Shown piece after piece: positions 1 to 57,472 of a stretch of 57,472 bases of DNA. The position numbers and the translations under genes were made by a program. The DNA is from a virus (lineage: Duplodnaviria > Caudoviricetes): positions 1 through 57,472 of the IMG/VR virus record IMGVR_UViG_3300044648_000205; one strand, 5' to 3'. The notes under the pieces are model-generated. The model saw nothing but the letters and a program-made list of their open reading frames with translations, was not told the DNA's origin and did not search any database. The stretch's first letter is position 1. Each line of letters opens with the position of its first letter.

Positions 1-218
1 AGCGTGCAAGCCGTGCGTAACGCCACCACCGAACAGGTAGACGCCGTCACGCTGACACGTATATCCGGCGGCCGAGCCAGCATGTCCCGCGAAGTTGTCG
101 AGGTCTTCGCTACCGAAGGTGAGGGCCGTAAAGGCGGCGTTCGGGATGGACTGGGCGACGGTCTGCCGCATGTGCAGGTAAGGCGGGTTGGGGGCGCTCC
201 ACCAGTTGGTGCCATTCC
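1..218 (+). repeat. Terminal direct repeat, copy 1 (assembly overlap of a circular or circularly permuted genome)
   Basis: Identical to 57255-57472 except G91 versus A57345. Confidence 0.95.
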
Positions 219-840
219 AGACCTGCAGTAGGCCGTACTGATCGGTTCGCAGGATCGGGTAGCCGTAGTAGGGCGTGCCGAGCGACGTGCGCTCGGTGTC
301 GGTGCCGACCTGCAGCAGGCCGCCCTCTGAGACAGTGCGGCTGATCATGCCCTGCAGCACCGGCGAGGTCGCACCGGCCGACACGACACCACGCGCCACC
401 GGCAGGAAGGACGGCGGCAGGGCAGGGTCGGTGGGGGCGCCCGCGCTGTTGGTCCCCTGGATAACCGCGACAGTGACCTGGTTGAACCCGGACGCATCGT
501 AGAAGTTGTCCCGCACGTAGAAGCCGATGATGTCGTTCCGGTTCAGCGTGGGGCTCGAGCCGGCCAGGGTGACCTGGGTTGCGGTGGGGTTGGCCACCGC
601 GTACTCGCCACCGCCGGACACGAAGCCGTTGGCGACGAGGCCGGCGCACGGGCCGATGGCCACGTCCATGCCGCTGACGACCGCGTACGTGGGCAGCTTC
701 GCCGGCCAGAATCCGGGCTTCGCGGAGATGGTGGACGACGGGAAGGAGCGCAGCGTGGGCGCCGTGTTCAGGTAGACGCGGTCCAGGAGCGCCGAGTAGA
801 CGCCAGCCTGCAGGTAGCCGGGCGGGCTCAGGACAGCCAC
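1..840 (-). CDS. Minor tail / putative receptor-binding protein, 5' part (continues across the junction to 57015; about 359 aa in total)
   Basis: GTG at 840 after GAGGAG; frame MAVLSPPGYLQAG...NRNDIIGFYVRD...WNGTNWW...HMRQTVAQS stays open to base 1 and joins the 57015..57425 frame; lies directly downstream of Dit. Confidence 0.85.
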   Translation of the reverse strand, partial: MAVLSPPGYLQAGVYSALLDRVYLNTAPTLRSFPSSTISAKPGFWPAKLPTYAVVSGMDVAIGPCAGLVANGFVSGGGEYAVANPTATQVTLAGSSPTLNRNDIIGFYVRDNFYDASGFNQVTVAVIQGTNSAGAPTDPALPPSFLPVARGVVSAGATSPVLQGMISRTVSEGGLLQVGTDTERTSLGTPYYGYPILRTDQYGLLQVWNGTNWWSAPNPPYLHMRQTVAQSIPNAAFTALTFGSEDLDNFAGHAGSAAGYTCQRDGVYLFGGGVTHGLHA

Positions 841-850
841 GGGGTACTCC

Positions 851-1792
851 TCATGTTGATGTTGACCGCCACTCGAACCGCAGTAGCGCCTCGGGGTAGT
901 AGGCGCCGGACAGTGAGCGCCATCGTATCGTGTTGGCCCCAGGTGCCAGGGGGAATGGGCGCCCGACAAGCCGAATGGAACTCGGCGTGACCGCGCCCGT
1001 GCGCGAGTCGATCGTCACCACCTGGCCCGTCAGCAGGTGCGCGTTGATGGCGAACTCCTGGCCGGTGGTGGCGTTCGTGATGATCGGGTAGTCCACCTCA
1101 CCGGTCACGATGACCACCGGCCAGGTGGACAGGTCGCCCGCGTTGAAGCACTGCATCTCACCACCGATGCCCGACGCGGCACCGTAGGTGTAGTCATAGG
1201 TCTTGTCATAGGTGCGGCCCTGGATCAGGCCCGGGTCGAGCAGGCCCACCTCGTTCGACTCAGGGTCACCGGACTGGTACTTCCACGGCGGGTTCGCGGC
1301 CACCAGCGTGAACTGGATGACGCACGCGACACCACCCAGGGCGTATCCGGGTCGCACGGCGAACCGCAGCTTGCCCTGTGGCCGGGTCACGAGTGCCAGT
1401 CGCCGGGCGGTGCCGTGGTCGTGCTGCTCCCAGATGACCGGCTGACGCGGCCCAGGCAGCCCCTGCGGGCCGAAGATGCGCCGGATGGCCGCCAGGTGCT
1501 GGCGCAGGATCTGTGCCGTGGGCGACACGATGAGCGCTTCGCACTCCAGTTGACGGGGGGCGACCGACTGCGGTCCAGTCAGGCCGCCGTCACGGCCACC
1601 CACCTGATCAATGGGGGTGATGTAGTCGAGCGACTCCCAGCCCTCGGGTTCGGCCACAGCGGTGTATGTGCCGTCCTCGTGCTGGGTGTTCCACCAGTAG
1701 TCCACGCCGCTCTCGGTGAACAGCGGACCCATGCGGTACTGGCCTTCGATGTCCGGGACGGGGAAGGAGGCCACCGGGTTGGGCGCAGTCAT
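851..1792 (-). CDS. Distal tail protein (Dit-like)
   Basis: Directly after tape measure; EGWES...GGRDGG, NAGDLSTWPVVIVTG and LAPGANTIRW motifs typical of siphophage Dit. Confidence 0.8.
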   Translation of the reverse strand: MTAPNPVASFPVPDIEGQYRMGPLFTESGVDYWWNTQHEDGTYTAVAEPEGWESLDYITPIDQVGGRDGGLTGPQSVAPRQLECEALIVSPTAQILRQHLAAIRRIFGPQGLPGPRQPVIWEQHDHGTARRLALVTRPQGKLRFAVRPGYALGGVACVIQFTLVAANPPWKYQSGDPESNEVGLLDPGLIQGRTYDKTYDYTYGAASGIGGEMQCFNAGDLSTWPVVIVTGEVDYPIITNATTGQEFAINAHLLTGQVVTIDSRTGAVTPSSIRLVGRPFPLAPGANTIRWRSLSGAYYPEALLRFEWRSTST

Positions 1793-1796
1793 GGGG

Positions 1797-4406
1797 TCAC
1801 GCCCCACTCACGCCGAAGACGGAGCCGTCGCCGGCCATGCCCCGCTGGGTGGAGCCGGGCGAGACACCAAGCGTGGAGCCTGCGCTGGCCAGGCTGCGGG
1901 CACCGTTGCGGTAGACCTCGCTCGCGAACTGCTGCACGTCGGCTCCCGGCTGCATGATGTTGGTCTGCTGAAGGATGACACCGGCGGCCAGCCCGGCGGC
2001 TGCGCCGGCGGCGGCGACAGGTCCGCCAGGGTTGCCCAGCTGCATGTCGGGAGTCAGGTCGATGCCACCGGCACCGTTGACCACGGCGGCGGCCATGCCC
2101 TCGGCGGCGGCCGTCGCCTTCGGAACCATGTCCTTCAGGCCGAGCACGAGCCCCTCGCCGGACCACACGCCGATCTGACGGAACACCTTCGAGGGGCTGC
2201 CGATGCCCAAGAAGCCCAGGACGGAGTCGACGGCGTCACCGATCAGACCCTTGAACCAGTCAATGACCGCGCCCGCCATGGATGCCAGGCCGTCGATGAG
2301 ACCCCGGATCATGTTCACGCCGGCATTGAAGAGACTCGTGGCCAGGCTGGCGATAGCGTTCAGGATCTTGCCGGGCAGCTCGCCGAAGAATCGGGCAACC
2401 GCTGAGATACCGCTCGATACGGCATTTCCGATACTCGACATGGCGCTAGAAATTGCGTTAAAAATGCCCTGCCAGGCGGACCGAATGGCGTTTCCGATGC
2501 CATTCACAATGCCGGTGATCGTGTTAAAAATTCCGGCCCACACGGTCGAGATTACGCCAGCGACGGCGTTAATGACGACCGTTATAACGCTCAGAATCGC
2601 AGAGAACGCAGCGCCGATAAACGCTACAATCTGCGCCACAACGCTGATGATCAAGTTCAGTGGAGGGATCAGGATATTCAGGATCGTGGTCGCTACGGCG
2701 ATAATCGGCGGCAGCAGCGCAGCGAGCACGCCGGCCACCGCCTGGATGATCGGCATCAGGGCCGTGATCAGGCTAATGAGGGGCGGCAGCAGCGCGGCCA
2801 CCAGCTGGATGAGCGGCGGCACGAGCGGCAGCAGCGCCGCGACCAGCTGCAGGAAGATGGGGATGAGCGGCACGGCGGCGCGCACCAGCTGGGCGACCGC
2901 CACGGCGATCTGCTCGAGCACCGGCTGGATCACCGGTAGGACGGCGGCCAGGCTGTTCTCGAGGACACTGGCCACCTCCTGCAGGACCGGGGCGAGCGCT
3001 TCGAACACGGCGCCGAGCGCGCCGCCCACGATGCCGGCGATCTGCCCGAGGATGGGCAGCAGCGGGGCGGCGGCCTGCAGGAAAGTGGCGACGCCAGCGG
3101 CCAGAGCGGCGATACCGGGAGCAGCGGCCTGGAAGGCCGCGCCGATGCCCTGCACGATGGGCAGCAGGGCCGGGCCGATGGTGCTGGCCAGGTTCGCCAG
3201 GATGGGCGCCAGGGTGGCACCGATGACGCTGGCCACCTCGGCGAACACGGGCATAATCGCGGTGATGATCTCCCGCATGGAGGAGAAGAACCCCACCAGG
3301 GCGTCCTGGCCCTTGGCGCTGGTGGTGAACTCGCGGAACGCGGTAGCGATGTTCTGCAGGTTGACCAGGAATCCACCACCGGCGGTCTGCGCGGCCTGGA
3401 AAATGCCAGCGAACCCGGCACCAAAGTCGGCCAGCGCACTGAACAGCTGCTTGACCGTTTCGATGGCCTGCTTAAAGAAGTCCTGCAGCTTGCCCGAGTC
3501 GGCCGCCTGGCGGATGAACTCACCGAACCGGGTGGATACGGCGGTGATCTGCTCGGCCATGGCGGGCAGGAACGACGAGCCGGTGTTGGTGATATCAAGC
3601 AGGGCGGATAGGGCGGGCTTGAACGCTGGCGCCAGGCTCGCCACGGTGCTCTGCAGGTTGCCGAACAGGCTATCGACGCGACCCACCGTGTCACCCGACT
3701 GAGCGAAGGCCACTGCCTCCTGGGCGGCCCCGTTAAGCGATCCGGCGATGCTCTCGAACATGCGGCTGGCGAGCGGCAGATACGTATCCGCCAGCCCCTG
3801 CACGCTGCCCGACAGGCCCTCGAAGAGGCGCTGCTGTACCCCCAGCTTCATGTCGTTGAAGGCGGGGGCGACCTCCCGCAGGGCGCGCATGAACGCCTGC
3901 GCGTTGGGCGCCAACTTCTCGATGGAGGCGTTGAAGGTCGCGGTGTCTTCGCCGAGCGCGCCCATGGCGTCGGAGACCCCGGACAGACCGATCTTCAGAG
4001 TTGCGGATATGGCTGCGCCAGCGGCCAGGGCGGCAGGGAGCAGACCGGCCACCCCGGCGGCCTGCCCGAGGACGCCGACCAGCCCCACCATGCCGGTGAA
4101 CAAGGCGGACACGCCAGCCAGCGCGACCCCGGCGGCGGTGCCAATCAGCGCCAGGCGCAGCCCGGAAGTGACCATCGAGGCGAAACCACGCGCCGCGCCG
4201 CCCACCACCGACTGCAGCTGACCGAGGACGCGACGCACGTGCTTCGAGGTGTTGTCGGCGTCGTCGCGCACAGCCCGCGTGGGCTCAGCGCTGATGCTGC
4301 GGGTGGCCTCCCGCAGGGCAGCGGTCAGGGTGCCGGTGATCTCGGCGGCGAGCCCACGCGCGTCGGTGCGCAGCCGGATGGCCGCCGTCCCGATCACCTT
4401 CGCCAT
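1797..4406 (-). CDS. Tape measure protein
   Basis: 869 aa, Ala/Leu/Gly-rich helical repeats, C-terminal LGIGSPSKVF motif, follows the chaperones. Confidence 0.95.
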   Translation of the reverse strand: MAKVIGTAAIRLRTDARGLAAEITGTLTAALREATRSISAEPTRAVRDDADNTSKHVRRVLGQLQSVVGGAARGFASMVTSGLRLALIGTAAGVALAGVSALFTGMVGLVGVLGQAAGVAGLLPAALAAGAAISATLKIGLSGVSDAMGALGEDTATFNASIEKLAPNAQAFMRALREVAPAFNDMKLGVQQRLFEGLSGSVQGLADTYLPLASRMFESIAGSLNGAAQEAVAFAQSGDTVGRVDSLFGNLQSTVASLAPAFKPALSALLDITNTGSSFLPAMAEQITAVSTRFGEFIRQAADSGKLQDFFKQAIETVKQLFSALADFGAGFAGIFQAAQTAGGGFLVNLQNIATAFREFTTSAKGQDALVGFFSSMREIITAIMPVFAEVASVIGATLAPILANLASTIGPALLPIVQGIGAAFQAAAPGIAALAAGVATFLQAAAPLLPILGQIAGIVGGALGAVFEALAPVLQEVASVLENSLAAVLPVIQPVLEQIAVAVAQLVRAAVPLIPIFLQLVAALLPLVPPLIQLVAALLPPLISLITALMPIIQAVAGVLAALLPPIIAVATTILNILIPPLNLIISVVAQIVAFIGAAFSAILSVITVVINAVAGVISTVWAGIFNTITGIVNGIGNAIRSAWQGIFNAISSAMSSIGNAVSSGISAVARFFGELPGKILNAIASLATSLFNAGVNMIRGLIDGLASMAGAVIDWFKGLIGDAVDSVLGFLGIGSPSKVFRQIGVWSGEGLVLGLKDMVPKATAAAEGMAAAVVNGAGGIDLTPDMQLGNPGGPVAAAGAAAGLAAGVILQQTNIMQPGADVQQFASEVYRNGARSLASAGSTLGVSPGSTQRGMAGDGSVFGVSGA

Positions 4407-4412
4407 GCGCCC

Positions 4413-4817
4413 CTACTTCCGCAACCGTCGCCCCTGGGTGGCCACCCAACGGTCGATCTCCGTCTGGCTGGACGACGCCGGCCCGACCGTGGGCGCCGCG
4501 CCCTGCGCGCCCTTGCCGAGCTTCCCGGCCATCGCCTGATGTTCCGGTCGAAGACCCCACGTCTCGCGGGCCTCTTCCGGTCGCAGGCGGGCGATCTGCC
4601 GGACCATCGTCGCCTGAGCCTTCTCGAGCATCTCGTGCGGCGCGTCGATCCACACCGCGTACACAGCATCAAGCCAGACGCCCAGGTCGGCGGACAAGTC
4701 GAGGCCCGCAAGTGCGAGCTTTCCGCGCACATAGGCGCCAGCGGATGGAGACTCCGTCACCCCGAAGATCAGGACGACGGCGGCGTAGGGCGCCCCGCAG
4801 CCAGACCCACCAACCAC
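4413..4817 (-). CDS. Tail assembly chaperone, frameshifted C-terminal (T) segment
   Basis: Overlaps the end of the upstream chaperone in the -1 frame, has no clear RBS/start of its own, precedes tape measure. Confidence 0.65.
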   Translation of the reverse strand: MVGGSGCGAPYAAVVLIFGVTESPSAGAYVRGKLALAGLDLSADLGVWLDAVYAVWIDAPHEMLEKAQATMVRQIARLRPEEARETWGLRPEHQAMAGKLGKGAQGAAPTVGPASSSQTEIDRWVATQGRRLRK

Positions 4818-5359
4818 TCGAAGAGCTTGCCGAGCGCTTCGCCGTCCACCTCGGCGTCGTCGTCTTCCTCCATGAGTGCGCGCCAGCGACGGCGACTCGA
4901 TCCGGCCTCGGGCTTCAGGAACCGCTCGGCCTCGGCGAGCGGGTACAGCTGGCCGTCCGGCCCCCGGAACTTGCGGATGATCTCGCCGTTCTCGTCGCGC
5001 TCGAGCGAGTCATCAAGTTCGTCGGCCTCGAGCGCGGCCAACTCGTCGGCGTCGATCGGGTCCATCTCGTCCAGCTCGGCCTGGCGCTCCGCCGGAAGGG
5101 GAAGCACCTTCGGCTCCCAGTCGCTCGGGGTGCCGTCCTTGTTGTCGAGCATCTTGCCGATCAGCCGCAGCATCCCCGTCAGCGCCCGCTCGGGGTGCTT
5201 CTGGGTAGAGCTGAGCGTGTAGGCCAGGCTCGCCGTGTCGGTGACCGCGCGGGCCTGGAAGCGGTGAACCTCGGGCGCTTCGTTGCGCATCACGGTGAAC
5301 TCGAAGGGGATGCGTTCGATGGGCTTGGAGCGACTTCGGGGGGCGAACGACTTCATCAT
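4769..5359 (-). CDS. Tail assembly chaperone (G)
   Basis: Acidic 196 aa ORF ending GRPTPPSS, two positions upstream of tape measure. Confidence 0.75.
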   Translation of the reverse strand: MMKSFAPRSRSKPIERIPFEFTVMRNEAPEVHRFQARAVTDTASLAYTLSSTQKHPERALTGMLRLIGKMLDNKDGTPSDWEPKVLPLPAERQAELDEMDPIDADELAALEADELDDSLERDENGEIIRKFRGPDGQLYPLAEAERFLKPEAGSSRRRWRALMEEDDDAEVDGEALGKLFEWLVGLAAGRPTPPSS

Positions 5360-5386
5360 GATCTCCTGTGGTCCGATCGGGATGGG

Positions 5387-5803
5387 TTACTTCGATGCGT
5401 AGGGCAGTGCTCGGGTGAGGAACTCGGTGCCCTGGGTGCCGGGATGCCAGACGGACCGGCGGAACACGACTCGCCCACCGACGACGAACCGCAGGGACTT
5501 GCGGCGGCGAGCGGTGATCCGGTGAGCCGGTGAGCCGTCGTGTTCGATCATGGTGTAGCGCAACCGGTTCTGGCCGGCGAGCACGTCCACGTAGGCGAAG
5601 CTCTTGCGGAAGCCCACCTTCTTCCGGATGGTCGACAGCAGCGTGCCGGTACGCACGCGGACACGCCGGCGTGCCTCCCACTGGACGCGGGTCATGCGCC
5701 GCTCGAGGTCGCGCACGACCGGGCCGTTCGGGTCGGTCACGTACAGGTCCGGCTCCCCGGGGTACAGGGTGACCTTCACCTTCGTGGCATCGAATCGGAA
5801 CAC
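5387..5803 (-). CDS. HK97 gp10-like tail completion / neck protein
   Basis: Basic; VRTGTLLSTI and HPGTQGTEFLTRAL motifs; position in tail module. Confidence 0.7.
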   Translation of the reverse strand: MFRFDATKVKVTLYPGEPDLYVTDPNGPVVRDLERRMTRVQWEARRRVRVRTGTLLSTIRKKVGFRKSFAYVDVLAGQNRLRYTMIEHDGSPAHRITARRRKSLRFVVGGRVVFRRSVWHPGTQGTEFLTRALPYASK

Positions 5804-5805
5804 GA

Positions 5806-6336
5806 CTACTCCAGGTGTCCGACCGTGATGGACAGGACCGCTTCGAGTCCGTGGTGGGTGGCGTTCGGCCCGATGGGTTCAACGATGCCGGCTTCGATGC
5901 TGGCCACCCGGTTCAGGCGCTGCTCGGCCTTCGAGACGTAGGTGACGATGGCCTGAGACAGCAGTCCGGCGTCCCGCATGAACAGGCGGCCGGCGGCGTC
6001 CAGCTCGGCGGCGTCGGGCGGGTCGCCCTCCTCGTCGGGCGTCGGAGTGCAGCGCACGAGAGTGACGGCCAGCACCACGTGGCGCACGCTCATGGTGCTG
6101 GCCGGCGAGCCGGTGCGCGGGGAGTTGGCGGCGGCGCTGGTGGCCGGACCCCAGCCGATGCCCTGCAGGGAGACGGTGAGCTGCTCGCAGTCCCACGCGA
6201 ACGAGCGGGGATCGCCGGCCACCACGCACTGCCGCTCGGGAAGCTCCCGGCCAGCAGCCGCGAAATGGTCGGTGACCGCGTCGAGCAGGAACACGGCCTC
6301 GTCGGTGATGGCGAGGCCCTTGCCCAGGCTGGTCAC
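5806..6336 (-). CDS. Putative tail terminator
   Basis: 176 aa, WDCEQLTV and LVRC motifs; synteny with cluster-B-like phages. Confidence 0.55.
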   Translation of the reverse strand: MTSLGKGLAITDEAVFLLDAVTDHFAAAGRELPERQCVVAGDPRSFAWDCEQLTVSLQGIGWGPATSAAANSPRTGSPASTMSVRHVVLAVTLVRCTPTPDEEGDPPDAAELDAAGRLFMRDAGLLSQAIVTYVSKAEQRLNRVASIEAGIVEPIGPNATHHGLEAVLSITVGHLE

Positions 6337-6920
6337 TTGCTGCCCTTCACCGCGTCCAGGGCGGCCAGGGCGGCATCCATGTCGTCCTCGGTCTCGGACT
6401 GGTCCTCCGTGTCGTCCTTGGCGGCGTCAGCCTCCCGTAGGCGGGCGACCAGCTCGGCCTTCACCCCGGAGTGCGGCAGCTCGCGACCCTTCAGGATCTC
6501 GGTCAGCTCGGCCACGGTGCGGCTCTCGTAGTCATCGGCCGAGTCGGCGGTGACCTCTTCGCCGGCCACGTTCTCGAGGTCCACCGGCTCCCAGCTGGCC
6601 TGAGTGCCGTCCTCGGACACCTGCAGCTGGTGGGCGACGCTGTGCCAGTCGAGGATGATCGGCGCGGCCACATCCGGGTTGGAGGCGCGGTCGGTCAGGT
6701 AGTCCACGAGGATGTCGCGCCGGAACCCCAGGTGATCCAGCTGGACATCCTCGGGCGGGACCTCGTCGTGCTCGCGCTCGCTCCTCGTCATGTGGGTGGC
6801 GCGCAACTCTTCCCACTCCTCGGCGGTCGGCTGCCACGTCGCGTCGGGGGTCTCATCCTGGCTGGCCACGTTGGACGGGTGGAACGGCGAGTCGCCGGGG
6901 GCCTTCGGGTCTACGTGCAT
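6333..6920 (-). CDS. Acidic protein with C-terminal SAP domain
   Basis: YESRTVAELTEILKGRELPHSGVKAELVARLRE fits the SAP consensus. Confidence 0.7.
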   Translation of the reverse strand: MHVDPKAPGDSPFHPSNVASQDETPDATWQPTAEEWEELRATHMTRSEREHDEVPPEDVQLDHLGFRRDILVDYLTDRASNPDVAAPIILDWHSVAHQLQVSEDGTQASWEPVDLENVAGEEVTADSADDYESRTVAELTEILKGRELPHSGVKAELVARLREADAAKDDTEDQSETEDDMDAALAALDAVKGSK

Positions 6921-6926
6921 CGTTGC

Positions 6927-8537
6927 TCACATCCTGATCGTGGTGGGCAGGTCAGGTGACCATACCCCGGCGGCCTGTGGGGAACGGTCAGGATTGACCG
7001 AGCGCAGCCACATGTCCACCAGGAGCAGGCCAGTACCCCCGTTGTCGAGGAACTCCATGGGATCGATGATCTCCATCGACAGGCCCTGACGGGTGATCGA
7101 CGTGGTGCGCGACGGCAGGCGGCAGCCCTTCAGCTTCCGCCGGTGCTTCAACAGCTCGATGCCCAGTTCCACGGCGGCGTCGCGGCCACCAGCCGGGGGC
7201 GGGGCACCGAAGGTGTAGGTGATCTCGGTGGCGCCGTCGCAGACCTGCCACGGGCGGCCGTCGGTGCGCTCGATCCACCCGGAGGTGAGCAGGCGCCACG
7301 CGGCGAACGGCTCGCCCCCGACCTCGACCGACTCGACGGTGACCACCGGGGAGCGCGGCAGCTTCACGGCGAAGGGGGCGGTCACGTGGTGGCCCGGGTA
7401 GGCGAGGCCAGGGAACAGGCGGCCGTCGATCCGGGTGCCGTAGGACCAACACCGGCAGTTGCGCCAGGAGTCGTGATACGGCCACGTGCCGGTGCCGGGG
7501 GCGGGCGGGGAGGAGCGCAGCGTGGCGACCTCTTCGCATCCGGCCCCGTACCACACGCGACCGGACAGAGCCCACAGCAGTTCGCTGGCGCGCAGCAGCG
7601 CGGCCTCGATCTCGGCGTCGGTAACCGGCGGTACGTGCGCGGCCAGTTCGTCCCGAGTCGCCTGGGGGACATCGCCAAGATCCGCCCATGAAGAGCAGAG
7701 CACATCCGATACGGGTGCCACGGTCGAGCCTCCAGGTCCGGGCGCACCTTCGGCGGTAGCACCCAAGTTCAGCGGGGCCACTTCCCCGGTGGAGGTCGCG
7801 ACCTTGAGGCCGTCAACGGCCGACCCCAGGGTAAGTGCCGATGTCCCCGTGCCGCCGTGAGTTGCGGACCCCGTCGCGCTGGCCCCGAGTGAAAGGCTGG
7901 CCGTGCCGCTGGACAGGGGAGGCCCGCTGTCGGTGCTGGTGGCCGTCGTGCCGGCCGTCAGGTGTAGGCCGTTGCCGGACACGTCGGCCAGGTCGCCACC
8001 GAACATCAGCGGCCAAGCGCCCGCCGATGCGTGGAGCGGAACCGGAGAATCCCACTCCGCCTCGAACTCGGCATCCGTGAGAACAGCCGAGAACAGGCGT
8101 AGGTGTGCGATGTCCAGCGGGTAGGACTCGTCCGGGTCGGCCGGGGATCGCCCCCCTACGGTCAGCATGGTGGGCACAGCGCCGGACGCCGGGCCGGATG
8201 CCTGGCTGATCACCCCGCCCGGGAAGGAGCCGAGCGCCGTGCCGGTGCCGCCGGTGGCGCGCAACCCCACGCGGGACCACTGGCCGGGCACGAGAGTGTG
8301 GCCCGAAGCGATCACCCCGCCCGGCGAGATGTAGGCCAGGGAGGTTCCGGTTGCGGTTGTGCCCAGCGATGCGCTTGTGGATGCTCCCCCGCTGGCGGAC
8401 AGGCGGACCATGGTCCAGAAGTCGTTCGGGTCTACGAGTGGTCGTATCCAGGCGGTCAGGGAGAATCCGACGGCAGGGTCGGGTAGGGCACCGGTCACCG
8501 ATGCCCTGTCGCTCGCGGGATCGAACCGGGCCGACAT
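6927..8537 (-). CDS. Head-to-tail adaptor with N-terminal LamG/ConA-like domain
   Basis: N-term FSLTAWIRP...IAHLRLFSAVLTDAE; C-term ASELLWALSGR...CRLPSRTTSITRQGLS...TGLLLVDMWLRSVNP. Confidence 0.75.
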   Translation of the reverse strand: MSARFDPASDRASVTGALPDPAVGFSLTAWIRPLVDPNDFWTMVRLSASGGASTSASLGTTATGTSLAYISPGGVIASGHTLVPGQWSRVGLRATGGTGTALGSFPGGVISQASGPASGAVPTMLTVGGRSPADPDESYPLDIAHLRLFSAVLTDAEFEAEWDSPVPLHASAGAWPLMFGGDLADVSGNGLHLTAGTTATSTDSGPPLSSGTASLSLGASATGSATHGGTGTSALTLGSAVDGLKVATSTGEVAPLNLGATAEGAPGPGGSTVAPVSDVLCSSWADLGDVPQATRDELAAHVPPVTDAEIEAALLRASELLWALSGRVWYGAGCEEVATLRSSPPAPGTGTWPYHDSWRNCRCWSYGTRIDGRLFPGLAYPGHHVTAPFAVKLPRSPVVTVESVEVGGEPFAAWRLLTSGWIERTDGRPWQVCDGATEITYTFGAPPPAGGRDAAVELGIELLKHRRKLKGCRLPSRTTSITRQGLSMEIIDPMEFLDNGGTGLLLVDMWLRSVNPDRSPQAAGVWSPDLPTTIRM

Positions 8538-8541
8538 GTGG

Positions 8542-8892
8542 TCAGGCCGTCAGGGTTGGAGTGAGCGTGTAAATGCCGGGGGCGCCGTAGGACTCTGGCG
8601 CGTCCAGCGCGCCACCAGTGATGTACGACCCGCCTCCGACGGCTGGACCAGTGGTGTACAGGCCCCAGTGGGTGTAGGGGCCGCCAGCGGGTACTCCGAT
8701 GTCGACGGCACTGCCGGTCATGCTGTCGCCGTCCGGTACCCCCCAGGTGGTTTGGGCTCGTGCCGCACCGGTGCCGGCCATCTCGCTGGCGCCGGTGGTG
8801 CCGGGGTCGGCGGAGTGCAGGGTGAGCCATCGGGCAGCGGTCGTGAACGCGCCAAGTGCCAGGTTCTTACCGTCGGGCGAATAGCCAGCCAT
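8542..8892 (-). CDS. Small virion structural protein
   Basis: ATG after GAGGAG; LHSADPGTTGASE and THWGLY motifs seen in tail/neck accessory proteins. Confidence 0.7.
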   Translation of the reverse strand: MAGYSPDGKNLALGAFTTAARWLTLHSADPGTTGASEMAGTGAARAQTTWGVPDGDSMTGSAVDIGVPAGGPYTHWGLYTTGPAVGGGSYITGGALDAPESYGAPGIYTLTPTLTA

Positions 8893-8987
8893 CGAAATCT
8901 CCTCGTGTGAGAGGCCGCTCCCCGCACAGGCGTAGCGGGGAGCGGCCCACCCATCCACCCGGACCACGGGCGGCCTTGGGTTCCCGG

Positions 8988-9953
8988 TTACGCGACGGCC
9001 ACGAAACCCTGCGACAGGTCCGGGATCGACGGCACCCGGGCGAACTGCCAGACGCGGTCGCTGGCGTAGGGCCAGTCATCCGCCGGGCCGCTGCCCCAGT
9101 TGCTGTTCTGCGTGCAGTAGCCTTCGAAGCCGGGCAGCAGCGGGTCTTCACCCGACAGTGTCCAGGCGTCCGATGGGCGGACGTAGGCGCGCGGCACCAC
9201 CCAGTGGAAGTAGGGCAGGTTCGACGCGAAGGCGCCGTCGTCCACTGCCCGGCTCCACAGCTCGATCGAGATGCCGTTGGGGTTGGGCTCGACACCCACC
9301 TGGGGCGCCCGGTAACCCAGGTCCGTCAGGTTGTCGCCGGGCGTGGGGGTGGTGACGGTAACGGCCGGATCGACACCACCGGTCAGGTTGTCGCCGTTGC
9401 CGGTCATCTGCGGCACGTTGCCCTCGGCGGCCGTGAAGGTGGCCGTGTACGGGCCACCTGCCGCGCCGGTGACGGTCACGTCGCCGGGCTCGACGCCGGC
9501 CAGGGCCTCGAGCGCAGCCTGCACGTCGGCGCTGGCGGCGTCGAAGTCGATGGCCGCCGTGGTCTCGCCGTCGTAGGTGAGCGTGAATGTACCGCCGGTG
9601 GGCGTGCCGGTGATGGTGACGGTCTGGACTTCGGCCGTGCCGCTGCCGCCGGTGCCGATCACGTCGCCACCGATCAGGAACTGCAGCACGTTGGGGTCCG
9701 GCGAGCAGATGGACAGATCGGAGATCGAGCCCCGAGTGAGGCTGTCCGGCGCGCGGTAACTCAGGCAGATGCGCCCGGAGCCAGCACGCTGGATGATCTC
9801 GTCGCCGTCCTCATACTCGAGACCGAGTCCGGCGGTCACCAGCGCTTCGGTCGTGTAGGAGCTGGCCAGACCCACCAGGGGAGCCCCGGTGTCGTCCAGC
9901 TTGGTCAGTCGCATGCCAAGAGCAAAGAGGCTCCCAGCGCCATCGTAGGCCAC
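8988..9953 (-). CDS. Major tail protein with inserted beta-rich domain
   Basis: 321 aa; internal AEVQTVTITGTPTGGTFTLTYDGETTAAI...VQAALEAL; C-term YFHWVVP...NWGSGP. Confidence 0.8.
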   Translation of the reverse strand: MAYDGAGSLFALGMRLTKLDDTGAPLVGLASSYTTEALVTAGLGLEYEDGDEIIQRAGSGRICLSYRAPDSLTRGSISDLSICSPDPNVLQFLIGGDVIGTGGSGTAEVQTVTITGTPTGGTFTLTYDGETTAAIDFDAASADVQAALEALAGVEPGDVTVTGAAGGPYTATFTAAEGNVPQMTGNGDNLTGGVDPAVTVTTPTPGDNLTDLGYRAPQVGVEPNPNGISIELWSRAVDDGAFASNLPYFHWVVPRAYVRPSDAWTLSGEDPLLPGFEGYCTQNSNWGSGPADDWPYASDRVWQFARVPSIPDLSQGFVAVA

Positions 9954-9972
9954 TTCTTCGTGCCTCCTCGTT

Positions 9973-10809
9973 CTAGGCGGACGCCGGTACAGCGAGTACC
10001 AGCGCGTGGACGTTGCAGGGATCGAAGGTGGCGGCGAAGAGCCGGTCAGCTGTCCACGTGACCTCGTTCGTCAGGTGGTCCACTACCCGGTATGTGCTCA
10101 CGTCGGAGAGCCGGACCTGCACCGGCCCGGTGGCGTACGCCCACACTCCGCCAACGGCAGGGTTGCCGTCCGGCCCGAGGTTGCTGTACCCGGCATCGGC
10201 CACCACCAGGGCGCCGGTCTTGGTGCGCAGCAGCTGACCTTCCCGCGTCAGCGCGGCATCGATCAGCGGCATGACCGAGATCGGAACGTGGATGAACACG
10301 TCCATGCCCAGGGAGTCCTGACGCGCCAGCTCCTCGAGCACACCCAGACCGTGCAGCGGGTCAAACGTGCCGATCTCCACCTGCGTATCGGGTGCGGCCA
10401 ATCGAGCGTTCACCTGGTCCGCGACGCCAGCGGATTCCGGCGTCTCGTAGGGGTTGGCGTCGGACATGGCGCCGGTGAGCAGCTCGCGGGCCACCATGAA
10501 CGAGGTGACCGCCAGGGCCTGCCGACGGACTCGGGCGTCGTCGCCGTCGAGTCGCCGGGTCGAGCACACGTCCTCCACCCTCAACGCGGTGGGGCGGTAG
10601 TAGGCGAGACCGGTGGAGCCGGCACCCACTGCCGGGTCTTCGAAGTCCTCCCCGCAGGGATCGAAACCACGGGCCGTCGGACAGCGCTCGGGGCGCCACG
10701 CGAAGCCCTGTTCCCAGCGCTCGCCGGGGTTGTTGACCACCTGTGCCGAGCGGATCAGACCGCCCGTGCTGGGTGGACTGGCAGGGACCGGCTGTACGGG
10801 CTCGAACAT
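9973..10809 (-). CDS. Putative major capsid pentamer protein
   Basis: 278 aa directly after the large capsid gene; TKTGALVVADAGY and AYATGPV motifs. Confidence 0.65.
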   Translation of the reverse strand: MFEPVQPVPASPPSTGGLIRSAQVVNNPGERWEQGFAWRPERCPTARGFDPCGEDFEDPAVGAGSTGLAYYRPTALRVEDVCSTRRLDGDDARVRRQALAVTSFMVARELLTGAMSDANPYETPESAGVADQVNARLAAPDTQVEIGTFDPLHGLGVLEELARQDSLGMDVFIHVPISVMPLIDAALTREGQLLRTKTGALVVADAGYSNLGPDGNPAVGGVWAYATGPVQVRLSDVSTYRVVDHLTNEVTWTADRLFAATFDPCNVHALVLAVPASA

Positions 10810-10842
10810 CAGCCCTTCCTCTCCTCCTTGTCGGAATGGAGC

Positions 10843-10879
10843 CCCGATCCGCCCTCGCAGCTACCGAGGGCGGATCGGG
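10843..10879 (-). terminator. 15-bp hairpin between the two capsid genes
   Basis: CCCGATCCGCCCTCG-N7-CGAGGGCGGATCGGG. Confidence 0.6.
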
Positions 10880-10885
10880 TGCCGG

Positions 10886-12709
10886 TCACGCTGCGGCAGC
10901 CGAAACGGTAACCGTCGCGGCGCTGGCGCCGGTCGGCTCGGCCGGGATGACCACGTGCAGCGACTCGATGCCCCGGAACGCCGGGAACTCGAAGGACTCG
11001 CTGAACGTCTGGAAGCGGTTCTGCCCGTTGAGCGTCGAGTCCCGAACCACGCCCAGGTCGAGCGTGCCGCCGTCCAGGTGCAGCCAATCGCCCTCGGCGA
11101 ACAGCAGGGTCGACAGGGCGTTGGGGAACGGCGGCACCGGGGCGCCGTCGGTGAGCAGCGTGTAGAACTGCGCCGGCACGACCACGTCCGGCTCGGGCAC
11201 GGTCAGGTCGGCCGGGTCGATGCCGTCCAGGTGCCACGTCGGGTTGACGTTGCGCTCGCGGAACCACGAGTCGATCGCGGCGTCCGTGGTGGCCAGCGAC
11301 TGCAGGCCGTCGCCCACCATCTGGCGGGTGATGTCCGCGCGCATCAGGTAGCGCGCCCACATCGGGGCGATCCACCGCAGCGGCGTCTCGTTCGCCAGGC
11401 GGTGCACGTTCCGGTAGTAGGCGATGACCTTGTCCATCACCACGAGGATGTCGCGGGTGGCGCCCAACAGCTGCGTGCTGAAGATGTCCTTCGACGCCTC
11501 GGTGAGGAGAGTCAGCAGTCGGTTCTCGGCGATGCGCGCGTGCGCGATGGCCTGCGCGCGGATGACCGAGTCCATGAACTCCGGGTCGAACCGGGTGGAC
11601 ATGTTCGAGAACGTGAGGCACTGGTAGATGGCCTCCACCTCGGCGGTGAGCACGCCGGGGCAGTCGATCTCAACGCACGTCTTCGGGACGATCGGGTCGG
11701 CCTCGTCGTCCTCGTTGTCCCAGAAGCCGATACCGCCGGTCTGGGTGACGCCGTCGAGCGCCGGGCGGAACTGGATGCCGCCACGGTCGGCGGCGAACCG
11801 GACGAGCGCGTCCCGAACTGGGCGGTCGGTGTCGCCGATCGTGCGAATGTCGTACAGGTTCTCGAGCGGCGCGCAGAAGCCTGCGGCCGTGAGAGCCGCG
11901 CCGGCCTCGTCGAAGCCGTTCCGGGTGGCGTGCACCGAGCGGGCCTCATCCACCACGGCCTCGACGAGACGCATGTTGGTCTCGGCGTCGGCACTGGCGG
12001 TGAGCTGGCGGGCCTCCGGGTACTCGCCGCGCACGGTGGCGACGGTGTACCGCTCGTAGCCGTTCTGCCGGACGGCACCGACTGCGCGGAGCTTCTCGGC
12101 GAAGGCGTCCCACAGCTGGCTGCGGGTGAGCTTCGCGCCGGGGGAGAACTTGCTCAGGCCCGCGCTGGCGGTCGCGTTGAACGCCACCTGGGGGAGCTTG
12201 CGGCCGGCGCCCTGCGGCTTCTGAACGCCACCCAGCTTGCGGCGGCCAGCGGATGCGGTCACGGCGTCCTTGCCTTCCTGGCCGTCGGCGTCGCCGTCGC
12301 CCTCGTTCTCGTCGCCGTCGTCGGTGGCGTCGTCGTCGCCCTCGTCCTCGGGCTTCTGGTTGGCGAGCGCCTCGGCGTCGCCGGTGCCGTGCTGGGCCTC
12401 GACGGCTTCCTGAACGGCGGTGGCGTCGCTCTCGGTGGCGCCGGTCTCGTCGCCCTCGCTGAAGATGGCGTCCAGCTCGCTGACCGAGGAGCTGAAGTCA
12501 GCACCCACGGCGGCGAGCTTGTCCTGCTGACCCTTGATGGCCACGGCGGCGTCGCGCAGCGCGGTGATGGCGTCGCGGGACTCCTGGGTGGCGGGCTGGT
12601 CGCGGACGGCGCTGAAGTCCTCGCGGATGGCGGCGAGTGCATTCGCCAGCTCATCGGCAGTGGCCTCGGCGAGCCGGCCCAGGATGCCCGCGTCAAACTT
12701 CGCGGTCAT
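10886..12709 (-). CDS. Major capsid (hexamer) protein with N-terminal scaffold-like region
   Basis: 607 aa from MTAKFD; LTAAGFCAPLENLYD, RGGIQF, KTCVEIDCP, LDLGVVRDSTLNGQNRFQTFSE. Confidence 0.9.
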   Translation of the reverse strand: MTAKFDAGILGRLAEATADELANALAAIREDFSAVRDQPATQESRDAITALRDAAVAIKGQQDKLAAVGADFSSSVSELDAIFSEGDETGATESDATAVQEAVEAQHGTGDAEALANQKPEDEGDDDATDDGDENEGDGDADGQEGKDAVTASAGRRKLGGVQKPQGAGRKLPQVAFNATASAGLSKFSPGAKLTRSQLWDAFAEKLRAVGAVRQNGYERYTVATVRGEYPEARQLTASADAETNMRLVEAVVDEARSVHATRNGFDEAGAALTAAGFCAPLENLYDIRTIGDTDRPVRDALVRFAADRGGIQFRPALDGVTQTGGIGFWDNEDDEADPIVPKTCVEIDCPGVLTAEVEAIYQCLTFSNMSTRFDPEFMDSVIRAQAIAHARIAENRLLTLLTEASKDIFSTQLLGATRDILVVMDKVIAYYRNVHRLANETPLRWIAPMWARYLMRADITRQMVGDGLQSLATTDAAIDSWFRERNVNPTWHLDGIDPADLTVPEPDVVVPAQFYTLLTDGAPVPPFPNALSTLLFAEGDWLHLDGGTLDLGVVRDSTLNGQNRFQTFSESFEFPAFRGIESLHVVIPAEPTGASAATVTVSAAAA

Positions 12710-12833
12710 GCTCGTTCCCTCTCTCGTTTCGGTCGGAGGGGGCGCGGCTGGGCCGTTCCTGCCGGGCATGCTCGGCTGGGCCGGCGTCCGGTGTCTCTCC
12801 GTTGCGGCGAGCTTAAGAGGCCGGACACGTGGA

Positions 12834-12872
12834 CAGCCCCCGACTTGCGCACCTGGTGCAAGTCGGGGGCTG
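12834..12872. terminator. Hairpin upstream of the major capsid gene
   Basis: CAGCCCCCGACTTGC...GCAAGTCGGGGGCTG. Confidence 0.5.
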
Positions 12873-12990
12873 CGGGTAGCGAGTCTACGGAGTGGCGATT
12901 CCCTGCGCCCAGCCGTAGCCGATGGCGAGGAAGGTGGCGGTAGCGAGAACGAGCGCGATGGCTCGAACGAGCAGCTTCAAAACGGATACC

Positions 12991-13230
12991 TCAGCGGAGC
13001 AGTGTGGTAATCAGGCTGTTCAGTCGGCGCAGCTCTCGCGCATACGAGGGGGCCGCGTCGCTGATCAACTGGGAGACGGTACGACGGTACTGCACCGACA
13101 GGGAGCGCTCGGCGGCGAGCTTCACCACCAGTGCCTGCGTGACGATGTCCTCACGGCCCAATGGACTGAGGCTTCGTAGCTGCGCGCGAGCACGCTGCCG
13201 CAGTTCGTCTCGCTCGGCGTCGGTGATCAT
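12991..13230 (-). CDS. Hypothetical protein (79 aa)
   Basis: MITDAERDEL..., start overlaps upstream stop (ATGA). Confidence 0.65.
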   Translation of the reverse strand: MITDAERDELRQRARAQLRSLSPLGREDIVTQALVVKLAAERSLSVQYRRTVSQLISDAAPSYARELRRLNSLITTLLR

Positions 13231-13565
13231 CCCTGCTGCCTCTGGCGTCCACGGTGCGTGCGGGCGAACCGCTCGCGGTCGGGGCACGTCTGCATGTGAC
13301 TGGCGTGCGTCTCGACGCCGGCAGCCTTCATGCCGGCGAGCTGGCCACGCCTCGGCACGGCGGCCAGCCAAGCGCCCTTGTCGAGGCTGATCACCACGTT
13401 GCCATCGGGGGTGGGTGTTGGGTCGACCGGCATCCACTTCGGCTCGCGGGTGGCCCTTCCCGTAGCCGGGTCGCGGTCGCGCTTGGTCACGTAGCCGGTG
13501 ATCGCGAACAGGATGGGCGCCTGGCATGCCTCGCAGGGCTTACAGGCGTTCGATGGGATCTTCAT
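13227..13565 (-). CDS. Zinc-binding hypothetical protein
   Basis: CEACQAPILF...WMPVDPTP...DGNV...HASHMQTCP. Confidence 0.75.
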   Translation of the reverse strand: MKIPSNACKPCEACQAPILFAITGYVTKRDRDPATGRATREPKWMPVDPTPTPDGNVVISLDKGAWLAAVPRRGQLAGMKAAGVETHASHMQTCPDRERFARTHRGRQRQQG

Positions 13566-14080
13566 TCGGCGGGCTCCTCGGTCCGGGTGACGGTGATGAT
13601 CCGGCTGATGTCCCCGTGCACGACGCTCGCGTAGTCGATCTTCGCGCCCTCGTAGGGGAAGTAGCAGTGAAGGAGATCCAGCACATGCGGCAGCGGCGCG
13701 GACCACTTCGGCACGAACACGTGCACGACCTTCGCCGGCTGGTTGTCCGAATCGGTACTGGTGCACCAGGCACCATCGAGCACCTGGGATTCGAGGATCA
13801 TCGACACCTGATAGCGCAGGGCTCGAGTGGTGCGTGGCCAGGGCCGCCGGGAGATGACGCCCACGCGCGGCGGCAGCAGGTCCGCGACATCGAAGGCGGC
13901 GTGAGCGTCGTTCGTGAACGAGATGGTTCCGAGGCCCGCCTGGCCGTGGGTGGTCACGTCCACTCGATCCGCGTGGACGCCCACGACCACGCGGTGAACG
14001 TGCCTGTCCAGGAGGCCGGACGGAACCACCTGACTGATCTGCTGGCCGACACGGAAGAGGCGGCCCAGTTCGAGGGTCAT
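13562..14080 (-). CDS. Hypothetical protein (172 aa)
   Basis: ATGA-coupled on both sides. Confidence 0.7.
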   Translation of the reverse strand: MTLELGRLFRVGQQISQVVPSGLLDRHVHRVVVGVHADRVDVTTHGQAGLGTISFTNDAHAAFDVADLLPPRVGVISRRPWPRTTRALRYQVSMILESQVLDGAWCTSTDSDNQPAKVVHVFVPKWSAPLPHVLDLLHCYFPYEGAKIDYASVVHGDISRIITVTRTEEPAE

Positions 14081-14238
14081 CGGGTGCTCGCATTCTCGCA
14101 GGGGATGCCGACGTATTGGCATGGACGGTTGGGGTCGTTCTCCTGGGCGATGTACGACGTGACCACCGCGCCCAGGGTCAGGAATCCGAAGAGCACGATG
14201 CGGCCGAACAGGTGCCAGCCGAGATCCCGCCAGCTCAC
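14077..14238 (-). CDS. Small membrane protein
   Basis: GTGA-coupled; single TM segment IVLFGFLTLGAVV. Confidence 0.6.
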   Translation of the reverse strand: MSWRDLGWHLFGRIVLFGFLTLGAVVTSYIAQENDPNRPCQYVGIPCENASTR

Positions 14239-14471
14239 AGCGGGACCGCCTTTGCGGCGCGCAGCGTGGTGCGAACGCTGGCGACGGTGGCGCACTCGGT
14301 CTGGTAGCTGCGATTGCCGTGCTCGAAGCGGCCGATCAGCTCGGAGATGCGCTCTTCGACGAGAGTCTTGGTGATCTCGGTGCGGCCATGCTCCCGAGCC
14401 CAGACGCGTACCTCAACACCCATCGCCTCGGCGGCTTCGCTCTTGCTGGGCTTGAATGCTCGGTAGATCAT
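14235..14471 (-). CDS. Hypothetical protein (78 aa)
   Basis: First gene behind promoter cassette; RBS GAAGGACCC. Confidence 0.75.
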   Translation of the reverse strand: MIYRAFKPSKSEAAEAMGVEVRVWAREHGRTEITKTLVEERISELIGRFEHGNRSYQTECATVASVRTTLRAAKAVPL

Positions 14472-14508
14472 CGCGGGTCCTTCGCTCTCGTTGTTCCCTG
14501 TGAGGACG

Positions 14509-14538
14509 ACTGTACCCCCTACGACGTGGGGGTGTCAA
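14509..14538 (-). promoter_or_regulatory. SigA/HrdB-type cassette promoter
   Basis: TTGACA-N18-TACAGT followed by GGGAACAAC leader and GAAGGACCC RBS. Confidence 0.85.
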
Positions 14539-14743
14539 CCGGACGGAGGCAGCGGCAGAAGTAGCCGTGGTGATACTCGCCATCGGCGCAGTATCGGTAG
14601 GCGTGGCGGGGGCCGGGCTCATCCCCGTGATCAGGCGGCAGTGGGGCGTGCGGGTAGATGTCCTTCGGCATGCCGCCACCGACGGTCGGGGAGATGGTGA
14701 CGACCTGCCCGGCCAGCGGTCCACCGTGGAGAGTCTTCGTCAT
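14519..14743 (-). CDS. Hypothetical protein (74 aa)
   Basis: LHGGPLAGQ motif; probably leaderless from the promoter at about 14750-14778. Confidence 0.6.
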   Translation of the reverse strand: MTKTLHGGPLAGQVVTISPTVGGGMPKDIYPHAPLPPDHGDEPGPRHAYRYCADGEYHHGYFCRCLRPVDTPTS

Positions 14744-14749
14744 GGGGTC

Positions 14750-14790
14750 ACCGTACCCCCTTGCTTGATGGGTGCCAAGGGCAGTAGGAT
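14750..14790. promoter_or_regulatory. Overlapping divergent promoters
   Basis: Minus TTGGCA-N17-TACGGT; plus TTGCTT-N18-TAGGAT followed by GGAACAAC and GAAGGACCC. Confidence 0.55.
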
Positions 14791-14825
14791 GATACTCGGA
14801 ACAACCACCGACGGAAGGACCCCGG

Positions 14826-15008
14826 ATGCCCCCGAAGGCGCGAAAACTGCGCTACCACGCGGTTCCCGACCCCCGACGGCCCGGCCACTTCCGCGTGAAG
14901 GACAGCCGCAGCACCCACCTGGTCGGGGTCTCCTTCCCCAACGAGCGACTGGCGGCCAGGGCCGCGACCCGACGGAACAACCGGCGAGACGACGAAGGCG
15001 GCCGATGA
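14826..15008 (+). CDS. Small basic hypothetical protein
   Basis: Cassette leader and RBS upstream. Confidence 0.65.
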   Translation: MPPKARKLRYHAVPDPRRPGHFRVKDSRSTHLVGVSFPNERLAARAATRRNNRRDDEGGR

Positions 15009-15166
15009 GCGGGTCACTGCACTGCTCGAGGAACTCCTGGTGCAAGAGGTTCGCGGACCACCCGGGCGCCTGCAGGCGGAAGGCCAGCCGGAAGGACATG
15101 GAGCGCATGTTCGGCGATCTCACCCCCGCCGAGCTGGAGCTGCGGCGGCGACTCGGCGGGGGGTGA
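15005..15166 (+). CDS. Small Cys/His hypothetical protein
   Basis: ATGA-coupled; CSRNSWCKRFADHPGAC. Confidence 0.55.
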   Translation: MSGSLHCSRNSWCKRFADHPGACRRKASRKDMERMFGDLTPAELELRRRLGGG

Positions 15167-15168
15167 GA

Positions 15169-17856
15169 TCAGCGTGCGCCGGGGCGATCCTTCGTCCACT
15201 GGGCCACGGCGGCGCACGCCTGCGCGCGGCTACCGGGGTTCACGTCCTGATCGCCCGGGAAGTTCAGGTCACCGGTGGCGCACATCTTCTTGGCAGCGTT
15301 CACCGCGCTGGCGATGGCGTGCGACTGGCTCATCCCCTTCTTCTTCAGGTGGTTGGCGATGCGCTTGATGTACGACGGCAGGTGTAGCACCTTGCGCCCG
15401 GCGGCCGTGATGGTCAGCTTGTCGCCCAGGTGATCGGCGTCGTGCTCGGCAGCATCCTCGTCGTCGCACAGATCCACGTCCTCGGCGAGCCACGGGTGAT
15501 CGGCCTCGAGGAGGTACGCCAGCTCGGCCTCGGCCAGCTCGGTGGCCGTCGGGCCGTCGCCCAGCAGCTCGCCCAGATCGGTGATGGCGGCCTGCTGCTC
15601 GCCAGTGAGGCGCTGCGCATTGATCCACGCGATGACCGTGCGGAACTCCTCTTCGCTCACTCCGAGGGCCTGCGTGCCCGTGAGCGGGCCGTCAGCGGGT
15701 GCTTCCGAGTCGGGTGCGTGGATGACCCCGGCGGCCACGATGGACAGCGGCTGGCCGGATGCGACGCGCGCACGGGGAACGGGGAAGCCAGGGGTGTTGA
15801 CCCCGAGGGCGGCCAGCATCTCCAGCTGCCCCCGAACGGTGCGCCAGTCGCCCGAGAACACCGTGCCCCGTGCGCGGTGCTCGGCCACCTCGTCCAGGCC
15901 GGGCATGAGTCGGCCGGCGAACCAGATGCCGTGTTCGTCCTCACCCACGGCGATCTCGAAGGCGGCCGTGCCGGTGTTGTCGTAGTGCTCGGCGGCGGCC
16001 ATCGCGCCGGCCCGGATGTCGGCGTGCCCGGTGCCGATGGTGCCGTAGCCCACCGGCAACGTGATGGCCTGGCCGCTCTCGTCGCGCGCCCGCACCGAGT
16101 GCACCATGAAGTAGGCGTAGCCACTGGCCGAGTGCGGGGGCGTGACGCACTGGCCGGCGAAACCGACATGGCAGGTGTTCCACTCGGCGAGGTGGCCGAA
16201 CACGCGGCCGTCGTCGGTGACGGTGAGCGGCGTGGGCTCGGTCAGCTTCGGGTCGGTGAACCACTCGGCGGGCGGGAGGGTCGCGGCCGACGCCACCAGG
16301 GCAGGCTGGCCGCCACCCAGCGGGTAGTCGGTGACGTTGTCGCCGATGGCCACGCGCAGGCGGTCGAACTCGATGGGGCCGGTGTAGGTGAGCTGCTCAG
16401 TCGGCACGCCGTAGCCAGCGGTGACGTGCGGGATGAACGGCGAGTGCTGCTCGGGGAAGTTGACCTGACCGAGCGCGTTGCGCAGCTCGCTGGCGAGATT
16501 GCCCTGCTGGTATTCGATGTCCATCCGGTCGCCCTGGCCGTCGAACAGGTAGACGGTGGCCGGGTCGCGGCCGTTGTCGCCGTTGGGGTTGAACACGGCG
16601 TGCGAGAAGACGGTGGCAGTGACCGGACCCTTCTGGAAGGGCGCGCGGTAGCTGTCCGACTGCGGGATGGCCGAGCCGTCCTCGGCGGCCTCGGCGGCGA
16701 GCCGGGCGTACTGCGCTTCGGCGTCGGTGAACTCGCGGGCGATCCTGTGCACGGCGGCCAGCATGTCCGCGTCCCACTGGTCCACCTCGTCCCCCAGGTA
16801 GGCCAGGGTCATGTGCAGCTCGTCGGCAGGGTCACCACCGGGGACGGTGAGGATGTTCGGGTTGGCCGGCACGAGGGCGACCATCCCGGACGTGGAGTAG
16901 TCCTGTGCGCCGGGCGTCTCGTCGGCGTCGAACAGGTCCCCGTCGGCCAGGGCGTTGAGGCGCTCGGCGTCGATGGCCGCCAGGATGGCGGTCTGGCCGG
17001 TGACGCACGGCGAGCAGGTGTCGCCGATGTCGGCGGAGCGCCACGCGGGCACCCGTGCGCCGGCGGTCAGAGCCTCGGCGGCCTCGGCCACGGGCATGCC
17101 GTCGAGCGCCACGTAGGCGTCCTGGAAGGCGGGCTGACCGACCAGCGTGGTGGCCGCCACCACGGCGGCGTGCACCACGATGCGGTCCGGGTGGTCACCG
17201 GGCTGCGCGTCCTCGGCGTACTCGAACTCGGCCTCCATGGCGGACAGGTCCACGCTGTTGCCGCGCAGCGCGCCGTCCTTCACCAGCTGGTAGGCGGACT
17301 TCTGCGGCGCGGCCGGCACGTCGTCGTACATCCAGCCCTTGGCGGACCACACGTAGGTGCCCTCGGGAAACGGCTTGCCGGTCGACAGCTGGGTGACTTC
17401 GGGGCCGTCGTGCCGGGTGGCCTCGGTGATGGCACCGACCAGCCACGTGGCGGCGTCACCCTCGGCCCCGTGGGTCGAGCGGGTCTGCGCGTACAGGCCC
17501 AGCGGGAGTGCCCGCGTGGACAGGGCGCCCGGGTTGATGAACCGGCCGTCGCTGGTCTCGAGGCCCTCCACCACCATGACGGGCAGCGTGATGGGGTGCG
17601 CGCCCTCGGGCATCTCGACCGGGGGTGCCTCGGCGGTCTCGACTGCAGCGGTCACGGTCTCCTCCTGGGTGCGCATCGCGCTGGGAACGGGCACGCCCGG
17701 GGCGGCCTCGACATGGACGGCATCAGACAGGCCGGACCCGCACACGCAGTTGCCGGCACCGGAGTGGATGTCTCGGGCGTACACGTGCGGCTCGCTGTAC
17801 TGACCGGAGAATGGCCCCACGCTTCCCTCGTAGCCGGGAACCTCGGTGGTGGTCAT
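15169..17856 (-). CDS. Capsid maturation protease fused to a 2H phosphoesterase domain
   Basis: ETSDGR...GNSVDL...TTLVGQPAF protease region; two HxT motifs (LHMTLAYLG, PHVTAGY); GRVFGHLAEWNTCH...SGDWR domain; follows portal. Confidence 0.8.
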   Translation of the reverse strand: MTTTEVPGYEGSVGPFSGQYSEPHVYARDIHSGAGNCVCGSGLSDAVHVEAAPGVPVPSAMRTQEETVTAAVETAEAPPVEMPEGAHPITLPVMVVEGLETSDGRFINPGALSTRALPLGLYAQTRSTHGAEGDAATWLVGAITEATRHDGPEVTQLSTGKPFPEGTYVWSAKGWMYDDVPAAPQKSAYQLVKDGALRGNSVDLSAMEAEFEYAEDAQPGDHPDRIVVHAAVVAATTLVGQPAFQDAYVALDGMPVAEAAEALTAGARVPAWRSADIGDTCSPCVTGQTAILAAIDAERLNALADGDLFDADETPGAQDYSTSGMVALVPANPNILTVPGGDPADELHMTLAYLGDEVDQWDADMLAAVHRIAREFTDAEAQYARLAAEAAEDGSAIPQSDSYRAPFQKGPVTATVFSHAVFNPNGDNGRDPATVYLFDGQGDRMDIEYQQGNLASELRNALGQVNFPEQHSPFIPHVTAGYGVPTEQLTYTGPIEFDRLRVAIGDNVTDYPLGGGQPALVASAATLPPAEWFTDPKLTEPTPLTVTDDGRVFGHLAEWNTCHVGFAGQCVTPPHSASGYAYFMVHSVRARDESGQAITLPVGYGTIGTGHADIRAGAMAAAEHYDNTGTAAFEIAVGEDEHGIWFAGRLMPGLDEVAEHRARGTVFSGDWRTVRGQLEMLAALGVNTPGFPVPRARVASGQPLSIVAAGVIHAPDSEAPADGPLTGTQALGVSEEEFRTVIAWINAQRLTGEQQAAITDLGELLGDGPTATELAEAELAYLLEADHPWLAEDVDLCDDEDAAEHDADHLGDKLTITAAGRKVLHLPSYIKRIANHLKKKGMSQSHAIASAVNAAKKMCATGDLNFPGDQDVNPGSRAQACAAVAQWTKDRPGAR

Positions 17857-17859
17857 CGG

Positions 17860-20652
17860 TCAGCCCTCCTTCAGGAAGCGGGACTGCAGGGCCTGGATGG
17901 TGCGCCACTGGTCGCGCACCTCCTGCGCGGTGGTGCCGGTGCGTCCGGCGGCGTCGTCCATGTCGGCCAGGTCGAGGATGTCCTGGGTCGGTCGGGTCGG
18001 GACGGCCAGGCGCTCGCGGACCTGCTCGCCGTACTCGGGCACGGCGTAGCCCTCGACGAAGTCACACATGCAGCCCCGGTGATCCCCCGGCCGGTGGAAC
18101 GGCCCGACCCACTGGTAGGCGGGCGACGGCTGCAGCTTCGGGTCCGACCAGTTGGTGAACCGCTCGCCCTCGAGGTCGCGGTGCGGTTCGAACTGCCGCT
18201 TCATCGGCGTGATGCCGTACACCCACAGGTAGCCAACGGTGATGACGCCGGCCTCTTCGAGCACGTCCGCGACGGCCGAGCCGTTGTGCAGGCCGTTGAT
18301 CGCTTCGCCGGTGACCGGGCGGCCGAACTCGTCGAGCCCACCGGACGCTTCGGGGAGTCCTCCGATCTCGGCGAGCGCGGTGCGGATCAGGTAGGGCGGA
18401 ATCTGAACGTCGGGCATCTCGCCCTGGCCGTCGTCCAGCAGCCCGTCCACGTCCTGGTACAGGGCGGCGTCCGCCAGCTCCTCGAGCCGGACCTGCAGGT
18501 GCGACCACGCGGAGTCGATGCGGCTGGCCATTTCGGCGTGCATGCGCTCGCCTGCGGCCCTGCCCTCCCGACTGTCCGGGTTGTAGCCCACCAGCTTCAG
18601 CACGCCGGGCACGATGCGCTCGATGGCGGCCAGCACCCAGCGGGCGAACTTCTCGGACAGCTCCTCCCACGCCTCGGCGAGCAGGAACGGTGTGTCGGCG
18701 CCGAGCTGCAGTGCCTGCGTGCGCCCGACCTTCGCCGGCCACTCCTGCACGGGCATGCCGCGCAGGGACGCGGCGATGGACGGCACGCGGGTGGCCTTGG
18801 CCCGCAGGCGGGAACCGGCTCGTTCGCGCGCCCGGGTGAGAGCGGAGTCGGCGGCCTGCAGAATGGCGTCCCGCAGTGCGCGGTCCACCTGCATGAGCGC
18901 CCGGCTGGCCTCGGTGTCGAGTCGATAGCCGGCGTCCGGCGGTGCCTGCGCCAGGAAGCTGTCGAGGTCGGCCACCAGGTTGGCGGCCTTCTGCGCGTTC
19001 TCCTTCGCTACGTAGCGGGCCAACGCGTCCATATCGATCATCGAGCCACCGGCGGCCACGGCGGGCGGCGCGGTGCTCGGCGTGCCGGTACCACCGGTGC
19101 CAGCCGGGTCGGACTCGGCCTCCGGTACCTGCGTTCGGGTGGCCGGCAGCTGAGCGGGGGCGGGCATCGGAGGCAGTTCGGCGCCGGACTGCTCGGCGGC
19201 CCACTGCAGGATCGCCAGGGCGGCCGACTGGTCGATGCCCTGCTTGGCGGCGATCAACTGCAGGATCTCCTCGGGGGAGGGCGCGTCCTGGTCGCTGAAG
19301 CCGAGACCCTCTCGACCGGCGGACGGCCCGATGAGCGCGCGGTCCAGGGCGTCGAGGGTGTCCTGGCGACGGTTGGGGTTCTCGGTGAGCTGCCCGGCCG
19401 TGTACCAGATGCGGACACGGGCCACCTGGTCCGGGGGGAATCCCTGGGCGGCGAGCGCGGCACGCAGCATGGCGGCCGTCAGGGAGTCCACCATCATCCG
19501 AATGGACGGCTCGAGGAACTGGCGGAACGTGGAGTTGTCGATCTGCCAGGCGGTCCAGTGGTTGACCTGGGCCATGCCGGTGAGGATCTCGGGCGGGATG
19601 TCGAGGGAGGACGCCAGGCGCCCCAGGGCCTTCTCGAGCTTGGCCAGCAGGGTGGGGGAGTCCTCGCGCTCGAACTTGACGTGCCGGAACTCCTTCAGGT
19701 CGTCGCGCTGGCCGGTGAGCACCATGGGCACGACGGCGCCCGCGTCGCCCTCGTTCGAGATGGGGGCGAGCATGGCGCCGGTGAAGTCGGTCATGAACCG
19801 GCTGGCCTGGTCTTCGGGCTTGTCGCTCTCGTTCTTCGTGTTGCGGACCCGGACCATGCCGTCGGGGATCAGCACGACGCCGTTGGTCATGATGCGGGAG
19901 CGGGCGGCGGCGCGCAGTTCCCGGCCGATCAGGCTGATGTCCTCGAGTACGTCCATCAGGGCGTTGAGCGCCGAGTCGGCCAGGTGACTGCGCCGGGGGT
20001 GCGGCACCCACAGGCGGTACAGCTCTTCCTGGTCGAGGTCGACGCGTCGCGGCTGGCCCAGCTCATCCTTCACGGTCATGGTGCGGCCCGAGATGTCCAC
20101 GTCGTCCACGCTGCGGATCTTCCACACCTCGTTGCCGGTGTAGCGATCGGTGTACCCGTGCAGGTAGCACTCGCCGGCCACGTCGAAGTTTTCCGACCAC
20201 ACCCCGAGGAAGCCGTAGCCGTCCGCGAGCGGCAGGCGTGCCAGCTCGGCCTCGGCCGCTTCGATCAGGTCCGGCGGCAGGGTGATGCGCGCGGCCTTCT
20301 CCGGGTCCTCGTCGTTGCGCAGGTCAACGGCGATCGGCTCGTCTTCGGGGTCGTTGGGGTCCACCTGGGCGATGTAGAACTTGACCTTCGAGATGGCCTT
20401 GGCGCGGAACTGCAGGGCGAACCGAAGTTCACCGATCATGTCCCGGTAGCCCCAGGCGAGGGTCTGCCACTGCTGGCGGTTGCCGGCCATGGCGCGCAGG
20501 CGCTCGGCGGTGGTGGGCTCGATGCGCGCACCGGCGGCGCGCAGTACCGACGGCATGGCGCGTGCGCTCCACGCCACGCGCTCGGACTCCACGGCGCGGA
20601 CGCGCTCCATGACGCGCCGGTTGGCGTACGTCTCGCGCTTGCTCTGGGGCAC
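17860..20652 (-). CDS. Portal protein fused to MuF-like domain
   Basis: WQTLAWGYRDMIGEL, LDIPPEILTG..NHWTAW portal motifs; C-term FEPHRDLEG...PGDHRGCMC. Confidence 0.85.
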   Translation of the reverse strand: MPQSKRETYANRRVMERVRAVESERVAWSARAMPSVLRAAGARIEPTTAERLRAMAGNRQQWQTLAWGYRDMIGELRFALQFRAKAISKVKFYIAQVDPNDPEDEPIAVDLRNDEDPEKAARITLPPDLIEAAEAELARLPLADGYGFLGVWSENFDVAGECYLHGYTDRYTGNEVWKIRSVDDVDISGRTMTVKDELGQPRRVDLDQEELYRLWVPHPRRSHLADSALNALMDVLEDISLIGRELRAAARSRIMTNGVVLIPDGMVRVRNTKNESDKPEDQASRFMTDFTGAMLAPISNEGDAGAVVPMVLTGQRDDLKEFRHVKFEREDSPTLLAKLEKALGRLASSLDIPPEILTGMAQVNHWTAWQIDNSTFRQFLEPSIRMMVDSLTAAMLRAALAAQGFPPDQVARVRIWYTAGQLTENPNRRQDTLDALDRALIGPSAGREGLGFSDQDAPSPEEILQLIAAKQGIDQSAALAILQWAAEQSGAELPPMPAPAQLPATRTQVPEAESDPAGTGGTGTPSTAPPAVAAGGSMIDMDALARYVAKENAQKAANLVADLDSFLAQAPPDAGYRLDTEASRALMQVDRALRDAILQAADSALTRARERAGSRLRAKATRVPSIAASLRGMPVQEWPAKVGRTQALQLGADTPFLLAEAWEELSEKFARWVLAAIERIVPGVLKLVGYNPDSREGRAAGERMHAEMASRIDSAWSHLQVRLEELADAALYQDVDGLLDDGQGEMPDVQIPPYLIRTALAEIGGLPEASGGLDEFGRPVTGEAINGLHNGSAVADVLEEAGVITVGYLWVYGITPMKRQFEPHRDLEGERFTNWSDPKLQPSPAYQWVGPFHRPGDHRGCMCDFVEGYAVPEYGEQVRERLAVPTRPTQDILDLADMDDAAGRTGTTAQEVRDQWRTIQALQSRFLKEG

Positions 20653-20664
20653 GTACGGCTCCCT

Positions 20665-21048
20665 CTACTCGGTGGCCTGGTGCAGGAGGCCCACCACGGC
20701 ACTGAAGGCCAGCGGGACGACCAGGAACGACCAGACGGTGGTCGGGATGAGGGATGCGGCGAGGAACACGGCGAGCGAGATCCAGTAGCCCGAGCACCAC
20801 GCGCAGGTCACCAGGTAGGCCAGCGGCGGCGTGCCGCCGTACACGATCCACTTCCGCGCCTTCTCAGGGTCGGCCGAGTCCGGCTCGATGCCCTTCACAT
20901 CCCAGTTGCGGTGCGCAGTGTTTTGGATCAGGTCCCGCAGGCCGGGCATGGGCGGCAGCATGTCGGCCACCCACAGGCGCGTCAGGCGGTAGGCGGCCAG
21001 CACGTTGATGATCAGCCACAGGGGGCTGGTGACCCACTCCAGGGTCAC
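20665..21048 (-). CDS. DUF1360-like membrane protein
   Basis: AYRLTRL...LVTCAWCSGYW. Confidence 0.75.
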   Translation of the reverse strand: MTLEWVTSPLWLIINVLAAYRLTRLWVADMLPPMPGLRDLIQNTAHRNWDVKGIEPDSADPEKARKWIVYGGTPPLAYLVTCAWCSGYWISLAVFLAASLIPTTVWSFLVVPLAFSAVVGLLHQATE

Positions 21049-21221
21049 GGTCCAGCCGCCAGCAGGAGTGCCAGGATGACCAGCACGGCGCCGAGCGCAG
21101 CGGCCAGCATGCCGAACACCCCTCGAGCGCGCACGCCCAGGGAGTTGACGGCGCCCAGGCCGGCGGCCGTGATGCCCAGGCCGGCGAGCAGCACCAGCAC
21201 CCAACCAGCAACAGTGATCAT
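21045..21221 (-). CDS. Small two-TM membrane protein
   Basis: MITVAGWVLVLL..., coupled starts and stops. Confidence 0.65.
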   Translation of the reverse strand: MITVAGWVLVLLAGLGITAAGLGAVNSLGVRARGVFGMLAAALGAVLVILALLLAAGP

Positions 21222-21742
21222 CGCGTGCTCTCCCATGCCTCGTTCCGGGTGGCCCACGTGGGGCGCCAAGCCTTCAGTGCGCCAGCACTGCAGCCGCAGC
21301 CGCCAAGGGGCTGTACTACGACGGTGCCCGCGTCCGTGACCACGTGGAACCCCTTCTGGCGGGCAGCGTATCCACCGGCCGGTCGCGGCGTCTTGTCGTA
21401 GTGGATGGGTGAGAACCACTCCGGGTGGGCGCCGGTGAGTCGGTCCGACTGCGCGGGCGGGCGGATGTAGACATAGAGGCCCTCGCGGGTGGCGAACACC
21501 TTGGCCAGGCGCAGCGGCTGATCGCGGTCGGGGAGCTTCACTGACGCCGGGAACCACTCGCCTCGGAACGACACCGGGATGGGAACCGGCGACGCGGCGA
21601 GCTTCTCGGCTACCCCGGCCATGCCGATCGACACGGCGGCGGCTGGCGTGATGAGCGTCGGGCCACCATCCGCACGCGGCGGCTGGGCAAGAGCCTGTCG
21701 GACCGTGCGCGCTCGCGGGCTGCGCCTGCGTGGTGTGGCCAC
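21218..21742 (-). CDS. Hypothetical protein
   Basis: GTG after AGGAGG; C-term GGCGCS. Confidence 0.7.
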   Translation of the reverse strand: MATPRRRSPRARTVRQALAQPPRADGGPTLITPAAAVSIGMAGVAEKLAASPVPIPVSFRGEWFPASVKLPDRDQPLRLAKVFATREGLYVYIRPPAQSDRLTGAHPEWFSPIHYDKTPRPAGGYAARQKGFHVVTDAGTVVVQPLGGCGCSAGALKAWRPTWATRNEAWESTR

Positions 21743-21777
21743 GTGCTCCTCCTGATGATCGGGTCTGCCCATGGTAA

Positions 21778-21822
21778 CGCGCACATCCCCCGCACCTGGT
21801 GGGGTTGCGGGGGATGTGCGCG
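21778..21822. terminator. Strong hairpin
   Basis: CGCGCACATCCCCCGCA...TGCGGGGGATGTGCGCG. Confidence 0.6.
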
Positions 21823-21831
21823 TCGCGCTGG

Positions 21832-22035
21832 CTACCGCTTCTTGTCGACCACCATTCCGATGATGGCGATGGCCACGAGGAGGGCGGTCCAACTGCCCAC
21901 CGAGATGCCGGCCAGCGCCCACGAGCCCAGCGCCAGGGCGGCGCCGAGTCCGAGCATGGCGAGCACGGTGCCAACGAGCAGCGCGGCGAGGGCCTCGTTG
22001 CTGCTGGAGAACTTCCGCTCGGTCGGGTCGCTCAT
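21832..22035 (-). CDS. Small membrane protein
   Basis: Two hydrophobic segments; ATGA-coupled. Confidence 0.65.
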   Translation of the reverse strand: MSDPTERKFSSSNEALAALLVGTVLAMLGLGAALALGSWALAGISVGSWTALLVAIAIIGMVVDKKR

Positions 22036-22418
22036 GCGCTCGTGGCCTGCTTCATGGTCGGGAAGTTGTTGACCGGACGCCAGTCGCGGCCGTGTCCGAC
22101 GCCATCGTGCAGCTTCACCCAGCGGAACGCGTTGCAGCGGATCACCACCATCTCGACGCCGTATCGGTAGACGTACACGCTGCCGGTGTCGTAGGCGTAG
22201 GTCCACGGCGTCTCGGTGCTGTCGGCGTAGTTGTGCGGCCACTCCTTGCTGGTGACCATGGCGCGCACGATGCGACCGAAGTCCACGGCGGTGTACTCGA
22301 CATCGGTCACGCTCTGGAAGAGCTGCGGGTGGATGGCCTCGACCAGGTGCGTCGAGGTCCCCAGGTAGACGGCGGCGTCGCCCCTGCCGGTGTAGAAGTC
22401 GGCCTGCGTGGTGGTCAT
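22032..22418 (-). CDS. Hypothetical protein (128 aa)
   Basis: ADFYTGRG...WPHNYADSTETPWTYAY. Confidence 0.75.
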   Translation of the reverse strand: MTTTQADFYTGRGDAAVYLGTSTHLVEAIHPQLFQSVTDVEYTAVDFGRIVRAMVTSKEWPHNYADSTETPWTYAYDTGSVYVYRYGVEMVVIRCNAFRWVKLHDGVGHGRDWRPVNNFPTMKQATSA

Positions 22419-22427
22419 GGCGGCCTC

Positions 22428-23276
22428 TCAGTTCATCGTGAGGTGCTTGGGGGTGATGACGCCGTTGGCCGGCTGCTGCAGCTTCCCGTAGCGCTCGCCC
22501 TTGCGGTAGGCGTTCCACGTGCGCACGAGGTCGTAGAGCTGGGCGGCCTCGGGCTGCTTGATGCGCTCCCGGCGGTAGCGGGTGGCGCGGTCCCGCAGGA
22601 CCATAACCGGGTGATCGGCCGGCATGTTGGCGCCGGTCTCGAGGAGCTGGAAGAATTCGGCGACCTGCTCGACCGTCAGGCGCTCGGGCTCGCTGGCGGC
22701 CAGACCGTAGGCGGTGAAGGCGAGCGCGCCAACCAGCGCCCGGTTCAGCTCGATGCGTCGGCAGACGCGCATGGCGTGCTCGGTGGCCACCTCGAGCCGG
22801 GTGGGCCAGGTGCCGGCAAAGATGGCGATCTCCTGGATGGTCGGGCGGTAGGCGGTGAGCATCGAGCCGGTGTTCCACCGGAGCAGCACGCGAGCGATGG
22901 CGGCCACGGTGCTGCCGTTCTTCCAGCCGGCGATGTGCAGCTGCTGACCGGCTCGGCGAGCCATCCCGGAGTCCATGATGTTCTGGTCCTCGGGGTCGGC
23001 ACCCTCGACCACCACGAACACCTGCTTGGTGTTCGACTTCACGACGGCGGAGAGTCGGTGCTGACCGTTGAGGAGCTTCCCGTCGGTGTCGAAGGTGATG
23101 GCGTCGTTGCTGAGCACCCACGCGCCGGCCATCATGGCTCGGGCGTGCTCGTCGACACGGCGAGGGTTGATCGTGCGGTTTCGGGTGTTGACGGTGTCGA
23201 GCCAGGTCTGGGCGAGCTTCGGGTTGACGGTGAGCAGGCGCACCGTGCGCCCGTTGTAGTGAAGAGGGTTACTCAT
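22428..23276 (-). CDS. ParB/Srx-like (DGQHR-type) domain protein
   Basis: NTRNR...GAWVLSNDAITFDTDGKLLNGQHRLSAV...MDSG..R. Confidence 0.75.
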   Translation of the reverse strand: MSNPLHYNGRTVRLLTVNPKLAQTWLDTVNTRNRTINPRRVDEHARAMMAGAWVLSNDAITFDTDGKLLNGQHRLSAVVKSNTKQVFVVVEGADPEDQNIMDSGMARRAGQQLHIAGWKNGSTVAAIARVLLRWNTGSMLTAYRPTIQEIAIFAGTWPTRLEVATEHAMRVCRRIELNRALVGALAFTAYGLAASEPERLTVEQVAEFFQLLETGANMPADHPVMVLRDRATRYRRERIKQPEAAQLYDLVRTWNAYRKGERYGKLQQPANGVITPKHLTMN

Positions 23277-23313
23277 CGGGGGTCCTTCCTGGGTTGTTCC
23301 CGGTGTTGAGGTC

Positions 23314-23342
23314 ACAGTACCCCATGTCTAACGGGGTGTCTA
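23314..23342 (-). promoter_or_regulatory. Cassette promoter
   Basis: TAGACA-N17-TACTGT, GGGAACAAC leader, GAAGGACCC RBS. Confidence 0.7.
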
Positions 23343-24137
23343 CCTGCGGTCGTGGATCTTCTGAGACATCAGATAAGAGCGGGGGAGGTCGCGGGAGATT
23401 CGACCTGCGACCTGCGGCGTGCGCGCTCGCGCCTCGGCCTGCACAGCGCGGGCCTGCCGCTCCAGCTCGGCCAGCATCTGCTGGCGCGGCGTCGGGCCGA
23501 CCGGCTCGGAACGGGTGAGGCACACACTGCCGCTGAAGTTCCGCAGGGCGTACTCCTCCACGTCCTGCTCGAAGCCAGCCTGCTCGGCGGCGGCCTCCTC
23601 GAGCATCTTGCAGGCGGCGATCCACAGCGCGCTGTTCGCGCGGGGCTGCTGCTCGTGGTTCTCCCGCAGGCGGATGACGCCCTTCAGGTCTCGGCCGCTG
23701 TTGACAATCTGGTGGGCTTTGCGCTGCACCTCGGCCGGATCGACACCGGCAGCGTCTCGGCGCCGGTGAGCCGAGCTGACACCGCTGGGCGAGCTGGGTC
23801 CATGCGTAGGCTCTTTGAGCGGATCGACGGCCACCGGCACACCCCAGTAGGTGAGCAGCTCGACGGCCGCCTGGCGCTCCGAGACGCTGTCGGACTCGAG
23901 GTGACTACGCCACCAGTCGATGTCCGCGCCCCGGCCCAGCGTGGCCTGGCGGTCTTCCTGGTCGCGCACGTGTCGGCGGTAGCTGTGTGCGGCCAAGGCG
24001 CCCACGACGGCGGCTAAGGCGAGGTTGATCCAGTCGCCGTGACCGATGAACACGGCGGTCAGATTCAGGACGGCCGCGAACGCCCACGCGACGGCGCATC
24101 GCAGGTCATTGGTCCACTGGCGAAGTCGAGCAATCAT
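23340..24137 (-). CDS. Membrane-anchored hypothetical protein
   Basis: Two N-terminal TM segments; cassette leader upstream. Confidence 0.75.
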   Translation of the reverse strand: MIARLRQWTNDLRCAVAWAFAAVLNLTAVFIGHGDWINLALAAVVGALAAHSYRRHVRDQEDRQATLGRGADIDWWRSHLESDSVSERQAAVELLTYWGVPVAVDPLKEPTHGPSSPSGVSSAHRRRDAAGVDPAEVQRKAHQIVNSGRDLKGVIRLRENHEQQPRANSALWIAACKMLEEAAAEQAGFEQDVEEYALRNFSGSVCLTRSEPVGPTPRQQMLAELERQARAVQAEARARTPQVAGRISRDLPRSYLMSQKIHDRR

Positions 24138-24176
24138 GTCGGGTCCTTCCGGGGTCGTTCCCTGCTGACATGAGGG

Positions 24177-24205
24177 ACTGTACCCCCTACGACAATGGGT
24201 GTCAA
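24177..24205 (-). promoter_or_regulatory. Cassette promoter
   Basis: TTGACA-N17-TACAGT. Confidence 0.85.
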
Positions 24206-24243
24206 ACGACGAATGCCCCGCCGGTGAGGGCGAGGCATTCGGT

Positions 24244-24534
24244 TCAGGCGGAGGTCCAGCTGGGGAACTGGGCGAGCGCGGCGTCTACAACCTGCTCGGT
24301 GGTCTGTCCGGCGTTCAGCATCTCCCACACCTTCGCACCGTTCAGGACCGTGGTCGGCACCTGGTTGAGGTACCGGGCTGGCATGCCGTGGCAAATCATC
24401 ATGCCCACGTTGATCAGCATCCGGCCGGCGTCGTCGCCGTACTCGAAGTAGCCGAAGCTGATCGGCTGCTGGACCTTCCGGTACACGTCCAGGAGGGCGA
24501 CGAGGTTGGTGCGCGCAGTCTGGATGTCCTGCAT
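24244..24534 (-). CDS. Hypothetical protein (96 aa), single-gene cassette
   Basis: Own promoter, RBS and downstream hairpin at about 24211-24240. Confidence 0.8.
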   Translation of the reverse strand: MQDIQTARTNLVALLDVYRKVQQPISFGYFEYGDDAGRMLINVGMMICHGMPARYLNQVPTTVLNGAKVWEMLNAGQTTEQVVDAALAQFPSWTSA

Positions 24535-24575
24535 GGGGTCCTTCTCTCTGTGGAGTTGTTCCTGCTATGTGAAGT

Positions 24576-24605
24576 ACTGTACCCCCTACAGTCTCAGGCT
24601 GTCAA
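24576..24605 (-). promoter_or_regulatory. Cassette promoter
   Basis: TTGACA-N18-TACAGT. Confidence 0.85.
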
Positions 24606-24899
24606 CAGCCGGTTCGCGGTGCGGCGGGCGGCGCCGATCTCGCCACCCTGCTTAGACTGGCAGGGACCACACGCGGGCTGGATGTTGCCGCGCCGGTAGC
24701 TGCCGCCGTCCGCGCCGAGCACCAACCGGTCCGCGCTCACCGTGTCCACGTCCAGCACCAGCAGGCAGTACAGCGAGCGCTGGATGAAGCAGGCGACGTG
24801 CTCGCCGTCGCCGAACTCCTCGACGAGCCATTCCCTGCGGCGCCTGCGCGTGTAGCTCGACCCCCTCGAGTTGCGGTTGGTGGTGCCGCGTTTGCACAT
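24594..24899 (-). CDS. HNH endonuclease-like protein
   Basis: C..C...SADRLVLGADGGSYRRGNIQPACGPCQ. Confidence 0.75.
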   Translation of the reverse strand: MCKRGTTNRNSRGSSYTRRRRREWLVEEFGDGEHVACFIQRSLYCLLVLDVDTVSADRLVLGADGGSYRRGNIQPACGPCQSKQGGEIGAARRTANRLLTA

Positions 24900-24903
24900 G
24901 CGA

Positions 24904-25026
24904 TCACCCCAGGAGGGTGGCCAACAGCAGCGGCAGCGCGAAGGCCGCCACTGCGATCAGGCCCACCAGGATCACGGCGAGCACGCCGACCGCCACGAAC
25001 TTCGCGACGGTCGCCAGCATCTTCAC
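24904..25026 (-). CDS. Small membrane protein (40 aa)
   Basis: Hydrophobic ORF, GTGA-coupled. Confidence 0.55.
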   Translation of the reverse strand: MKMLATVAKFVAVGVLAVILVGLIAVAAFALPLLLATLLG

Positions 25027-25238
25027 GCCTTCCTCCCGTTCTGCACGTGTGCGGCCAGCAGGGCGCGGCCCACAAGCGCGAGCCGGTCGGCCGGGATCGT
25101 AACGTCGCCGTCATCGCCCTGGATGACCACGTCGCGGTCCACCTGCCAGGCGAACACGCCGGGGGCGCACTCCCACGCCTGGGCGGCGTCGGACTGGCAC
25201 AGCGGGTGCAGAGCGCCGTAGGCGCGCTCATCGCTCAT
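25023..25238 (-). CDS. Hypothetical protein
   Basis: Coupled ORF in operon. Confidence 0.65.
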   Translation of the reverse strand: MSDERAYGALHPLCQSDAAQAWECAPGVFAWQVDRDVVIQGDDGDVTIPADRLALVGRALLAAHVQNGRKA

Positions 25239-25438
25239 CGGTGGGACCTCTCGTATTGCTGAAGCGCCAGACGGAGGTTTCGTACGCCGTCGAGGTCGAG
25301 GGCCACGGCCAGCTCGGTCTCGGTGTCATCCACCATGACTTCCAGCCGGGGCTCTCGACTCTCGGGGTCAACGGTCTCGTTCAGGCGGATGAGCCGTCCA
25401 TAGTCGGCGCACCACACGCGGGTCTCATCGGTGGGCAC
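25235..25438 (-). CDS. Hypothetical protein
   Basis: GTG after GAGGAG. Confidence 0.65.
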   Translation of the reverse strand: MPTDETRVWCADYGRLIRLNETVDPESREPRLEVMVDDTETELAVALDLDGVRNLRLALQQYERSHR

Positions 25439-25709
25439 GGTCGTACTCCTCGCCATGGATGTCGCACAGGACGGCTCGACCGGAGGACACGCACTCCAGG
25501 TCGTCGCACACGACTTCCATCTTTTCCAGGCCGTCGAGCAGTGCCACGACGGAGAAAATACCGACCTCGACGACACGCGCCAGATCGGCGTATCGGCCGC
25601 CCAGCTGACTAAGAGAGTGGGTCAGCTGGGCCAGGCTCGGGCCTTCGTAGCCGCGCGCCGGTGGAGACCAGTCGAAGGGCCAGGGCTCGGGCTCCGGGGT
25701 GTCAGCCAC
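25425..25709 (-). CDS. Hypothetical protein
   Basis: Overlapping operonic ORF; C-term CDDLEC...LCDIH. Confidence 0.6.
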   Translation of the reverse strand: MADTPEPEPWPFDWSPPARGYEGPSLAQLTHSLSQLGGRYADLARVVEVGIFSVVALLDGLEKMEVVCDDLECVSSGRAVLCDIHGEEYDRAHR

Positions 25710-25842
25710 GACCGTTGACCCACTTCCAGTACTCGAGGGTGACCCACGCGTTCTCGAAGATGTCCCACACATGGATCTCTCCGTTGATCAGCTTCTCACC
25801 CGCCCCGGGCTCGGCGGGTCGGGTGGCGGTGTCGGCAGACAT
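25702..25842 (-). CDS. Hypothetical protein (46 aa)
   Basis: ATG after GAGAGG. Confidence 0.6.
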   Translation of the reverse strand: MSADTATRPAEPGAGEKLINGEIHVWDIFENAWVTLEYWKWVNGRG

Positions 25843-25859
25843 CGGGTGTGCCTCTCTGG

Positions 25860-26060
25860 TCAGTGGAACTTCACTTCGTGTTTGGTCCAGCCGTGTGTGC
25901 CGTAGGCGTGCTGCACGCAGGCACTCAGGGCCTTCTCGCTCTTCACATCGTCGAACTGCTTGCCACAGGGCTTCGGGCACTTGGCCCGGAACTGATCACC
26001 GACCTTGCGGACGGTGATCACGGGTCGGTTGTCGCGGGGCTTGCCCTTCTTGCGGATCAT
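25860..26060 (-). CDS. Basic C2H2-type zinc-finger protein
   Basis: AKCPKPC...QHAYGTHGWT. Confidence 0.7.
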   Translation of the reverse strand: MIRKKGKPRDNRPVITVRKVGDQFRAKCPKPCGKQFDDVKSEKALSACVQHAYGTHGWTKHEVKFH

Positions 26061-26124
26061 GGGGTGCAGGGTTCCGTATCGGGTCGAGGGCCGTCCCACC
26101 ACCTCGGCGGGACGGCCCGGTTGG

Positions 26125-26334
26125 TCAGAGCCAGTAGGTCAGGTAGCCGATCCGGGCACCTTCGGCCGTGTGGACGTTGACGAGGATCGACTGCTTGTCG
26201 GTGCAGACGTAGCCGGTGGCGGCGGTGATGATCCGGCGCTGACGCTCGCACCGCTCGACCAGCTCAGCACGCTCTTCGGCGGTGAGCTGAGCGGCCTGGG
26301 CGGTGAGCATGTCGCGGGCGGTGATGGTGATCAT
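26125..26334 (-). CDS. Hypothetical protein
   Basis: First gene of cassette; GAAGGACCC RBS. Confidence 0.75.
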   Translation of the reverse strand: MITITARDMLTAQAAQLTAEERAELVERCERQRRIITAATGYVCTDKQSILVNVHTAEGARIGYLTYWL

Positions 26335-26375
26335 CTGGGGGTCCTTCCCGGAGGTCGTTCCTGCTGATATGAAGA

Positions 26376-26404
26376 ACTGTACCCCCCACGCCATGGGGTG
26401 TCAA
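26376..26404 (-). promoter_or_regulatory. Cassette promoter
   Basis: TTGACA-N17-TACAGT. Confidence 0.85.
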
Positions 26405-26700
26405 GCCAGAAGTTCGGCGGGATTCGCCAACACCTCGAACGCCCTGGCCATGGAGACGTTCACGTCGCGCCGCTCCACCCACGGCACCCGGTCCACGGAC
26501 AAGACGACCGTACTGCCGATCAGCGTCAGGAACACGTGCGCGTCGAACGTGGGTGCCGGCCACTGCCGAGAGGTCACCCAGTCGGGCGTGGGACGGCCGC
26601 TGAGCGACCAGCGGATGGTGGACGGTCCTACGGCGGTCCACTCGCCTGCGGTGACCGCCTCGCGCATCTGAGAGGCGAGACGGTCCCTCTTGGCTTCCAT
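26401..26700 (-). CDS. Hypothetical protein
   Basis: TGATG-coupled to upstream gene. Confidence 0.7.
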   Translation of the reverse strand: MEAKRDRLASQMREAVTAGEWTAVGPSTIRWSLSGRPTPDWVTSRQWPAPTFDAHVFLTLIGSTVVLSVDRVPWVERRDVNVSMARAFEVLANPAELLA

Positions 26701-27038
26701 CAACCCTGGCGCTTCGGGCACTCGGGGCAGTCCATCGACATGCGACCGGGGGCGCTGGCGTGCCACGGGTTGGGGCAGCCCTTCTGGGCGGCCAGCTGGG
26801 CCAGGGCGGAGCGCTCGCACTTCAGGCACACACCTTTGCCACCGCCGTGCACGCGGGCCGACTCGAGGACCACGGCCAGCGTCGCGGAGCTGCGGCCGTT
26901 GCACCAGAAGTTGGACTTCGAGAGGGCGGCGCAGGCCGACTTCGCGTAGTTGAGCGAGTCGGGGCCGGTGGTGACGACCTCGTCCAGTCCGGCGATGTGG
27001 TTCTTGCCCTTGGCGTACTTGACGGTGAAATCGGTCAT
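26700..27038 (-). CDS. Cys-rich hypothetical protein
   Basis: CLKC, CPNPWH, CPEC; cassette RBS. Confidence 0.75.
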   Translation of the reverse strand: MTDFTVKYAKGKNHIAGLDEVVTTGPDSLNYAKSACAALSKSNFWCNGRSSATLAVVLESARVHGGGKGVCLKCERSALAQLAAQKGCPNPWHASAPGRMSMDCPECPKRQG

Positions 27039-27080
27039 TTTGGGTCCTTCCCTCGGGGGGTTGTTCCTGCTGATGTCACT

Positions 27081-27109
27081 ACTGTACCCCCTGCGACTGG
27101 TGGTGTCAA
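27081..27109 (-). promoter_or_regulatory. Cassette promoter
   Basis: TTGACA-N17-TACAGT. Confidence 0.85.
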
Positions 27110-27119
27110 CCCCGGGACA

Positions 27120-27158
27120 CACCGAAGCCCCCCGGGGGGATTCCGGGGGGCTTCGGTG
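27120..27158. terminator. Intrinsic terminator-like hairpin
   Basis: CACCGAAGCCCCCCGG...CCGGGGGGCTTCGGTG. Confidence 0.7.
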
Positions 27159-27172
27159 GGCTTCGGTGGTGG

Positions 27173-27352
27173 TCAGCCGTTCAGCTTCGCTGCCTTCTTG
27201 TCGGCGTCGGCCTTCGTCTTGTAGTTCTTGCCGACTCCCTGGCCAGTCTTGGTGTCGAACACCTGGTGGGTGGTCTGTCCGCCCTGGCTGCGGGTCATCA
27301 CGATGTAGCGGGCGCGGATGCTGTCGTCGCCGTAGCTGATCATCGGTCGCAT
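27173..27352 (-). CDS. Hypothetical protein (59 aa), single-gene cassette
   Basis: Own promoter and terminator; VFDTKTG...YKTKADADKKAAKLN. Confidence 0.75.
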   Translation of the reverse strand: MRPMISYGDDSIRARYIVMTRSQGGQTTHQVFDTKTGQGVGKNYKTKADADKKAAKLNG

Positions 27353-27354
27353 TC

Positions 27355-27403
27355 GGTTCTCCTCTGTTGAGTTGTTCCTGCTGTGAGAACTACTGTACCC
27401 CCT
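27355..27403 (-). repeat. 49-bp promoter/leader repeat, identical (inverted) to 52360-52408
   Basis: AGGGGGTACAGTAGTTCTCACAGCAGGAACAACTCAACAGAGGAGAACC. Confidence 0.95.
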
Positions 27404-27420
27404 GCCGACGTGGGTGTCAA
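27392..27420 (-). promoter_or_regulatory. Cassette promoter
   Basis: TTGACA-N17-TACAGT. Confidence 0.85.
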
Positions 27421-27440
27421 CAGGGGGTACAGGGTGAGTT

Positions 27441-27602
27441 TCAGTCGTCGTCTTCGTCCTGCTCGTACACGACGCCAGGCCGGGTGTCCCGGTCGTCGTC
27501 ATCGTCGTCATCGTCGCTGGCGCCCAGGGCAATGAACCCTGCCGCCAGCACGCCGGCCACCCATCCGGCGATCTTGCGCTTGCTCCTGGAACTCAAGGGC
27601 AT
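27441..27602 (-). CDS. Small membrane protein with poly-Asp tail
   Basis: MPLSSRSKRKIAGWVAGVLAAGFIALGASDDDDDDDDRD...; RBS GAGGA. Confidence 0.65.
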   Translation of the reverse strand: MPLSSRSKRKIAGWVAGVLAAGFIALGASDDDDDDDDRDTRPGVVYEQDEDDD

Positions 27603-27630
27603 TCGGATGTCCTCTCAGGTTAGTGGGTAT

Positions 27631-27816
27631 CTACCGGGCGGTGCCGTCCACTGGCTTGCGACCTCCACCCGGGCAGGGCACCCGGCCACCCTGCGGCGGC
27701 TTCCACGTGTGCGGACCCATATACGGGTGTGGCGAGTTGCGGTTCAGCAGCGCCTTCCTCTTGCGGCAGTTGGGGCACTGGCCCACGCGGGGGGCCTTGG
27801 GCTTCTTCTCGGCCAC
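27631..27816 (-). CDS. Small basic zinc-binding protein
   Basis: GQCPNCRK...MGPH...CPGGG. Confidence 0.7.
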   Translation of the reverse strand: MAEKKPKAPRVGQCPNCRKRKALLNRNSPHPYMGPHTWKPPQGGRVPCPGGGRKPVDGTAR

Positions 27817-27839
27817 GTAATCCTCTCGATCGTCGGGAC

Positions 27840-28205
27840 TCAGGACAGCTCGACCCGGTAGCCACGACCCAAGTCGACCACGGTCCAGGCGGAGCCGAGC
27901 AGTTCGCGCGCCAGATCGCTGGCCACGACGCTCGGGCGGACCTCCACGGCCTTCCCGTCCGGGTAGGTGATGAAGCGGCGACCGGTGCGACGGCTGGCGA
28001 CGGCGGTGGACTGGGCGGCCATGAACTCGGCCCAGTCGGTGCCGGCGAGCTGCTCGCCGGTGGGCGGCTGCGCGATGACCGTGTGGGGCGTGTACGTCAA
28101 GGTGAGGGTCCAGCCGTCGGAGGTCTTCTCGGCCTTGACGGTGTGGTAGCCCCGGCCGGTGGTGGTGCGGGCGTACTCGGTGAAGCGGGGGGCGGTGACG
28201 TTCAT
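27840..28205 (-). CDS. Hypothetical protein
   Basis: First gene of cassette; GAAGGACCC RBS. Confidence 0.75.
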   Translation of the reverse strand: MNVTAPRFTEYARTTTGRGYHTVKAEKTSDGWTLTLTYTPHTVIAQPPTGEQLAGTDWAEFMAAQSTAVASRRTGRRFITYPDGKAVEVRPSVVASDLARELLGSAWTVVDLGRGYRVELS

Positions 28206-28248
28206 GGTGTCGGGTCCTTCTGGAAGTCGTTCCCTGCTGACAAGAAGA

Positions 28249-28277
28249 ACACTACACCCCCGTCGCTCTGGGGTCAA
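28249..28277 (-). promoter_or_regulatory. Cassette promoter
   Basis: TTGACC-N17-TAGTGT with CAGCAGGGAACGAC leader. Confidence 0.75.
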
Positions 28278-28289
28278 GTGGAAGTTTGA

Positions 28290-28646
28290 GGAGCGCATCC
28301 AACCGCCCCGGTTCGGACCTCTGGACCCGACCTACCCAGCTGGGCGGGGAGTGTGATGCCTCTCGGCGTACACGGCCCCGGCTGGGCGGTTTCGGCGTGC
28401 CCTGGATGCGAGCCCACGCGAGTGGTCTCGGCCGGATCGTGCCTTGCGCTACATGATCGCCGATGCGACCCGGTGGCCAAACCAGGCCGATCGACGGCAT
28501 GCCGCCTTCGACTACCGACTTCCCCTCGCTCGGCGTCCCGAGGTCTTGGGGGCGAAGCTGGGGCCGCCCTCGGCACGGCCAGGCATCCGAGGGCGGCGTG
28601 CAGGCTTCCACCCTGCGGGTCCGGCCGAAGCCGGGGAAGTAGGCGG
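28290..28646 (-). ncRNA. Candidate structured ncRNA(s), distal part of RNA operon
   Basis: Helices 28633-40/28518-25, 28641-46/28502-07, 28403-10/28294-301, 28384-91/28301-08; UUCG and GNRA tetraloops; no credible ORF. Confidence 0.5.
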
Positions 28647-28723
28647 GGAAGTGCTGCCGTTACACCATCCCGGCAGACCCTGGTGAGTCCCACCGGGGAG
28701 GGATTCGAACCCCCACCTTCCCC
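28645..28723 (-). ncRNA. Circularly permuted tRNA mimic (YrlA-like topology)
   Basis: GGGGAA - T arm GGGGG-TTCGAAT-CCCTC - acceptor-like stem closed by ACCA loop - D arm GTGT-AACGGCA-GCAC - TTCCCC. Confidence 0.75.
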
Positions 28724-28725
28724 TA

Positions 28726-28796
28726 GGCACACGGGACCGGATTCGAACCGGCATGCCACCCCGTCAGGGGCTCGCTCACCCTTGGCGTACCCGCAT
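28726..28796 (-). tRNA. Atypical or pseudo tRNA with 4-nt anticodon loop (undetermined isotype)
   Basis: Acceptor ATGCGGG/CCCGTGT, T arm GCCGG-TTCGAAT-CCGGT, anticodon arm GCCCC-TGAC-GGGGT. Confidence 0.6.
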
Positions 28797-28917
28797 TGAC
28801 CACGTGCCCACCTGTGCGGGCGGTCTTCCGGCGTGTCCGCACCGACGCCGGAAGTTGGAGCGTGGCCTGCCCCTGTCGTTTGTCGATCACCCCGCCCCGA
28901 CAGGTAGGGCGGGAGAG

Positions 28918-29070
28918 TCACTTCCACTTGTGGCCGCAGGGGCAGGAGTGCTTCCCCTTGTGGCCCTTGGGTCTGATCGTGCAGTGATGGTCGCCGTGGT
29001 TGAGGCGACAGCTCAACGGGGTCCGCGTGCTGGCCGGGCACGGCAGAAAGCTGTCTACCGAACTTCTCAT
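28918..29070 (-). CDS. 50-aa Cys/His-rich peptide inside the RNA operon
   Basis: CRLNHGDHHC...HKGKHSCPCGHKWK; GAGG upstream but very close to the ATG. Confidence 0.55.
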   Translation of the reverse strand: MRSSVDSFLPCPASTRTPLSCRLNHGDHHCTIRPKGHKGKHSCPCGHKWK

Positions 29071-29160
29071 GGCCTCGCTTCCGGCAGTTGTTTGACAGGC
29101 GGGCACGGACGGCGCCGAGATGCCAGGCGTGACCCTGGCGCCGCCGGTCCGTGCCCGGCG

Positions 29161-29232
29161 TAGTGCGTACGGGGGTTGCACCCGTGTCTCCGCCTTGAGA
29201 GGGCGGAATCCGTGCTACTGGACCAACGCACC
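29161..29232 (-). tRNA. tRNA-Glu(CTC), no encoded CCA
   Basis: GGTGCGT/ACGCACT acceptor, GTCC/GGAT D stem, CCGCC-CTCTCAA-GGCGG anticodon arm, ACGGG-TGCAACC-CCCGT T arm. Confidence 0.8.
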
Positions 29233-29237
29233 ATGTG

Positions 29238-30205
29238 GCCCCCAGGTGGTTCTTTCCGCTGCTCCACCTGGGGGCGCTTTGTGTGCCACGGCGGCTACAG
29301 CGGTGCCGATGCGCAATCCGTGGGACATCTAGGTGCCCGGCTGCTGCCCACGGATGTGCCGCAGGACATCGGCCGGCCGGGCCTCGACCGTCACTCGGTC
29401 ACCCGAAGTTTGACCCTCGGGCGCTTGTGAGGGCATTTGATTACCCAGCGCCCTACTGGGCCAGCTGAGTCCGCTGGCGACTCGGAGTCCCTTTGCCCGG
29501 CGGGATATCCGACTCGGCCCTGACAGGCTTCCTGGGACGCCTCGGGCTGGCCGAGCTAGGCGGGTGGTGGTATCGCAGACACCCACTGCGCCGCACTCAC
29601 GCCGCTGGCCACGGCCCCGCTGTCGGTTGGGGCGTCCGTCCGCGCCCGACCACCCGATACGCCGAGGCGTTCGATGGTCTGCCGGAACTTTAGGTCGGGG
29701 CGAGCCGATCGCTACTCGGCTACCTCCTGCCTGGTCACCAGGGTTGCGAAGCCTGGCTACTGAGGCCGGGGTGCGCGCATACACTGCGCCCCTCGGCGGT
29801 GAGGGCAGGTTCGCGGCCCGTCTCTCCCGCCGTGCTAGCAGCGTTGATAACCCAGTCGCAGCCCTGGGGCCGGTAACGAGCCGGCATTGATCCCCCGTAC
29901 AGGTGCACCGCTTCGCGCGCTCGCTCTGGGTGGCAGGCCGAAACCGATGTGCCACTGCTCCGTTGCGATTGCGGCCAGTCTGTCCACACCCCGTAGGGAT
30001 TCTGTGCACGACGTGGCGCCTGGTAGCCGCGAGCACCTGCCACCTGTCCGTCCTCTTTCCCGGCTCACGTACGCCTCGCTTTATGGTCCCTGGACTGTGA
30101 TCTCCGAGGGGGTGAGGTCGTCACGTCGTGCGCTGGCCGACTCCCGGTGGTCACAGGTCGAGCTGGGGAGCGCGTCCGGTCCAGTCTGGGGAGCCGGCCA
30201 GCAGT
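29238..30205 (-). ncRNA. Candidate large, multiply pseudoknotted ncRNA (about 1 kb)
   Basis: Many 7-14 bp long-range and crossing helices; G-U pairs valid only on the minus strand; between a boxA-like leader and a tRNA; no credible ORF. Confidence 0.7.
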
Positions 30206-30209
30206 TCAT

Positions 30210-30224
30210 GGAGTTGTCAAGATC
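30210..30224 (-). promoter_or_regulatory. boxA-like antitermination element
   Basis: GATCTTGACAACTCC about 50 nt after the predicted start site, resembling Gram-positive rrn boxA (TTGA.AACT). Confidence 0.5.
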
Positions 30225-30278
30225 CGGTGCCGTGACCCTCGCTTCCGGCTTCCCGGTGCGCCTGGCCTGACACGAAGA

Positions 30279-30323
30279 ACATTACCCACGTCCCTAGGGG
30301 GTGTCAACCCCCTAGGGACGTGG
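30279..30323 (-). promoter_or_regulatory. Promoter of the RNA operon, embedded in a perfect 17-bp inverted repeat
   Basis: TTGACA-N17-TAATGT; arms 30286-30302 and 30307-30323. Confidence 0.8.
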
Positions 30324-30338
30324 TTCGCTGACGCAAAT

Positions 30339-30542
30339 CTACTTCGAGCGTGCCGCGCCCGGGTAGCGCTTGAACTTGAGGCTGGTCCAGCCGTGGCCGG
30401 CACGCGGACCGTGCGCGGTCAGGACCTTCTTCAGCTGCCGCTCGGTGGACTCGCGGACGACCAGCGGGCAGTCGGGGCACTCGGCGGCGACGCCTGCACC
30501 CTGCGAGTTGTCGAAGATCCCGATCAGGCGTGCCTTACTCAT
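30339..30542 (-). CDS. Basic C2H2-type zinc-finger protein
   Basis: AECPDC...AHGPRAGHGWT; similar to 25860-26060. Confidence 0.7.
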   Translation of the reverse strand: MSKARLIGIFDNSQGAGVAAECPDCPLVVRESTERQLKKVLTAHGPRAGHGWTSLKFKRYPGAARSK

Positions 30543-31486
30543 GGGCTGCATTCCCCTTCGTGGTTGATCACGTCCGCGCACTGTTCGGGCGGGGACTCGG
30601 CGTGGCTGTATACCGGGTTGGGGCACTGCTCGCGGGCAGGCTCGTTCTCGTACAGCGTGCGCCAGCGCTTCAGGTCGGCGCGGTAGTTCTCGGCGTCGCG
30701 GGCGGACTGGTCGCTGCGCAGGAAGTCGGCCAGACCCGGAGTGTTGTCGTCGAGGTCGCCGGCCTTCAGGACGACGCCCGGTGCGATCTTCGGCGTGTCG
30801 AGCGCGCTGCCGCTGCTGGCGTACTGGATTCCACCTCGGTCGGTGTGGATGTCCACCTGCTTGAATGCCTCGACGGCGGCGTCGTGGGCGCTTGCGTGAG
30901 GCTCTTCCTCGGCCATCCAGGACCGCACCGGCTCAGGCAGGTCGTCGGTCTTCATGGTCAACGTGGCGGTGGTCGCCATGCTCTTCACGTCGAGGGCCTG
31001 GGCGCGTCCGGTGACGGCCCAGGAGTCGCCGATGGGCTTGCCCTCGGCGTCCAGCGGGGTGATGCGGAGGTTGGTGGCGTAGCCGATCATCTTCCCGTCG
31101 TCGGTGTACACCTCGGCGGCACCCTTGGGGATGCGCTGCACGCGGATGACGCCGTTGGCCTTGGCCTCGTTCAGGGCGGCCGTGAAGCGCTGCAGGGGCG
31201 TAGAGGCGCTGGGCCGGTACTTCCACCACACCACGAAGTTGATGGCCGCTACGGGGATCATGAGGCCCTGTGCCCAGCGGAAGCCGCCCAGCGCGCTGAT
31301 GATGCCGAACGCCAGGAACGTGCACTGGGTGAGGAACAGGACGGCCCAGGCGGTGCCCTGCGCGGGCTCGATCAGGTGGCGACGGCCGTGGTTGCCGAGC
31401 CACCGGGCGAGCGCCGGCCCGTGGAGGGTGGCGGCGATCGGGTTGCCGAAGCCGATGATCCAGGCCAGCAGTTCGAGGGTGGTCAT
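30539..31486 (-). CDS. Membrane protein (about 3 N-terminal TMs) with soluble C-terminal region
   Basis: 315 aa, coupled on both sides. Confidence 0.75.
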   Translation of the reverse strand: MTTLELLAWIIGFGNPIAATLHGPALARWLGNHGRRHLIEPAQGTAWAVLFLTQCTFLAFGIISALGGFRWAQGLMIPVAAINFVVWWKYRPSASTPLQRFTAALNEAKANGVIRVQRIPKGAAEVYTDDGKMIGYATNLRITPLDAEGKPIGDSWAVTGRAQALDVKSMATTATLTMKTDDLPEPVRSWMAEEEPHASAHDAAVEAFKQVDIHTDRGGIQYASSGSALDTPKIAPGVVLKAGDLDDNTPGLADFLRSDQSARDAENYRADLKRWRTLYENEPAREQCPNPVYSHAESPPEQCADVINHEGECSP

Positions 31487-31737
31487 CGGTCGGCGTCCTC
31501 ACAGCTGATGTTGTTCATGTTGCGGTCCAGGTACGGGTCGTAGCCCAGGGTGCCTTCGCGGTGCGGGCCGGGTCCGGCTGCCGCCGTGGCTGCCTCGCAG
31601 TTGGCGTAGCGGCCGATCTCCGGAACGCTGGTGCTCGTGCCAGGCTCAGGGCGGATGGGTGTGTCGTTCTCGAAGATGATGCCGAGCAGGCCAATGGCGG
31701 ACACCACGACCGCAATCCAGAGGATGGCGCGGATCAC
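31483..31737 (-). CDS. Membrane-anchored Excalibur calcium-binding domain protein
   Basis: TM then YANCEAA...G...GYDPYLDRNMNNISCE. Confidence 0.75.
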   Translation of the reverse strand: MIRAILWIAVVVSAIGLLGIIFENDTPIRPEPGTSTSVPEIGRYANCEAATAAAGPGPHREGTLGYDPYLDRNMNNISCEDADR

Positions 31738-32162
31738 AGGGCACCAGCCAGGGTCAGGAGGGCTCGGGCCGTGTAGTAGTCGACCTGCATGGGCGCACCG
31801 GTCTGCGGGTGCCGGCCGACGCCAACCCAGAGCGGGCGAGTTGCCCCGTGGATGGCCCGGTAGTCGGCGGCCCACTGGTCCAGGATGCTGACGGTCAGGC
31901 CGGGTGCCGAGCCGTGCAGCTGGGCGGCCGGCTGGTCGGGGTCGACGATGCGCATGGACATCTGTTCGGCCATCTCGGGGCCGATGGCGGCGGCCAGGCC
32001 GGTGACGACGCGGGCGAGGGCGGCGGCCACCTGACCGGGCGTGGCGCCGATGTGATTGCCGTCCGGCTGCTGGATGGCGGCGTAGACGGACAGCTCTCCG
32101 CGCCCCTCTTCGTCGTACTCGGTGTGGATGTCCACGGGTGGAATGTCCGTTTTCGAGGGCAT
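31734..32162 (-). CDS. Hypothetical protein
   Basis: 142 aa with GGAG RBS. Confidence 0.7.
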   Translation of the reverse strand: MPSKTDIPPVDIHTEYDEEGRGELSVYAAIQQPDGNHIGATPGQVAAALARVVTGLAAAIGPEMAEQMSMRIVDPDQPAAQLHGSAPGLTVSILDQWAADYRAIHGATRPLWVGVGRHPQTGAPMQVDYYTARALLTLAGAL

Positions 32163-32182
32163 TTCTTACTCTCCGTTAGTTT

Positions 32183-32212
32183 TGCCGGTCTCCCGCCGGT
32201 GGGAGACCGGCA
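32183..32212. terminator. Terminator-like hairpin
   Basis: TGCCGGTCTCCC...GGGAGACCGGCA followed by CTTTT. Confidence 0.6.
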
Positions 32213-32229
32213 CTTTTCTATACGCAGAG

Positions 32230-32457
32230 TTACTTCTTGTTCTTCCGCGCCAGGCGCTTCAGCCGCGCCGCCTCCTTCTTCGCCTGCTTCACCTTCTTGG
32301 TGATGGCCTTCTGCAGGGCCTTGGCCTCGGCGGCGCGCTTCTTCTTGGCCTTGGCCTGCGCCTTCCGCTCGGCGACGGCCTCCCCGATCATCTCGTCGTA
32401 GCGCATGCGGGAGCCCTTGGCCACCTTGCGCTGGAACTCGCGGTCCTTCTTGCTCAT
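32230..32457 (-). CDS. Lys/Ala-rich basic protein
   Basis: MSKKDREFQRK...ARKNKK. Confidence 0.7.
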   Translation of the reverse strand: MSKKDREFQRKVAKGSRMRYDEMIGEAVAERKAQAKAKKKRAAEAKALQKAITKKVKQAKKEAARLKRLARKNKK

Positions 32458-32511
32458 CGGGTGTAACCCCTTCATCGGGTGTTGCCGGTTAGTTCGGGCT
32501 GTACGGGGTGG

Positions 32512-32901
32512 TCACATGTTGTCGACGGCCTGGAGAGCCATGCCCGCGCCGTCGATGAGGGCGCCGTGGACGCGCTGCCACTCTCCCGGGGTGGCGCTGT
32601 CGATGGGGCGAGCAAGCTGCGTGTTGATGGCGTCGGCCAGGGTCGCGATGATGCTCGCGAGCTGGTCGTTCTGTCGGGCGTCGTCGGCGGGGTCGGTGCG
32701 GGCGTCACTCATTTCGATGTGGTCCCAGGTGCCGGCGTCCCAGGTGGCCACGATGTCGGCGCCTTCGTAGATGCTGAGGGCGTCGTTGCTGGCGCCTTTC
32801 CAGCCGTTGGCCTGCGGGTAGGTGACGGGGGCTGCGGATCCGTCGAGCTTGGCTCGAGGCCAGAGGGTGACGCCAGCGGCTTCGGGGCGGTGGGCGTTCA
32901 C
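32512..32901 (-). CDS. Hypothetical protein
   Basis: GTG after AAGGGG. Confidence 0.65.
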   Translation of the reverse strand: MNAHRPEAAGVTLWPRAKLDGSAAPVTYPQANGWKGASNDALSIYEGADIVATWDAGTWDHIEMSDARTDPADDARQNDQLASIIATLADAINTQLARPIDSATPGEWQRVHGALIDGAGMALQAVDNM

Positions 32902-32963
32902 GTGGTCCCCTTGGGGGTGGTGCGTCCCCGGTCGGTGGCCGGGGACGCACGCTGGGTCGATCA

Positions 32964-33209
32964 TCAGCTGGTGGTGATCTTGTCTTCGGGGCGGCGCTGG
33001 CAGCCGTACACGTCGCCCACCTCCCACTTGTCGGTCTGGGGGATGTCGATGTCGATGTCTTCGCCCTCGCAGTACACGGTCAGTTCGGTGGTGTCGAACT
33101 CCTGCTCCACCTCCCTGACTTCGCCCTCCTGGGGGAACAGACTGCAGCCGGTGACGAGCAGGGTAAGGGTGAGCAGGATGGCGCTGGCGGCGCCTCGGGT
33201 GGTGTTCAC
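32964..33209 (-). CDS. Lipoprotein
   Basis: Signal peptide with lipobox LVTGC, acidic mature part. Confidence 0.75.
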   Translation of the reverse strand: MNTTRGAASAILLTLTLLVTGCSLFPQEGEVREVEQEFDTTELTVYCEGEDIDIDIPQTDKWEVGDVYGCQRRPEDKITTS

Positions 33210-33697
33210 GGGTGATCCTCTCGGGGTTCCTGAATGGTGTTCAGCAGGTCGTCGTGGGCGGTGCCGTCGGTGTGCTCATAGGTGCTGGGGGCGTTCGCGC
33301 GGGCGGTCATGGCCCGGAGGGGCTGGCCGTCGATGGGGCAGATGCTGGCCCGGAGCGGGTAGTGCTTGCCCGGGTCGGTGAGGTCTTCGTACGGGTCACG
33401 GATGAGTAGGTGCGGGGGCAGGTCAAGGGCGGCGGCGATCTTGTGCAGCAGGCCGCGCCGGGCGGCGGAGGCGCGCTCCTCCGGGGTGCCACGTCGCGGG
33501 TGGACGGTGGCCAGGTTGCAAATCTCGTCGCTGAGCCGGTCGAGCATGACCGGCAGGTACTGCTCGAGGTCTGCCTGGTCGCCGAACCGGGCCACGTTGG
33601 TCTTCCCTCGGTTGACCGCCTCGGCGACCTGATGGCCGTGGTCGTCGATCTCCTCGACCAGAAGGTCGACGGACAGGCGCACTCGGAGCGCGGTCAC
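33206..33697 (-). CDS. Hypothetical protein
   Basis: GTGA-coupled; C-term CPIDG...HTDGTAH. Confidence 0.7.
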   Translation of the reverse strand: MTALRVRLSVDLLVEEIDDHGHQVAEAVNRGKTNVARFGDQADLEQYLPVMLDRLSDEICNLATVHPRRGTPEERASAARRGLLHKIAAALDLPPHLLIRDPYEDLTDPGKHYPLRASICPIDGQPLRAMTARANAPSTYEHTDGTAHDDLLNTIQEPREDHP

Positions 33698-33927
33698 TTC
33701 CCCTCCTTGAGGCGCTTGGCGGCCTTCTTCTCGTCGGCCTTGTTTTGGGACTTCACGGCGGCCTTGAGGGCTCGGCGGGCGTTGACCTGGGCCTGGCCTT
33801 TCTTGGCGTGTCGACCCTCGGTGGAGATGACCGCGCCGTAGGCGGTGCGGGTGGTCAAGGTGATGATCCAGTCGCCGTCGCTGGCCTGCTGCTCGGTGGC
33901 GTCGACACTGGGCCACTTGGCGGTCAC
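33694..33927 (-). CDS. Small basic protein, WP-family paralogue 4
   Basis: KWP...DWIITLTT..YG...GRHAKKGQAQVNARRAL. Confidence 0.75.
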   Translation of the reverse strand: MTAKWPSVDATEQQASDGDWIITLTTRTAYGAVISTEGRHAKKGQAQVNARRALKAAVKSQNKADEKKAAKRLKEGK

Positions 33928-34184
33928 CTCCGCCCCCGCTTCTTGGCCCTGGCACGTGCCGCGTTCCGGGCCTTCGTGATGGCCTTCTCATCGGCGCGCA
34001 GTGCCTTGCCGTGGGCCTTGGTGAGCTTCGTGTGCGCCCTCTCAAGTGCCTGTTTCGTGGTGGAGCCGGTGGCACTGGCCTGGGCCTTGGTGCCGTACTT
34101 GGTCTCGGTGGACAGGGTGGCCTTCCAGCCCTTGCCGGACTCGTCCAGGTGGGAGTGGACGTTCGGCCAAAACGGGTACCGCAT
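33924..34184 (-). CDS. Small basic protein, WP-family paralogue 3
   Basis: FWP...GWKATLST..YG...ATGSTTKQALERA. Confidence 0.75.
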   Translation of the reverse strand: MRYPFWPNVHSHLDESGKGWKATLSTETKYGTKAQASATGSTTKQALERAHTKLTKAHGKALRADEKAITKARNAARARAKKRGRR

Positions 34185-34196
34185 GGGTGTCGCCTC

Positions 34197-34667
34197 TCAG
34201 GTCTGGTGGTGCCGGTCGATGATGGAGCGGGGTACTGGCTTGCCCTGCCGGTCGTACACCACGCCGTTGATGTTCTGGCCGTCCTTCACGTTCGGGATGC
34301 CCTTGGTGAGCAGCCCTGGCGTCTTGCGCACGGGGGTGGACTCCGCCACCTTCTTCTCGGCCTCCGCCTTGCGCTCCTTGGCTGCGGCGGCACGCGCGTC
34401 GCGCTTGGCCTTGGCCTCCTGGGTGGCGATCTTCTTGGCGTCGCGCTTCGCCTTCACGGCGGCCTTGCGCTCGGCCTTAGCCGCCTTCTTGGCGGCGGCG
34501 GCGGCCTTGCGCTCGGGGGCATGAACGCTGCGGTCGTGCTTGACACCTTCGGCACGTGCCCGGGTCTTTGACTTGTCCCGGAACGTCCAAGGGCATTTCT
34601 TTTCGTTGCAGGTGGCCTGCCACTCGACGATGCCGAGTCGGTTGGTGGACTTGACGCTGAATGACAC
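34197..34667 (-). CDS. C2H2 zinc finger with Lys/Ala-rich tail
   Basis: ATCNEKKCPW...KHDRSVH then AAKK-type repeats. Confidence 0.75.
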   Translation of the reverse strand: MSFSVKSTNRLGIVEWQATCNEKKCPWTFRDKSKTRARAEGVKHDRSVHAPERKAAAAAKKAAKAERKAAVKAKRDAKKIATQEAKAKRDARAAAAKERKAEAEKKVAESTPVRKTPGLLTKGIPNVKDGQNINGVVYDRQGKPVPRSIIDRHHQT

Positions 34668-34670
34668 GGT

Positions 34671-34880
34671 CTACTTCCTCTTCCAGTGGTGTCCGTGGCT
34701 GCGAACCTTGCCGGGCAGGGCGGCCTTTGCGGCGGCGGTAGCCTTGGCCTTGTCGCGGTCCTTGCGCTTCGTCGAAACGAGGTGCTTGCAGGGCAGTTCG
34801 GTGATGGCGGTAACGCTCCACTCATCCTTGCTCGCCGAGTAGTTGGCGAGCGTTTCGCTAGCCGGCCAACGGGCGGTCAC
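34671..34880 (-). CDS. Small basic protein, WP-family paralogue 2
   Basis: RWP...EWSVTAIT..PCKHLV...DKAKATAAAKAAL..KVRSHGHH. Confidence 0.75.
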   Translation of the reverse strand: MTARWPASETLANYSASKDEWSVTAITELPCKHLVSTKRKDRDKAKATAAAKAALPGKVRSHGHHWKRK

Positions 34881-35089
34881 TTCTTCGCCTTGTGGTTTCG
34901 GTGGCCGCGCACCTTCCGCGCGAGGCTGTCCAGCGCGTCGCGCCGGGCCTTGTCGCGGTTCTCGTGGCGGCCCTTGCCCATGACAACGTGCTCGCAGCCG
35001 GGGGCGCGCGTCAGGACGTTCACCTGCCACTTGCCCTTCCGGGTGCTGTTCAGGATGAGCGTGTCGGGCCACAGGGGGACGTTCGGCAT
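34877..35089 (-). CDS. Small basic protein, WP-family paralogue 1
   Basis: LWP...KWQVNVLT..GCEHVVMGKGRHENRDKARRDAL..KVRGHRNH. Confidence 0.75.
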   Translation of the reverse strand: MPNVPLWPDTLILNSTRKGKWQVNVLTRAPGCEHVVMGKGRHENRDKARRDALDSLARKVRGHRNHKAKK

Positions 35090-35128
35090 GCGCTGGTCCT
35101 TCCGCTTCCGGTTGTTCCGTGAGATCCC

Positions 35129-35158
35129 ATAATAGCACCCCCGAGTCTACGGGGTCAA
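35129..35158 (-). promoter_or_regulatory. Cassette promoter
   Basis: TTGACC-N18-TATTAT, GGAACAAC leader, GAAGGACC RBS. Confidence 0.7.
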
Positions 35159-35167
35159 GGGGGTCAG

Positions 35168-35323
35168 TCAGGTCTTCTCGCCGTCTGCCTCACGCTGGCG
35201 CTGTAGTCGCTTCTGCGCCTGCCGGATGAGCCGGACGCGTTCGCGTGCCGCCTCGCGCTCGGCAATCAGCCTGCGGGCCTCCTGGCGGATCTGCTCGGGC
35301 GTCTTGTCGTCGTCCACGCCCAT
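35168..35323 (-). CDS. Small coiled-coil protein
   Basis: MGVDDDKTPEQIRQEARRL... Confidence 0.55.
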   Translation of the reverse strand: MGVDDDKTPEQIRQEARRLIAEREAARERVRLIRQAQKRLQRQREADGEKT

Positions 35324-35325
35324 GG

Positions 35326-35451
35326 CTACCCCTGCAGCCCCATGATGGCGGCCACGGCGATGGAGACGGCGACCACGGCCCGGCGGGTGCGCGCGTACGG
35401 CTGGCGCCGATGCCGGCCGTAGGTCTCTGGGCGTCGCCGGTGCGCGGCCAT
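35326..35451 (-). CDS. Small basic/hydrophobic peptide
   Basis: TGATG-coupled; C-terminal hydrophobic stretch. Confidence 0.45.
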   Translation of the reverse strand: MAAHRRRPETYGRHRRQPYARTRRAVVAVSIAVAAIMGLQG

Positions 35452-35879
35452 CAGTCGTCAGCCTTCCGCACCTCGGGCAGGGCGGCGTACCGGCCGAACT
35501 GGTCGCGGCGCAGCTGTTCGTCCCGCAAGCGCCGCACGGCCAGCTCGGCGAGCGACAGGGCCATGGACACGTCCCGGTCGCTCAGGTGCTCCCACGCACC
35601 TCGGGCACCGGTCACCGAGTACACGTCCGAGGACAGTTGGATGACCACGTCGCGGGACACGTACACCATCTCGGGCATGCTCTCCGGGTCCACGTAGACG
35701 CGCCCCAGGGGCATGCTGTCGACGTGCCGAACCTCCCAGTGAGCCGGGCTGATGTTCGGCAGGGCGAGCTGGTCGGCCACCGGAACCGTGACCGTCGCGC
35801 CGGAATTCTGGTAGACCTCCACTCTGCGGCCATGACCGACGGCGGTCCACGTGCAGTTGGGGACAGTCTGCATGCTCAT
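35451..35879 (-). CDS. Hypothetical protein
   Basis: ATGA-coupled, GAGGAG RBS. Confidence 0.7.
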   Translation of the reverse strand: MSMQTVPNCTWTAVGHGRRVEVYQNSGATVTVPVADQLALPNISPAHWEVRHVDSMPLGRVYVDPESMPEMVYVSRDVVIQLSSDVYSVTGARGAWEHLSDRDVSMALSLAELAVRRLRDEQLRRDQFGRYAALPEVRKADD

Positions 35880-36166
35880 GCGGACTCCTCGGGCTCGTGA
35901 ACGGTCCAGTCCATGTCCTGGACGTTGGGGTACTCCACGTTCAGGCCCAGCTCGATCTCGCCAGGCACGCTGGTTCCAGCCAGGAACCACTCGTTCAGGT
36001 GGCCAGCGGTCCAGTAGTAGCAACCGGCGTCGCACTCGACCGGCTCTCGCTTCTCGCAGACCAGGCGGTGAGTCTCGTACGCCAGTCGGTCGCCGAGCGC
36101 CGCCGGCTCCAGGTCGGCGTCGGCCAGCGGCCACGCCTGCGGGTCCAGGGTCGCAGCGTCCATCAC
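35876..36166 (-). CDS. Hypothetical protein
   Basis: Coupled ORF. Confidence 0.7.
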   Translation of the reverse strand: MMDAATLDPQAWPLADADLEPAALGDRLAYETHRLVCEKREPVECDAGCYYWTAGHLNEWFLAGTSVPGEIELGLNVEYPNVQDMDWTVHEPEESA

Positions 36167-36714
36167 GGCACCTGGAAGTTGCCGGCCGTGTCGTACGGGA
36201 TGGCCAGACCGGCGTCGATCCGCTCGGCCAGGGCGAGCAGGGCGCGCAGCTGCGGGAGGGTGACCTGTGCGGTGGTCGAGTTGCCCTTGCCGTCCACGTC
36301 CTCGGCCTCGACGGTGAGCAGCATGGGCGTGGGGTCATCCTGGCGCGCGGACTGCCCGAGGCTGACGCGGGCGTCGCCGTTGCCGCCGTCGGTGGTCGCG
36401 ACAGCCCACTTGGGCCACGGGCTGGGCGTGTACTCCTCGCGGGTCAGGCGGTCGATCGGCCACCGGTAGTCCTTCGCGGCCTCGGCCGCCTCGCGGTACG
36501 CCTGGTCGGCGAGCTGGCCCGCCATGTGGACGTTCGCCTGCGCCAGCTCACGGGCGGCCAGCAGGCGCGTGCAGGCCGCCTCATACCGGGCGACCGCGCC
36601 GGGCAGGTCGTTCTTCCGCAGGGAGTCGCGGGCGGCGTCGCCCATGGCGAGCGCCTGGGCGTACAGGTTGTCCTCGACGCGTGAGTAGCGGCCGAGTGTG
36701 TCGGGGCTGGTCAT
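36163..36714 (-). CDS. Hypothetical protein
   Basis: 183 aa behind promoter, GAAGGA RBS. Confidence 0.75.
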   Translation of the reverse strand: MTSPDTLGRYSRVEDNLYAQALAMGDAARDSLRKNDLPGAVARYEAACTRLLAARELAQANVHMAGQLADQAYREAAEAAKDYRWPIDRLTREEYTPSPWPKWAVATTDGGNGDARVSLGQSARQDDPTPMLLTVEAEDVDGKGNSTTAQVTLPQLRALLALAERIDAGLAIPYDTAGNFQVP

Positions 36715-36747
36715 CGGGTGTTCCTTCCGGGTGGGGTTGCAGGAGTG

Positions 36748-36776
36748 ACCTTACCCCCTACTGAGTGGGGTGTCAA
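36748..36776 (-). promoter_or_regulatory. Cassette promoter
   Basis: TTGACA-N17-TAAGGT. Confidence 0.75.
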
Positions 36777-36973
36777 ACCTGGCCGCCGTGTCGGCGCAGC
36801 ATGGCCTTCGCATTATCGATGGAGCGGATGTCACTTGGCGTGGAGGGTAGGAATATCAGCTGGCCGTCCGGTGCTTTCACGCGGTAGTGACCGTTCCGGA
36901 ATGTCACCTCCCAGCCTTGTCGTTTGACCGCTTTTATCAGACCGCTCATCTTCTTGCGGTTGTCTTGCGCCAT
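36773..36973 (-). CDS. HicA-like toxin / dsRBD-fold protein
   Basis: LIKAVKRQGWEV...NGHYRVKAPDG...PSTPSD.RS..N....LRRHG; AGGAGG RBS. Confidence 0.75.
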   Translation of the reverse strand: MAQDNRKKMSGLIKAVKRQGWEVTFRNGHYRVKAPDGQLIFLPSTPSDIRSIDNAKAMLRRHGGQV

Positions 36974-37039
36974 TGTTTCCTCCTGATAAAATGGAACACC
37001 CGGGCGCGCTACGGTTGGCATTCGCGCGCCCGGGTGGCT

Positions 37040-37177
37040 CTACTTCTTCTTGCGGTGCTTTCCGGCCTTCTTCTTGGGCTTCTTGTCGATGGGCGGCGCC
37101 TTTTCGATCATTCGAAGAGCGAACGTCAGGTGCGGGTATCGGCGCGTCCGGTCGTTGTCGATGCGGCGCTTGGGCAT
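37040..37177 (-). CDS. Very basic 45-aa peptide
   Basis: MPKRRIDNDR...KKPKKKAGKHRKKK. Confidence 0.55.
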   Translation of the reverse strand: MPKRRIDNDRTRRYPHLTFALRMIEKAPPIDKKPKKKAGKHRKKK

Positions 37178-37179
37178 GC

Positions 37180-37518
37180 TCAGTCCCCTAGGTTGACGGC
37201 AAGGCCGCCGACGGTACGGAGGAACGACAGCACCTCGGCGACCACCTCCTTCTCGCCGGCCAGCGGCACGGACCACGGCCGGTACTTCATGACCTGCTCG
37301 CCCCGGAATGCCAGCCACGCGCTGACATGGTCCCGGCCGGCTTCGTGGCGCACCTGGATGGAGTACACCCCACTGTGGCGCTCGTAGACCTTCAGGCCCT
37401 CGACAGGCTCCCGCTCGACGAAGCCGGCGTGGATGAGCCGGACGCCCAGCGAGTACGTGCGCAGGTGCTGCGGCCCGACGTGCCCGAGCTGTTCGGCGAT
37501 CACTCGGGCGGTGCTCAT
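37180..37518 (-). CDS. Hypothetical protein
   Basis: ATGA-coupled, 112 aa. Confidence 0.7.
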   Translation of the reverse strand: MSTARVIAEQLGHVGPQHLRTYSLGVRLIHAGFVEREPVEGLKVYERHSGVYSIQVRHEAGRDHVSAWLAFRGEQVMKYRPWSVPLAGEKEVVAEVLSFLRTVGGLAVNLGD

Positions 37519-37997
37519 GCCGGGTTGCTGCCGGGTGCGGTTCCGCGCAGCTCGGCCAGGATGAACCCGGCCTCCTGCGACCAGGCTTCGGCCGCTTCAG
37601 GGGTGTCGTGCCACGCCTGGAAGATGACCGTCGTGGCGTTGTTGTTGTGCTGGCTGACGCGGTAGCTGTAGGCGTGGACCCGCTTCATGGCCATGCCTGC
37701 CCAGGAGTTCAGTAGCTGATCGCGGTCGCGGTCCGAGGGGGCGCCGCTCCAGGTGGTCTTCAGTCCGATGGTGGCGCGGCCGACGTGCTTACCGATCCGC
37801 TCGAGGCCGGGGGCGACCCACGCGGGAATGCCGTCCACTGACCCGGTGATCGCTGTGGACATCAGCTCCATGAACGCTTCCGGGTCCATGGAGACTTCCA
37901 GCATGGTGATGCCGCTGGCCACTTCTCTAATAACCAGGCGCTTGCTCGTGCTGTCGCCGGTGAGTTGGAGCTGCACGTGGATGTTGGGGGCTGGCAT
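37515..37997 (-). CDS. Hypothetical protein
   Basis: ATG after GAAGGACC behind promoter. Confidence 0.75.
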   Translation of the reverse strand: MPAPNIHVQLQLTGDSTSKRLVIREVASGITMLEVSMDPEAFMELMSTAITGSVDGIPAWVAPGLERIGKHVGRATIGLKTTWSGAPSDRDRDQLLNSWAGMAMKRVHAYSYRVSQHNNNATTVIFQAWHDTPEAAEAWSQEAGFILAELRGTAPGSNPA

Positions 37998-38030
37998 GTG
38001 CGGTCCTTCCGGTTCGGGTGTTCCGGCACC

Positions 38031-38059
38031 ACTGTACCCCCTACAGCATGGGGAGTCAA
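38031..38059 (-). promoter_or_regulatory. Cassette promoter
   Basis: TTGACT-N17-TACAGT. Confidence 0.8.
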
Positions 38060-38521
38060 TCATGTGGGCAGGCCCTTTTCCTCCCGCCTCTTGATCACGT
38101 TCTGCACGGCTTTGGTGTCCGGGCGATACACCCTGCCAGCCGGTGAACGCCACTTCCCGTCCTCGAACTTGGTCCACGCCTCGGGCGGGTGCGACTTGAT
38201 CCGCGTCGTCCGGCCGGTGCGGACGCGGCGCTGCTGGCTGGCTGCCAGCGGGTCGCCGGCCACGTGAGTGGTCATCGAGTCCAGGTCGTAGGCGGCGCCC
38301 CGGGCGAGCGCGTAGGAGGCACAGGAGACCTCCACAAACGCCTCCTGGACAGCGCGGGCGAACTGGTGGGGTGTCGCCACCACGGCGGCCCAGCCACGCG
38401 CGTGCGGCGTGCTCAGGCGCAGCCGGCCACCGTCCAGCGATTCGACCTGCAGCGCGATGGCGCGCACCCGCTGGCCGGTCGGCCGGGGCGGCAGGGGCTG
38501 ACTGCTGCTGTTGATGTGCAC
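38060..38521 (-). CDS. Hypothetical protein downstream of terminase
   Basis: 153 aa; DGKWRSPAGRVY. Confidence 0.7.
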   Translation of the reverse strand: MHINSSSQPLPPRPTGQRVRAIALQVESLDGGRLRLSTPHARGWAAVVATPHQFARAVQEAFVEVSCASYALARGAAYDLDSMTTHVAGDPLAASQQRRVRTGRTTRIKSHPPEAWTKFEDGKWRSPAGRVYRPDTKAVQNVIKRREEKGLPT

Positions 38522-38523
38522 GG

Positions 38524-40137
38524 CTACCTCACACTCGTGGTGGGCATCTGCATGCGGGCCGGGCCGCCTTGATGCCGGGAGATGGTGGCGTGGGCCGAGA
38601 GGATCTCAGTGCCGCTGCCCTGGTCGTCGAGGTAGAGCACGGCGTACACGAGCGCGTCGAGCCGGTCGGGGCTCTCGGGCTTGCTCGCCTCCCACACGCA
38701 CAACTGGTCTTCGAGGATCTTGTGCTCACCGACGTGGTGAACGTTGCGCTTCTCGTAGAGGGCCGACGCGGGCTCGGCACGCACCCGCTTGGCCTTCTTC
38801 GCGCGGACCGTGTCGGTGGCGATCGAGCCGGGCCGGCGGCCGGCGATCTCCAGCTGGGCGTCGAGCATGCCGGGGATGTAGTCACCACCGTTGTTGACTT
38901 CGACGATGACCGAGTTGGCGCCCCACCGGTCGTAGGTCTCGATGACCGTATCCATGACAGTGGCCGGCGACTCTCGCAGGGAGGCGTCTTCGAGGACGTA
39001 CATCTGCCCGTCGGTGGCCAGGCCCACCACGATCAGGCCGGTTTCGTCGGCGTCTTCGCCGGACGTGACGGCGGGGTCAATGCCGATCACGATCTTGACC
39101 AGCTGGATGCCGTGAATGGCGAGCGCCAGGTAGACGCGGGCGGTGTGCCGGATGCGGTCGGCCTCGTCCGGGTCGGCGCCGTCCGGGATCTCCACCGGGA
39201 TCTCGAGGGCTTCGGGCAACGGGACGCGCTCGAGGTCGAGCCAGGACCGCTTCCACAGGGCGCCGGGGATGTCGTCGAGGAGGTCTCCGCCGAGTTCCTG
39301 GCGGCCGAGCCGGGTGCCGTCGTACTTCTTGTGCAGTGCCCGCAGGGTGACAGTGGGCAGGTTGGCCGCGTTGTCGTCGGTAGTGCCCCGGCTGGTGATG
39401 CACCGGGGGTCGACAAGGAGTTCCTTGATCAGGTGCAGCGGGAGGGGCGTGGTGGTGGCCACGCACTGCGGGTGCCGGCCGAGGCGCAGGCCGAACTTCA
39501 TCATGTCCCACGCGTCGGGGGCGTCGCGGGCAACCTGTGCGAGTTCCTCGACCCACGCGAAGTGGTGCTGCGGGCCACGCAGGCGGGCGGGCTTCTCGGC
39601 GCTGAACAGCTTGGCACGCGAACCGGTCGAGTGGATCTTGATCTCACCCAGCGAGCGGTTCCACGTGTAGTCACCCCCGGAGCGCTTCGGCCCCTCGACC
39701 CAACCCCACCGGTCGAACACGGCCAGCAGGCCGGACTCGCCCTCCACGCAAGTATCGCGGGCGTCGGCGTAGGTGGGCGCCAGGATGCACACTCGCCAGC
39801 GGGATTCGGTGGCGAGCTTCTCGGCCGCGAGTTCGGCGGCGGAGCGGGTCTTGCCGCAGCCACGGCCGGCGAGGAACAGCCAGTCGTCCCAGTCGCCGTA
39901 GGGCTCGCGCTGCTCGGGCCGGCACGCCGAGCACGAGTGACAGCGGTGGCAGTCCTCCCCGTGGATGTGGCACGCACGGTCGGGGCCACGCCAGTTGGGC
40001 GCCAGGCCGGGGGTCGGGAACTTGGCGGGGTCGCGACAGTCGGACTCGCGCCAGTCGGTGATCAGCGCCAGGAACGCGGGCCGGATGCGCTGGCGGCTCC
40101 GGTCCAGGATGCGATCGGCGAGGGCGGCGAGCGGCAC
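38524..40137 (-). CDS. terL: Terminase large subunit
   Basis: Walker A AGRGCGKT, LRGPQHHFAWVEE, IGIDPA, VEVNNGG, SPDRLDALVYA. Confidence 0.95.
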   Translation of the reverse strand: MPLAALADRILDRSRQRIRPAFLALITDWRESDCRDPAKFPTPGLAPNWRGPDRACHIHGEDCHRCHSCSACRPEQREPYGDWDDWLFLAGRGCGKTRSAAELAAEKLATESRWRVCILAPTYADARDTCVEGESGLLAVFDRWGWVEGPKRSGGDYTWNRSLGEIKIHSTGSRAKLFSAEKPARLRGPQHHFAWVEELAQVARDAPDAWDMMKFGLRLGRHPQCVATTTPLPLHLIKELLVDPRCITSRGTTDDNAANLPTVTLRALHKKYDGTRLGRQELGGDLLDDIPGALWKRSWLDLERVPLPEALEIPVEIPDGADPDEADRIRHTARVYLALAIHGIQLVKIVIGIDPAVTSGEDADETGLIVVGLATDGQMYVLEDASLRESPATVMDTVIETYDRWGANSVIVEVNNGGDYIPGMLDAQLEIAGRRPGSIATDTVRAKKAKRVRAEPASALYEKRNVHHVGEHKILEDQLCVWEASKPESPDRLDALVYAVLYLDDQGSGTEILSAHATISRHQGGPARMQMPTTSVR

Positions 40138-40141
40138 GCGG

Positions 40142-40723
40142 TCAGCCCACGAGCGACAGGTGGCGGCTGAAGCTGCGGGCGATGCGCTCCTTGGTGTCGG
40201 CGTCCTTCATGGTGAGTCCGGCCTCTTCGAACGCGGCGAACAGGCCCTCTTCGATCATCTTGGCCTGACGCTCTTCGATGGCGGCCAGCCGCTCGTCGAT
40301 GTTCAGCTTGGCGATCACGCCGAGGGTGGCGACGCACCGGTCCAGGGCGCGCTCGTAGAGGACGAGTTCGGCGCGCAGCTGCTCGGTACCGATGTCGCTC
40401 TGATACCGGTGGGTGCCCTTCAGCTCGGCGACCTTCTCGTACAGGAAGTCCTTCCACGCTACGGCTTCGCCGGCCAGCTGACTCAACGCGGTGAGCGGGT
40501 CGCCCACGGGGACGATGTTGAGCTTGGCCACGGCGTTGCGGGCCTTCTCTTCCAGCTCGCGCTCGGCGGCCTTGTTCTTGGCCGCCGGTGACGCGCCGCC
40601 GTGCAGCCGGCAGACGGTGAAGTTGCGCGGAGGGGTGTTCTGGCAACGGGTGCCGGTGCTCCGCTTCTTCGCGGTGCAGGTCGGTCGGCCGTCCCGGGGA
40701 GGGTTCTTCCTCGTGTCCGTCAT
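40142..40723 (-). CDS. Putative terminase small subunit
   Basis: CTAKKRSTGTRC...CRLHGG motif, directly upstream of terL. Confidence 0.7.
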   Translation of the reverse strand: MTDTRKNPPRDGRPTCTAKKRSTGTRCQNTPPRNFTVCRLHGGASPAAKNKAAERELEEKARNAVAKLNIVPVGDPLTALSQLAGEAVAWKDFLYEKVAELKGTHRYQSDIGTEQLRAELVLYERALDRCVATLGVIAKLNIDERLAAIEERQAKMIEEGLFAAFEEAGLTMKDADTKERIARSFSRHLSLVG

Positions 40724-40790
40724 GCCGCTACTCCTCCCGTGGTGACCGTGTCAACCTGACTTGATCAGATTACCCCACGGTCAGCCGGGG

Positions 40791-41255
40791 TCAGAGGCGC
40801 GACGCGGCGGTGAGTGTGGCACAGGGTGACGGCTCGGGGTGCGGCAGCAGGAAATCGCTGGCGTCGTAGAGGGACAGGACAACGCGGGGGCGGCCACCCA
40901 CGAACGGGTCGAGATCCTTGGGGATGCACCGTTGAGCCGTTAACCGAACGTGATGGCCCGAGTCGTTTTCCAGAACCCCGGCAAGTTGCAACCCGTCTAG
41001 GCAGCGCTTCAGCGTGGGTGCGATGTTGTCGGAGTCGATAGCCCGCCGGGTGCGGTGGTACCAGGAAAGCACCGCGACGACCGGCACGGCGATCGGCGGG
41101 AGCTTCAGCTGCCGGGCGATCATGGCCGTGTCGTCGCGTACCGACGCCTTCGTGCGCATCTGGCCGCGCAGGCTGCTGCTGTCGTTGGCCATCAACAGGG
41201 GACGCTCCCAGGGCAGCGTCAGGTGCCAGATGGGCCGGTGTTCCCAGCTGGTCAC
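40791..41255 (-). CDS. RusA-like Holliday junction resolvase
   Basis: DSDNIAPTLKRCLDGLQLAGVLENDS. Confidence 0.8.
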   Translation of the reverse strand: MTSWEHRPIWHLTLPWERPLLMANDSSSLRGQMRTKASVRDDTAMIARQLKLPPIAVPVVAVLSWYHRTRRAIDSDNIAPTLKRCLDGLQLAGVLENDSGHHVRLTAQRCIPKDLDPFVGGRPRVVLSLYDASDFLLPHPEPSPCATLTAASRL

Positions 41256-42082
41256 TGGGCCTTCAGGTAGGCGGGCGCCTCCTGCTCAGCGTTGGGCCAC
41301 GGGATGGAGTCGATGGCCGCCTGGGAGATCACCACCGGAATGCCGAGCATGCCGACGAGCACGTGGTAGAGGTTGCCCCACGGGACGTAGCTGCGGGTCA
41401 CCGTGCCTTCCATGGTGGGATCGGCCTTGACGAGGAACACGTGGTCGCCGTAGGCCAACCCCTGCGGGCGAGCGTTCGTCTCCGAGCCAGGCACAACCAC
41501 GCGGCTGTCGCCACGCATCAGCTTGATCATGTTCTCCTCCATCGGGTCGGGCTCGGCGGGTGGCGTGGGCTGCTTGATGCCCATCGCGTCGGCGAGTGCG
41601 AGAGCGACCCGGTCGGGGCCGTCGGGTGCGTGCAGCAGGGCGCGGTCGTCGAGACTGGTGAGGAACCCGGCCTCGAGGATGAACGCAGCCCGATTGCCTT
41701 CGGAGCGCGCGATCCTGGTGCCGTAGTAGCCGGCCAGGGCCGACGTGTAGTTGTCGGTGCGGAAGCTGGGCCAGCCGCGCCGCGAGTAGGCGGCCTTCCA
41801 TGCGTGGCCGAACGCCTGGCCCTCGGGCGTGGCGTAGCCGATGCTGGCTCCGCGTGCGCCGGGATGGATGGAGCCGTCACAGTGGACAGCGGCGAACGCG
41901 TCCCCTCGGTACTGGGCGGCGGGCGCGTCGGCCAGGATGCGGCGCACCGCCCAGCCGTTGCGGCCGTCGATGTACCGGTAGGCGGCGTCACCCACGGCCG
42001 TGGCGAACTGCTGCTCACCTGTGGTGCCGGTGGCGCCGGTGGTGCGGTAGCAGTGCCCCTGCTGGAGGACAAGGAGGGACAC
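41252..42082 (-). CDS. Endolysin, N-acetylmuramoyl-L-alanine amidase (Amidase_3-like)
   Basis: QQGH...GE, AVHCDG and ILEAGFLTS zinc-amidase motifs. Confidence 0.85.
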   Translation of the reverse strand: MSLLVLQQGHCYRTTGATGTTGEQQFATAVGDAAYRYIDGRNGWAVRRILADAPAAQYRGDAFAAVHCDGSIHPGARGASIGYATPEGQAFGHAWKAAYSRRGWPSFRTDNYTSALAGYYGTRIARSEGNRAAFILEAGFLTSLDDRALLHAPDGPDRVALALADAMGIKQPTPPAEPDPMEENMIKLMRGDSRVVVPGSETNARPQGLAYGDHVFLVKADPTMEGTVTRSYVPWGNLYHVLVGMLGIPVVISQAAIDSIPWPNAEQEAPAYLKAQ

Positions 42083-42303
42083 TACAGCTCCCCCCGATCG
42101 ACGGACTCGCGCACGCTCTCGTCGAGCTGGAGGATCTCCTCGGACGTGAACGGATCGCCGTCGGTGTCGAGGTCGGCCAGCAGGGGCGGCGCGTTCGTGC
42201 GCCCCGGGTCGGCGAAGGTGGCGATACTGCGCGCGTCCGGCAGCCGGTGGTCGCCCTCGGGTCCGTGGCTGTGCTCGCTGTTCGCGAGGTGCTCGTGGGT
42301 CAC
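42082..42303 (-). CDS. Small acidic hypothetical protein
   Basis: GTGA-coupled, GGAGGAG RBS. Confidence 0.5.
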   Translation of the reverse strand: MTHEHLANSEHSHGPEGDHRLPDARSIATFADPGRTNAPPLLADLDTDGDPFTSEEILQLDESVRESVDRGEL

Positions 42304-42728
42304 GTCAGCTCCTCCACCATCGATCGAACGGACGGACCCGATTCCTGCCAGCCGCTCGGGCCGTAGATGAACCGGTGCTCGCGTCCCTCGGAGCATCGCA
42401 CGTTGGCGATGCGGGGGGCGCCGGTGGCCTGGGTGGACAGGAGGCGCTCGGTGTACTCGCGGTCGCGGCCCAGCTGCAACAGCCAGCGCAGCAGGGCGCC
42501 GAAGAACAGAGCCTCGACGGCCAGCAGCGCCCAGTCCCACGGCGATTTGGTGACGGCCGTGGTGACGGCGGTGGCTGCGAACAGCAGCAGGAATGCGCCG
42601 AGCAGGACCACCTCTGACCACCAGGCGCGACGCCACGCGCCGGCGGTCTCGTCGCGCAGGTGGCCGGCGTAGGCGCGAGCCCAGTAGTAGGCATCCTTGA
42701 TCATGGAGGGCTTGGCGTGATCGGGCAT
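42300..42728 (-). CDS. Two-TM membrane protein
   Basis: MPDHAKPS...; two hydrophobic helices. Confidence 0.7.
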   Translation of the reverse strand: MPDHAKPSMIKDAYYWARAYAGHLRDETAGAWRRAWWSEVVLLGAFLLLFAATAVTTAVTKSPWDWALLAVEALFFGALLRWLLQLGRDREYTERLLSTQATGAPRIANVRCSEGREHRFIYGPSGWQESGPSVRSMVEELT

Positions 42729-42742
42729 CGGGTGTGCCTTCC

Positions 42743-43492
42743 TCAGAACGGCATCGGGCGGAGCGAGCCGCCAGACAGGGTGATGAGCGTCGAGCCGGCG
42801 AACAGTCGTTCCACGATCCGGTCGTTGTAGCGCTCGCGGATCTCGGGGCCGGTCATGTTGCTGGTGACGATCGTGGGGCGGTTGTTGTGGTTGCGCTCGT
42901 TCGCGAGGCGCCACAACTGCTCTTCGCCCCAAGCAGACAGCGGGCCTTCGGCGCCCAGGTCGTCCAGCACGAGCAGCGGCGCGAGGGCATACTGCATCAT
43001 GTCCGGGTCGACGCCGGGCGTACGGCTGGACGGCCGTAGGGCCTCCAGGAAGTCCGGCACGGCGATGAACGTCACGGGCACCGTGTCTTCGGTGAGCAGC
43101 AGCCGCGCCAGTGCGGCGGCCACCCAGGTCTTTCCGGTGCCGGTGGGGCCGAGGAGAACGAGCCCACCACGCTGGCCGCTGCGGTAGCCCTTCAGCCACT
43201 CCATGGCCTCGAGGCCGAAGGCAGTGCGCGGCATCACGGCGCGCTGGTACTGGATGGGCAGGCGACTGACCAGGATCTCGGCCTGGCGCTCGATGCGCTC
43301 CCGGTGGATCTCCTGCTCCTTCGCGGCCATCTCGGCGTCCGTGGCCGGACGAAGGTTGGTCGGGTCGACACCGTGCTTGGCGGCGATGCGCAGCACGAGG
43401 TCAGTCACGTTGTCGGCCTGGGGCTGGGGGCGCGCGGCGTCCCTCTCGGCACGGCGCGCAACCTCGGCACGGAGGCGCTCGCTGTTGTCCAT
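42743..43492 (-). CDS. DnaC/IstB-like AAA+ helicase loader
   Basis: GPTGTGKT, LLVLDDLGAE, PTIVTSN, DRIVERL. Confidence 0.9.
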   Translation of the reverse strand: MDNSERLRAEVARRAERDAARPQPQADNVTDLVLRIAAKHGVDPTNLRPATDAEMAAKEQEIHRERIERQAEILVSRLPIQYQRAVMPRTAFGLEAMEWLKGYRSGQRGGLVLLGPTGTGKTWVAAALARLLLTEDTVPVTFIAVPDFLEALRPSSRTPGVDPDMMQYALAPLLVLDDLGAEGPLSAWGEEQLWRLANERNHNNRPTIVTSNMTGPEIRERYNDRIVERLFAGSTLITLSGGSLRPMPF

Positions 43493-43536
43493 GGTCCAAT
43501 CCTCCCCCTTGCTGTCGGGGGTGTCAACCGTGACGG

Positions 43537-44487
43537 TCATGCGGAGACCGCCTCACCGGCGAGCCAGGCGGCGACGGCCGGGTCTTGGGCAGCCCGAAGA
43601 GCGGCCCGACGCTCGATCTCGGCGGCCCCCTCCTCCCACACATCGGCGCCGTGTCGCTGCTGCTTGTGCATCTGGGCCACCGGGTGGCGGGTCTTCTTCA
43701 ACTGGACAGCGATGTTCGCGAACGGCGTCTTGCCCATGGCGGTGGCCGCCTGCAGCAACTGCTCCTCGGTGCTCGGGTTGCCGATGAGGCGCTTCACGTC
43801 GCGGGCAACGCGGCCGATCTCCGAGCGGGTCGGGTCGACGCCGTGCTGCTGACGGTGGCTGTCGACGAACGCGGCGACGACGCGCTGCGTGGCGCTCTTC
43901 CCTCCCTGCCGCCCGTGACTATCGAGCACCTCACTGTCGGCCGGCAGATCGAACAGGGCTGGCTCGGAGTCCGCCGTGGTCCTGGGCATGGGTTCCTCCT
44001 GGGCTTCGGGCGAACCGGGCGGAGCCTGGTCCCCCGGAGGGTTGGTCTTCTTGTCCTTCATGGTCTCCCTTACGGGAGTGGTCTTCTTAGGTGGCACAGA
44101 TCCTGTGTGCGCAGATTCCGAACACTCGGATTCTGCGCCTGGTGGACAGAGCAGCGCCAGCTCCTCATCGGTGAACGGGACATCACTCACCGCGTAGGCG
44201 GTGCCGACCCACTGGCCGCGCTCGCGGATGCGGCGGCTGACCAGGTGCCGGTCGCGGCGGAGATCCTCGAGGGCGGCCCGCACGGTGGTGACGGAGAGGC
44301 CGACCGCGCGGGCGATCTGGGCCTGAGTCTGGATGAAGCCATCGGCGTGCGAGAGGACGTAGGCCCCGACGCGGAAGGCCCGCAGGCTGACACGGGCGTC
44401 GCGAACGAAGTCGTTCCGCAGGGCGGTGAATGCCTCGGCGGGTCGGTGATACCGGGCGATGCCGACGACCGACAGGGGTGTTATCAT
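43537..44487 (-). CDS. Replication initiator (wHTH) protein
   Basis: FTALRNDFVRD..VS, HTH QAQIARAVGLSVTTVRAALEDL; upstream of DnaC-like gene. Confidence 0.8.
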   Translation of the reverse strand: MITPLSVVGIARYHRPAEAFTALRNDFVRDARVSLRAFRVGAYVLSHADGFIQTQAQIARAVGLSVTTVRAALEDLRRDRHLVSRRIRERGQWVGTAYAVSDVPFTDEELALLCPPGAESECSESAHTGSVPPKKTTPVRETMKDKKTNPPGDQAPPGSPEAQEEPMPRTTADSEPALFDLPADSEVLDSHGRQGGKSATQRVVAAFVDSHRQQHGVDPTRSEIGRVARDVKRLIGNPSTEEQLLQAATAMGKTPFANIAVQLKKTRHPVAQMHKQQRHGADVWEEGAAEIERRAALRAAQDPAVAAWLAGEAVSA

Positions 44488-44568
44488 GTTGCCACCTTGT
44501 CGTTGACACCCTCCGGGATATGGGCCTGCCAGCCCCCCGGGGGGTGTTTTCGTTTGTTGATCAGGATG

Positions 44569-44934
44569 CTAGCACCTTGCAGGCACGTGCCCGCCGGGCA
44601 ACGGATGGTACTGGCCGTCTGCGCCGAGCAGTACCCAGTAGCGCTCCCGCAGGAACACCGGGTGCATGCCCGGATGGGTCACGCTGGTGGACAGCAGGTA
44701 GCCGCGCGGGCGTGACCACGGCGAGTCCTGGTGGACGGAGTGCGCCGCGCCGTTGTGGATGATCGGGTCCAGCGCCAGCAGGTTCTCCACCGAGTCCCGG
44801 TCGAGACGGCTCGTGCCGCCCATGCCCTTGTTCCTGCGGTGATGGGCATCGAACGTCTCGTAGTCGAGCGCCACGCCGGTGATCTCGCACAGTCCGCCGC
44901 AGCGTTCCCAGATGACAGCACGGGCCTTGCTCAT
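44569..44934 (-). CDS. HNH endonuclease-like protein
   Basis: RCGGLCE...HHRRNKGMGG...NLLAL...H. Confidence 0.75.
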   Translation of the reverse strand: MSKARAVIWERCGGLCEITGVALDYETFDAHHRRNKGMGGTSRLDRDSVENLLALDPIIHNGAAHSVHQDSPWSRPRGYLLSTSVTHPGMHPVFLRERYWVLLGADGQYHPLPGGHVPARC

Positions 44935-44958
44935 GGTCGACATCACTACCCCCTACGC

Positions 44959-44988
44959 TTGCGGACCCCTGACGGACATGGGTAGAGT
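44959..44988 (+). promoter_or_regulatory. Promoter of the rightward arm
   Basis: TTGCGG-N18-TAGAGT then AAAGGAGGT RBS. Confidence 0.55.
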
Positions 44989-45010
44989 GTAGACCAAAGG
45001 AGGTGAACCC

Positions 45011-45472
45011 GTGACCACCCAGACCAAAATCAAGACCGTGGACATGGAAGTGTTGGCGGCCGTCTACAACGCGGCACACCAGCGGCTCAAGCACGTCCGC
45101 AAGGCCGAAGCTCGCGAGTGGGGTGTGGCCCGCACCAACATGACCGACATCGGCCGGGCCGCGCTCATCGAATGGCAGCCCACACCGGCGGCCATCAAGG
45201 GCGCCGCACCGCGACGGCCCGACACCATCACCATGATCCGCAGGGAGGACGGCAGCACGCTCGCCCGGTGCGAGCTGTGCCCCGAGACGTTCGAGAACCC
45301 GGACCGTCCCACGCTGCGCAAGCACGCGGCCGAACACATGAAGACGTTCCGCTTCAGCATGTCCCGCACGCACTACGACAAGATCCGCGACGCCATCCAC
45401 TCGGCCGGCGGTTCTGTCAGTGCCGTGGTCCAGGATGGCCTGGAGAAGTTCGCCCGAACCGGCAAGTTCTGA
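45011..45472 (+). CDS. Putative DNA-binding regulator (C2H2 finger plus ribbon-helix-helix-like C-terminus)
   Basis: CELCPETF...HAAEH; FRFSMSRTHYDKI...SVSAVVQDGLEKF. Confidence 0.65.
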   Translation: MTTQTKIKTVDMEVLAAVYNAAHQRLKHVRKAEAREWGVARTNMTDIGRAALIEWQPTPAAIKGAAPRRPDTITMIRREDGSTLARCELCPETFENPDRPTLRKHAAEHMKTFRFSMSRTHYDKIRDAIHSAGGSVSAVVQDGLEKFARTGKF

Positions 45473-45486
45473 GAGAGGAACACCCG

Positions 45487-47007
45487 ATGCCCGCCACCCC
45501 CGACGAGGCCCAGCAGGCCGACCAGCCCTCGGCCACCCAGCCGCGCCGCACCGCCATGCAGGTTGCCGAAGGCGCCGTAGTGACGGCGACCGATGCGATG
45601 GCACTCGCTGTCGCCGTCGACCAAGAGCAGCAGCGACAGGCAGAGGTGCTTACCGAGCTGGACCAGCGGACGCGCGGTGGCGATGTCGCCGAGGACGAGA
45701 TCGCCGAGATTCGCCGCACGCACCCCGACCGCGACCAGGTGGATGCCCGGATCGCTGAGGCGCTCGAGGACGTGCACCACAACCACCAGGCGTTCCGCGA
45801 GGAGATGGGCGGCTACCAGGGCGCCGTCAACCGACGCCTCGACGAGCACCGCACGCGCATCACGGAGCTGGAGAAGCGCTACGAGGGCGACCCGGCCGGC
45901 GAGACCATGGCCGAGGACGCCCAGCACGACCTGGTGGCCGACATGGTGAAGGGCCAGCTGTCGCAGCTGATGGCCCGCCTGGAGGCCGCCGAGCAGAAGG
46001 CGGCGAAGGCCGAGGCTGCCTTGGCGCAGGGGATGAAGCTCGCCAACCCGGTGGCCGGTGTCGACCCGCAGGTCGTGGTGGACCTGGGCGACCGAGTCAC
46101 CGAGCTGGAGGCGCACAAGGAGAAGGAGACCTCGTTCACGGCACAGCTCCAGGAGCGCGTCGAGGAGCTGGAAGCGGTTTGGGAGCGGGCATCTCTGCCC
46201 GGCCCGCGCCCGGTGCTCGAGCACACCTTGGTCGCCAACGTGGGTGGCGTCCACCAGAAGGTGCTCGACCTGATGCGCCTGGTCGACTCGATCGGTAAGG
46301 ATCGCAAGACCGACAGTGGTCCGCGCTACTCCTACCGCAGCATCGATGACGCCATGGACGCTATCGGCCACGCCATGCGCGAGGTCGGCCTGGTCTACAC
46401 CACCGAGATCACTGCCCGCGAGGTGCACCGCGACGAGGCCCGGAACAAGGAGGGGAACACGCTCCTGTGGACCACGGTCCTGCTGACGGTGCGCTACACG
46501 TTCATCGACCCAGCGGATGGCTCGAAGCAGCACTTCGAGATGGCGGGCGAGGGGCGCGCGTCCGACGACAAGGCCACGAGCAAGGCGGCGGCCATGGCAT
46601 TGAAGTACGGCCTGTTGCACGCCCTCCTGATCCCGGTGTCCGGTGCCGTGCCGGATGCCGACGCCGAGCAGCCGCAGGTCACTCGAGCGCCTGCGCAGGC
46701 GACTAACGCTCGTCGCCCGGCAGCACCGGAGCGTGACGCCGAGATCCCGTCCGAGGAACGGCAGACCGCCCCCGCGCAGGCGCCGCGCAAGCCGATGACG
46801 GAGCGCGCCAGGGACGCGGTCACCGCGCTGCAGAACCTGCACCGGCATCCCGTCGAGCGGCGCTCCGAGGTGCTGGCTGCGATCGTGGCGCAGGCCCAGC
46901 AGGAGGGCCTCCTGGACATTCCGGTGGACACCGGCGACGGACCGGCCCCGGTGAAGGCGTACGCCGAGTCGGCTCGCGCCACCCTGGCCGCCGGGTCGAG
47001 CTTCTAA
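45487..47007 (+). CDS. ERF-family ssDNA annealing protein with long N-terminal coiled coil
   Basis: IGKD...YSYRSIDD...YTFIDPADGS...GEG..SDDKATSKA..ALKY.L...DAD. Confidence 0.85.
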   Translation: MPATPDEAQQADQPSATQPRRTAMQVAEGAVVTATDAMALAVAVDQEQQRQAEVLTELDQRTRGGDVAEDEIAEIRRTHPDRDQVDARIAEALEDVHHNHQAFREEMGGYQGAVNRRLDEHRTRITELEKRYEGDPAGETMAEDAQHDLVADMVKGQLSQLMARLEAAEQKAAKAEAALAQGMKLANPVAGVDPQVVVDLGDRVTELEAHKEKETSFTAQLQERVEELEAVWERASLPGPRPVLEHTLVANVGGVHQKVLDLMRLVDSIGKDRKTDSGPRYSYRSIDDAMDAIGHAMREVGLVYTTEITAREVHRDEARNKEGNTLLWTTVLLTVRYTFIDPADGSKQHFEMAGEGRASDDKATSKAAAMALKYGLLHALLIPVSGAVPDADAEQPQVTRAPAQATNARRPAAPERDAEIPSEERQTAPAQAPRKPMTERARDAVTALQNLHRHPVERRSEVLAAIVAQAQQEGLLDIPVDTGDGPAPVKAYAESARATLAAGSSF

Positions 47008-47648
47008 TGGACGCCGAGAGCTACGCCGAGCAGCTCAAGGCCCGATGCTTCCTGGTGCTGCAGGAGATCGGCCACCTTCCGTGCCAGTGGTCCGACCGCG
47101 CCCGGTACGAGCCGGACTCGGGTGCGGTGGTGTGCGGCTGCGGCGAGTTCGCCGAGATGCCGGACGGCCTGCAGGAGGCGGTCCACGGCCAGGCGGTCGG
47201 TACGCCGATCACGTCGAAGGGCGGCACGCTCACCTACGAGGCGCGCGACCCGATCGATTCGACCCTGGCCCTGATCGATCCGAGCGAGGTGTACTCGCCG
47301 GTGGATGTGGAGCGGCACATCCTCGACGTGCTGGCCCGGCTGGAGACCGGAGCCCTGTTCGAGCGCGAGACGGTGCGCGGCGAGTACGACGCGAAGACCG
47401 CGTTCGAGCGGGCCTACTGGCGGGCGCTGAACGCGAGCACCGAGGGGTCAGCCGACCGCCGGAAGGCCGACGCCATGGTGCAGTGCGAGCAGCTGCACGA
47501 GGCGCTCATCCAGGCCGAGTTCCTGGCGAAGGCGGCGAAGGCCACCATGCACAACCTCCGTGCCGTGTTGAGCGGTTACCAGTCCACCGCGCGCTCGGTG
47601 GGCGCCGCCTACCAGGCGGGCGGCTCACAGGGCGGCGTGCCCCGATAG
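47007..47648 (+). CDS. Hypothetical coiled-coil protein
   Basis: TAATG-coupled, 213 aa. Confidence 0.8.
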   Translation: MDAESYAEQLKARCFLVLQEIGHLPCQWSDRARYEPDSGAVVCGCGEFAEMPDGLQEAVHGQAVGTPITSKGGTLTYEARDPIDSTLALIDPSEVYSPVDVERHILDVLARLETGALFERETVRGEYDAKTAFERAYWRALNASTEGSADRRKADAMVQCEQLHEALIQAEFLAKAAKATMHNLRAVLSGYQSTARSVGAAYQAGGSQGGVPR

Positions 47649-47683
47649 ATCATCATCTACACCCGATATCCGAGAGGAACACC

Positions 47684-47938
47684 ATGCAGGAGATCACCAA
47701 GGTTCAGCGGTTCACCCAGGGCGTCCAGTTGACGGCGGCGCTGATGATCGCCATGCGCGCCGGCCTGCGCCTGCGGGCCGAGATCGAGCGCACCGTGCGC
47801 GCGGTGGCCGAGGATCACGAGACGGCCGAGGGCGTGCCGTTCGGCATGGACAACCTGGCCGCCGTCGTCAAGCGCATGCAGGACAGCCTCTCCGAGAACC
47901 TGCGGAAGGCGACCCGCGAGGCTGAGGGGCGCGACTGA
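47684..47938 (+). CDS. Hypothetical protein
   Basis: ATG after GAGGA. Confidence 0.7.
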   Translation: MQEITKVQRFTQGVQLTAALMIAMRAGLRLRAEIERTVRAVAEDHETAEGVPFGMDNLAAVVKRMQDSLSENLRKATREAEGRD

Positions 47939-48297
47939 TGGGCTGGTGCAGCGCTACCGAGATCATGGACGCCGCGACCGGGGCGGCCGACAAGCTGATG
48001 CACGAGATGCACGAGCACTGGGGAATGGACCCCGACCGCATCCCCGTTGAGGAGGCTCGCGCCGAGGCGGACGAGTTCATGCGCCCCTTCGTCCGAGTCA
48101 TCGCCGACAAGCTGCGGGCCGAGGACTGGGATTGCGTCGAGGAGGCGGACGCTTTCGACCGGTTCCGCCAGGAGATGCTCGGCTACGACGACCAGCGGAT
48201 GATCGACTGGTACCGCACGCAGCTCGAGGAGCAGGACGACCCCGCCAGGCTGCGCGAGTACGCGGAGGCCCTGGCCAAGCTGATGGAGGCGAACTGA
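47938..48297 (+). CDS. Hypothetical protein
   Basis: MGWCSA...EDWD; TGATG-coupled. Confidence 0.8.
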
Positions 48298-48797
48298 TGG
48301 CCGGCGAGACCATGCTGACCGTGGTCGGCAACCTGACCGGCGACCCGGAGCTGCGGTTCACCCAGTCCGGCGCGGCTGTCGTCAACTTCACCGTGGCCTC
48401 CACGCCCCGCGTGTTCGACAAGCACAGCGGGGAGTGGAAGGACGGAGACGCGTTGTTCCTGCGCTGCAATCAGTGGCGCCAGCCGGCCGAGAACGTCGCC
48501 GAGTCGCTCACCAAGGGCGCCCGGGTGATCGTGACCGGTCGACTGAAGCAGCGCAGCTTCGAGACCCGGGAGGGCGAGAAGCGCACGGTCATGGAGCTGG
48601 AGGTGGACGAGGTCGGTCCGTCCCTGCGGTACGCCACGGCCAAGGTCAACAAGGTGTCGCGCTCCGGCGGCGCCCAGGCGTCCGGTACCGGCTGGACCGA
48701 CGGTCAGGGCGCACCGGCGAACGACCCGTGGGGCTCGGCGCCCCCTCCCTACTCCGGTGGCGGCTCCGGCGGGTTCTCCGATGAGCCGCCGTTCTAG
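48297..48797 (+). CDS. ssb: Single-stranded DNA-binding protein
   Basis: [17 protein letters not shown]...DEPPF, actinobacterial SSB. Confidence 0.95.
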
Positions 48798-48816
48798 GCC
48801 CGGCACGGTGACGATG

Positions 48817-48851
48817 GACGGTGGCCACCCGATCAAGGTGGCCACCGTCCC
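48817..48851 (+). terminator. Hairpin after ssb
   Basis: GGACGGTGGCCACC-N7-GGTGGCCACCGTCC. Confidence 0.6.
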
Positions 48852-49026
48852 GCCCACCGAGCCGGCCGGACAACCGAGCGCGCCGACGACGATGACCTTC
48901 ATGCCCCACGTAGAGGTCACCCGGTGGAGCGTTGGATGGAACAACGCAGGCGAACGCTGGACTGCGCCGGTGCGCGGCGTCTACGACGTGTCCACCTGGC
49001 CGCCCCGACTGATCAAGGAGATTCCC

Positions 49027-49380
49027 ATGGCAGACCCGATCGAGGCCGCCGAGCACTTCACGCAGGAGGCGGTGGACCGGGCGGTGCGGATCGCCACCGA
49101 GGCGAAGAAGCGCATGCGCGCCGAGCAGCTGGAGCGCGTGCGCCAGCGCTTCAGCCATCACCCGCCCACACACCCTGTGGTGGTCGAGGCGCACGAGCGT
49201 GCACGAGCCCTGGGCGAGATGTTCTCCATCTGGCTGTTGGACCTGCCGGAGTGCCCGGAGAAGGACCAGGCGCTGTTTTCGGTCGACAGCGCCACGATGT
49301 GGGCCAACGCGGCGATCGCCCGGACGCAGTTGGGGATCACGCCGGAGAACGCCCCCGACGTTGACACCCCCGAGAAGTAG
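49027..49380 (+). CDS. Acb2/Tad1-like nucleotide-signal sponge protein
   Basis: RFSHHPP...PECPEKDQALFSVDSATMWANAAIAR; AAGGAG RBS. Confidence 0.7.
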   Translation: MADPIEAAEHFTQEAVDRAVRIATEAKKRMRAEQLERVRQRFSHHPPTHPVVVEAHERARALGEMFSIWLLDLPECPEKDQALFSVDSATMWANAAIARTQLGITPENAPDVDTPEK

Positions 49381-49390
49381 GGGGTAAGGT
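49361..49390 (+). promoter_or_regulatory. Cassette promoter
   Basis: TTGACA-N18-TAAGGT, GGGAACGAC leader. Confidence 0.8.
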
Positions 49391-49426
49391 GGTGGGCACA
49401 ACGGGAACGACACCAAGGAGGACCCA

Positions 49427-49738
49427 GTGCCTGCCACGATCAAGGTCGACGCAAGTAACGCGGTTGAACAGCTGCTCATGGCAGCCGCTATGGCCGCCGG
49501 AGCGTCCAGCGTCCTCGCGCGCCAGATCCGCCACACGTGGGTGACGATGCTGGACAACGACGGCCTACCCTGCCTGCACTGCTCCGGCTCGGAGAAGGTG
49601 ACCAATGCGCAGGCGTACTACCGGACCCACGACGGCGAAGACGTGCTGATCGATGGTGACGTGTCGTGCCTGCTGCGCCTGGTCGCGCGAGACGCCGACT
49701 CCGACTACCGAGTCATGATCGAGACGGTTGCGCCATGA
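49427..49738 (+). CDS. Hypothetical protein
   Basis: AGGAGG RBS; CLHC. Confidence 0.75.
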   Translation: MPATIKVDASNAVEQLLMAAAMAAGASSVLARQIRHTWVTMLDNDGLPCLHCSGSEKVTNAQAYYRTHDGEDVLIDGDVSCLLRLVARDADSDYRVMIETVAP

Positions 49739-49959
49739 GCACCATCGACCACGATCACCCCCGGTGCCGCGACGGCGAGCGCGCGGCGCACGTCCTGCTC
49801 GACCTCGGCGTGCTGGACGCCGGCCAGGTGCGTCAGCTCCTGGCGAACCTGGAGCTGACGACGGCACTCGCGTTCCACTCAGGCGCCGAGGATCGGTTCC
49901 TGAAGGCGACCGGCATGCGCGTCACCCTGGATGAGTACCTGCAAGAGCTGGGGTGCTGA
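49735..49959 (+). CDS. Hypothetical protein
   Basis: ATGA-coupled. Confidence 0.7.
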   Translation: MSTIDHDHPRCRDGERAAHVLLDLGVLDAGQVRQLLANLELTTALAFHSGAEDRFLKATGMRVTLDEYLQELGC

Positions 49960-49961
49960 CC

Positions 49962-50063
49962 ATGTTCCTCGTGAACCTGCACCTTGACCTACTGCTGTGG
50001 GGACTCGCCGGCCTGGCCATCGGGCTGCCGATCGGCTACCTGAAGGGACGGTTCCGTCAATGA
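49962..50063 (+). CDS. 33-aa membrane peptide
   Basis: MFLVNLHLDLLLWGLAGLAIGLPIGYLKGRFRQ; fills the gap, ATGA-coupled downstream. Confidence 0.5.
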   Translation: MFLVNLHLDLLLWGLAGLAIGLPIGYLKGRFRQ

Positions 50064-50269
50064 CCATCCGGGTGGCGCTGCACGTCACCGAGTCGCGGAA
50101 GCGCGGCGTCCGGTGGACGTGCAGCGACCACCCCGCAGCCCGAGGCTTCCACCCGTTCACCTGCTGGACTGATCACATTCGACCTGGCCGGCGGCCCAGC
50201 GCATGGATGCGCGCCCATAACAGCGCACGTCTGCATCACCACGTCTACCACCAGGAGCGCAGCCCGTGA
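50060..50269 (+). CDS. His-rich hypothetical protein
   Basis: WTCSDH...HNSARLHHHVYH. Confidence 0.6.
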   Translation: MTIRVALHVTESRKRGVRWTCSDHPAARGFHPFTCWTDHIRPGRRPSAWMRAHNSARLHHHVYHQERSP

Positions 50270-50520
50270 CCGAGTACATCGTGGCACCCGCCCTGGTGCC
50301 TGGCTGGACGGCGGCCTTGGTGGCGATCGACGCCGAGAGCGACCCGGGCGAGTGGCAGAACTACATCCGCATCGTCACGGTCGCACTGGCGGCGGCCACC
50401 CCGCACATCAAAGCCGAGGTCATGGCCGACCTGGCGGACGAGTTCGCCGATGACTTCCCCGAGTTCGCGGCCGTGCTGGACATGGCTAGCCATGGAATAC
50501 GAGAGGCGCTCACCCGATGA
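50266..50520 (+). CDS. Hypothetical protein
   Basis: GTGA-coupled. Confidence 0.7.
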   Translation: MTEYIVAPALVPGWTAALVAIDAESDPGEWQNYIRIVTVALAAATPHIKAEVMADLADEFADDFPEFAAVLDMASHGIREALTR

Positions 50521-51257
50521 CCGAGAACGTTCCCGTCAAGATCGAAGAAGCCGGATTCCGCATCATCGATAAGGACGCCCAGGAGGTGCTCTCGGCGGCC
50601 GACCCGGTCCGGGTGGCTGCTGCGGTGCGCGCCGAGGTGGAGCGCACCGTGGCCGAGATGCGCGCCGCCCTCGAAGCGGCCGGCGGGGTGCTCTCGCCGG
50701 CGGACACGTTCCGCGTGCAGCGCTACCTCCAGGAGGTCTCGGAGAAGCTGGCCGAATATGAGCGCGTGTTCAAGGGCGTGCGCGGCCACATCAAGCTGCT
50801 GGTGGCCGAGGTGCTCGCGGACGCGGTGGGCGAGCAGGACGGCATCCCGGCCGAGGGTCTGACGGTGCCGGACCGGGACGGCGACATCCGCATCTCCCTG
50901 GACACCACGCGGGAGCACACGATCAGCGAGGAGATGCTGCTGCCCGCGTTCGCCTCCATGTTCGCCGAGCAGCACGCGGAGGCCATCATGCGCGCGTATG
51001 ACCAGGTGGCCACCAGGACCACCAACGGACCGGAGGACGAGCGCGCCCGCGTGGGGGTCGCAGTGGCCGAGGCGATCGTGGACGCCCTGAGCAACGTGGG
51101 ACAGCTGGGCAAGTTCGAGCCCCAGGTAACCAAGGTCCGCGCCTACGCTAAGGATCTCGCGCGCAACGGCGAGGACCGCGCCGCGTCGATCGTCGCGGCG
51201 GCCATCACCACGAAGACCACCTACAACGGTGTGAAGGTCGAGAGGAAGGCCAATTGA
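50517..51257 (+). CDS. Hypothetical protein (246 aa)
   Basis: Coupled ORF with typical GC3 bias. Confidence 0.8.
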   Translation: MTENVPVKIEEAGFRIIDKDAQEVLSAADPVRVAAAVRAEVERTVAEMRAALEAAGGVLSPADTFRVQRYLQEVSEKLAEYERVFKGVRGHIKLLVAEVLADAVGEQDGIPAEGLTVPDRDGDIRISLDTTREHTISEEMLLPAFASMFAEQHAEAIMRAYDQVATRTTNGPEDERARVGVAVAEAIVDALSNVGQLGKFEPQVTKVRAYAKDLARNGEDRAASIVAAAITTKTTYNGVKVERKAN

Positions 51258-51787
51258 TGACCACCGCCACCCCGGAGGAGCACTCCGGGCTGCCCGAGAA
51301 CTACGACCCGGACGCGCCGGTGTTCACGCCGCACGCGGACCCGGCGACGGAAAACAAGGCCGACATGGCACGGTTCACCGAGGGCGGCACCACCGACCCG
51401 GCCCAGCTGCCCCTCGAGGGCGAGGCCCGCGAGAAGCTCCTGGCGCTGACGCCCGACAACCTGGACGCTGACGGGAACGCGCACTTCCTGCTCGTGTCCG
51501 AGCGGCACGCCGGCCGGTGCGGGCACGACGGTGAGGTGTGGCCCTGCCGCACCTTCCAGAGCCTGGAGGCCGAGCAGCGCAAGCTCACCGGCCAGGCCCC
51601 CGACGCGGCCACGCCCGAGCTGGTCAACCTGGACGACGTGGCGGCAGCGCTCGGCATGAACCGCGAGCAGCTGGAGGCCAGCATGCGCAGCCAGGAGAAG
51701 ACCATGGCCGGCGAGCTGGACGGGCCTCCTGCTGGCATGTCCAACGACGAGTGGGCGCTGAATGGCTTCCCGGACACGGGGCGGTGA
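51257..51787 (+). CDS. Hypothetical protein, possible C-terminal HTH
   Basis: CGHDGEVWPC; LDDVAAALGMNREQL. Confidence 0.75.
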   Translation: MTTATPEEHSGLPENYDPDAPVFTPHADPATENKADMARFTEGGTTDPAQLPLEGEAREKLLALTPDNLDADGNAHFLLVSERHAGRCGHDGEVWPCRTFQSLEAEQRKLTGQAPDAATPELVNLDDVAAALGMNREQLEASMRSQEKTMAGELDGPPAGMSNDEWALNGFPDTGR

Positions 51788-51792
51788 TCGGT

Positions 51793-52338
51793 ATGCCCGA
51801 TACCATCACCCTCGCGCAGAAGGCCGCCGAACGGGCTACGGAGCTTCTCGGCGTGCTCAACCGTGAGCACAGCACCGACGACCTGTACCGGGCCGTCCGG
51901 GCAGTGCGCCACGAGGTCGAGACCGTCCAGGATCTCCTCTCCGCCTTTGGGCAGGACATCACCAACCCGAGGGAGGGTCTGACCCGGAAGGGGGCGCCTG
52001 AGACCAGCCAGGCGGCGGCACGGGCCATCAAGACCCGCTCAGGCTCCCAGCGCCACGAGCTTCTCCGCTACCTGCACCGTGTGCCCGAGCTGGCCGACTT
52101 CGAGCTTCAGCGTGACCTGTGGATCGGGGCAAACTCCCAGCGCCCCCGCCGGGTGGAGTTGCTGCGGGCCGGCTACATCGAGCCTGCCCGCGACGGCGAG
52201 GGCAAGCCGCTGACCACGAAGCACCCGACCTCCGGTCTCCAGTGTCAGCGCTGGCGGGTGACGGAGCGCGGGCGGGTGGCCCTAGGTGTACTGGAGGCTG
52301 GCCAGATGGTGATCGGATTCCCCGGCGACGGCGAATGA
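51793..52338 (+). CDS. Winged-helix DNA-binding protein
   Basis: PETSQAAA...LADFEL...ANSQRPRRVELLRAGYI...WRVTERG. Confidence 0.7.
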   Translation: MPDTITLAQKAAERATELLGVLNREHSTDDLYRAVRAVRHEVETVQDLLSAFGQDITNPREGLTRKGAPETSQAAARAIKTRSGSQRHELLRYLHRVPELADFELQRDLWIGANSQRPRRVELLRAGYIEPARDGEGKPLTTKHPTSGLQCQRWRVTERGRVALGVLEAGQMVIGFPGDGE

Positions 52339-52341
52339 GAG

Positions 52342-52371
52342 TTGACGAGCGGCAGCCGTAGGGGGTACAGT
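52342..52371 (+). promoter_or_regulatory. Cassette promoter
   Basis: TTGACG-N18-TACAGT. Confidence 0.85.
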
Positions 52372-52408
52372 AGTTCTCACAGCAGGAACAACTCAACAGA
52401 GGAGAACC
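52360..52408 (+). repeat. 49-bp promoter/leader repeat, identical (inverted) to 27355-27403
   Basis: Direct base comparison. Confidence 0.95.
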
Positions 52409-52412
52409 CCCG

Positions 52413-52772
52413 ATGCTGCTCACCAACACGCCCCTCGTGCACGACGGCTACCACGGCCAGGACTGCACGCACCTCTCGGTCACCGAGATCGAGCTGTGCC
52501 AGGAGTACCAGGACGCCGAGTGGATCGCGCAAATCCAGGCCGAGCAAGCGGCCGAGATGGGCTACGAGCGCCACCTGGAGAACGCCGGCTACTGGGATGC
52601 CCGCGAGCAGGAGGACGTGGAAGCCAGCCGAGGCGTCACCCAGTTCGAGGACGCCTACGCCCACGCCTTGGGTTACGCGGACGCCGAGGCTCGAGAAGAG
52701 GCAGAGGTCATCAACGCCCAGCACCGGGTCGAGATGGACGCCCAGTACCGCTACGCCGAGCGCAACCACTGA
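52413..52772 (+). CDS. Acidic hypothetical protein, single-gene cassette
   Basis: Own promoter and GAGGAG RBS. Confidence 0.8.
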   Translation: MLLTNTPLVHDGYHGQDCTHLSVTEIELCQEYQDAEWIAQIQAEQAAEMGYERHLENAGYWDAREQEDVEASRGVTQFEDAYAHALGYADAEAREEAEVINAQHRVEMDAQYRYAERNH

Positions 52773-52790
52773 GACCCTGTACCCCCCGAG

Positions 52791-52820
52791 TTGACAGCAC
52801 GTCAGCCTGGGGGGTACAGT
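52791..52820 (+). promoter_or_regulatory. Cassette promoter
   Basis: TTGACA-N18-TACAGT. Confidence 0.85.
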
Positions 52821-52861
52821 AGTTTTCAGACCAGGAACAACCCACCAGGGAAGGACCCGAA

Positions 52862-53194
52862 ATGACCGAGTTCACTTTCACGGCCGACGAGCAGCGCGCC
52901 ATCCTCAATGAGGCGATGGCAATCGACGGTCAGCTGATCGCCATCCAGCAACACATGGCCACCACCGGCACCGTAATCCCCATGCGCACGCTCGGTTTCT
53001 GGGAGCACATGCGCCTCGATCAGCGCGACCTCGTCCTGGAGGAGCTGGCCGCAGCGCGGAAGGTCGCCACCACCTGGGACATCGAGCGCATGTATGACAT
53101 CTGCGAGCACGGCCAGGATGCCGAGCGACACGGGTGCGGCGGCTACGAGGGTCCGGTCACCTGCGGGCCGGACGCGCCTCGCGTGGGCGAGTAG
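52862..53194 (+). CDS. Hypothetical protein, single-gene cassette
   Basis: GAAGGACCC RBS; CEHG...CGG. Confidence 0.8.
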   Translation: MTEFTFTADEQRAILNEAMAIDGQLIAIQQHMATTGTVIPMRTLGFWEHMRLDQRDLVLEELAAARKVATTWDIERMYDICEHGQDAERHGCGGYEGPVTCGPDAPRVGE

Positions 53195-53205
53195 GCGCCA
53201 GCAGA

Positions 53206-53244
53206 GAACGACCCCCCTCGCAGCCCTAGCGAGGGGGGTCGTTC
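53206..53244. terminator. Bidirectional terminator between convergent arms
   Basis: GAACGACCCCCCTCGC...GCGAGGGGGGTCGTTC. Confidence 0.75.
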
Positions 53245-53272
53245 GAGGTACACCCGATACCCGAAGCCGATC

Positions 53273-53602
53273 CTACCTGGCTTCCGGCTGGCGGGGAATC
53301 GTCGGCGTCGTCGTGCTCGATACCACGGAGCCCTCCACGTAGGTGGGCGTCTTGTTCGAGCCCAGCACGAACGCGGTCAGCCACGCCGGCAGCCGGGGCT
53401 CCAGCCACCGGAACAGCGTGTACCAGGCGGCCACCACGGCACCGGTGACGGCCATCGTGACGGCCGGGTTGACGAGCGCCTGGTGCAGCTCGGGCACGCG
53501 CGACAGCAGGAACGCCACCACGGCGCCCCAGGCGACCGGCACGACGGTGCGAATCCAGCTCACGCCCCAGTCGCGCACGGGGGACGGGTTGGTGTGGGTC
53601 AT
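53273..53602 (-). CDS. Putative holin
   Basis: SWIRTVVPVAWG..., two TMs, last gene of the late operon. Confidence 0.6.
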   Translation of the reverse strand: MTHTNPSPVRDWGVSWIRTVVPVAWGAVVAFLLSRVPELHQALVNPAVTMAVTGAVVAAWYTLFRWLEPRLPAWLTAFVLGSNKTPTYVEGSVVSSTTTPTIPRQPEAR

Positions 53603-54438
53603 TCGGGTTCCTCTCCTTCGGTGGGTGCTGGCGTCGGCTCGACGCAAGCCCAGATGTTACGGGTACTGGACCCCGGCAGGGTCGGGTCATCGTCGATCAC
53701 CACGTTCTCGAGCTTCACCCACTGGCCGCCGTCCCGGACACAGATCAAGTCTGGGTTGTCGCGCAGCTCAACGAACACGGCTTCCCTGATCGCAGCCGGA
53801 TCGGGTGGCGGACCCTGCGGGCCAGGCTCGCCGGTGGGTCCAGTGGCGCCGGCAACACCCTCGGGGCCACGCTCGCCGGTGGGACCAGGCGGCGGTGGGT
53901 TGGCCCGCAGGTGGGCGGCGACCGCCTGCACGATCTGGTCAACGCTCGGGCCAGGGGCCGGATTGGACACCATGTACGTAGCGACTGCCAGGCCCAGTTC
54001 CTGGTCGGTGGGCGCCCGCACGTGCTCGGGCAGCGCGGCGAGCGTGCCAGCCACGGCCGCCGGGATGAACGTGTCCAGGTCGTCGCCCCGGCCATCCGGC
54101 TCGGGCACCGGAACTACGGGCTGTCCGCGCCGCTTCAGCTCCTCGTTGGCGGCCACGGCCGCCTCGTAGGCGGCGTCCGCGCGCTCTCGATTCTCGAGCT
54201 GCTGACTGGCGATCGTGTCGGCCACGGCGGCCTGCTTGGCACCCTGGATGGCGCCCGGCACGGCCACGGCGATCGAGACGGCGGAGGAGATCAGGGCGGC
54301 CACGGTGGCGGCGAGCCACACTGTGGAGCGGTTGGCCTTCTTGTCCAGGTCGCGGCCGACCACCTTGGCGGCGACCGTCCCCGCCTCGAGCGTGCGCGCG
54401 ATGTCCGATCGCTGGATGTCAGGCCGCTCCTCACTCAT
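53599..54438 (-). CDS. Membrane-anchored collagen-like repeat protein
   Basis: TM, coiled coil, GPTGERGPEGVAGATGPTGEPGPQGPP. Confidence 0.75.
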   Translation of the reverse strand: MSEERPDIQRSDIARTLEAGTVAAKVVGRDLDKKANRSTVWLAATVAALISSAVSIAVAVPGAIQGAKQAAVADTIASQQLENRERADAAYEAAVAANEELKRRGQPVVPVPEPDGRGDDLDTFIPAAVAGTLAALPEHVRAPTDQELGLAVATYMVSNPAPGPSVDQIVQAVAAHLRANPPPPGPTGERGPEGVAGATGPTGEPGPQGPPPDPAAIREAVFVELRDNPDLICVRDGGQWVKLENVVIDDDPTLPGSSTRNIWACVEPTPAPTEGEEPE

Positions 54439-54844
54439 GGTGACCCCTTCGGAACGCCTGCTCGCTGAGCGCTTCGGCGCGCGCCTCGCATCGGGCGAGC
54501 GCCGCAGTCCTCTCGGCAATCTGCGCCTGCAGTCGCACCACCTCGCGCAGCTGCTCTTCCAGGCGTGTCCGCAACTCTGCCGCCTCCTTTCGGGCTTCCT
54601 CGCTCTCTGCCGCTTCACGGTCTGCCACGCGGGCCAGGTGGTCGAGGGCCGCCTGCATGACCAACACTGTGGGGTTGTCAGACCCCGAGGGTAGTGTGGC
54701 CTGTTCGGTCTCGTCCTGGGTGGCGGACTTGCGTCGCGCTCCCAGGTAGGCCAGGAAGGCGACACCGAGCGTGGCCGCCACCACGAGGACCATGACCACG
54801 ATCACTACCCACGCGGGCTGTCCGGTGATATCCGGTACAGGCAC
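54431..54844 (-). CDS. Membrane protein with coiled coil (possible lysis accessory)
   Basis: GTG after GGAGGAGG; single TM. Confidence 0.7.
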   Translation of the reverse strand: MPVPDITGQPAWVVIVVMVLVVAATLGVAFLAYLGARRKSATQDETEQATLPSGSDNPTVLVMQAALDHLARVADREAAESEEARKEAAELRTRLEEQLREVVRLQAQIAERTAALARCEARAEALSEQAFRRGHHE

Positions 54845-54928
54845 CCTGAAGCCTCCTCCCTGGCTGCGTTTTTCCACTGCATTCCGGGAGTTTCGCACGT
54901 CCATAGGCCGCCGAGTTGCGGCCAGTGC

Positions 54929-55708
54929 TCAGCTGTAGCAGCGCAGGCTGATGATCACAGAACGCGCCTTGCCGACGCCGTTGTTCACCTGGGCTTCCCA
55001 GTAGATGGGCACCGTCAGGCCGCGCGCTTCGGACACGTCGACTTCCCCGTCTACCACCCCGTTGGCGTTCACGCCGAGGTTGTGTACGGGGCTCGTCACA
55101 TCCGCGCCACCGGCTCCCGCACCCTCCACCCGAAGGCGGAAGCTACCGGTCGCGCCACCAGTGGTGGCGTCCCACACCCGGTACGCCACCTTGTTTCCAA
55201 CGATGCTCACGCGTCCCTCGTGAATGGAAGAGAACGCCGCACCCGTATTGCCAGGCCACAAAGAGAGATCCGAATCCCGACCGTACATCGGGATTCCCTC
55301 CTGCGGGAACGACCAGCCACCATCTCGGGATTCCGTGAAAAGTTGTTCGCCGTCCCCGCTGGAAATCTGTAGACGTTGCTTCAGTCCATCCCCGCTCTGG
55401 GCGCTGGGATCGTACAGGCTGATGGCCGAGCGACCCCCACGGGAATCGTCACGCACCAGGCTAAATCCTCGCTGCGGCGGAGAGCCTGGGAGATTCGCAT
55501 CGGCAGGCTGGAATTCGCCGATCCACAGGAAGTTGATATTACTTCCGCCGTCGTCGAGGTAGTTTCCAACCCACCTCATGAGCCCCTGGTCAACAGTGGC
55601 ATTGTGCAAAGGGTTGTTCCTCAGCATCGCGTCTACCACGCGCTGCGTATACGAGACCGTGTCAATTACCGAAGGGCTTTTTGGGGTGTAGTAACTGGGG
55701 CTAGTCAC
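54929..55708 (-). CDS. Minor tail protein
   Basis: 259 aa Gly/Ser-rich, last tail gene. Confidence 0.7.
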   Translation of the reverse strand: MTSPSYYTPKSPSVIDTVSYTQRVVDAMLRNNPLHNATVDQGLMRWVGNYLDDGGSNINFLWIGEFQPADANLPGSPPQRGFSLVRDDSRGGRSAISLYDPSAQSGDGLKQRLQISSGDGEQLFTESRDGGWSFPQEGIPMYGRDSDLSLWPGNTGAAFSSIHEGRVSIVGNKVAYRVWDATTGGATGSFRLRVEGAGAGGADVTSPVHNLGVNANGVVDGEVDVSEARGLTVPIYWEAQVNNGVGKARSVIISLRCYS

Positions 55709-57018
55709 GACAGCGCCCCCGCTCCAAGTACGATTTGAATGTGTTCGGACTGCTCACCCTGGGGTGGAGTGACTACCCAGCCGAATGCGCGCAACAAGAT
55801 CTCCACATATCCGGAATCCCCGTACAGATCGGTGCGCCACGTCGCGTCGTTGGTTTCCAGGATGAACTGATCCCCGAGAGAGTAGGTGCCGAAGTAGGGG
55901 GGCATGTCTCCGCGAATGGTGAGCGACGGGATAAACTGCTCAGATCCCAGCTTCTCCCACATAGCCTTACGCGCGTAGTCGGTGAGCGTAGACACCAGGC
56001 TTACGTCGGGGTCGGAGAACTTGGCTTCGGTCTGCAGGAAGCCGTATTCCCATTCCTCCTGGCCGAGCTGGTCCACGTTGGTGACGAGCGCCTTCACCTG
56101 CAGCTGGTCGTACCCCTTGCCTCGCGCCCACATGATGTTGGGGACTTCCGAGCCGTCGTGGTTCATGCTGAACGACAGAACGTTGCCCGATCCGTAGGTG
56201 TCGAAGCGCATCCGCTTCGGGGGATCGATACCGCCAACCCCCTGCCCAAGGTAGGGGAAGCCCATCTGGTATTCGAGGCGGAACGTGCTGGCCGACTCGG
56301 CATCATCACCTACGAGGACACGCGGGCGGGTGGTCCACTCATAGGAGTTGGTGGCCAGCTGTGATCGATTCTGGTGCGCCTCGAGGAGGTTCGTCTCCTG
56401 GCCTTCGGCGTAGGAGAACGTGCGGGCCACGCCGGTGACGAGCACCGGCGGGTCGACATTGATCCAGCCCGTCCACATTCCGGACCCGAGAGGGATCTGT
56501 GAGAACTGGTTGGGGTCGAGGAGGTCGGCGGCGATCAGGGTCTGGTCCTGGCCGCTCCAGCTCATGGCCTTGGTAATGAGTCGGCGAGCCCAGAGGCCCT
56601 CCACGGTGGTGCCGTAGATGCTCATGCGACCGGTGTGCGGGTCACGCGGGGCGGCCCAGATGACGTAGTGCTGCACCGGCTCGGACTCCCACGAGGAGGA
56701 GGCGTTGTTGAATACCGAGCGCACGACGACGATGCCGGACTTACGCGGCATGATCTTGTCCCAGGGGTAGATCGCGCGTACCTCATCCTCGGTGAGCTGC
56801 AGACTGGCCCGGAATTCACCCACTCCCCGGATGGCCTGTGAGAACTGCACGCCAGATAGCGGGAGGGAGACGTTGGAGATCACCGTGGGGTCGCCGAACT
56901 GGTAGGCGACCGGCCAGTACGTGTAGCGCACCTCCTGTTCGAGCAGGGTGGCCGGGTCGTCCGGCGGCGGGTACGGGAGGTCAAGTTCGGCGAGCGCGCC
57001 GATCAGGGGACCGGTCAC
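55705..57018 (-). CDS. Minor tail / baseplate hub-like protein
   Basis: 437 aa; LPLSGVQFSQ...P.FGTYSLGD. Confidence 0.75.
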   Translation of the reverse strand: MTGPLIGALAELDLPYPPPDDPATLLEQEVRYTYWPVAYQFGDPTVISNVSLPLSGVQFSQAIRGVGEFRASLQLTEDEVRAIYPWDKIMPRKSGIVVVRSVFNNASSSWESEPVQHYVIWAAPRDPHTGRMSIYGTTVEGLWARRLITKAMSWSGQDQTLIAADLLDPNQFSQIPLGSGMWTGWINVDPPVLVTGVARTFSYAEGQETNLLEAHQNRSQLATNSYEWTTRPRVLVGDDAESASTFRLEYQMGFPYLGQGVGGIDPPKRMRFDTYGSGNVLSFSMNHDGSEVPNIMWARGKGYDQLQVKALVTNVDQLGQEEWEYGFLQTEAKFSDPDVSLVSTLTDYARKAMWEKLGSEQFIPSLTIRGDMPPYFGTYSLGDQFILETNDATWRTDLYGDSGYVEILLRAFGWVVTPPQGEQSEHIQIVLGAGALS

Positions 57019-57472
57019 GGTGCGATCCAGTGAGCCGACATGGACGACTGAAGTTCGCCGGTGACCAGAGTGGACAGCGCTCCGCCTGAATTCTGGTAGG
57101 TCTCCAGCGTGATGACGTTGCCGACCACGAGGCGAATCACGAGCGGGCGGGCGGCCAGCGACGAGCCGATGCCGGTTCCAAGTGTGGCCATCGAGGTAGC
57201 CGTGCCGGCGATGGCCACGCCACCGAGCGCCCAGCGGGCGATGCGCTGACCGGTAGCGTGCAAGCCGTGCGTAACGCCACCACCGAACAGGTAGACGCCG
57301 TCACGCTGACACGTATATCCGGCGGCCGAGCCAGCATGTCCCGCAAAGTTGTCGAGGTCTTCGCTACCGAAGGTGAGGGCCGTAAAGGCGGCGTTCGGGA
57401 TGGACTGGGCGACGGTCTGCCGCATGTGCAGGTAAGGCGGGTTGGGGGCGCTCCACCAGTTGGTGCCATTCC
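57015..57472 (-). CDS. Minor tail / receptor-binding protein, 3' part (C1q/TNF-like beta domain)
   Basis: QSIPNAAFTALTF..EDLD...YTCQRDGVYLF...L..GNVITLETYQNSG; continuation of 1..840. Confidence 0.8.
   Translation of the reverse strand, partial: NGTNWWSAPNPPYLHMRQTVAQSIPNAAFTALTFGSEDLDNFAGHAGSAAGYTCQRDGVYLFGGGVTHGLHATGQRIARWALGGVAIAGTATSMATLGTGIGSSLAARPLVIRLVVGNVITLETYQNSGGALSTLVTGELQSSMSAHWIAP
57255..57472 (+). repeat. Terminal direct repeat, copy 2
   Basis: Matches 1-218 with one mismatch. Confidence 0.95.

Follow-up and report, generated by a model that had tools for sequence, protein, structure and literature searches.

The tRNA cluster of an actinophage genome contains a short minus-strand element in which the two halves of a tRNA stand in reversed order, and the question raised by this locus is what such an element is and what it might do. 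The window, that is, the whole stretch of DNA analysed (57,472 nucleotides), is a complete 57-kb actinophage genome, from a phage of high-GC bacteria whose portal protein is at most 32% identical to those of cultured phages, all portal matches being actinophages. The answer put forward here, whose chances are judged to be about even, is that the element encodes a small tRNA mimic, non-decoding and with a circularly permuted tRNA-Glu-like body, that works independently of Ro and, jointly with this, that it belongs to a small family of modules in tRNA clusters of actinophage genomes without Ro60/TROVE.

The element as a whole occupies positions 28645..28723 on the minus strand (79 nt), is delimited by its sequence, MFE fold and homologues, and is the sole match to model R1 in the window. 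Read from 28723 to 28645, it is a four-way junction of a closing helix, a T arm, a long closed acceptor-like hairpin and a D arm, and the MFE structure given by RNAfold is this same junction. The strand runs GCCTA, GGGGAAG, GT and GGGGG-TTCGAAT-CCCTC in its 5' part, CCCGGTGG-G-ACTC-ACCA-GGGT-CTGCCGGG in the acceptor-like hairpin, and ATG, GTGT-AACGGCA-GCAC, TTCCCC and GCCTA in its 3' part; all segments listed in the original prediction are present in the sequence, at the positions and on the minus strand where it had placed them. The closing helix had been given there as GGGGAA/TTCCCC and its pairing stands, but its length, refined from homology, is 5 bp (GGGGA/UCCCC), that of an anticodon stem. 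Its 5' strand GGGGA (28719..28723), equivalent to tRNA anticodon-stem positions 39-43, pairs with 28645-28649, and its 3' strand UCCCC together with the preceding U, the position-26 equivalent, takes up 28645..28650, as seen from the fold, the alignment and inverted repeat I6. The pair that follows the five closing base pairs is A-U in the element and A.A in most of its relatives, like tRNA positions 26/44. Sequence and alignment A5 then place a variable region of 4 nt, AGGU, without a V stem-loop at 28715..28718, whose U, beside the T stem, and the second D-loop A could make up a 15:48 pair if the analogy with tRNA and YrlA holds. The T arm GGGGG-UUCGAAU-CCCUC (28698..28714; sequence and MFE fold) is joined without a linker to the closed acceptor-like hairpin (28669..28697), in which the MFE fold has a helix of 8 bp, then a bulged G and a further 4 bp capped by the loop ACCA (28681-28684). 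A-U-G at 28666-28668, containing the U8/G9 equivalents, precedes the D arm GUGU-AACGGCA-GCAC (28651..28665), whose 4-bp stem GUGU/GCAC is also found in the ARAGORN cloverleaf. The folding energy by itself sets the element little apart (z = -1.06 against shuffles, with equally good folds in 27 of 200), the DNA being 68% GC.

The order of parts in the element is thus that of an anticodon-stem 3' strand, a 4-nt variable region, a T arm, a sealed acceptor stem, U8/G9, a D arm and an anticodon-stem 5' strand, and in this native order the anticodon loop is absent. Neither ARAGORN nor the Rfam tRNA model (RF00005), even at E<=10, calls a tRNA on 28645-28723 as it stands. When the halves are swapped back and joined by one 5-nt flank, ARAGORN calls a 72-nt tRNA, whereas a direct join gives no call; none of 300 dinucleotide shuffles and none of 300 random windows of the same genome is called after the same treatment, so that the re-permuted sequence scores as a tRNA above background, as had been anticipated, and among the family members a call is obtained in four of the five tried. 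The D arm is of the tRNA-Glu type (U11-A24, U13.G22, position 47 absent), a typing that would follow the GluRS identity rules, and the D arm of tRNA-Glu(CUC) in the relative G001 is the same but for a single base of the D loop; judged by its sequence, the body of the element is tRNA-Glu-like. Two other readings of split tRNA features were rejected. A two-piece (permuted) tmRNA finds no tmRNA in the window by ARAGORN or Rfam, and a phage attP site with a tRNA 3' fragment finds no match to a tyrosine integrase or large serine recombinase; the matching 5' half that follows the 3' half would be superfluous in an attP. No further Rfam family, group I introns included, reaches its gathering score in the window.

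Other contigs, viral or metagenomic, contain four clear homologues, namely G004, L145, L150 and the more distant G011, and all clear members of the family sit in tRNA clusters. Model R1 scores L145 at 57.5 bits, L150 at 49.1 bits and G011 at 44.7 bits. The G004 copy is 83% identical over aligned columns, the portal proteins of the two phages being 53% identical and the flanks unalignable, and the element differs from it by five substitutions, three of which weaken helices. In alignment A5, which has six rows and was fitted to the model, 92.7% of cells are paired versus 79.5% in shuffles, and 10 pairs have changed on both sides versus 4.1 in shuffles, none of 500 shuffles being as high; slid controls are at most 59% paired. 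One of its rows, L148 (record G195), turned out when inspected to be an ordinary tRNA's 3' half and was rejected as a family member. In the closing helix, one of the five pairs is invariant and four vary (three with both sides changed in one row), both-side changes affect five of the basal 8 bp of the acceptor-like hairpin, and the T loop is kept in all homologues, with compensatory changes in two T-stem pairs; the distal acceptor hairpin and the ACCA loop are not conserved in the family. The conservation of D and T loops on which the original prediction had staked itself is seen in the copies, where the tertiary-contact nucleotides are intact, but since the family was gathered with sequence patterns drawn from the element itself and A5 was fitted to the model, the apparent conservation of T loop and D arm is inflated. 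Homologues with compensatory changes, together with the ARAGORN call after re-permutation and its absence from the controls, argue that the element is not a product of chance.

The element is sporadic, being present in one of eight complete close relatives by portal (G004), while the relative G001 has a remnant-like match of 25.9 bits and nothing more. Comparison of G004 with G003 reveals 104 nt cleanly present in one and absent from the other at a site that is otherwise conserved, and the same module lies at differing places in differing clusters. A 16-nt identity between the 3' flank of the element and three relatives was dismissed as a coincidence, as it falls in a coding region near the portal gene. 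Model R1 found no match over 151 sampled Actinomycetes genomes (weak evidence, with 26 to 150 candidates scored per genome) and none over five genomes reached through loci (again 26 to 150 candidates per genome). An exact 24-nt pattern covering the T arm and acceptor strand had no viral match, and blastn queries with the region or with the element returned, from 50,697 phage records, nothing or T-arm-sized pieces of ordinary tRNAs (coverage <=36%). A 19-nt 5' pattern gave 63 loci in species-representative genomes, none with an R1 match at E<=0.01; ARAGORN finds ordinary tRNAs in seven of these loci (six Asp, one Ala) and none in the other 56.

YrlA-type tRNA mimics have so far been defined by their link to Ro60. 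The YrlA Y RNAs (RF02553) have the module order of the element, namely a helix, a T arm, a closed acceptor stem-loop of variable length, a D arm and a helix, and the elbow nucleotides of the T and D loops are present in both; the topology recognised in the original prediction is borne out by structure-line alignment and MFE fold, in which a T arm, closed acceptor and D arm within a closing helix are the exact architecture of the Rfam YrlA model. The permuted topology itself is not new, since YrlAs are described as circularly permuted tRNA mimics in print (Chen et al. 2014, PMC4201824; Wang et al. 2018, bioRxiv 10.1101/312249). Actinophages, too, have YrlAs, which may be located inside a tRNA array, as in Gordonia phage Forza. 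However, the YrlA model gives the native sequence 12 bits against a gathering cut-off of 69 (E 0.66 per genome, E 6.6 in cmscan), which does not bear out a YrlA assignment, the Ro-linked phage YrlAs scoring 33-52 bits and likewise staying under that cut-off. Model R2, a clade-specific one trained on six Ro-linked actinophage YrlAs, gives 87-112 bits on its training rows and 37-59 bits on further modules in Ro loci; it has no match on the element at E<=1 or on G004, and scores 22.4 bits on L150 and 18.2 bits on L145. Unlike YrlA, the element has no V stem-loop (the 4 nt AGGU lie between closing helix and T stem, whereas all six Ro-linked YrlAs have a V arm), no GNCGAAN0-1G, the proposed Rsr contact, on the minus strand between 28724 and 29160, and no UCGGUUAYC block, which is common to the six; its D arm is of the tRNA-Glu type instead of the conserved GCUCA..GGUAGAGC. 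There is no long 5'/3' terminal helix either, the closing helix being just 5-7 bp and bounded upstream by a complete tRNA-like gene and downstream by independent hairpins. As had been noticed at the outset, neither a Ro-binding stem nor a TROVE gene was found in the phage: TROVE has no match at E<=1 in the complete 57-kb genome (control searches were positive in two of 14 genomes), none in the carrier records G004, G011 and G194 or in G195, and no tblastn match below E 2.3 on L145. By the criterion of Chen et al. 2014 (PMC4201824), a YrlA and a Ro60/TROVE gene lie on one strand and at most 4 kb apart; the element has no such neighbour. Binding by Rsr/Ro60 and modification by TruB and Dus count among the marks of a YrlA as well. 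On the main reading the element is not a YrlA; it departs from YrlAs in each of the sequence-based criteria compared apart from the order of modules.

A stripped-down Y RNA that works with Ro60/Rsr supplied by the host, the short closing helix or the flanks serving as the binding site, would account for the shared topology and for the fact that the very same D arm occurs in modules about 1 kb or less from TROVE, on the same strand, in Ro-encoding actinophages. It would also agree with G007, which has full-length YrlA-like RNAs with a long stem, yet no TROVE gene, and with the closing helix GGGGAA/UUCCCC, letter-identical to the middle stem of the Rfam YrlA consensus. The low score with the Rfam model, the lack of an R2 match, and the missing 5' GNCGAAN0-1G, UCGGUUAYC block, V arm and long terminal stem make this explanation quite unlikely. 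The alternative of a permuted tRNA gene that is opened by RNase P and 3' trimming, with CCA kept or added, into a two-piece and perhaps chargeable RNA, or whose outer ends are joined into a decoding tRNA, is a distinctly improbable one. A precedent for loop opening is the YrlA of M. smegmatis, whose acceptor loop RNase P cuts and to which CCA is added in vivo (PMC4201824); it resembles the element in being a permuted tRNA-like RNA with a closed acceptor stem in an actinobacterial system, but its acceptor stem has 7 bp and Rsr binds it, whereas the element has 8+4 bp, an unconserved ACCA tetraloop and no Rsr context. Moreover, NCCA follows directly after a 7-bp acceptor strand in some related phage modules (G007, G008). 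In the element, however, ACCA is a tight tetraloop on a 12-bp helix and not the end of a 7-bp stem, and it occurs in this copy alone among the five clear members, so that discriminator and CCA in the joining loop, as originally proposed, are not a family feature; the tetraloop is, on the sequences compared, incidental, and opening after ACCA is unsupported. As to the ends, GCCTA does flank both, as had been observed. The 5' GCCUA (28724..28728, minus strand) consists of a 4-nt spacer preceded by the G that is the discriminator of the tRNA-like gene upstream, and the 3' GCCUA (28640..28644, minus strand) is its direct repeat (D2; alternative helix I2) and is taken in by a tandem duplication of 12 nt (28629-28652), in which the 3' strand of the closing helix recurs. 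When one GCCTA links the ends, ARAGORN reads a tRNA-Arg(CCU), but the rebuilding of an anticodon loop by end-joining is unsupported, since the 5-nt flanks differ between members and the resulting anticodons are arbitrary (Arg CCU, Ser CGA, Asn or Gly, Arg or Pyl, and none in G004). Once rebuilt, the loop would be one of 5 nt, or else one of 7 nt in which position 33 is G instead of U, and neither RtcB nor another RNA ligase gene was found in the phage. We know of no bacterial maturation pathway for a permuted tRNA. In eukaryotes, algal permuted tRNA genes give real decoding tRNAs via a circular intermediate, the eukaryotic/archaeal splicing endonuclease and a bulge-helix-bulge motif. Such genes, reported for Cyanidioschyzon merolae and some green algae (Soma 2014 review, PMC3978253), resemble the element in that an intervening sequence links the acceptor ends, but the element differs in its bacteriophage setting and in lacking the conserved anticodon by which, with a defined ends-joining signal, the algal type is recognised.

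Evolutionary debris from tandem duplication and recombination of phage tRNA-Glu-like genes, in which the 3' half of one copy and the 5' half of the next persist passively and without function, is unlikely, though several observations agree with it: G001 has, as a plausible intermediate, an isolated T-arm remnant that lies 25 nt ahead of an intact tRNA-Glu(CUC) sharing the D arm, L150 has the layout 5' half, loop, 3' half, 5' half, a local tandem duplication lies at the 3' edge of the element, several other degenerate tRNA-like genes occur in these phage clusters, and the element is sporadic in its clade. Nevertheless, debris would hardly keep the tertiary-contact nucleotides and four helices intact where the surroundings have diverged past alignment, show compensatory changes in the T, acceptor and closing helices, have acceptor strands in the two halves that are mutually complementary in every member, and appear as the same module at different places in different clusters. 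This last property and the clean filled/empty site in G004 versus G003 would suit a miniature mobile DNA element, inserted beside tRNA genes by a transposase acting in trans, with the closing helix as short terminal inverted repeats and the 5-nt flanks as a target-site duplication. The inverted repeats do have exact 5-nt direct repeats immediately outside them in the element (GCCTA) and in L145 (GCGAA), and partial ones in G011; however, the G004 junction and L150 have no duplication, the 3' GCCTA is accounted for by the 12-nt tandem repeat, the inverted repeats are very short (5-7 bp), the interior is a covarying RNA structure, and two family searches detected neither a transposase nor a tyrosine integrase or large serine recombinase, which leaves mobile DNA a very unlikely explanation.

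If the element is a gene for a tRNA mimic, its neighbours suggest how it might be made. It lies within the phage tRNA cluster, after tRNA-Glu(CUC), the first gene of the RNA cluster (29161..29232, minus strand, 51.7 bits), and an adjoining tRNA-like gene (28728..28796, minus strand) with a full cloverleaf and a 4-nt anticodon loop (UGAC), which ARAGORN reports as 'tRNA-??? (ga)', which scores 24 bits with the Rfam tRNA model versus a cut-off of 29, and whose acceptor stem has a G3.U70 wobble. The element is probably co-transcribed with this adjoining gene, and the neighbouring tRNA and tRNA-like genes may all share one transcript with it, from which the nucleases that trim the tRNAs would release it. 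It would then fold as a tRNA L-shape, with the T arm stacked on the acceptor hairpin, the D arm on the closing helix and an elbow of D loop and T loop, a fold suggested by analogy with the YrlA crystal structure and for which all the nucleotides needed are present. With a closed acceptor end and without an anticodon, it would be neither charged nor read and would have to act by being bound. An anticodon-less tRNA elbow decoy, as first suggested, remains the best functional reading: the RNA may occupy or tether a protein that recognises the tRNA elbow and the D and T stems, likely a host tRNA-directed enzyme or a tRNA-targeting defence nuclease, and would work like the tRNA-like module of YrlA Y RNAs but without Ro60/Rsr. 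There is a precedent, in PMC4201824 and bioRxiv 10.1101/312249, for a fold of this kind being a genuine mimic that tRNA enzymes recognise. Phage tRNAs with altered anticodon loops are reported to evade tRNA-targeting defences (van den Berg et al. 2023, PMC10264068); like the element, they are tRNA-derived, lie in actinophage clusters and have a proposed role against host tRNA nucleases, but they are complete and decoding, whereas the element lacks an anticodon loop and has a sealed acceptor end.

The family would represent the tRNA-like module of YrlA alone, without a Ro-binding part, with a tRNA-Glu-type core and within the tRNA arrays of phages that lack Ro. If it is expressed, the tRNA-like module would have a function of its own and the family would be a minimal bait for its binder, and non-decoding mimics, either permuted or with a truncated anticodon loop, would enter the debate on phage tRNA genes; if it is not, it would be a by-product, well preserved, of rearrangements among tRNA genes and would hold limited interest. 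The family also supplies plausible intermediate forms for the origin from tRNAs that has been proposed for Y RNAs. A bolder and quite improbable proposal is that of a Ro-independent permuted tRNA-Glu-like lineage, an approximately 80-105-nt cassette moving between phage tRNA arrays which, with the adjacent 'anticodon-less' tRNA, would serve as a decoy disarming tRNA-targeting immunity or toxins; were it true, it would be a new class of RNA-based anti-defence factor and a living intermediate for the rise of Y RNAs from tRNA dimers. A literature search returned no paper on Ro-less, stem-less YrlA-like modules in phage tRNA clusters, in so far as the sources were available, and the 22 phage YrlAs tabulated in the supplement of PMC4201824, which lie outside this comparison, might bear on it.

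Downstream of the element, a UUCG-capped hairpin (28621-28634, minus strand) is followed by an 11-bp GC-rich hairpin 3' of the cluster (28564..28596, minus strand), a possible terminator without a U tract; the two hairpins are drawn from inverted repeats I1 and I3, and a terminator scan gave no canonical terminator on the minus strand. The two ORFs adjoining the element have no Pfam or PHROGs match and no relatives in viral contigs. No dedicated RNA-ligase, RNA-repair or tRNA-enzyme gene was recognised by Pfam among 28 phage ORFs, which gave two matches, an Acb2/Tad1 hairpin domain and a sub-threshold 2H-phosphoesterase (2'-5' RNA ligase superfamily). The phage encodes, in the former, a counter-defence-type gene.

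The complete 57,472-nt phage genome (so rated in IMG/VR; G+C ~68%) carries a siphovirus-type gene set, with large terminase (38524-40137), portal (17860-20652), major head protein (10886-12769), and tape measure (1797-4406) annotated on the minus strand. Portal identity to the nearest cultured phages, whose hosts are all Actinomycetota, is at most 32%. An RNA gene cluster occupies ~1 kb of the minus strand without coding signal, flanked by two orphan ORFs. It starts with tRNA-Glu(CUC) (29232-29161, 51.7 bits), followed by a tRNA-like gene with a 4-nt anticodon loop (28796-28728; 24 bits vs a cut-off of 29; ARAGORN 'tRNA-???') and, after a 4-nt spacer, by the permuted element (28723-28645), downstream of which inverted repeats mark two small hairpins and then an 11-bp GC hairpin. 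In the tRNA-like gene, the acceptor stem, D arm, variable region, and T arm are all canonical, the anticodon stem is capped by 4 nt only (UGAC), and the acceptor stem contains the wobbles U2.G71 and G3.U70, the latter being the AlaRS identity pair. Relative G005 has a comparable 'anticodon-less' tRNA (L086:1501-1572; loop GAGA, 50.6 bits as tRNA), as does L151 (CCC-GAC-GGG).

All segments listed for the element in the original prediction were found in the sequence, and in tRNA numbering they account for a whole tRNA body whose parts stand in permuted order. From the 5' end, GGGGA (positions 39-43) is followed by AGGU (the 4-nt variable region), the T arm GGGGG-UUCGAAU-CCCUC and, with no linker from the T stem, a closed acceptor hairpin of 8 bp, a bulged G, and 4 bp with loop ACCA; A-U-G (U8/G9 equivalents), the D arm GUGU-AACGGCA-GCAC, U (position 26), and UCCCC (positions 27-31) complete it. 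RNAfold returned a four-way junction, with a folding energy z-score of -1.06 that is unremarkable at such base composition and, thus, is not evidence for the element. Every nucleotide needed to form the U8-A14, 15-48, G18/G19-T loop, and T54-A58 contacts can be read in the sequence, and these tertiary contacts would probably form as in tRNA. The D arm differs from that of tRNA-Glu(CUC) of relative G001 in one D-loop base and, together with the 4-nt variable region, makes the core look tRNA-Glu-like, judged by the GluRS identity rules. A 12-nt tandem repeat (11/12 identical; 28629-28652, minus strand) copies the 3' strand of the closing helix; through it, 28710-28723 could instead pair over 14 nt, in competition with the T stem.

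The tRNA search on re-permuted sequence that had been proposed was carried out with ARAGORN after the halves were swapped back by script, joined either directly or through a 5-nt flank as loop. Direct joining gave no tRNA, while one flank copy as loop yielded a 72-nt tRNA, 'Arg(CCU)', whose acceptor stem has 8 bp. Among controls treated alike, 0/300 dinucleotide shuffles and 0/300 random windows of the phage genome gave a call and, therefore, the body of the element is truly tRNA-like.

Relatives gathered via the portal protein also contain tRNA clusters. In G004, an evident copy lies immediately upstream of tRNA-Glu(UUC); it is 83% identical over aligned columns (portals, 53%), with flanks that do not align and a ~30-nt insert in place of the distal acceptor hairpin, and contains no ACCA. 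A covariance model built from both copies (R1) was searched in 38 viral records; among eight complete close relatives, only G004 matched strongly, and G001 reached 25.9 bits through a solitary T-arm remnant with the 5' half of its tRNA-Glu after it. Pattern scanning added three clear members: metagenome contig L145 (57.5 bits; tRNA-Trp on one side, tRNA-Arg on the other), L150 (49.1 bits; clustered with tRNA-Glu and tRNA-Gly and bearing an additional outer 6-bp helix), and G011 (44.7 bits; in a large array, directly after a tRNA). The family always lies in phage tRNA clusters. L148 (24.3 bits) was rejected as a member, since it reads as an ordinary-order tRNA with an oversized anticodon loop; it has in common with the family the anticodon-stem 3' strand, variable region, and T arm. 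A six-row alignment including L148 had 92.7% paired cells vs 79.5% in shuffles and 10 both-side pair changes vs 4.1 expected, values to be read knowing that patterns from the element served to collect the members, that the alignment was made to fit the model, and that no variation occurs in the D stem. No shuffle (0/500) matched the observed covariation, and sliding the partners lowered pairing to 35-59%. Most rows have A.A as the pair adjoining the 5-bp closing helix, like tRNA positions 26/44. The element is a tRNA-shaped gene that is conserved and covaries, its acceptor end sealed and its anticodon loop missing.

A conserved lone T arm, CGCGGGTTCGAATCCCGCC then GGGACGATC, is positioned upstream of tRNA genes in G001 (L016:837-870) and G004 (L083, reverse strand, ~1000-1095), and may be a leftover tRNA 3' half or another tRNA-like RNA.

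The likeness to YrlA's tRNA-like domain held in module order, which is exactly that of the Rfam YrlA model, and, thus, the topology is already known. A search pattern that linked the T loop with the element's D arm matched 14 viral loci, which on reading comprised seven of permuted type, one ambiguous (G001), and six ordinary tandem tRNAs, a false-positive class against which Chen et al. caution (PMC4201824). Four of five permuted-type records tested encode a TROVE protein, and their best YrlA matches (36-46 bits) are on the strand of that gene, at most ~1 kb upstream of it, often as arrays of 2-4 modules. In the Ro loci L116, L117, L118, and L119 of Ro-encoding actinophage contigs (from G006, G010, G009, and G008, respectively), the 2-4 tandem modules upstream of TROVE have a common UCGGUUAYC block before the V arm and all score under the Rfam gathering score. 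A Ro-like protein is present in 354 phage records, most of them from Mycobacterium and Streptomyces phages. Gordonia phage Forza (MK814760.1; L133:4760-4859) holds an unannotated 52-bit YrlA inside a tRNA array, between tRNA-Gln and tRNA-Ile and ~1.2 kb downstream of its Ro-like gene, and no YrlA at E<=0.05 was found within 2 kb of the Ro genes of Streptomyces phages Blueeyedbeauty and Wofford or Microbacterium phage A3Wally. The complete 62.7-kb phage genome G007, without a TROVE gene, has at its start a tandem pair of full-length YrlA-like RNAs, each with a long terminal stem (L096:89-353; 24 and 23 bits).

Six Ro-linked actinophage YrlAs, picked with the Rfam model and not with the T-loop/D-arm pattern, all share the UCGGUUAYC block, V arm, and D arm GUAGCUCA..GGUAGAGC, whereas the element has none of these. 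The model built from them (R2) does not match the element and gives 37-59 bits to further modules in Ro loci; the Rfam YrlA score of the element is 12 bits, and the GNCGAAN0-1G motif was not found upstream. As originally predicted, it lacks a long terminal, Ro-binding stem, and no Ro60/TROVE gene was found in the complete genome. TROVE was likewise not found in complete G004, the incomplete carrier records G011 and G194 (holding L150), and G195 (holding L148), and L145 gave no credible tblastn match. By the tested criteria beyond module order, the element is not a YrlA, and its being a Y RNA that uses the host Rsr seems quite unlikely. By analogy, it could work like the tRNA-like module of YrlA, and we give about an even chance to a functional, Ro-independent mimic. 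It would be co-transcribed with the tRNA cluster and released by tRNA-processing nucleases, its 5' end arising from a cut after the upstream gene's discriminator; it would then fold into an L-shape and bind a protein able to recognise the tRNA elbow and D/T stems. Rearrangement debris is rather doubtful for a gene with such covariation.

An opened or rejoined permuted tRNA deserves very little probability. ACCA, first taken for discriminator plus CCA in the joining loop, caps a 12-bp helix in the element and is missing from the four other clear members. Nor is the rebuilt anticodon loop with CCT supported, as on the same re-permutation L145 yielded Ser(CGA), L150 Asn or Gly, and G011 Arg or Pyl, with no call in G004; thus, no anticodon is conserved. 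M. smegmatis YrlA is reported to be opened by RNase P, followed by CCA addition (PMC4201824); this may be possible for members with 7-8-bp stems, although nothing points to it. An RtcB gene was absent from the phage. A miniature mobile DNA element is most improbable. G003 shares with G004 the hairpin and tRNA around the site and lacks the element, a clean 104-nt presence/absence. The G004 junction has no duplication. Exact 5-nt repeats flank two of the five members (GCCUA at 28640-28644 and 28724-28728; GCGAA at L145:3222-3226 and 3299-3303), which is unlikely by chance (rough estimate, ~0.002 per element); G011 matches at 4/5 positions, G004 has GCUA vs GCCU, and L150 has no match. The 3' GCCUA falls within the 12-nt tandem repeat that copies the closing-helix strand. 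Candidate explanations are leftovers of a short ancestral anticodon loop, scars of insertion, and processing signals. The pentamer GCGAA also occurs in the oversized anticodon loop of the L148 tRNA, with the same anticodon stem and T arm.

RNA-ligase-like signals in the phage are confined to an 895-aa virion-associated protein (15169-17856, minus strand) adjoining the portal gene: a weak, sub-threshold match to 2H phosphoesterases ('2'-5' RNA ligase' superfamily) at residues 343-488, along with a match to PHROG 'RNA ligase' (403-514). A 207-aa ORF (48757-49380, plus strand) contains an Acb2/Tad1 hairpin domain (32.1 bits; cut-off 27); phage sponges for cyclic-nucleotide immune signals have this fold.
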